A DNA stretch of 63,850 nt, the filler included, from Sluysia triapertura (Eukaryota): assembly GCA_046118255.1 (NCBI GenBank). It is 5 parts of 5 records of this genome, joined end to end, with 100 filler letters (N's around TTAATTAATTAA, not from the genome) between each part and the next. Parts side by side here need not be neighbours in the genome. Positions count along the whole stretch, not along the records: positions 1 to 13,030 come from JBJNIA010064745.1; 4 more parts are not named here. One strand, written 5' to 3'. Under the pieces are notes generated by a model, which saw only the letters and a program-made list of their open reading frames with translations, was not told the DNA's origin and searched no databases. Shown here piece by piece: positions 1-63,850 of this stretch (positions within the stretch are counted from its first letter, which is position 1; every line of letters starts with the position of its first letter). A program made the translations under genes and the position numbers.

Positions 1-1653
1 TGGATCAGACTGATTTTACACCTTTCGAGAAAGTTCCACGCTTAGCTTATTTGGAAAGTATGAGCTAATATTATTGTAACAGAAATTACTAAATAAACAT
101 TAAATTATAAATTTAATTTAATTTAAATTTTCCAACAATCCACCATAATTTGCAGTTAATAATTTTATAAAATATTGTTCTCGGTACAGGAAAAATAAGC
201 AATATCCATTGATAGACAAATAAGAATATCAAATAATATCAACATCATGGAGAGAAGTCAGAAACAGGCCTAAAGTGCCATAGAATAATGATAGTGTAAT
301 TGACTATAAAAAACGAAATAGTTAGTCGGAGCTGATATGTCAGTGGTCTTCTCAGTCAAAATGTATACGCAAAACCCCCTACTGGTGACTATCGAAGACC
401 TGAAATACAAGCGCAAGGTACAAATTTCTCCCAACTTTTCTCATTAATGTCAAGTCGCCGAATGATGATTATGAGAAATTTAAGGCGGCCCGAACTTTCA
501 ATATTACGAAATATTCCGACTTGAGAGATATACTCCAAATACAACTTAAATGTCTGGTTTCCCTTGACACGTTTGTCGTTGGAGCACTTGGTTCTTGGGA
601 TCCTGAAAATGATATCCTTCTGATAAAACTAGACTTCCGTTATAACTGGTTTAGCACGCCAGTGTATCAAACTTTCCATTGAACCATCCAATATCCCACA
701 TAAATAATATTGTTGTCATATGTGACTTAAACTTGGTACTTTAATGAGTTTATTTATCCTCTGTTTTGGGAGCTTAATCAATATATCATATGACTACAGA
801 TATTCTCTTTCACATTTTCATTTCCTTTTCTTTCTTCTTTTCATTTTGCATTCAATGGTTTTATATTTTTATTTATTTATTTTTTCCCTTATTTATTTTC
901 CTTTATTCTCATTTCTTTATTTCATCCACTTAATTTTATGTCTGTGATTTATCATTGGTGTGATTGTGATTTAATATCAGACTTATCAATGGCATTCTTA
1001 TAGACCCATAGTTCAACAACAATTATTAACATGTTCCTTATCACCAGCAGTACAAGTGGCAGCAGCAGCACGAAAATCAATTTTTTAAATGGACAATCAC
1101 TATCAGCCTTTTATTTATTTACTTTTATTTATCAGTTTATTTATATTTATTGTTTTTGTTGTACTTGTTTTTGTTGTAAAATAAAGTTTTCAATTCATCG
1201 AAATGCATAACTGTGAAACGAGAGGTGCTGGGTTCGATTCCCAGGCAGTCCATTTTATGTAGTCTAACATAATAAAACAAGCGCATTGAGAAATTAAAAT
1301 ATTGATTGGTGCTATTAAGCGAATTTTATAAAGTTATTTAAGAATATTCGATAGTAAATTCTATGAAAGAATAATAAGTTAATTATTTTGCAGATGAATG
1401 GACATTCCAAATGAATTGTCACGAGATGTCTTTCCCGGGCTGGTTTCGTCAAAACGTTGTTATGTGTCACACGATTCCCCCTGTTCTTTGTCCTAAAACA
1501 GCGAGAATAATAAAACCTGAAACTCATGAAGTATTTCTTTGCAGTTTGCAGCATTATGAGCGTACTGCTTTCGGATTGGATAGATTCAGAATTGCTGTTA
1601 TCTGGTTGGGTAGAATGGGACAAGAAGTTAATTTTCAAGTCAAGTTGGTTTGA
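1..1653 (+). CDS. Last two exons (1-57, 1394-1653) of an unidentified protein-coding gene, 5'-incomplete
   Basis: Frame 3 reads DQTDFTPFEKVPRLAYLE, followed by a GTATGA donor at 58. A TTTTGCAG acceptor ends at 1393. The phase-1 join is in frame and gives ...AYLENEWTFQMNCHEMSFPGWFRQ...VNFQVKLV* (includes ORF 1411..1653). Family not recognised. Confidence 0.7.
256..1269 (+). mobile_element. tRNA-core element copy 1, split into a 5' part (~256-347) and a 3' part (1196-1269) by a retrotransposon insertion
   Basis: 5' leader ACAGGCCTAAAGTGCCATAG...TGACTATAA and A-box GATATGTCAGTGGT end at 347. The sequence resumes at 1196 with CATCGAA...GAGAGGTGCTGGGTTCGATTCCCAGGCAGTCCATTTTATGTAGTCTAACA. Both halves match the intact copies at 2056 and 38726. 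Confidence 0.85.
348..1195 (+). mobile_element. 5'-truncated NeSL/Utopia-like (R2-group, restriction-like endonuclease) non-LTR retrotransposon, family 1
   Basis: Translation gives RRPEIQAQ...(frameshift)LINVKSPNDDYEKFKAARTFNITKYSDLRDILQIQLKCLVSLDTFVVGALGSWDPEND. This has RLE PD..D-x-K-like, KY and VGALGSW motifs and is homologous to ORF 33993..34256. A pyrimidine-rich 3' UTR ends AAAATAAAGTTTTCAATT. Confidence 0.85.
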
Positions 1654-1769
1654 TTTGCTTATTTATCAAATTGCGTACGACCTTGATAGCTAAAGGTGTA
1701 TCTTTTGAAGTACTCTAGAAAATACTACTTATTTGAAATGAGTTATTATAACTTTATTTAATAATAACA

Positions 1770-1985
1770 ATATATTAATTTATATCTACTACAAAGTAAG
1801 TACTCAAAAGTGCTTAAAATAATATTTCTGAAACAGAAACAACTTTGATTTTTTCTAAAATATTTCATAACCTTCCAGACATTTTCTGGTAGTACTGGTT
1901 GTATATTTTTGAAACATAAACAGTATACAACCTATCACCTAGTTCTTATTATCACTGTGGATTCTGTGACATCAGAAATAGTTCC
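1770..1985 (-). repeat. 3' tail of L2/CR1-type LINE family (reverse copy)
   Basis: Reverse complement of the repeated block ...CAGAATCCACAGTGATAATA...TACCAGAGAATGTC...GTTTCTGTTTCAGAAATATT seen at 5650-5880 and 42700-42960. Confidence 0.75.
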
Positions 1986-2055
1986 AATATATTTCCCAAG
2001 ATATGAAAGTTTTTGAAGTGATAAAATTAAACCATTTATTTTAAAAACATTGCGC

Positions 2056-2216
2056 TGTTGCGGTACAGGCTTAAGGTGCCATAGAATAATGATAATATAA
2101 CTGACTATAATAAAACGAAATTGTAGACTGGCTGATAGGTCAGTGGGTAAAGCATGGAACTGCGCAGCGAGAGGTCAAGTGTTCGATTCCCGGTCAGTCA
2201 ATTTTGTGAGCCCACA
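2056..2216 (+). mobile_element. tRNA-core element copy 2 (uninterrupted)
   Basis: TGTTGCGGTACAGGCTTAAGGTGCCATAG leader; tRNA-like core ~2129-2200 (TAGGTCAGTGG A-box, GTTCGATTCC B-box); ends TTTTGTGAGCCCACA. Confidence 0.85.
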
Positions 2217-2257
2217 TATCAAATACCTTTCTGATGTTGAAATTAATGCTTTACAAA

Positions 2258-2806
2258 AAAGGTGCGCAAACTAGGGGACGAGCCCCCGAATCGAGGCGCT
2301 AAAAATTTTGAAATTGCTAGATTTTACAAAGTTTTGTTTATTCTTTGAATATTTTTTGTTGTTGTTTACCAATTTAAGTAATTCCATCATCTAATTCCAT
2401 AATTTACGTTCATCAAGAATAAAATTTCAAAGCAAATATACTTACAAATTCATAAAGCAATTTTATATGTGTACTAGAGATGTTATGCTATTTAGTATTG
2501 TGATATTTTTTAGCTGTTAATTAAAAATAACGTTAGCAAACCGCTATCACAATCGTGAAATAGCAGCTATTAAATAACATAAGTGAAATATTAACAGACC
2601 TAAAATGGCATTTTTGATATAAAGAATTAAAATTTAATTTTGTTAATTTTTCTTTATTTTTGCTAAAGAATTATAACTGTTGTTGTTCATAATATACATT
2701 TTGTTATTAAAAATGTGTTTAATTTATTTATGAAATTTTTGTTATAGTGGCGTTATGATTTTTTTAATTAGTTGGGGTGCCACTTAAAAAGTTTGCGCAC
2801 GCTTGC
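2258..2806. mobile_element. hAT-like MITE
   Basis: Terminal inverted repeats AAAGGTGCGCAAACT / AGTTTGCGCACGCTTG resemble hAT CAGGGGTGCGCAAAC ends; no coding capacity. Confidence 0.55.
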
Positions 2807-2809
2807 AAT

Positions 2810-3380
2810 GAACAAGGAGCAACAAAAGAAAATTCAAGTACTGAAACGAAAATAGGATATAGTAAAAAGTAATTTTTAATTTAGTTTGATATTGATTTGA
2901 AAATGGGATCCAAATAAAATAATTTGCTTCCACAAGAAACTTGTAAAAAATGAATAAAAAGAAGTTATGCTGAAGCACAAGTTTGATATGAACCGGCAAT
3001 GTTAGAAAAGTAGAATATAATTATAATAAAAGAAAAAAGATCAAGAATTTTATAGAAGGCAGTTGCAATAAAAAGGTTACAAAAGTATAAAAGAAATTGC
3101 AGTAAAATTAAACATTAAAATCAGTATAAACAATGACGAGCTAATTTGTGGAAAAGAAAATAAACGACGAATTAAAAATAAAAGTACAGTGTAGATTTGG
3201 TATTGAAATGTCTTGCTTAAAAATCTGGTTCCATATTCGCACAAGGACTGACTTACCAGGAAATGAGTGATCTACTGTTGTTATTTGACGAAAACAATAA
3301 AAATAGAAACAGATAATTCTTTGTATGTGTCGGGGTTGTCGGAACATAAAGTGACTGAAAGAATATTGTAGGTAAAGGGA
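2810..3380 (-). mobile_element. Possible degraded 3' fragment of a family-1-related RLE retrotransposon
   Basis: Minus strand YNILSVT...CFRQITTVDH...VRIWN weakly resembles KARNNILKI...C..C...H..C...VRHN. ATGAACCGGCAATGTTAGAAAAGTAGAATA (~2987) resembles ATGAACAGGCGGTAGAAAAGAAGAAATA in the 3' UTR at ~33863. Confidence 0.35.
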
Positions 3381-5299
3381 TCAATATTTTATAAAATTTT
3401 ACCAAGAAATTTATAATTATATCAATTAATTAATTTAATTAGAATTGTTTGAAAATCATTTTCTATCGATAACTGTTCTTATAATGTTTGCATGGAGGTG
3501 GGTATCACACATAATAAAATACAATCATGAAATGTATCAATGATATGAACACCAAGACAGTGTGAAACACGTCAACTTAGATAACGCAAAATCATTATTT
3601 TTAATTAATTTTCTTTATTATATAGTTAAATTATAATGAGAATGCATAATAAAAGTATTTATCAAATTAATGCTCATTAAGGTATCATTCTAAATATGTT
3701 ATCGACATTCATGTGAGACGTACCGTTAACGTGTTTTGTATTATGTATTATGTATTATGTTATTATTGAAAATTAGTTTTATAATTGATTAAATTTTTAT
3801 TCAATTTAAGTTAATGTATTATTGTATCAATAAGTATTATTATAACTATCATCTTAAATTTTAATTTTATTATGTTCAAGAAATGACAGTTTGTTTGCGA
3901 CATAACTCATTATCTTTAGATAATTGCTAGATAATATAATATTAAGACGGAAATTTATGTTCAAGTTTGATTAATAAACTTGGTCGGCATAAAACCGAAT
4001 CTAAGAAGTAAGCATGGCTTGTCGACATGCACAAACACTATATAAAGAACCACATTTTTCTAACAAACACACAAAACAGAAGCTGATTTAATAAGTAGTG
4101 GCAAACACTTATTGAATCTTGAAATTATTTATAAATCGCACTAAATTTTATTAAAAGAGTCAGCCTATTTGTGGTTAGTTGAGTCTTGAGCTTTTATTAT
4201 TTATTTATTGTATTTTTGGTACTAAATATTTATTTGTGTTGTGTAACCCCCCAAATTGAGTATTATAATTGAATTTTATTAATTAACTTAATCATTATTT
4301 GATTTTTATTGTGCTATAGTTGTAATATATTGAGATTGAGACTCGTTTAATTGTCTTATAGAATTTAAAGAGTACAACAAAAACGAAATGACATAGAAGA
4401 ATATGATCCAATAATTGTCTCGGTCAACGAAATATGGATATTCCTGAAATAAACGTTACAGAAGCTTATCAAAAAGTTATATAATTATTATTAGATTTAG
4501 CCACTAGCATAACAAAGAGTAGTGAAAATTTGTATGATTTATTTAAATTGGAACTTATTTAAATTGAATCTATTAAATTATCTTAATAGATACAATATTA
4601 AGATAATATTAGCTATTTTAAGTAATAAAGAAAGTTTATAAAAGAATAATTCAAGAAGATTATTAAGAAAAATAGGACAAAAAGAAAGAGAAAATAATCC
4701 TTAATGAAACTAAGGAACTTGCAGTTATTTCAACTGTGAAATAAAATTATTAATATTTAATTTATAAATGATTATAAATGACATGGAGCAGAAATCATTG
4801 TAAGCATTGATAGTTTCTATTTTTAAACCTTGTGATAACTCGGTTCACGGCAAACATTTTGATGATTTGACGTTGAAATAGACAATTTTCCATATTCACT
4901 TTTGAAGTAATTACTGGAAGATAGCACAATTATTGAAGTAAAAAAACTTTGAAAAGAGTAATAAAATCATTGATAATGATCATAATGAAAATGTAGAACC
5001 TAATTATTTAGTAGATCTAAATAAAAACCCACACATAGAAACTAAAGATAAGGAAACAAATACTTTTAGAAGGAAACCAGGAAAGATAAAAATGATAACG
5101 TACAAGTTATGCGGTGAAACCCAAATCTTAAATGAAAATAAAATATAAAAATTTCTAACTAAAAATAAATATTACTATGTTGGTAATGATGAAATTAAAA
5201 TTAAAAAGCATTATTTTTCAGATATTGTATTTTCACTAATATTATATCGAATCACGATCACAACAGAATCAATAATTTGATCACTTAAAACATACAAAA

Positions 5300-5890
5300 T
5301 GACTACTTATATTTAGTAACAAATCTACAGTAATAAAAAATAGTTACAATACCAAAATCAATGAAACAATGTTAATTGTAGGTGATAAGACACACTAGAT
5401 GCGAAGAAAAAGTACGAAATATAGGTTGTTATATGGATTCAAAAATGAACATGGAAGAAAAAATTATTGTTCACTCATTGATAACTAGAAACATAGATTT
5501 TAACAATGGTTTGTTGATTTAATTTCATATAGAAAAGTGAAAAATTACAATTAATAATTAATCAAGCAGCAAAACTAATTCCCCAAGTGGGAAGATCTCA
5601 TATAACAACAAGAATAAAATTCAAAATATCTATTAGAAATAATAAAAAAATTTGGAAACCAAGATGAATATTTCATGGAGATATAATAATAATCTATACA
5701 GAATCCACAGTGATAATACCGTTTGTTTCAAAAAAATATACAACCAAAACTACCAGAGAATGTCAAATTACTGGAAGATTATAAAATATTGAAAAAAAGG
5801 CAAAGTTGTTTCTGTTTCAGAATATTATACTGAATGATTTATTTTAAGCGCATTTGAGTACTTACTTTGCAGTAGGTATCATAATAAATT
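5300..5890 (+). mobile_element. Degenerate L2/CR1-clade LINE, RT C-terminus and 3' UTR
   Basis: IGCYMDSKMNMEE, HSLITRNIDFNNGLL, QLIINQAAKL and RIKFKI motifs; same family at 42530-42960, 43440-43620, 44190-44300 and 58300-58590. Confidence 0.7.
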
Positions 5891-6427
5891 ATTATTATTA
5901 TCATATCTTCGTATAATCTTAATAAATCCAAATACAGTATTTAAATTGTAATTTATATTTCACTAAAAATTCTGTATTAGAAATTATCACATCAGAGACA
6001 TCGATTCTTTGAATGACATACTTCATTATGATTTAGTAAAAACCAAATGTAAGCTGGAAAAAATTAAATTTACTTGTAACATATAACTTCAATATGTATT
6101 GTGTAAGACAGCATTCATAAATATGAAAATATCTCATAAAATTCAGATCTATTAATTTAAATTGGTTTACACTAAAATACACAGTAACTTCTTATTGAAC
6201 CTTTAGCAATTATATTATAATAAACATTGTTTTCAGAAATTAAAATATTTTACTACTTTTTCCAAAAAAGTTGCATTCTAGTTTCCTTTATTATATTTTC
6301 ACATAATTGTGTTTTTACGATCCAGATGTCAAAAATGATACTTTTTTCTTATTCCAAAGTGAACTATGGTATACTAATTTGATTATATAATTAAATAAAT
6401 GAATTAAATAAATTTATTTTCTAAACC

Positions 6428-7123
6428 ATGTTAATTTTTCTTATCATTGCTGCACTTTATTCAGTCGTTTTTGGCAGTGAAGCACGGAACTACTCAATAC
6501 AAATTGGTAATTGTAATTATAAATTTCGATGGATAATTTTAACTTCGCCGAATCCCTTGAAACATGAAAAATTTTCGAATTTATGTTTAAAATTATATCC
6601 CAAACAAGAATTTCAATTGATTGACTTAGATCATTTAAATATTTTTTATGATCACTTTCGCAACAGAGTTAATCAAACGAAGTATTTCATAATTCGCGAA
6701 AAGTTCTACGAACAATTTATAATGGTTCATTTTAAAAAGTCAAACAAATTTAAAATTGATGAAGTAACAACATTACATCACTTTAGTTTGTTGCAGCCGT
6801 TCCATGTTCTATGTTTTGCTAAATATTGTACAAAGTATAGATATTGTGACGAAATTGTATTTAAAAAAATAATTAAAAGAAATGAGTATGTAGAAGAAGA
6901 CGATGCTAATAGTATAGAAATAAATTCGAAAATAAATAGATCAATTTATCAAAATAAACCAAATCAATTTCAAACCAAAATCGTTTATGTTGTTGGAATA
7001 TGTTTTTTAGTGATTCTAGTGATTGTATTAGCAGTAATATGGATATATGTATACGTTTTATACAAAAACGTTACAAGTGAAATCAAATTATTAAATAACG
7101 AGGAAAAATTAATACATATTTAA
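6428..7123 (+). CDS. Intronless predicted type I membrane protein (signal peptide plus C-terminal TM helix), orphan
   Basis: 231-aa ORF in very AT-rich DNA; hydrophobic N-terminus MLIFLIIAALYSVVFGS; TM segment IVYVVGICFLVILVIVLAVIWIYVYVLY; short cytoplasmic tail. Confidence 0.7.
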   Translation: MLIFLIIAALYSVVFGSEARNYSIQIGNCNYKFRWIILTSPNPLKHEKFSNLCLKLYPKQEFQLIDLDHLNIFYDHFRNRVNQTKYFIIREKFYEQFIMVHFKKSNKFKIDEVTTLHHFSLLQPFHVLCFAKYCTKYRYCDEIVFKKIIKRNEYVEEDDANSIEINSKINRSIYQNKPNQFQTKIVYVVGICFLVILVIVLAVIWIYVYVLYKNVTSEIKLLNNEEKLIHI

Positions 7124-7500
7124 TTATTTATTTTGTGTTTTATAATTATTGCGAGTAAATAATTTTTAAAATTTAATTTTAGTTGTATTTTATTGGTAAA
7201 TGAGGCTACTTTTAAATTATACTAAAAATAATTATATATTGCATAAGTTTTTGTATAAAAATTGTAATTAAAAATATATTTGTGACTTAGTTTTATTTAA
7301 GTATTTTATAATTTTAAATTATCGACATTCTTTAAATATATCAAATATGTCACATTGTAACCATACAATTTAAGTTTCGTAATTTTAAAAGAAATTAAAG
7401 AAACGTTTTTTTGTTACAGAAGTGATATAAATATTTGGATTTATTTCAATGTTTATTTATTGAATTGCGTAATTAATAATTATTAAATTAATAATTTTAA

Positions 7501-7767
7501 ATGATTGACGATTCGGAATTGGAATTAACCGAACATGAATTATATGAAATTAACCAATTTCTGAAGGAATTATCCGATATATATCATTGTAAAGAGACAC
7601 TTCAGAATGGAGTTAAATTTATGCGAGCAAAAAAATTCAATAGAACTAATGCATTGGAATTATATGAACGTTATAAAAATGTTCGCATGAAAGAAAATCT
7701 GTCAGATATAAATCCATTAGAAAAAGATGTTTTACGGGAATTAATATCGGAAAAGTTCACATTTTTG
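7501..7767 (+). CDS. PTPN9: First coding exon of a PTPN9/PTP-MEG2-like protein (CRAL-TRIO N-terminal region)
   Basis: ELTEHELYEINQFL...GVKFMRAKKFNRTNALELYERY...RELISEKFTFL parallels PTPN9 ELTPEEEQATKQFL...AVKFLMARKFDVLRAIELF...SEILSGKFTIL. GTAAGA donor at 7768 in phase 0. Later exons not found on this contig. Confidence 0.7.
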
Positions 7768-8499
7768 GTAAGATTACTAAATTAAAATCAAAATTTTAAA
7801 ACTATTAAACATTTTATTTTATCTTTAGTGTAAAGAAATTTTTGATATTTTTAGATTTGATTTTCAAATTTTAATACTTTACTTTACAAGTTATTTGAAA
7901 AGTTTGGAGGTTTTACTGTAAATGATGGATTTAGATAAGTTATACTCGTATTAGTTTAAAGAGTAAATCGACCAGCACACTATCTCTATATCTATTGGGG
8001 TCGATAAGTAAAAAAGTGTTTTTGTTGACAACATTGAGATATTGTTCGAACAAGTTCGAATTAACGCAATAATAATTTAATTTTACTATGAATGTAGAAC
8101 AGTTTTCGTAATATTTTATATTTCGATTGTGATTTAAGTATAAAAATACGATGAATGATTATTTATTCATGCTGCCATAAATCCAAAATGATTAGGCAAT
8201 GATTTCTTCAAACAAGCTTCTTTTAATTTCTGCTTTGTATTTCTAGCACAAGAATTGCGATACTATAGCGATTAATTAAGTGTAGATTTTGGATATTGCA
8301 CATTAATACAATATTTATATTGTTTTATATTAATGCAACCTTTATCTACATTTGTATTTGTAATAATAGTGTTATTACGAAACTTTTGATTAGGAAATAT
8401 ATACATTTAAAAAAATGCAATAAGAAGAGAATAATACAGGGTTATTCTTAATTTTCCAATCGAGAAATTGATATATAATATCTATATTTCTAAATCGTA

Positions 8500-10260
8500 T
8501 GGATATTCCTCAAGGAATACAAAGGTTTTTGTACAAGGGCTATCACAAAGTCTAATGTGTGCTATTAGCTGCCAAAGTGTTGTCTGCTATGATGGAGATA
8601 AGTTCAATCACTTCAATAGTCACCGCAACTGTTTATTGGTTATGGATAATTGCTTATTCATCATCGCTAAGATGTTTTGAGTCTCTTAACGTCGTCCAAT
8701 GGAATTGCTTATAAATTACTTACACCTTATACACTTCAGCTGAGGAATTTTTGGAGTAATTAAGGCTAGATATAATAAGACCATCAGACCTAGGCCAACA
8801 AATGCAACCGAAATTCAGAATGCAGCTATAATGAAAACTTATAATTTCATATTATAACAAACTGAGAGGTCATTTGATGCTGGGAATCAACAGATTGCAG
8901 TTTACATAAAATATTTTGGCAACATTTTTCGCCTTTGTTAAAATTTTGTATCTTATTATTTGTTTCCGTGGATTATTTTTATATTTCCTAATCAAAAATG
9001 TTATATTTTGTAATCAAAAGTTTTATATTTCGTAATAAATATTATTGCAAATTATAAAAATTGGGATTTGGATACTTTTTTAAATCATTAATTAATTAAT
9101 TAATTAATAATTATTATAGAATATTACAGATATAAATTATGATTTTATATCTTCAGAAAATAGTGCTAGATCGTGATGATATAAACTATATTTTACTTAA
9201 TTAGTAACAAGATCACCTATTCCAAGTATATATTCGGCTTATAAACTTATTGAACTAATCATTTAATACATTCCCTACCAACCACGAATATACTCGTGAT
9301 ATTTTCAATATATATATTATAACGTACAGCTTGAAAACATTTGTGGCCATAAACATAAATATACAAGTGTAAAAACTTGAAAAAGGGCTACCAATAAATT
9401 GTTTTTACAAAAATTTTACTTCATTTAATAATTTGTTTATTTCCAAACTAATAACTAAACTACTACTGATGAGGGAGATGTTTCAGATAAACTCAGTTAG
9501 AGTCAAATTGTTCAATATTACATGATCCCGTGTCATTTCTGACACAAAATAAAATCTGAGTAATCGTCAGCAGTGAATATAACCAGCATTTGCAAATTTA
9601 GAGAAAATTGTGTCCAGTTTTTTATACTTTCATCTCTTTGTGTGATTCATGATTTGTGTGCAACTAAGAAAAAGGATATCGAGCCCTCTTGCATTCATTC
9701 CCATTGCCAATCACACGAGTTTACTCGTGTTTGATTTTTATTCATGTAAATGATTATTATTTATGACAAAAAACACTCAAAATAGAAATAGCAAACCGAA
9801 TAACTTCATACAATTTAGGATTGGTAACGAATGGGTTAAACTTATCGATGTTATTGTTTGCCCCTGGTAAAAGAAGTGGACGTTAAAATTCCATTTTTCC
9901 ATTGTGGCACGCAGAAAGTAAACTAATCAACGAATACAGAAAGGATATAACTAATGTTAACAAAATAATAGCATTTTCCAGACAGACTATGAGAAATAGA
10001 CTGTTTTAAATCAAGAATTTAAATTTATTTTCAAATTTTTTTGCATATCCTCACAATTAATGAGTAGCCCAATAGAGTTGATCAGACACGAATAGATGTT
10101 ATTTGTATTCGATGAAAAATTCTATGTTATATTCAAAGTTTAGTCCAATAATTCACTATGTAAGTGTTTAGAAAAGAATATTACCTATATCCGCAAAATA
10201 CCTGGAAGTCAGATCTCCTAACAAGAACGTTTTATATCTTTATATGCTTAGAAGACGGCT
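8500..10260 (-). mobile_element. Heavily decayed Ty3/gypsy pol remnant
   Basis: Minus-strand fragments in gypsy order: GDLTSRYF (LDLxSGY-like, ~10210), FEYK (~10110), QGQTITS (LGHxIS-like), CDWQW, GSPF, HEYIRG, AIPL; many stops and frameshifts. Confidence 0.5.
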
Positions 10261-11401
10261 TATTCGGATTTTCTTTTAACACGAAATTATATTATTATTC
10301 CTAATGAAATATTATAAAATTAAAGTAGCCCTTAAGATCTAGTTTATAAAATGTAATTTAAGTTAGCCTTTAAGGTCTAGCGTATAGGTTCAGTCAACTT
10401 ATTAGTTACACAGAAGATTAAATTAATCTTTGTTTCGTTTCAAAACTTAAAATTCCTACAATGTATTACTTTCTTATGAACAAAATAACGACATGTAAAA
10501 CTTTAAGCCTTTTATTCAACAAATACATTTAATGCAAAGGTATCTATATACATAAAAAACAATAAAATAATGTAATAATATGCAGTTTAAGTAGTACTTA
10601 CAAGATACAGTCCTTTAGTACTTGGTGATTTTAAATTAAAATTAACATAGCTGTTAAGATTTAGGATACAAGAGTTAAAATTTAAATCTGATTTTAGTCC
10701 TATTTAAAGTGAGAACGTTAAAACTTATTAATCTTACTTGTTACTCGTGGAAATATTGAATGTGATAATTCCAGAAACTGTTGAAATTGAAATTACAATT
10801 GTTTATTAAAATGGCATCTTTTTTGACATTAATTTAAACAAAATTAATAATTTTTTAATATTAAAATTTTATAAAAATTAACTAATTATATATGTTATAA
10901 AATTTAAATTACTTTTTTGCGATTTGTAATTTAAATTATTTACAATTTATAATTTATTTAATTATTTTACATAAATAGTAAAATTCAACACATAAATAAT
11001 AACAAAATCTCAACAAATACCACAATATTAGCAAATTATGATGATAATTAACACTTGCAAAATTATTTCTGAAGATAAGTTCGCCTATGGATATCGATTT
11101 ATTCTTTCTAAGAATCTGTTGTCGACATAATATTTTATGAAATATGATCTCTTGTTGAAGAGGTTTTAGGAGTTTATGGTTTAAAGTGATTTTTATTATC
11201 TTTATAAATGGCTTGATTTATTAAAAAGTACATAGATTAAAATTGAGTTACATTTATTGCCTTTATAAATCAAGTTAGCAATCATTGTTTTTAATTTTTG
11301 TTCTTTTATTAATTTTGTCTTAAAAAATTTATTGTAAGATAAACTAAATATATAATGTAGATTAAAGTTTATTAAATTTTCAAAAATTTTGGTTTCATAG
11401 C

Positions 11402-12370
11402 TCATGTCTGGCACGTTATGACTGTCTGTGTTAGATTCTCCATTAATAATAAATACAAATATAAAAGATCAATAATTGGTAGGTAAATATTTAAAATTAC
11501 TTCGACTAAACTATTTAGGCAACCATCGGATTTAATATTGCTCGTAATACCAACATCTAATTGATCAATACAGAATCTGTGGTCAGATGTGTAATTTTGT
11601 AGAGATACAAGTAAATCTTTCAAACGATTGAAATGCTCGTAAAAGAATTGATTTGTTGATCCAAGATTAATCACTTCGAAGGTGTCTTGGAAATAGGGAC
11701 AATGTACGCCAAATTTTAGACATAAGCCGGCTTCATTTAACTGATATGGACATTGAAACGTTATTTTTTGATCCAAAGATTTCCACTTAAATTAAATTAA
11801 CATTATTGTTGGTAGTTTTTATATAACCAGAGATATATCCACATGTATAGATTTTATTGAATTTTTGATATGGATCAGGTTCGGTTTTATATTTTTCATG
11901 AAATACATTTGGCCTGTTGTAATGGACTCCAAAACAGCTGTTTCAGTTGATAAACACAAAATTTCTTTTACTTCTCAAATGATTTTATCAGACACGTCAT
12001 TAGCATGCCGTAAAATTGTTCAAGAACATGTAAACTTTTATAATCCGATCTAAGGTCACGAAACCGTTGATAAACACCATCAACTTTATCTATAAGAATT
12101 CGACTTAATCAATCATCGGTGCATGTATTCGAGAGTACTTTCATAAAATTTTTTCTCCTTGCAGTTTTTTCTGAAATAGCCAAGATAAACTTATATTGTA
12201 GTTGTTCAATTGAGTTTGTTTGTAAGGCTTTATAAACTTCAGTTAGACTTTTTGTTGCACGATTTGAGTCTAGAACTATGCACGTGATCTCAGAATTTTT
12301 TGAATAACGTATTTGATCTTGTACTAATGGTTTGAGTGATAATAATACAATGTAACTTTTCCTTGATAAG
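11402..12370 (-). pseudogene. Degenerate RecQ-helicase-derived segment followed by an Unkempt-like CCCH zinc finger (copy A)
   Basis: Minus strand reads PLVQDQIR, KFILAISEK, LSRILIDKVDGVYQRFRDLRSDYKSL (RecQ [26 protein letters not shown]) and NRPNVFHEKYKTEP, then ORF 11402..11776 QCPYQLNEAGLCLKFGVHCPYFQDTFE. Confidence 0.7.
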
Positions 12371-24894: not shown

Positions 24895-26139
24895 ATGTTA
24901 TATACGTCATTAAATCATAAATGTTCTTCAAAGTACGTCAAATATTTATATCGTTCGTTTACTTTCAGTGCCCGTCAATTTGTTACAAACACTCACACTA
25001 AATTAACTCAACCACCTATATTTCCTTTTTCTTTTTCAGATAAATCAACTATTCATTGGAATTTTAATTCTTTAAATTGGTGACAAATGAATCTTTGATC
25101 GATTTTCGAGATGTTTACGAAGAAATGATTAAGCTATTTGAAGAAATCAAATTATTCTATTACCAAGTAGAATAATTATAAATCAATAAAATTTTCCTTA
25201 ACTTTTACAAAACTACCACTTACTGAATCAATTGATAACTATATCATGTTCAAAAGACGTTCTTTATTATTCAACTTTAAAGCTACAAGTCCATTTTCTT
25301 TAAATCCTCAAACTATTGATGATATAAAAATAAATCTAAGTAATATTCAATTAATATTTAATAATGGTGTTATTGTAAAAAGTTACCATGAGGATATTAA
25401 ACGTTACAGTACAAACTATGACAAGTTATACGATGTTTTTGTAGAAAAGGAGTTCTATAAAAGCAAGTTCTACTATTAAGATTGCAATACTTATACAATT
25501 ATGATAAAGATATCACAACCATATTAGTATTAAAGATGGTATCCCTTAGCACGTCACACAAGCAAGTTATATTTCTAGAAACGTATTTTAAGAAAATGAT
25601 TATGCATTTATGATTTGCATTACATGAATATTCAAATTAATCATCCAGAAATGAAGAAAGCTCTAGAATCAGGAAATGTGAATGTTCATCGACTAAAAGA
25701 TTTAGAGATGCCTCAATTTATATGGAACCATGTCGTGACGCTGCCATTTTCATCGTCAGCACTGATCCAGAGACGTTTTCCAACTGTTTCACAGTGGCTG
25801 AATATTGTTTTTGATCCTAAAACAAATGCTCAAAGACAATCTATTTCTATGCCATTTTTCAAAGCGATTTTCACTAATCAGATACCAGCAGCGCAATGTC
25901 CCTACGGAGTGGATTCTAATATTTATAAAAAGTATGGAGTATACTGTCCATATTATCATAATATATTCGAAATTAACACGAATAAGGGTCAGGCAATAAA
26001 ATATGGAAATTATCAATACCACCGGCAGTTCAACAATAATCAACCAAAAAGGCACTGTCAAAATAATGATACTATTTATAAAGAAGCTACCACCAGTAGT
26101 GTCTCAATAGTTTCCGACTGTGGACATAAAAAGACTTAA
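24895..26139 (+). pseudogene. RecQ-like/CCCH chimeric pseudogene, copy B
   Basis: DVYEEMIKLFEEIKLFYYQVE (IKLLYVTPE-like), KATSP...TIDDIKINL, and AQCPYGVDSNIYKKYGVYCPYYHNIFE paralogous to copy A QCPY...K.GV.CPY...FE; multiple stops. The RecQ similarity is weaker than in copy A. Confidence 0.55.
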
Positions 26140-27504
26140 AGCAAAATTTTTAAAAACAATTTTAGTAGAACTTAAATTTGATGTTTTAAAAAATAAAATT
26201 ATATGTTTTTACTTCGTTTATTTTAATAAATTTTATGATGCAGTAAAGATAAAAAGTTTCTAGATAAAATTTATGAAATAACTTATAAATATTACAATAG
26301 ATTCTTATAACTCAATATTTGTAACTTATAATTTACTATTAATTATACTATTTCAAAAACTTGTCTGAATACTATTATAATTTCTTCATAATTAATTTAT
26401 TTCTATTAATTAGTTTCGGTATTTAGCCAACTTTATTCTTTAATATAATACACTTTCAGTTTCATTCTATGTATTTTCGTATTTATTTGACCAATTTCTT
26501 TTGTAATAATTTTTAATAATTCTTTACAAGAGTTTCTCATATATTAGATTTGGTATACAATATTATTATTTCACATATTGTAGTTCATTTGAATAAATTA
26601 GTAAGTAATATAATTTTACAAATATATATTATTTCACATTTATGTGATATATATAACACATAAGTAAGCAATATATCTTAAACTTAAATAATACTATTGC
26701 ACAGACCTAAGTTATATATAACAATTATTATTATTGTTTTTATTATTCATTTTTAACGATAAACATAGTCCTGCAAATTATTATTTGAGTTATGAAGCCA
26801 AATAAATAAAATTTTGAAAAATTTTGTAAATGTTAAAATAAATGTAAACTAAGTATGGTTAAACAAATGCTGTAAAACATTAAATATAAAGATGAAATTG
26901 ATCATATTATCGCAATAATATATAGTTTAAAATTAGATAAATATGTAATGAATTTGTCTTTATAGTTGAATAAGTCAATTGTAGAGTAGTTATAAAGAAA
27001 TTTAAAAACCCATTTACCCTTAATATAATGACTGCAAAATCCATAAAAAAGACCATTTAAAACAAGCAAAACACATTACAATAGTAAAAGTTAGATAAGA
27101 ATGATAAATGAATCATTTTATATTTATCAATATAAATAATTGTAGTCTTGTCAAAATTGGTAATGTTAACACTTATATAAATATGAATATAATGCAGCTT
27201 TATTTTTAAAAGGTATTTTAAAACAAAAAAAACATTATTTTAAATTAGTAATACATTACTCTGTATTTTAACTTTAGATTAATGTTGTAATGCATTGTTT
27301 AATATTAATTCGTATGGTACAAAGAGAGTACGAGTTATTATTTCCAGCAGAAAGAGAAATTTTATATATTAATAAAATAATCGAATTACAATGAGGCTTA
27401 ATACCATTTAGTATTAGGACAAAATTACAGAATAAATTCATAAATTTAAATGTAAACTTTAAAAGGAGCTTAAGACCTGTTATCACGGTTTAGTAAAACC
27501 ATAC

Positions 27505-27805
27505 CTTGTTTATTCAATAAAAGAGCAACGCAATCCTGAGAGAATAAATACAAATAGGAAAATTTAATAGAAAATTTGAAATAACAAAAATAAAAATTAT
27601 AAAGTTTTACTGTGTGCACTTTCTTTGTCTTCTGTGGAACTTTTAAGTTAACTTTGTATTTTTCCACGGGTCGACCGATATTCGTCACTGTCATAAAATG
27701 CGAGTAACTGAATCCGGCAACACATTCCAGATAACCACTTCTAAAATTTAAATGTTGACTATTTTGTGGATTAAGTTTAAAATCGCGTCTTTTATATAAT
27801 TTCAT
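27505..27805 (-). CDS. Possible exons (27620-27805, 27505-27535) of an ASH/PapD-like (MSP-type) domain protein
   Basis: HLNF...GFSYSHFMTVTNIGRPVEKYKV resembles ASH/PapD-like repeats of ciliary proteins. TCTCAG acceptor and GTATGG donor flank DCVALLLNKQG. Flanking exons not resolved. Confidence 0.35.
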
Positions 27806-27999
27806 GATTAATTAACAAATCAGCATTTAGTACATATCTATTTAAATTCGATGTAATTTTAATTTTAGAATAAACTTCGCTAGTTTCTAAAACATAACTA
27901 TCTTTACACTTCTTCGATTTTATATTTAACATAATTTAAATCAAAAAATATAACTTTATTCAACATAACATTAAATAATTGAAGTAGATGATGTAGTTG

Positions 28000-28900
28000 A
28001 TAGATTTCAGAAGAATAATTTCGGTTTGCTTGTTCGTAATTAGTAAACTTAGTTTCTGTACATTATACCACTTAATTATAGTCGAATAATTTCTGACACA
28101 ATTTGATTACATAACTAAAGTGTTTACATTGGGATATAATTTGACGGTGGCCAGGATAAGAATGTGTAATCGAAAACTGGATTTAATGAAATATTTTTTC
28201 TAATGATTTTAAGTTTCTTCCGAGTGTTATCTAAACAAATATATATTGTAAAATCATCTGCACATATCTGCCATTTGGTCAGTAATTAGTTTCTTTACAG
28301 AAATCTTATCCTTTTGAACTATTTAAAGGAAAAATACATTTTGTATTACTTAACGCTGCATAACAATGATTCACTTCAGTATTTAACGCCCATTTCAAAT
28401 TAATTGTTTAATTTCCTTATGCGAATCTTAATGTGAGGGTCTTTATGTAATGTGCAGGCTGGTGAGTCATTTAATTATAGTCTTGTTTAAAGTTCTAATT
28501 CAAATTATCCTTACTTTTCAGAAGATTTTATAAGTCTTAATCGTCATATTTATATATGATATTTAATATTTATGCAATGTATTAATTTGTTTAAAACTAT
28601 TTTGAATCAGATTCTCGTCAACTTTCAGAAAATTTTATAAGTCACAGTGGTTATAATTATATCCGATACTTAATTTGTTACTATGTTTCTTTATAAATTT
28701 AAATAATTTTACTTTTAATTATTTAATAATGGTAATTCAATCTTTGATTATCTAATAATGGTAGTTCAAGCTATTTCTTTTTAACTTAATGATAAAATTC
28801 TATGATTCCTTATCCGTTGATAATATATCTGAAGAATGTTACTGCTCCCTTTTTACTAAATTCAATTAATAATTCAAAAATAACAATATGAATGTATATT
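28000..28900 (-). mobile_element. Decayed LINE reverse transcriptase fragment
   Basis: Minus strand ICADDFTIY (YADD-type motif) at ~28245-28268 within interrupted coding-like sequence. Confidence 0.5.
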
Positions 28901-31276
28901 GTGCAAATATTTATAATATAAGTACAATTTAACAACAAAATATAACACGGCAATATTATAAATACAGACAATTAATTTAAACTTAACAATAGATATTTCT
29001 AATTTAATTTGTTAATTTTAGTAGAGAATTTATCTCTACTAGAGTTATTAATGACTTATTATTTTAACAGGGACAAAAGTTAACAAAAATCACTTACAAA
29101 AATATTTCAAATGCAGGCTCGAAAATCAGCAAATTAGTCCAATAGGCACTGTTGTCTAAATAATTTGCTTGGGTGAGTTTTTTCTCGTTCTGTGCAGACT
29201 TCTCGATATTCCAAATTTTAAATTATATAATACAATATCTGAACGGTTAGATCACTAGAAAATTGTTGAGGATTTACAAATAGAAATTTTGTGAGAGCTA
29301 TTCACTTTATTTTACTGTCTTTTATATATTGTTTTCGGTCTTTGGGATTTGATATTTTCATAAGTAATTATTAACTTTCGTAATTTCATAATATAATAAC
29401 TAAATTTAATAATTTCAGATAACGATCAGATAATGAAACATATATAGTTGGTATTTTAAATTTATTATTTATTATTATTATTTTAATTGCAGATAGCGTA
29501 CGGTTAATTTTCGCTTATTATTATTTTTGTTGTTATTGTTGCTATATATTTTTATGTTATATCATGTACAATAATTTAGTTTTGCTTACCTCTAACTTTT
29601 ACTTTGTTATTTGCTATATTTTATTACTTTAATTTGATTGTTTAAAATTAATCTGAAGGTTTAAGTCTTTACTCGTCTCAGATGTACGAGATGGAAGTGC
29701 TTTAGTTATTTTATAAATTTAAAATTTCAAACTTTCTCCTTATTTAAGACACAAGATTTATTAAAAACAAAAAATATAAAAAAATAATTTGAGTACCACA
29801 CGTAACTTAATAGTGATTATTGTATGTTAATTTATTCAAAAGTTAATCGTTGAATTCTCTTTCTTTTCAATTAAATCACTTATAATTAAAATTTTCAATT
29901 CAAAAAACCTAGCAATAGTCTTGAACGAAATTGTAACTAATCTTCAATTATTTTTAGAAGTCTTCAATATCTTCAATATAATCCTGATAAAAATTGTGAT
30001 ATGTCTTCAATATTCTTCACTATAAACCTGATAGTAATTGTGATATTTTAGTGCAATTTGTTGATCATTACATACTATTTGCAATAATAAATTCCAATAC
30101 TATTTATTTCTATAATTCCAATATTAATTTATTTATACTATAAATTTATAAATAATGATTATTCCAATATTAATAAATTCTATAGTAATTTTATACTATG
30201 AATACAAATAATTTTTAATTTAATATAATATAATAATTTTATATTACTTTGCAATTAGTTTTTTGAATCTTGTATTTTCGATTTTAATTTTTAGAAATTT
30301 TTATTTTATAACATTATTATTATTATTCAGAAATTAACCGTGACCGTGATCTGTACCTCTGACAAAATAGTATTAAGAATTTTTTGGCCTTAGATTATAC
30401 CAGTAGAAAGCACTTTTTAACTCAGGATTTTCTGCGGATAAAAATATTGGCAATATTATAGTTGAAAATTAATGAAATTATTGATAATTTAAATTTTTAA
30501 ATTTAAACAAAATAAAATTTACAAAAAATTAAAAATTACCTGTTTCCTTTTTCTTATACATTATTTTTATATATTAATTTTTTATTTATTATATATCTTA
30601 GTGCGTAAAGTGTTTAATTAATTTTTGAATTTGACACTTTAAATTGTACCTCCATATCCATCACCATAGACGAGTTCAGAACTAAGTTCCACATTATAGA
30701 AATTAATCCAATTTACAAAAAAGATTTTCGAAGTACAACCTAGATAATTTGAACTCTAAAATATATCAAAGGATACATTATATAATAAATTGAAAGAAGT
30801 TGTGCCTTACATTTAAGAGGAAATATGTTAAGTATGTCGAAACACCTCTAAGATTAGTATCATTTAACAGAAAAACGTTGGCAATAAGTTTATGATATAA
30901 ATAAATTGCATTTGATTAATTTTATGAATAAAAATATAAAACTGAAAGAAATGCTATTATACGCATTTCATTTTCATATAATAAACAAAGAAATAGTTAC
31001 TTTGGTGTACACATCTGTTATATATTTTAGAAATGGCCAATATTAAACTTGAACAAGATAAATTATTATTTGTCACGTCAAGCGTCGGAATTTAAATAAA
31101 TTATTCGAAAAGTTAAAATTTTCTTAAATATGAAAATAATATTTAAAAATAATCTATTTTGATATAAATAAGCTTTCACTTTTGAATATAAGGGTTAGGA
31201 CTCAGGATAACGGAATAAAGTTAACATTATTAAAGAATTAAGATAAGGTATGATGACGAACTGTGATGGTAAATAA

Positions 31277-31403
31277 TGCTAGGATATGGGCCTAAGGTGC
31301 CATGATGGTAAAATAAAATAAAATTATTAGATGGGGTTGATAGATCAGTGGCAGAGCATCGAACTGCGCAGCAAGAGGTCAGTCCATTTTATGAATTCTA
31401 ACA
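31277..31403 (+). mobile_element. tRNA-core element copy 3 (T-arm deleted)
   Basis: TGCTAG...GGCCTAAGGTGCCAT...GGGGTTGATAGATCAGTGGCAGAGCATCGAACTGCGCAGCAAGAGGTCAGTCCATTTTATGAATTCTAACA. The B-box is lost between two GGTC microhomologies. Confidence 0.85.
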
Positions 31404-31419
31404 AAAAGCATTTAAAATA

Positions 31420-33260
31420 TTTGAATCAAAATAAAATAATGAGATAAAGCTGTAGAAATTGCAGACTGGACACAACTAAAATTTAAACCAGAAAAATGTG
31501 GTTATTTTTCCTTTTCCGAAAACAGAAAAGCATCGACTATATAGGGAAACCAAATACCAATAATATCTACGAACTCGTACAAATACTTGGAGTATATTTT
31601 GGTCACTTCCAAAAGCATGATCCAAAAGAGCTATCCGAAAAGGTTATTCAAGAATTTGATAAAATCTGCAAAAGCGCACTAAAACCGTAGCAAATGTTGG
31701 ATGTCTACAAAAGATTTATGCATCTACGTCTACAATGCATATTGAGAATATCATGGTTCAATGTTGACATATTATCTGGTCAGGGATTCAAAAATGATAC
31801 TGGTGAGTATATTAAAAAACCTGGATATGGTGCAAAAATACGCATGCTATTTAAAAGACTTCTGAAGCTACCACATTATGCAACGAATTATTACATTTAT
31901 TCTCCAATATCTAAAGGTGGAGTTGGCTTAATCTCGGCCAGGGATGATTATGCAGTTAATACGATTATTTTTGCATTCCGGATGTTAGTTTGTGATAATG
32001 AAAACGTTTCATAACTTGTCTTTCAAGAACTTATCAATACATCATCGCGACACTTACATTTAACACAATTCTAATAATCTAGATCCATTTGAATGGCTTC
32101 TTTCTGGTCAAGGACGTGAAATATTTCCCAGTTTGTGGTGTGTGGTCAGGAACAGCATTTTCTATCTAAATCACAACTTTTAATTAATATAAATTTTGTT
32201 AAATTAGAGTTTGGTGTATGTTTAAAATTACAATTAAATAACAAAATATCAAATGTTATAGATTCAAAACTAATAATATCTAAATATAAAAATAAAGTAG
32301 GTGAAACATTGAGACAATATATCGGCAATCATCACTTTTATAAATGGTCGAGTCAAAAAATAGCTGGTAAATGTGATCTAGCATTATCGAACTCAAGAAT
32401 TTCTACGTCAATTCTTACGATTTAGTCAATGGGCCTTAATTCACAGAGCTCAAACTAATTCTCTACCAATTAATGGGAGACCCGATAAAAATTACAACGA
32501 CAGACTCTGTCGCTGATGCAAAAAATGGCCTGAATTGCAACTACATATTCTGAATCACTGTGTCAACAATTGCGAACTTATTACTGACAGACAATTCTGA
32601 ACTTCGAATAATAGCAAAATACCTTCATGATTGCGAAATTATTATTATCGATCGAATATGTTAATTCAGTTGAAGCATGTCGAGAGTCGATATCCAATTA
32701 ATATCGCAATCAAAGACGAAATGTATACTGATCGATATCAAAGTTGCATACAATGAATCTAATAATATGGCACTAACTCGTAGTCTTAACGAAGCCAAAT
32801 ATCAATCTTTCGTCAATGAGATCAAATCAAGCAAACCAAACTGGACAGTATTTCTTGATACAATTTGTGTTTGATCTCTTGTTAGCTGGTATTCCGAGAA
32901 CAACAAAATATTGAAGCTAATTTGACTGCCAGAGGCAGCGATCGATAAAAGAAGGAAAGAAATCATAATAGAATCAATCATTGGCAACTGCGAAATCTAC
33001 ATTATCCACAACAACGGAATATTCATAGAAACTGCCGGCGATACAGACAAAATGAGGAACCTGGACTAGTGGCGAAGTGATTAGAACTGAAAGTAGTGGC
33101 GAACAAACAAATAGAGAGATATAATGTATAATATTTTACAAACATTTGCTAATAACTGAAAAAGACGTGATCAATATATATAAAAATTTATATTTTTGAG
33201 TTTTTATATGTATATATAAACTATTTATGTACATTTTTATTTTGTTAAAAATAAATTATT
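31420..33260 (+). mobile_element. 5'-truncated, frameshifted NeSL/Utopia-like RLE non-LTR retrotransposon, family 2
   Basis: WTQLKFKPEKC, YLGV-like, KSALKP, YSPISKGGVGL, WALIHRAQTNSLPING...CR.CKK..E...HILNHC (CCHC), RVDIQL...LIDIKV...NEAKY...LVSW..EN; AT-rich 3' UTR with AATAAA near 33250. Confidence 0.85.
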
Positions 33261-33558
33261 TTCTTGTCCTGAAGAAACAACCATTTGCAGGATTTTATTT
33301 GTTAAAATCTTAAAGTACATCTGATATTTAACTTAATTAAATTTTGTTTAATTTGATAACTCAGTAAAATGTTTGCTTATGATAAAATGATATTGGATTT
33401 ATTGTATAATGTTGAGTTTTATTATTGGTTTTAATGATGAATTATTGTGAAGCATGTCAACGTAGATAAAGTAAAAATTAGTTATTTTAATTAATTTTTA
33501 TAATTTAAAATTAAAGTTAATATGTTCTGATGTCTAAGTACTAATAAAGTAAATATCA

Positions 33559-33623
33559 GTTAGACTTCATAAAGTGGACTGACCGGGGATCGAACCCGGG
33601 ACCTCTCGCTTTGCAGTTCGATG
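33559..33623 (-). mobile_element. tRNA-core element copy 4, 3' half only (target of family 1 insertion)
   Basis: Minus strand CATCGAACTGCAAAGCGAGAGGTCCCGGGTTCGATCCCCGGTCAGTCCACTTTATGAAGTCTAAC. Confidence 0.9.
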
Positions 33624-35100
33624 AATTGAAAACTTTTATTTTTAACACATGGTACGAAGTATAAATAATCAAAGATAATTAAAAAAATTTGATCAAAACA
33701 ATTTCTAAAATTGTAACATTCAAAGTTAATGCCACTGGATCTTGGTTGAATTAGTTGGAATAGTCTGAATTGTTCTTGATTGGACCATTGTGACGTGAAG
33801 AGAGAAAAATATTTAAAATGAGGAAGAAGAAAGAGAGTTGAAAAATGAAAGAGAACCAGAACATGAACAGGCGGTAGAAAAGAAGAAATAGAAATAAAAT
33901 AATTTGTAAGAAAACTTTCAAACGTACAAGAGGAAATAAATTAGTTAGTCAGGAAACTGGAGATTCTAGAGAAAGTTTGGCACACTGACGAGCTAGAGTC
34001 TTAATTTCTGCCTTGCGAAAACCCAAAGGTCATTATCAGGATCCCAGGACCGAAGGGTATCCACAACAAAGGTATCGAGGGAAACCTGACACTTAAGTTG
34101 CACTTGCAATTTTCCACGCTGATCTTCATATTTAGGCAAGTTAAAGTTCCGCACAGATTTAAAGTTCTCGTAGATATCAATAGGAGACTTAATATCAATG
34201 AGAAAAAGTTTTGACGAATTTGACGGCTTGAATATTTGGGCGCCGAGTCTCTCCAATAATCGGCGTTTGAGAATCCTTTTTTACGAGAAAGAATTTCAAC
34301 CAGGCACTCAAGAAGTTTATTGTGTCTCACAGTTCCGCCGATACGAGTGTGAGGGCACAAACAAAGAATATGAGAAATAGATTTTTTATCAAACCCACAC
34401 TAGCGGAAAGTTAAAGTTTCGTGAAGGCGAAGGTTATGTGGCGAGAAATTTATTTTAAGAATGTTGTTGCGTGCCTTGAGCATGAAAGCCCAGCGGTCTT
34501 CCTGAAGTGGACTTTTCATGAGGCAGTCAACAAAAAAACCCTGACATTGAGGAAATGTTAATAAGTTCATGAAAGTATTTGCAATCTTTTCTATATGAAA
34601 CCGATTAAAAATGATGCTATTTTCGCTGCCACCTAAGGATTCACAACTAATGGATAATTTAATATGATTGTCTTCATTGGAGCAGAGAAAAGGACAGAAA
34701 TATTGCATTTTCGCTTTAAGTTAATAAAGGAAGTGCGAATTTAAAGATGCGCATATTTATCCAGCTGACATCCATTTAACCACATCAAATCATCATAGGT
34801 ATTGGCAACCTCTAGCGACTCTCAGCAGTTCATCCAACGCAAGGATGCGGATAAAAGATATGCGACTAATGAAGAGTCGAAATGTACAGACTATATTTTG
34901 GCACACATAGTCATCATAGTAGGGTCATCGTGGTTCTTATGCGCAAAGAAGAAAATATTATTAAGATGAAAGGTTTTAAGGCCCAGAACATGTTTAAATA
35001 TTTGACGAAGCTTTCCATCTAAAGCAACAGTTTGAGGGAGATTCTTGGATTGCTTCGATTGCGGGCTATCTAAATAAGGTTTGGATAAACGTTTTGAAGT
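33624..35100 (-). mobile_element. NeSL/Utopia-like RLE non-LTR retrotransposon, family 1 (longer 5'-truncated copy)
   Basis: ALDGKLRQIFKHVLGL, QCQG..., RWAFMLKARNNIL, CPH...VRHNKLL, LFLIDIKSP...KY...SLDTFVVDTLRSWDPDND. The 3' end AAAATAAAAGTTTTCAATT abuts CATCGAAC. Confidence 0.88.
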
Positions 35101-35519
35101 GTAAGGACACTTTTGAACTTCTGAACCTTGGGATCACTTTAGACCTTGTTGATCTTTCAGAATATTTGAAGACATTTAAAATCTTAATAAACTTTTGAGA
35201 CATTCGAGTAACTTTGTAAAAATGTTTGAAACCTTTTAAAATGTTTGAAACCTTTCAAGAATTAATATCATAGTTAATGATATTAAAAATAAATTTAATA
35301 CATTAATGATTAAAATAAAAAGTAGAAAAAGTAATCAGAGTGGTGTAGGTGAAAACATCTGAGTACCTTATAACGTATTTAATAGATTTATAACCATAAT
35401 AAAACCTTTAAATTTAGAATAAAATAACTAATTAATTAACTTAATTAAGAAAAAATACGTTTGTGTGAATAACTTTTGAATGAGGAATGCTATGTTAAAA
35501 CTGTAATTGCGTATATGTA

Positions 35520-36600
35520 TATAAGGAGACCTTCCGATCAAGATAAGGTTTGATAAAGCCTCTATATTGAGCAAAGTCGAATTTTGATTAATTTTTAATT
35601 TAAAATGATGAAGAAATGATGAGTTAAGTATGGAGTGATTGCTATGAAATAAGAAAATCTAAAAATGAGATTGAAATGTTTGTGAAATGGTTCGTTGAGA
35701 ATGAGAACATTAAACATTTTCCATTAAATAACTGAGTGTGAGGAATTGAAAATTAATTATTATGTAAAAACTAAAGTTAATTTCAATATTTTTTATTATG
35801 TCAATAATAATAATTGTTATTCTAATGTAAAAAGTGATTCATGAAAAAATAGATTGAGTAGAGTAGAAGAATAAATGAGAGTTGATTGTTAATCGAATTG
35901 TTTACCATGTAAGTGTCAAAGTCGTTTTAGTCGGTTTAATCTTTAAAAGTGGTTTTGATGATTTGTGTAAAAGTAATTTCTGATTGTGACTTTAAGAGTG
36001 ATTGGACGGGCAAGAGATATAAAACGAATACATAAAAAATTTTTCAACATAATACTTGAGACGTTTACAAGAAAAAAGAAAATCCATGATGATGGTAACA
36101 TTTTTGATTATTTTATAATTTTAGTTATTCAAAATAGCTTAATATTTTAATTTATTTTATAATGTTAATTAATTAAAATAAAAACATAATTTATTTAATA
36201 ATTTTTGAATAAGTTAAGTTAAACGAAAAATTGATTTTTATTTGATTTTAATTGATTTTTTTAGGGAGACTCCTTGCCCGGATTATTTTGAATTGTCTTG
36301 AATTATACATTTAATTATTATTTTTTAACTTTTATCTCTGCCCAAATTATATTTTTATAGTTTTTTTGGTTATTACGTTAAAATAAGGACATTTGACAAG
36401 AGAGAAATATAAATGTTATCGACTTTAATTTTTGGAGATATTGCTATTTTAATTTTCTGATTGTTGCGTTACTTCTGGTTTCCTTTTCAACATATTATTG
36501 CGTGTTTAATATCGATAATAAACAGATATATTGTTGATTTTAAGATTTAATCATTTTTAGTTGATTTTTTAGTTAATTTGTTTTTTTTGTAGTTAATATT
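35520..36600 (+). repeat. Dispersed repeat, inverted paralogue of 37850-39000
   Basis: Shared blocks in opposite orientation, e.g. AAATGGTTCGTT/AACGAACCATTT, AGATTGAGTAGAGT/ACTCTACTCAATCT, TTTACCATGTAAGTGTCAAAG/CTTTGACACTTGCATGGTAAA, ATATTGAGCAAAGT/ACTTTGCTCAATAT. Confidence 0.8.
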
Positions 36601-37849
36601 AATTATATAATACTATATAGTATTGATTTGTTTTTGTTAATTTGAAAATAATAAATAATTTTTGGGTTAATTTAATTATTAAGTTCTTGTTAATAATTTT
36701 GATTTTAGGCGCAACAAATTTAGGAGTTAAAATAAGAGAATTAAAACATATTTCAAAATAAAACATGTTACCTATTTTACCTCCCATTTAAGAAAGGTGA
36801 TATAACATTATTTATAATCAATAATAAAATTTATTTTTAAAAAGTTTTAAACTAATAGTTGTTGATTACTTAGTGAACATAAAGTCAACTAATAAGATTA
36901 TAATTGACTAATACGTACAAGCGTAAGAAAAATTAGTGACTTCTATAATCTTAAGTAATCTTGTCATTATTCTAAAAACCTGTGAATAAGCCCTTAAATG
37001 TGTACGTCTTAGATAACACGCGAACTCAATTAATCTTTATAACTTTTTTATGATAGTATGTTTTCTGATTTATGAAATGTAATATATTTATAATACACTT
37101 GCGATTAAACAATATTTTAATTCTGAGCCTTGATTTTAAGAGATATTTAAGAAATATAACGCGAATTTTTAAAAAGTACCAACTAGTGTACATTTAATTC
37201 ACCTGTACTGTGTAATATTGTGTAATAAAAATAGCATTTTTTTCCTTATGCCATGCACTTTTATAAGTAAAGTATTAACGTTATCTCGCCTATTTACTTC
37301 TTGATATACGTCAATAAAATTTTTTTATAAATATATTATCTAAATGATTTTAACTTACAAAATTATATTTCATTTAAATCTTGGGATTGCCCAATTAGTG
37401 AATAGAAATAAGTTATAAGGTTAGAGAATTTAAAATATATAAAAGTATATAAAATATCTGAAACATAATTAACTATTGCTAGAGCAAGAATAATGAAAAT
37501 GTTTATATTCATTTTGAAACCGAAGAATACCTTGGAGTTCTGAAGACCTTTTTAGAGTATTAAGATCCTTATGAAGGCTTAAGAAGGGTTTGGAAAGATG
37601 CCTTTGATCTTTTAAACCTTAAGATTGTTTGATACCATATTGATTTTTGAACGTTAATAGTGCTTGGAATTAATGTTAAAGAATTAAATTCATAGTTAAT
37701 AATATTAAAGAAAAACTGATTATTATTAAATTATTTAAAATAAATATCAATTTAATTAACTTAAAAAGAATCTCAATTATTTAAGTATTCACTAGATCAA
37801 ATATAAATTTTCAATAATTCTCTTATTTAATATCAATAATTATTCCCAC

Positions 37850-39000
37850 CAAAATTAAGCTCTTGGAAAATGAAATCAATAGCAACACAACAATTTACTG
37901 GTTAAATAAAAATCAACTACAAAATCAACTACAAATCTCTATTAAGCAGTACTAAAATGATTAAAATGACGATATTAATAATGACGTTTATAATAGTCTC
38001 AAGGATATAACAATCTATTAAAAAAACCAGAGGTGACGTAACACTAAGAAAAATATTAACTATTATTCACGATTATCAAAAATAAATTTTTTCAGCACAA
38101 CACAAGAACTAAAACTATTTTTTAGTAAAATCCTCAAAAAAATAATATTTTTAATTATAAAATAAATTCAAAAATTACTTAAAGCATGGATCTTTTCATT
38201 TGCATTACTAATTGTTATTATTGTTGTATTGTCGTTGTAGTTATTGTTGCGTTGTGAAATAAAATTTTTAAGTTTTCCTTTTTATATTTTCTCATCATCC
38301 AATAATTTCTAATTTTGTAATAAACATTTTCTCATACATATCACTGCAACATTCTTTGAGAATTAATCCGACAATAATAACTTTGACACTTGCATGGTAA
38401 AGACTGTCAAACTTTATTAGAAACAGAACACAAAAATTTATTTACGATTATCTATTATTTTCCTTTACTCTACTCAATCTAGTTTTACTTAAATTAATTC
38501 TCACATTAAAAAAACAATCATTATTTTTGTTAACATACATAAAAATAAGTAATTTAATTTTAGTTTTCAGAATTTAATTAATTTTTGATTTTTTATACCA
38601 AATTTTCTAATGAAAAATGTATTAAGGTTCTTATTCTCAAACGAACCATTTTACAAACATTTCGAGTTCACTTTCATAGCAATCATTTTGTATTCCATTC
38701 ATCACATTTGCATCACTCCAAGCATTGTTGGGGTACAAAAGGCCTAAAGTGCCATTTGGTAAAAATTGACTATAATAAAATAAAAATGTTAAACGGGGGT
38801 GATATCTCAGTGGTAGAGAATTCGAACTGCGCAGCGAGGTCCCGGGTTCGATCCCCGGTCAGTCCATTTTACGAAGTTTAACAGTATTACAAATTCAACA
38901 TTCCATATTTAAAAATTAATTAAAATTTCACTTTGCTCAATATTAAGGCTTTTCTTGCATGAACTCGGTCAAACCATACCTTCATCGAAAGGTCTTTTCA
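37850..39000 (-). repeat. Dispersed repeat, inverted paralogue of 35520-36600, carrying tRNA-core element copy 5
   Basis: See the 35520-36600 entry; colinear except for the 38726-38883 insertion. Confidence 0.8.
38726..38883 (+). mobile_element. tRNA-core element copy 5 (best preserved; tRNA-Ala/Cys-like core 38796-38866)
   Basis: TGTTGGGGTAC...GGGGTGATATCTCAGTGGTAGAGAATTCGAACTGCGCAGCGAGGTCCCGGGTTCGATCCCCGGTCAGTCCA TTTT ACGAAGTTTAACA. Flanks are GCAT/GTAT, and the element is absent from the paralogous site at ~35630. Confidence 0.9.
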
Positions 39001-39006
39001 AAACAA

Positions 39007-39106
39007 NNNNNNNNNNNNNNNNNNNNNNNNNNNNNNNNNNNNNNNNNNNNTTAATTAATTAANNNNNNNNNNNNNNNNNNNNNNNNNNNNNNNNNNNNNN
39101 NNNNNN
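39007..39106. other. Artificial contig linker
   Basis: N44-TTAATTAATTAA-N44. Confidence 0.95.
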
Positions 39107-39280
39107 TATCATAAAAGTATCAAAATTCTAAAAATGTTCGATTCTCAAGAACAAAATATAGGAAATATTGATGGATATGTAGTATTACCAAGAAATGCCA
39201 CAATTTGAAATCAAAAAAAGAAAATCAACATAGATAAATGTAATATAGATAGATAAACATAATAGTAAATATCGACTAAC

Positions 39281-41548
39281 TTGATATATTTTGTTTTCCA
39301 AGTAAATCCAGGCTGGTTCAATAACTTCAATAGTCATGTAATACAATAGATTTTGTACAAACGTTCTCATTCGTCCACCGAGCACATTTGCTTTGTTTAT
39401 TAGACGATTGTTAGTGTGCTGTTTCATATTACTGCATTTATTTGTAAGCCAAATTCTGTAATGTTTAATTAATAAATTTTCATTGGTCCATCAAAATTAA
39501 TTAGTAAGAAAGTCAAACTAACTCAGACAGTAATCGTTCAACAAAATGACAATAGAATAAGTGCCGAAACATTATTTGATAGTGCTGCATAATTACCGAA
39601 TCGAACACCAGACTAATAGGCCATTCGAAGGTGACTGATAATGTGAATGCTTGAAACACTTTCAAATCGCTATTAGAATTCGAAGTCAGTTCCGAACAAA
39701 CTAAAATGTACATTAATATTATAAGGTTTATTAAATAAATGCCAATAAAATCGTTAGAAACGTACAATATTCAAACTTTCAATTAATAGTAGACATCAAA
39801 ATAGTAGTATTAGTAATAATACTAATAGCAGAACGCTTTCCAAAAATAATTTGGTCACCACTGTACATCTACAATGGAAGAAAAGAGTACAAAAACTGAT
39901 AAATTAATAAACTAAAATTGATAAAAATCTCTTTGACACGTTGCATGCCTTGGGCTCACCGGTCACCGGCAAAGCGAAGATTATTAGAAGCACATACTGA
40001 GAAATTCATTTTGGGCAGGCATGTATTCAAGGTGTTGATTCATAAAAAATCAGTACATGACGGTAACACAATTTAATAAATAAAGCTACACAATAATTAA
40101 ACAAAACTCACTGTGCGATGCATCTGGATCAAATGTTATAATGGACTCTATTAGATACATTAAATTGTCTTTGCTTAATTCGACACTAAATAAGTAAATA
40201 AATGAATAAACAATTAAATATATTAAATGGTACAGAAAGATTGTAAAATGTAATTTTTGTTAAAGAAAATTTATGAACTGTTAATGATTTTTAAAGAATT
40301 CATTATTGTTGGTATATGGCAAATTGCTGCATATATATACACACTGATACCTCGATTTAATACTAACTTTATAAATATTGTCACCAATCAATATTTTTAT
40401 TATTGCCAAAAAATGAAATTAAATAATATTAAAATTAATATAATCTAATTAACTATAATATACTGTAAATATAGAAAATAATTCATTCAATTCAATATTA
40501 ATGATTTTGAGTATCTATTTTTACACTAAATATGAATTTGTATTTGGAATGGCTGATTAGTTTATATATAACTATAAATATATAAATAAAAATACAAATT
40601 AACTATGATGATTGTTATTATTTACAATAATAGTTTTTAAATTTAGTAATTTTATAATACATTAATATATTTAATTTGTAATATTTAATTTATTGTGTTA
40701 ATTTCTTATTGTCATTTTTATTTTAAGAAATAAGAAAATCTAAAAATGGCAATTAACCGAACCGCGAACTTATGTAAAAATTATATATCACAACCACCTT
40801 TTTTAAAGGTACATTTAGTATTTATAAATGTTCAATATGTCCACCTTGAACTTCAATATAAGCAAGACATCTTTTGATAACACTACAACATACTTTCTGG
40901 CAAGTTTCCTCTGAAATTTGGTTCCATTCGTGCTGAATATTTTGTTTTAGTTGATCAATTTTCCTAGTCTTTTTACATAAATTCTTAATACATTCGTTTA
41001 AATCGAAAGGTCGTCGCTGCATTTTTAAGAATGAGGGTACTGAAGCACACACTGAACAATGATGTCAGAACGAAATCAATAATCTCAGAAACAAGTCATT
41101 CCAAAGACTACTATTCGCACAAGGAAATGAATATTAGCGAAGATAACACATAAAATGACATAAATGAAGAAATTACATTTGTCGTTTTTGATATCTAATT
41201 TTTATTTAAGTTTCCGGTTCGGTTACTTTTGGGACACACAACACATTGGGGGTAATAAACAATCTGAAGGAAGTCATAATTTATTTAATTTTGACAATTT
41301 CTCTACTGAGATAAAATGAAAAAGAAATTAATTTGAACCATTTAATTCGTCTGCTCATAATTGTCAATATTCAATAATGCTCAATTTGGCAATAATAATT
41401 AAGTAAATTTAAACTATTACAATTGTAAAAAATCAAACAAACTTTAAATGATCTTTTAAATTTTCATTTAAATTGCTGCCGGCTTGAATAGCAACGTCTA
41501 GTAACGATTCTAATCGGTTAATTTGAACATCTTAATATAATTATTAAT

Positions 41549-41603
<55 letters not shown>

Positions 41604-44600
41604 CTTGAATAATATTACGTCTTATTTTTTAAATCGTATTCAAAGACAATTTTATTTTATAACTCGAATTTGTAATTAATGTTTAATTTTAATTAATTAA
41701 TTCATTTAATTGAATTTATCAATCATTTTATTCTTCGATACCGAATAATCTCCCGATTAAACAAAAATATTCGGCTCTTCAGTGTCACTTTTTGATAAGT
41801 TTCTGCATTCGATCTTATTATTGTTTAAAGTAAATAAATAATGATCACAGTTCATCCAAGGATACTATGAAACTAATTAATAAAAAGTAGGATGTTTCAC
41901 TGTTTCTATGAGAAATCAGAATGTAACTCCTCATTGGTCTACTTCTTACAAAGGTCTACATCTTGATATCCAATACGTGAAAGGACATCCTCAATGTTAG
42001 TGTTGCTTAGTCACTGCCAACCTTTTTGACTTTGGTCTCATTCGCAAACCAGTGTCTACAAGTCTCTAACTGCTTCTGCAAAGTCGTACTGGTAGCTTTA
42101 CGATTCATCGTAGAAAGATTCTCCAAATATCTATCATTTCTCACTGATGTTTTCTTCTTTTGCCACATTTTCCCAAACCACCACCTTTTGATGGACCACC
42201 AAAGAAAAACATAATAATTTGGTGGACCACTGCATTTGTGAATTTTGAATTAAAGTGAATATATTTAGTACATGTTTCATTTATTTTTATATTAAAATCC
42301 TGTGTTATTAAAACCTCATTAAATAATCATAAAATTCATCTGAAAATTACTGCAGATTCATTCCAAATATTCAAATGAAACAATGTCAATATTAATTTTG
42401 CACCCCCACATTTAATCCTTTATTGTTATTTTCACAAGTTCTATCGTCATCCATTATTAAAACCGTGCTGCAGATTGACCTGGTGTTTTGATTTGTACTT
42501 TTAACAATTTTATCAGCAATTCTTGAATTCTAATTCCTAATTCTCCAACTGGGAAGAAGATCTCACGTAAAACACCTTATCTTATGGAATTACATTTGAA
42601 TGCCAATAATAGAATGCAAGAATAGAATTCAAAATAGTGGCAATAATTTGCAAATGCTTACATTTCGAAGTCCTGAATATCATTTAGAAGTAACAAAAAA
42701 ATTTGGAAACCAAGATGAATATTTCATGGCGACAATAATAATCTGTACAGAATCCACAGTGATAATATGCTTGGTGATAGGTTGTATACCATTTATGTTT
42801 CAAAAATATACAACCAGTACTACCAGAGAATGTCAAATTACTGGAAGATTATGAAATATTTAAGAAAAAGGCAAAGTTGTTTCTGTTTCAGAAATATTAT
42901 AGAGTATTTACTTTGTAGTAGATATGAGCACAAATTAATATATTATTATTGTTATTATTACGGTTTTTCTATTTTTTCACACATAAATTACCTTCATTGG
43001 TTTTTATTAAATTATCTATTTTAATTATCTGTACGTGTAGGTGGTGTTCGACAATGCAACTTACATGAAGAGAATAAAAGTTGAAGTGTATGATTGTATA
43101 ACAATAACAATATTCATAAACTAAAATAACCTTTGCTTGTATGATTTAGTTCAGAAATAGCTAGATTCATGAAATGGGACAACCAATCAGCTTGATTTAA
43201 TAGAAAATAATGCTTCATAAATCTAAACATAAAAAATAATAATTTAACTTATTTAAAATAAAACATGAAAATAAAAGCAATTTATATATATATTTTTTAA
43301 TTTTTTGCTTTTGAATCCAAGAAATACCCACCTAACATAACTTGAAATCACAAACGATACAGTATTATAATATAAAACAATATTAAAATTGAGAAACCAA
43401 AAATTATATATTTAAGTATATTGCACTTATTTAAATATCTGAAAAGGTATGAGAATGCTGAATATATCTTGGAAATAATAAAAAATTCGAATGTCATTAG
43501 ACATAATAATCTGTATGTTTCAAAAATATACAACCAATTACCAGAGAAGGTTAAATTACCGATACATTATGAAATATTTAAGAGAAAGCAAAGTTCTTTC
43601 TGTTTCAGAAATACTATAGTAGATATTAGGGCAATATAAAAGGAGTGGGGAGCGACCACTGAAATACAATATAAGTTATATCATGAAAATTGAATAATTA
43701 TTGGCCATATTTCAAAATGAATAGAAAAACACGTTATAAAAATTATTTGTGTTCGAGAACATCTTAACAAACATAAACAAATTTAGATTTTCAATCAGTT
43801 GTGCAGCTTTGAATAATTTTGTTCAATATTCAGATAAAACTAAAAGATAAAATTAAAAATTAAAGTAGCCATAATATATCGATGAAAAGTACTACATAAG
43901 ACGGTATTATTCATTGTAAAGAGATAATAAATGGTAAAGATGTGCAAATTGTATCTATAGTGAAAATTTATTTAGTTTGTACCCATTTGAAAGCATTAAA
44001 TTATGTAATTAGCAATCGGAAATGTATCATTAATGATTTATATCTAAAAGCGAATTAAATTTTAAAATAAATAAATTATATCGCCAAATAGTTTCACTAT
44101 CACTATTTAAATAATGTTTTAGTTGCCAATAAAATCAAGAATATAATTCAAAATAATGATAAGAATTATCGATAATAATCATAATAATAATTACAGAAGT
44201 CCTGAATATATTTTAGAAATAATAAAAAATTGGAAAAAAAATGAATATTTCATTGAGACATAATAATAATCTATACAGAATCCACAGTGATAATAAGCTA
44301 GGTCAGTATTTTCCAAAAGGGGTGCGCGATCCACCAGTTGAGAAAATATTCTTTAGACATGAGAAGTCCACTTTTAAATAATTTTTAATTCTTTTATATT
44401 ATTGATATTAGTATTAGACGACAAAATAGTAAATTTTTTCTTAATGAAAAAAACAGTATCAAGTGTTATTATTTAATATTTTAATTTTTGGGGTCGAGAC
44501 AGTTTCCGTCCGTGGAGACAGTCTGAAAATCAAGAAATTTTATTCAATTGTTAGTTTTGTTCTGAAAATTTATATCACTAAAATATAAAATCAATTATAA

Positions 44601-47600
44601 AGTAATAAGGTAAATTGAGGGTACAAAAGCAAAGTGAAGCAATGTAAAGACTTTGAAACTACAAAGTGGTCATAAAATGAAGCAGATTAAATAAGAATTT
44701 AATACAGTTATCAAGTAAGGCAAAGGTTTTCTTGATAAAAGTGGTATGACTGAAATTAAATCTTAGATAAATAGAATTTGTAAAACTTCGAAGGATAAAG
44801 TATTTGCACTTCCATATCGAATAACCGAGTCGAGTACAATAAATATTTTTGATTATGAACAAATTAGATCAGTTAGTATTATTACCACATGCAGAACTAC
44901 AAAATTCAATATATTGAATTCCCCGAATTGAATAACAAGATTAAATTTTGACGGAGTTAAATTTTGCCAAAGTAGATAATCATTAATAGAATAGATTTAA
45001 CCAAAAAAACTCAACATAGAATAATTCAATAAACATCCCTTTAAAACAAATAATCAATTCATCATGTTTTACATTAAGATTTCGAATAAATTTAATTAAT
45101 AATTAATATACGTCAGAAAATAAACTGTAGAAGATTCACAGAAATATTATATTATTAAACGTTTTAATTTTAAACGTTTATATATTACGTAAAGAATTAA
45201 AAAAATAGAATTATTAACGAAGTGTAATAATTATTATTTTAGAATAGAAATAAACTTGAAATATTACGGAAATTATAATTGTTTTGTTAATTCTTGCAAA
45301 ATAAATAAATAATTATTTACATAAATATTCGAAAAAAATAAAATCGTATATAAAAGAACTAAAAACAAAATGGAATCGAAAAATAACATTTTTTCATCGT
45401 GGTTTCAGAAGTATAAGTCAATTTCAGAACGACGCAATACGTTGAGTAAATAGACATATCTTGTGGAAATATTAACTGATTCGGGAACAAACTCAACTTC
45501 GGGATTCATTTGATTAAATTGATTCTATAAATTTGTATTTTATAAATATTTCCCTTATTTAAAGTAAGAGTTAAACTTTACTTAAAATTCATAATTTGTT
45601 TTTCTCCTATTTTATTGATAGCATTAAAATCACTTTAAAATCTAATAATTTAATATTATGAGAAATCTAAATAACTATATAAATTATTTTTATCTATAAT
45701 CTATCATTATTTATATATTTTGTATAGAGATTTATTCGTTTATTTACTTAGTTATTTTAAAAAATATTTCTTCCGAGGGACCTGGCTTACTCGCGAACGC
45801 ATAATTTGGATAGGTAAAGATCATTCTGGTTGGTTGATTGTTGTATTGATGAGAGTATTATTATATTAAATTTGGATTTGGTGTTAATTAATTGGAAAAG
45901 GATTTTCTTAGTTTTTGATTGATAAGTTTATTGTCTATGCAGATGTTTGAAACTTACAGTATTTTCAAGGATCTTACTTTAATTAATCAAAGTCAATTTT
46001 AATGGTCAGTTAATCAGAAAAGTGAGTCACGTGTCCCCACACTACCTGTTAGACCTGCTGTCATTTAATCTGAGAACCTACCATACATATATAATTTCCA
46101 CAAGAATGTAATACAATATTTTATATTATTTGCATCTCGTTAAGCAGCATTCATCATGATCAGACAAACCTATTTATACAAGAAATATTGGATCATACAA
46201 TTTATGACCGTCCGAAGAAATATCCATCTCCGAATAATACCAACCTAATCTTTAAGTGACGTTGCTAACCTTTATTAAACATTACTAATAACAGAAAATC
46301 ATCATCACAAAACCTGCATAATTCGGACTACGATTATATCTTAATATTTAATCACACCTGTAAGAGCTAGAGTATTAGTAAAAATGTGTACATACAAAAA
46401 CTTAAACTTATGCATTTATTAAAAATCATCATTCTCATTATTAAGAAAAAGTGTACGTAAAGTGCAATTTTCCTTGATTTGATTGTATATAATTGATGGT
46501 TTTGATCTGGTTTGATCTACATAATAAATGGTAGAGTTTTCAAAATATTCTTTATATTTTTTATGACTTATTTTGGTGACTTTAGCATTATTGTATTCAA
46601 TGATAGTCGATATTAAAGAATAGCATTTGGGCCTGAAAAATATCCATTTAATATAGTTTTTACCTTGCGTTAACTTTCGTTTTAAATAGTCTACAGTCTT
46701 ACTATAAAGAAAACTGTTTTAAAAAATTTTTTTTGGAATTTTGTTGTAGATTGACTACGTTTACGTTTGAGAATACGCCAATGCACTGTATTTATGTTCA
46801 TGCGTTAATAATAATTTTTTAACTTTAGAATTTGGTGGACATTTAGATTCAGGAGCTAAAGATAATACATCTAACTTATAGTGCACATGAGATGGAATAA
46901 TCAAGTCAACTTCGAATATATAATCTATTTTACTTTACTATTATAAAATAAATCCATGTGAAGGCATTAGATGATAATGGTTGTTATAAACCTCAACCAT
47001 ATAAATTATTAATATATATGTACAATAAACTAGTATTATTATCAGATCTTGCACGTTTTGTTGACAAATTTATTCCACCTCTTACATCATTTTCGAAAAA
47101 ACTAAACATATCAAGATCAGTTAAAACCAGCAACTCATCATCTTTTGACTTAAGTGCTGATACCCAAACTTAAACCAGGTAATGATAAAATGATCTTCAT
47201 TCATGGTTGTATTCCTATGTTCTTCAAAATGACTAGCCATAAAATGTCTATTTTTATGTAGGCCATCACCTAATCATATAAATTATCACAATTTAATTCT
47301 AGTCATATTATAATCGTCATCACTTATATCATTATTCCACGTTGGTAGTAATGATTTAATATTTTGTAACGTACAGCGGGAAGTAGGCATTTACCTTTGG
47401 ATTTTATTACCCTACTTGAAAATACATTACTAGTTATACTTGCTAAACTAATTGGTAAAATTTTTAACTGCATATTTTAATGTATGATCAATGTCTTATC
47501 CAGGTAAATTATAAAATTGTATAGGTAAAGTCGGAAAATTTTTTCTACTTAAATTACATTTATCATAAGATGCACCTACGTACTTACCTCTAAAATGGGA

Positions 47601-50600
47601 ACTGGGTTTAGACAGAAATAACATGACTTTTCATTATTAAACTAGTTAATTTCATTTCTTTTCGATTGTGGTAATAAGGAATAACTATATATTGAACATG
47701 TTCTTCAATCTTATTTAAATAGCTTACTACACATTTATCAGCAGCAAAACTATTTCGTTTCGCCTAGTTGCATCTAGTGAAGACTCCAATTTAGGAATTC
47801 GACGAAAGGTTTTTGTTCAATGATTGATGATGAATAGAAGGTTGTAATATAATTTACTAGAAGTACTTAAAGAAATTGTGTTGTTTCAAACCTATCATTC
47901 GAAATTTCATCTAACACAAATAAACAAAACATCTTATTTAACTCACAAAATATTAAACAAATTCGCAATAGCCTACCAAAATTATCAACATACTAAGAAA
48001 TTTAGTTTATACTTGAAGACCAAAAAACAAAAAAATTAGTCTGATCATTTCAATCAAATAATTCAATGTCTGTTGTTTGGATAAAGCATCGAACCGTAAA
48101 CATGATGTAAATAATTCCGGTGATGAAGTTAGCGGAACTCTTAAAGATTTTGCAAACTATAATATAAATCTGATGGTGTAGTTTATGAAGTTCATAAAAA
48201 TAATAACTACTATAATGGTTTGTATCCAAATAATCTTTATGGCCGACGTGGCTCAACTGAAAACAATAAAACAATGTAAAGGCCAATCTGTATCATTCAA
48301 AAATGAAATTATTACTAATTCTCATAAACAACTTCAAAGTAGAGTCTACTCGGTTCGTTTAATCAAAACACCTAAACATCGTCTTAACAAATCCGAACGA
48401 TGAGAAATATCTGAACAACCTAATCAATAACAGAAATATGCATAACACAGATATCCCGATGTAGTTTTTGAGAAGTTTTGGAATCTTATCATTCATGAAC
48501 CTGACCTCCAGCTTAAAGGAATAAGTTTCAATAACCGTGATTCTTCTATTGTTTCTTTTAATTACTACTATAAATTGTCTTGTATTACATATTTTTCTGG
48601 TGATTTTTTACTTCTATCAATTTACATTCATCACCCTAAGTTATTTATAGAATTCAATTTTATCTTAAAATTTATAACTCGGTGCATTAAACAAATAATG
48701 TTAATTAGCCCGATCAAAATTGTAACTTATCCACATCTTGACGAATATTCCAATTAAAACGTCCAAACTTTAAAAACCTTTATTCATTTAACAAAGAAAT
48801 TAATTTCGCATTATTACATTTTTAACCATTATAGAAGTGCAACATTAATGTGATATTAAGAATTAATACGTCTTCGGATGTATATTCAACTTAGAATATC
48901 GTTGAAAAACTTTATTGAATTATATTCTATAATTTTCAAAAGATTAGATTAAAACCTTACGCAATGTCTTACACTTTTGATAATTAATATCAATTGTCTT
49001 AAAATAACTTATTTGTAAGGCTAGGCTTTATTACAAACCCAATATCCAGTACGTACGATTGCCAAGAGTTTTTTAGTTAATTTAGAGGTTGCTACATTCG
49101 ATATTGTGTTTATATTTCATCTTACATTTCAAATTAAATTGTGACTCAAAAGGACATTAAAATCGGAAACTATTTATTTACAACATTTCAAATTCAGCTG
49201 AAATACCAAGTGGTTTCTTATTATTACTGTATTGAAAATCCAAAATCAATATTAAATTTCTCAATGGATAATAATTTCATTTTTATTTTATTGTCAATAT
49301 AATGATGCTTATTTAGATAATGATCCATGATTATTAGGATTATTTTATTACTTTCCATATGTATTGTATTTTTCTTTTTCTACAATACATGATTTCAGCA
49401 AGTTTATTATGCTCATCAAAAAACAAATTAATGTTAGCGATAGGGATAAATTTTAGTTTCTTACTAAGTAGTATTTTGTTCTTTGTCCAATTGAAATTTT
49501 GTAAAAGTTATGAGTATATTCGACTAGCGCAACTTCCAATTTCTCAGATAATTCTTTTGGATTTTGATTATGCACAATGAACATGGAAGCATTATTATCT
49601 GGTGGAGTGAGTGGACAACTATTGCTTGGTAATATATAAAAATTTTCAGTACTCATTTGCATCAATTTATTAAGTATTACATTAATCCATTTTAATTACC
49701 TTGTTCTGTAAAATATTTTTCTAATGTTTCTTATAGTACGATTAAATCGTTCAACTAATGATGCCTTGTATTGACTAAATACTGAATATTGATTAATTTC
49801 ATATTTTTAGTATCTTTCACTTCTTTATTAGTTAGAAAGTTTATAGATTTGTCGCTTTTAATTAATGTCACATCTTTACCAATGTTTGATTTAACTGATA
49901 CAGCTATTGCAAATCTTGAAAACACACCAACACAAATTAAAATATATTTATAATTTTTCAATATGGAATCATTACCATTAAATCATCTTGTCATAATCCA
50001 TTTGGATCTCCTATTTTAAATTATTTACGCCTTTGTACTTGTCAAATACAATTCCTGCTTTTTGCAATCTACATTTTTCTCAACTTCTTGCATTTCCTTT
50101 ATCTCGTTCTTACGTTAATAGTTTCTTGGTTATTGGTTTTTTAGGTAATGTGTTACGTGACGCTGGCATTGTCTTACAGTTTTATATTTTTAAATTAATT
50201 TGTTACTAATGATGGCGATAGATTTGAGTTTAATGAACCTAAGTTCGCTTCTGCAATAATTACGTACTCTTTACATTTCATGGAGTACGAAAATTATCGT
50301 AAATATAGCTTCAAGTATATTTTAATGATGCTAGTCTTAAAGATTCTATAAGAAAATGAAGTGTGAGGTGTTGACTGTGCGGAATTGGATTATAGGGAAT
50401 TAAACTATTAACTATAAGCGTTTCATATGTTTTATAACTTTTACGTTTTCCTACACCTTTGGTACGATATCTTTTATGATTACCTAAATTCATATTAAAA
50501 CATTTATATGGTCCTACATTTATGTCATTATACATACTGTCCTAATTCTTATTGAGTTTGTAATCTGGATATATTCTATTATGTGTAATTATTTTTGCTG

Positions 50601-62449: not shown

Positions 62450-62880
62450 TGTTGCACATCAAGAGAATTGTAAACATTTATATTATTTGAAAAGTTTCGA
62501 ACGAAACAATGTTCGTCATTTCTCGATCATACATATCAGTCACAAAGACCGTACATGCTTTAATTGTATTTCCCAATACAATGTCGTCGTGCATCAATAC
62601 GAAAACCTGATGGTACTTTCAATTACAATCCTCATGTTTATTGTAGTTTACACGGTGGTAAGGCAGGAATCTATCCAAATGAAGATGATTGTCTATAAGC
62701 TCATCAAAATGCAGCAGACAGTGAACGTCTTTATCATCTCCTCTAATATAAAACCGGTATATGCTTTTATGAAAATCAGAATCCGGTCAGTGTATTAAAT
62801 ATGGACAACATTGTGCATTTGCAGATGGATTCAAAGATTTAAGACAACGATCCATTAATGAAGAAAGTGAACACCATCAT
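62450..62880 (+). pseudogene. unk: unkempt (CCCH zinc-finger) pseudogene, intronless, with frameshifts and stops
   Basis: HLYYLKSF, HKDRTCF, KPDGTFNYNPHVYC...DDCL*AHQNAADSERLYHLL*YKTGICFYE...CIKYGQHCAFADGFKDLR matches Unkempt HYTYLKEF...DGTFNYSPDVYC...DTERRYHLRYYKTG.C...CVKNGPHCAFAHG..DLR. Confidence 0.85.
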
Positions 62881-63850
62881 AATCTACCTATGCAAATGGC
62901 GTCTCCTACAACTCGTGACTACATCAAAGATGACTATTTATGCACTAAAGTAAATTATTACATTTTAAAAACTTTATCAGATCATTGTGACTTAATTATT
63001 TTTATATATTAAGAAATCTATTTGACGTACGGCACGTGGCATGTTCAAAGAAGAACCAGAAATTAATATTTTATAAATCTAATATTATAATAAACATTTT
63101 TGTTAAATCACTTTATATGATATTAAATAAATGTTCTTGATCTTATTTTATACATAGATAAAAAACATTTAAAAATAATTTTATTTGATATAATTGAATT
63201 TAATATTGATTACAATTTATTAATTTTTATATGATTAATAAATTTAAAATATTATACAAATCCCCAAAATTCTTGGATTTAAAAAGGTTAATATTTTACG
63301 TAAAAGGTTGATCCTACACTAATTGTAGAATTAAAAAACGTAATAACAAATATCTTACGATTTCATGGTATACAAAATGCTCAGAATAAATCCTTGGTAA
63401 ACTTCAAACGAATTACCAAACCATTTATAAAATCTGACTTGAAAGAAGACTTTCACTCGCATTACTTTTGTTCAGATTTTATCTAAAAAACTTCTGACAA
63501 TTATAAAATTACTTAAAATGGGTCCGCCTATAATCTAAGTTATATATGTCACGGAAGACTTAGTAATATGTCAAGACTGCGAAAGATTCCTTACTGTATA
63601 ATAATGGAGGGTCTTTATATGTATGTTTTTTATTATTGTACTTATTGTACTTCTTTAATTAAATCTCAAATTACACTTTAACTAATAAACCAAAAACAAG
63701 AAAATATAATACTTAATCGTATTCTATGAAAAATTTATTATACAAATATTCAACAATTTCACAAGGAAATTCAAAAAAGCAATTTACAATAAATAATAGA
63801 TAATTTATTAAATTTTAGGATTTCTCCTAATTAAATTATAAAATACGATT

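What the first reader, a model, noticed from the sequence alone, without database searches (positions are those of the whole stretch)
256..1269. Site-specific NeSL/Utopia-type retrotransposon inserted into a tRNA-core repeat (complete insertion)
Seen: the tRNA-core element is split at CAGTGGT|...|CATCGAA, with an 848-bp RLE-encoding, 5'-truncated non-LTR element between the halves. The uninterrupted site reads CAGTGG(C/T)AGAG^CATCGAAC (31346-31364), so about 4 nt (AGAG) are missing at the 5' junction. An independent, diverged copy on another contig (33624) has the same 3' junction, ...GTTTTCAATT|CATCGAA. Known: R2-group RLE elements are often sequence-specific (rDNA, SL RNA, U2 snRNA, some tRNAs). 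Inference: this family targets the D-arm/anticodon-arm boundary of a tRNA-derived mobile element rather than a functional gene, making it a TE that parasitises another TE, with insertions that separate the A and B boxes.
Basis: partly seen in the sequence, partly recalled or inferred. Interest (0 to 1): 0.88.

Follow-up and report, generated by a model that had tools for sequence, protein, structure and literature searches.

The report
Retrotransposon that targets a tRNA-like repeat
The window holds a dead, 5'-truncated copy of a jumping gene (an R2/NeSL-like retrotransposon) that inserted at one fixed spot inside a short tRNA-like repeat, and hundreds of copies across this genome sit at that same spot, so one mobile element specialised in landing inside another.

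Summary
Window 256-348 and 1196-1269 are the two halves of one ~165-bp tRNA-like interspersed repeat. An intact copy lies at 2056-2209. The halves are separated by ~848 bp (349-1195), the 3' end of a much longer non-LTR retrotransposon (at least 5 kb in the longest copies).

- **3' junction, sampled copies:** 26-27 of 28 copies run straight into the repeat's right half.
- **3' junction, genome-wide:** 156 of 295 exact 3' termini are followed within 0-5 nt by CATYGAA (chance ~0.3). Of these, 70 also carry the repeat-specific trailer.
- **5' junction:** about 11 of 17 visible 5' ends, at different truncation points, have the repeat's left half directly upstream, with 1-40 nt target deletions and microhomology.
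- **Same repeat copy:** left and right halves belong to the same repeat sub-type.
- **Protein domains:** longer copies encode zinc fingers, a Ulp1-like protease, RT and an R2-type CCHC plus restriction-like endonuclease.

Placement among NeSL, R5 and Utopia could not be tested by phylogeny. The target is neither U2 nor SL1. The family is old (75-85% identity) and no intact ORF was seen. I rate it a new variant of a known kind, of moderate interest.

The parts
256..348 (+). Left part of the tRNA-like interspersed repeat: a ~75-nt leader, the acceptor 5' strand and the D-arm with the A-box-like GTCAGTGG. It ends at ...CAGTGGTC.
   Evidence: Aligns to natural repeat copies at positions 13-98 and to the window's intact copy (D3).
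344..348 (+). 5' junction microhomology: TGGTC, shared 4 of 5 with the element's internal TGGGC.
   Evidence: Comparison of window 318-380 with 11 longer copies and with the repeat. BLAST homology to longer copies starts at 344 or 348-349.
349..682 (+). Decayed C-terminal coding remnant of the restriction-like endonuclease domain, from the PD...D-x-K region to the GALGSWDPEND motif and the stop codon. It has frameshifts and stops. The open piece is 404-679.
   Evidence: Three-frame translation. Window 431-679 is 83% identical to residues 88-173 of a better copy. It aligns in A3, whose profile hits the CCHC/RLE domain of solved R2 proteins at E=1.1e-5.
683..1195 (+). 3' untranslated region of the element, ending ...AAAATAAAGTTTTCAATT. 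The family's terminus is (CAATT) once or twice, and the window has it once.
   Evidence: Homologous over its whole length to at least 40 other copies. Terminus tabulated.
1196..1269 (+). Right part of the same repeat copy: a degenerate anticodon region with the 8-nt insertion sub-type, a T-arm with the B box GGTTCGATTCC, the acceptor 3' strand and the trailer ending TCTAACA.
   Evidence: Aligns to repeat positions 103-174 (D4). The 8-nt insertion goes with the GGTC D-loop sub-type seen in the left part.
2056..2209 (+). Uninterrupted copy of the repeat in the same window. The empty target site lies between 2152 and 2153 (AAAG|CATGGAA).
   Evidence: query 2-155 matches many genomic copies.

Best explanation
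Window 349-1195 is a dead, 5'-truncated copy of an old, high-copy non-LTR retrotransposon of the restriction-like-endonuclease (R2-group) type. In longer copies its protein carries N-terminal zinc fingers, a Ulp1-like cysteine protease, a reverse transcriptase, and a C-terminal CCHC knuckle with a PD-(D/E)xK endonuclease. This is the NeSL-like layout.

The family inserts in one orientation at one position of a ~165-bp tRNA-derived, SINE-like repeat. The position is between ...GTGG(G/T)(T/C)AGAG and CATCGAAC..., that is, inside the 3' strand of the D-stem. Each insertion puts the A box on one side and the B box on the other.

What the sequences show directly:
- A fixed 3' junction.
- A terminal (CAATT) repeat, present once or twice.
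- Variable 5' truncation.
- Target deletions of 1 to about 40 nt.
- Microhomology at 5' joints.

What is inferred by homology to R2: the endonuclease nicks the bottom strand at this site. The freed 3'-OH primes reverse transcription from the RNA's 3' end (target-primed reverse transcription). The second strand is cut at or just upstream. Incomplete cDNAs are joined through microhomology.
For: **3' junction**
- 26-27 of 28 aligned copies end ...GTTTTCAATT, with or without one extra pentamer, and then read CATCGAAC... through the repeat's trailer into unrelated DNA.
- Genome-wide there are 295 exact 3'-terminal 19-mers, against 0 for the reversed control.
- Of these, 156 are followed within 0-5 nt by CATYGAA, where about 0.3 is expected by chance (my calculation).
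- 70 of those also have TCTAACA 40-65 nt further on, and every listed match, as far as it is printed, reads as the repeat's right half.

**5' junction**
- About 11 of 17 visible 5' ends, at more than 10 different truncation points, have the repeat's left half directly upstream.

**The two halves were one repeat copy**
- The window's left half has the GGTC D-loop and its right half has the 8-nt insertion. These two features go together in uninterrupted copies.
- Most other insertions pair a CATTTGG/CATGTAG-type left half with a GATCCCC right half, as in an uninterrupted copy in L003.
- Uninterrupted GATCCCC copies are abundant: 437 exact matches.

**Protein domains**
- RVT_1 at 33 bits.
- Peptidase_C48 at 24.4 bits, above the 20.7 cut-off.
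- CCHC, RHN, RPD, IDVK, KY and GALGSWD motifs.
- The A3 profile hits the CCHC/RLE domain of solved R2 proteins at E=1.1e-5.
- The nearest full-length relatives carry Peptidase_C48 and RVT_1, with the RLE-profile match at their C-terminus. One of them, P0002, aligns to solved R2 in both the RT and the RLE domains.
Against: - No RT phylogeny with named NeSL, R5, Utopia, HERO or R2 references could be run, so clade placement rests on architecture.
- The true 5' end of full-length copies is not defined. The three longest copies in hand (L032, L033, L068) show no repeat left half upstream.
- 6 of 17 visible 5' ends lack a recognisable left half.
- No copy with an intact ORF was seen among at least 150 scored, so activity and cleavage specificity are inferred, not shown.
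- Evidence that the repeat itself is a retroposed SINE is only moderate. Flanking repeats of 4 nt or more occur in 26% of copies against 7% of control pairs. ARAGORN calls only 3 aberrant tRNA-like hits in 45 loci.
Confidence: 0.9

Rival explanations
1. The CATCGAA...TCTAACA segment is the element's own 3' tail. It would either be shared with the repeat as in a SINE-LINE partnership or be carried along by 3' transduction, and the element would insert without site specificity.
For: Every copy carries this segment at its 3' end. Right halves next to the element are mostly the GATCCCC variant, whereas my first sample of free repeats was GATTCCC.
Against: - The repeat's left half sits directly upstream of about 11 of 17 5' ends at different truncation points.
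- Left and right halves share sub-types.
- Right halves include several repeat sub-types, including the 8-nt insertion type.
- Uninterrupted GATCCCC repeats are abundant, with 437 exact matches. The first sample was biased by its query.
- The variable (CAATT) repeat lies between the element and the segment, where a LINE terminus is expected.
Confidence: 0.04
2. One or a few ancient insertions into a repeat copy were later multiplied as a composite, by segmental duplication or by remobilisation of the interrupted repeat. Under this view the shared junction reflects common descent, not target choice.
For: The window locus has a 94%-identical duplicate that includes its flank (L002). Some 5' ends coincide or nearly do: the window and L008, and L019, L025 and L016.
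Against: - More than 10 distinct 5' truncation points occur, and the flanks outside the repeat are unrelated.
- Insertions sit in several repeat sub-types.
- The near-coincident 5' ends have different joints, explained by microhomology between the element's TGGGCTTCTCAGTC and the repeat's GCTCAGTGG.
Confidence: 0.04
3. The real target is a functional tRNA gene family, and the repeat copies are hit only because they resemble it.
For: The sequence upstream of the cut (GCTCAGTGGTAGAG) is a generic D-arm shared with real tRNAs. By my own comparison from memory, the acceptor, D and T arms resemble tRNA-Ala or tRNA-Cys. tRNA-gene-specific NeSL relatives are known (PMC4640811).
Against: - All right halves that are preserved carry the repeat-specific trailer (17 or more of the sampled copies; 70 of 156 by exact pattern).
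- The sequence downstream of the cut (CATCGAACTGCGCAG) is repeat-specific and does not form an anticodon stem.
- ARAGORN finds no normal tRNA gene in any element locus.
Confidence: 0.02

Closest known systems
tRNA-gene-specific NeSL-related families: NeSL-1_TV (tRNA-Pro, Trichomonas), LIN15_SM (tRNA-Arg) and LIN25_SM (tRNA-Glu) of the planarian R5/LIN lineage (Kojima and Jurka 2015, PMC4640811)
   Same: They are RLE-type non-LTR elements that insert at a fixed position inside a tRNA-shaped sequence, in one orientation, with a precise 3' junction.
   Different: Those targets are real tRNA genes. The 3' ends printed for the planarian families (...tttttaa|GG..., supplement read) are unrelated to ...GTTTTCAATT. 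Here the target is a dispersed tRNA-derived repeat with a 75-nt leader and its own trailer, present in thousands of copies.
NeSL-1 (nematode SL1 genes) and Utopia-1_TSP (U2 snRNA genes)
   Same: They have the same domain order, with a Ulp1-like cysteine protease N-terminal to the RT and a C-terminal CCHC plus RLE (PMC4640811).
   Different: The target is neither SL1 nor U2. The phylogenetic relationship was not tested. The long copies here carry about 2 kb of extra 5' sequence of unknown function.
YURE (Ciona), which inserts into U2-gene-derived satellite repeats (PMC4640811)
   Same: It is a NeSL-clade element whose target is a repeat derived from a small-RNA gene rather than the gene itself.
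   Different: YURE's preference is described as weak or occasional and its target is a tandem satellite. Here specificity is near-total and the target is an interspersed, SINE-like repeat.
R2 (28S rDNA)
   Same: It shares the CCHC/RLE domain (A3 profile against solved R2 structures, E=1.1e-5). It also shares the TPRT hallmarks: a fixed 3' junction, variable 5' truncation and small target deletions.
   Different: R2 has a different target, lacks the Ulp1-like protease, and has a copy number bounded by rDNA units. This family has hundreds to thousands of copies.
Tx1L, which inserts into the Tx1D DNA transposon in Xenopus (my own knowledge; 'transposons' are listed as known targets in PMC4640811)
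   Same: It is a LINE whose specific target is another mobile element.
   Different: Tx1L uses an APE-type endonuclease and targets a DNA transposon, not a tRNA-derived retroposon-like repeat.

Membership tests
RLE-bearing (R2-group) non-LTR retrotransposons | Reverse transcriptase domain | tested here: met
   RVT_1 scores 33.0 bits (cut-off 29.6) on L022:94-372 and 28.4 bits on L003:277-792. YADD and GVKQG motifs are visible. The domain is absent from the truncated window copy.
RLE-bearing (R2-group) non-LTR retrotransposons | C-terminal CCHC knuckle followed by a PD-(D/E)xK restriction-like endonuclease | tested here: met
   The motifs CRWCG..H..C, RHNK, RRPD, IDVK, KY and GALGSWD are present. 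The A3 profile hits residues 879-1075 of solved R2 (9nl2) at E=1.1e-5. The window copy keeps only the distal part.
RLE-bearing (R2-group) non-LTR retrotransposons | TPRT footprint: a fixed 3' junction in one orientation, with variable 5' truncation | tested here: met
NeSL clade in the broad sense (NeSL, R5/LIN, Utopia, YURE) | RT phylogeny groups the element with NeSL-1, R5 or Utopia | not testable with these tools
   No named reference sequences were available. The nearest relatives found are unnamed metagenomic proteins, a sponge protein and an octocoral protein.
NeSL clade in the broad sense (NeSL, R5/LIN, Utopia, YURE) | Ulp1-like cysteine protease N-terminal to the RT, as reported for nematode NeSL and Utopia-1_TSP | tested here: met
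   Peptidase_C48 scores 24.4 bits (cut-off 20.7) on L033:5009-5272, and the Q..DCG motif follows after one stop codon. The closest full-length relatives P0002, P0014 and P0017 carry PF02902 and PF00078.
NeSL proper | Insertion into spliced-leader (SL1) genes | tested here: not met
   The target is the tRNA-like repeat.
Utopia | Insertion into U2 snRNA genes | tested here: not met
   The flanks are the tRNA-like repeat. There is no U2 match in the window at E<=1.
R2 proper | Insertion into the conserved 28S rDNA site | tested here: not met
   The flanks are the tRNA-like repeat.
tRNA-derived SINE (the target repeat) | tRNA-related region with A and B boxes and a cloverleaf-like acceptor, D and T arms | tested here: inconclusive
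   A-box-like and B-box-like sequences and a pairing acceptor stem are visible. However, ARAGORN calls only 3 aberrant 'tRNA-???' in 45 loci, and Rfam tRNA is not matched in the window. The anticodon stem does not pair.
tRNA-derived SINE (the target repeat) | Dispersed high-copy retroposed copies with target-site duplications | tested here: inconclusive
   There are 2394 first-look candidates. Flanking repeats of 4 nt or more occur in 26% of copies against 7% of mismatched controls. Some copies lie in tandem with an ~85-nt linker.

The most novel reading that the evidence does not exclude
By switching from a small-RNA gene to a tRNA-derived SINE-like repeat present in thousands of copies, an RLE-type site-specific LINE escaped the copy-number ceiling that limits R2- and NeSL-type elements. 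It occupied about 7% of its target sites. The repeat then escaped in turn: its youngest, most uniform sub-type (...GCAGCTAGAGG...) makes up about 30 of the 100 empty sites listed and 0 of 31 occupied ones. The change, 15 nt downstream of the cut, may abolish recognition. That would be a LINE-versus-SINE arms race readable in the sequence.
Probability: 0.15. Interest if true: 0.7.

Novelty: new variant of a known kind. Interest (0 to 1): 0.47.

Why it matters
Site-specific RLE retrotransposons (R2, NeSL, Utopia and their kin) are models for target-primed reverse transcription and are being adapted for safe-harbour gene insertion. How they change targets is an open question. This family shows a protease-bearing NeSL-like element retargeted to a dispersed tRNA-derived repeat, not a gene. 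Its specificity is near-total and its copy number unusually high: 295 exact 3' termini and more than 2400 first-look endonuclease matches. It provides hundreds of independent junctions for studying 3' priming (one or two CAATT units), second-strand cleavage offsets and microhomology-mediated 5' joining. Each insertion also splits the repeat's A and B boxes and so probably silences that copy. The value is limited because the family looks extinct in this genome.

Tried and rejected
- **tRNA and RNA-family scans:** ARAGORN found no tRNA gene in the window. Rfam found no tRNA, U2 or ribozyme match.
- **Single-piece searches:** One RLE piece and one protease piece gave nothing useful against solved structures. 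Only the RLE alignment profile reached R2.
- **Organism identity:**
  - The sequencing-run search returned one coded DNA run and no RNA.
  - A length-limited homologue search with a window ORF found nothing.
  - Literature searches for the repeat's sequence strings found nothing.
  - The host remains an unnamed 619-Mb, 26% GC eukaryote.
- **Targets of the nearest relatives:** Their contigs (L069-L072) show no recognisable RNA gene in the short 3' flanks. One ends in a (TAC)n run.
- **Upstream ORFs:** Those of the relatives show no similarity to the 5' 2 kb of this family or to each other. Pfam finds nothing in that 5' region, including a second Q.N..DCG-like motif.
- **The GATCCCC bias:** I considered that this bias in right halves meant the tail travels with the element. 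I rejected that after finding 437 uninterrupted GATCCCC repeats.
- **Limits on genome access:** I therefore could not fetch full-length 5' ends or the related 709-aa open frame at C253571, and I did not try another route.

Full report
**1. What is in the window**

The piece is contig C64745 of a 619-Mb, 264k-contig eukaryotic assembly, and the window has 26% GC.

Window 264-348 and 1196-1267 align to positions 13-98 and 103-174 of natural copies of a short repeat. An uninterrupted copy of the same repeat lies 1.8 kb away at 2056-2209.

The repeat is abundant, with 2394 first-look candidates. An alignment of 31 copies shows a unit of about 165 bp:
- a ~75-nt leader;
- a tRNA-shaped part with a pairing acceptor stem, a D-arm holding an A-box-like GCTCAGTGG, and a T-arm holding the B box GGTTCGAT(T/C)CC;
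- a trailer ending TCTAACA.

It is not a working tRNA gene. The anticodon stem does not pair. ARAGORN reports only three aberrant 'tRNA-???' calls in 45 loci and none in the window. Rfam tRNA is not matched.

Whether it is a retroposed SINE is only moderately supported. Flanking repeats of 4 nt or more occur in 26% of copies, against 7% of mismatched controls.

**2. The insert is the 3' end of a long element**

A genome search with 348-1195 gave 40 further matches (852 first-look candidates), mostly 75-83% identical, plus one 94%-identical duplicate of the locus.

Homology to the window starts at 344-349 in nearly all of them, because the window copy is truncated there. Upstream, the other copies are homologous to each other.

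The longest copies in hand reach at least 5.2 kb (L032:1078-6298). That 5' region is itself repeated in the genome. The true 5' end is not defined.

**3. What the element encodes**

Open pieces of longer copies show the following:
- C2H2-like zinc fingers (L032:3000-3374; weak Pfam support).
- A Ulp1-like protease. It has an H..D motif and then Q..DCG after one stop codon. Peptidase_C48 scores 24.4 bits against a cut-off of 20.7.
- RT motifs, with RVT_1 at 33 bits.
- A C-terminal CCHC knuckle with the motifs RHN, RPD, IDVK, KY and GALGSWD.

A profile built from nine natural in-frame pieces (A3) hits the CCHC/RLE domain of solved R2 proteins at E=1.1e-5.

In a library of 1.8 billion proteins the same profile finds 478 relatives. 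The best full-length ones carry Peptidase_C48 and RVT_1, with the profile match at their C-terminus. One of them, P0002, aligns to solved R2 in both the RT and the RLE domains.

The window copy keeps only about the last 110 codons of the endonuclease domain, with frameshifts, and the 3' UTR.

None of at least 150 scored genomic copies has an open frame longer than 264 aa. The one exception is a 55%-identical relative with 709 aa at C253571. The family therefore looks extinct.

**4. Site specificity at the 3' junction**

In 28 aligned copies the element ends ...GTAAAATAAAAGTTTTCAATT, with or without one extra pentamer that is usually CAATT. In 26-27 of them the sequence then reads CATCGAAC... 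through the T-arm and the trailer into unrelated DNA.

Genome-wide counts:

| Pattern | Matches | Control or chance |
|---|---|---|
| Exact 3'-terminal 19-mer | 295 | 0 (reversed control) |
| 19-mer followed within 0-5 nt by CATYGAA | 156 | ~0.3 expected from base composition (my calculation) |
| The above plus the trailer heptamer TCTAACA 40-65 nt further on | 70 | 0 (reversed control) |

Every listed match in the last row, as far as it is printed, reads as the repeat's right half. No element locus holds a normal tRNA gene.

**5. The two halves were one repeat copy**

About 11 of 17 visible 5' ends, at more than 10 different truncation points, have the repeat's left half directly upstream. 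The left half ends 1 to about 40 nt short of the cut site.

Sub-types match across the insert:
- The window's left half ends in the GGTC D-loop variant and its right half carries the 8-nt insertion. These two features go together in uninterrupted copies L040b, L058, L064 and L067.
- Most other insertions pair a CATTTGG/CATGTAG-type left half with a GATCCCC right half. An uninterrupted copy in L003 shows the same pairing.

The excess of GATCCCC next to the element had worried me. It is explained by an abundant uninterrupted GATCCCC sub-family, with 437 exact matches.

With the same downstream pattern, occupied sites number 31, which gives roughly 7% occupancy. About 30 of the 100 empty sites listed are a uniform ...GCAGCTAGAGG... 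sub-type, and none of the 31 occupied sites is (my count).

**6. Junction details**

In the window the repeat reads ...CAGTGGTC and resumes at CATCGAA. The matching sub-type reads GGTCAGAG|CAT, so AGAG is lost.

The 5' joint sits in TGGTC (repeat) against TGGGC (element), which is microhomology. L008 is joined through CTCAG, and L009 loses only 1 nt.

There are no target-site duplications. This is the pattern expected for R2-like TPRT with a second-strand cut at or just upstream of the first. The chemistry itself is inferred from homology, not shown here.

**7. Comparison with known systems**

Kojima and Jurka (PMC4640811) report the following:
- a Ulp1-like protease in nematode NeSL and in Utopia-1_TSP;
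- tRNA-gene-specific relatives: NeSL-1_TV for tRNA-Pro, and planarian LIN15_SM and LIN25_SM for tRNA-Arg and tRNA-Glu;
- YURE inserting into U2-derived satellites.

The planarian 3' ends printed in their supplement differ from this family's.

This family works like those elements and has the NeSL-like layout. Its target, however, is a dispersed tRNA-derived repeat, and its copy number is far higher than usual. Clade membership could not be tested for lack of named references. It is not NeSL proper, Utopia or R2, because their defining targets are not met.

**8. Verdict**

I rate it a new variant of a known kind and of moderate interest: an extinct but very informative family.

Limits:
- The host organism is unknown.
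- The 5' end is undefined.
- No more genome letters could be fetched.

Noticed in passing
window 1782-1967 and 5698-5879: Inverted repeats of about 190 bp, in blocks 82-100% complementary, bracket a ~3.7-kb segment that contains the intact tRNA-like repeat copy. This may be a DNA transposon or a foldback element.
   Followed up: no
L002 (G000:C250298:1-1096) against window 1-1104: This is a 94%-identical copy of the window's left flank, the repeat's left half and most of the insert, and it ends at a contig edge. The same insertion has been duplicated, or it is an uncollapsed haplotype.
   Followed up: partly
window 2210-2270; L040 1032-1426; also L039, L045 and L013: Some repeat copies continue into a shared ~85-nt extension (GTGAGCCCACATATCGAATACC...). 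In L040 two repeat units lie in tandem, separated by it. The repeat therefore also exists as a longer or tandem form.
   Followed up: no
G000:C253571:253-579 (-): A related endonuclease domain, 55% identical, lies in an open frame of 709 aa without stops. It is the only long open frame among about 150 matches, so it may belong to a younger sister family.
   Followed up: no
genome-wide pattern lists: A very uniform repeat sub-type...CTGCGCAGCTAGAGGTCCCGGGTTCGATCCCCGG, accounts for about 30 of the 100 empty sites listed and for none of the 31 occupied sites. Either it is younger than the element's activity or it is not recognised.
   Followed up: partly
L032:1078-3000 and L033:2583-4780: The long copies carry about 2 kb of extra 5' sequence, repeated in the genome (382 candidates) and with about 40% GC. 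It holds a second H..D / QSNSYDCG motif reminiscent of a Ulp1 protease, but Pfam finds nothing. Relatives on metagenomic contigs also have unrelated upstream ORFs.
   Followed up: partly
L069 (Logan contig of P0002), 3' end: The closest intact relative ends, about 180 nt after its stop codon, in a (TAC)n run at the contig edge. It may be a microsatellite-targeting relative.
   Followed up: no
window 12920-13030: The contig ends in a long (ATA)n microsatellite. Several repeat copies elsewhere also abut (TAA)n or (TAG)n runs.
   Followed up: no
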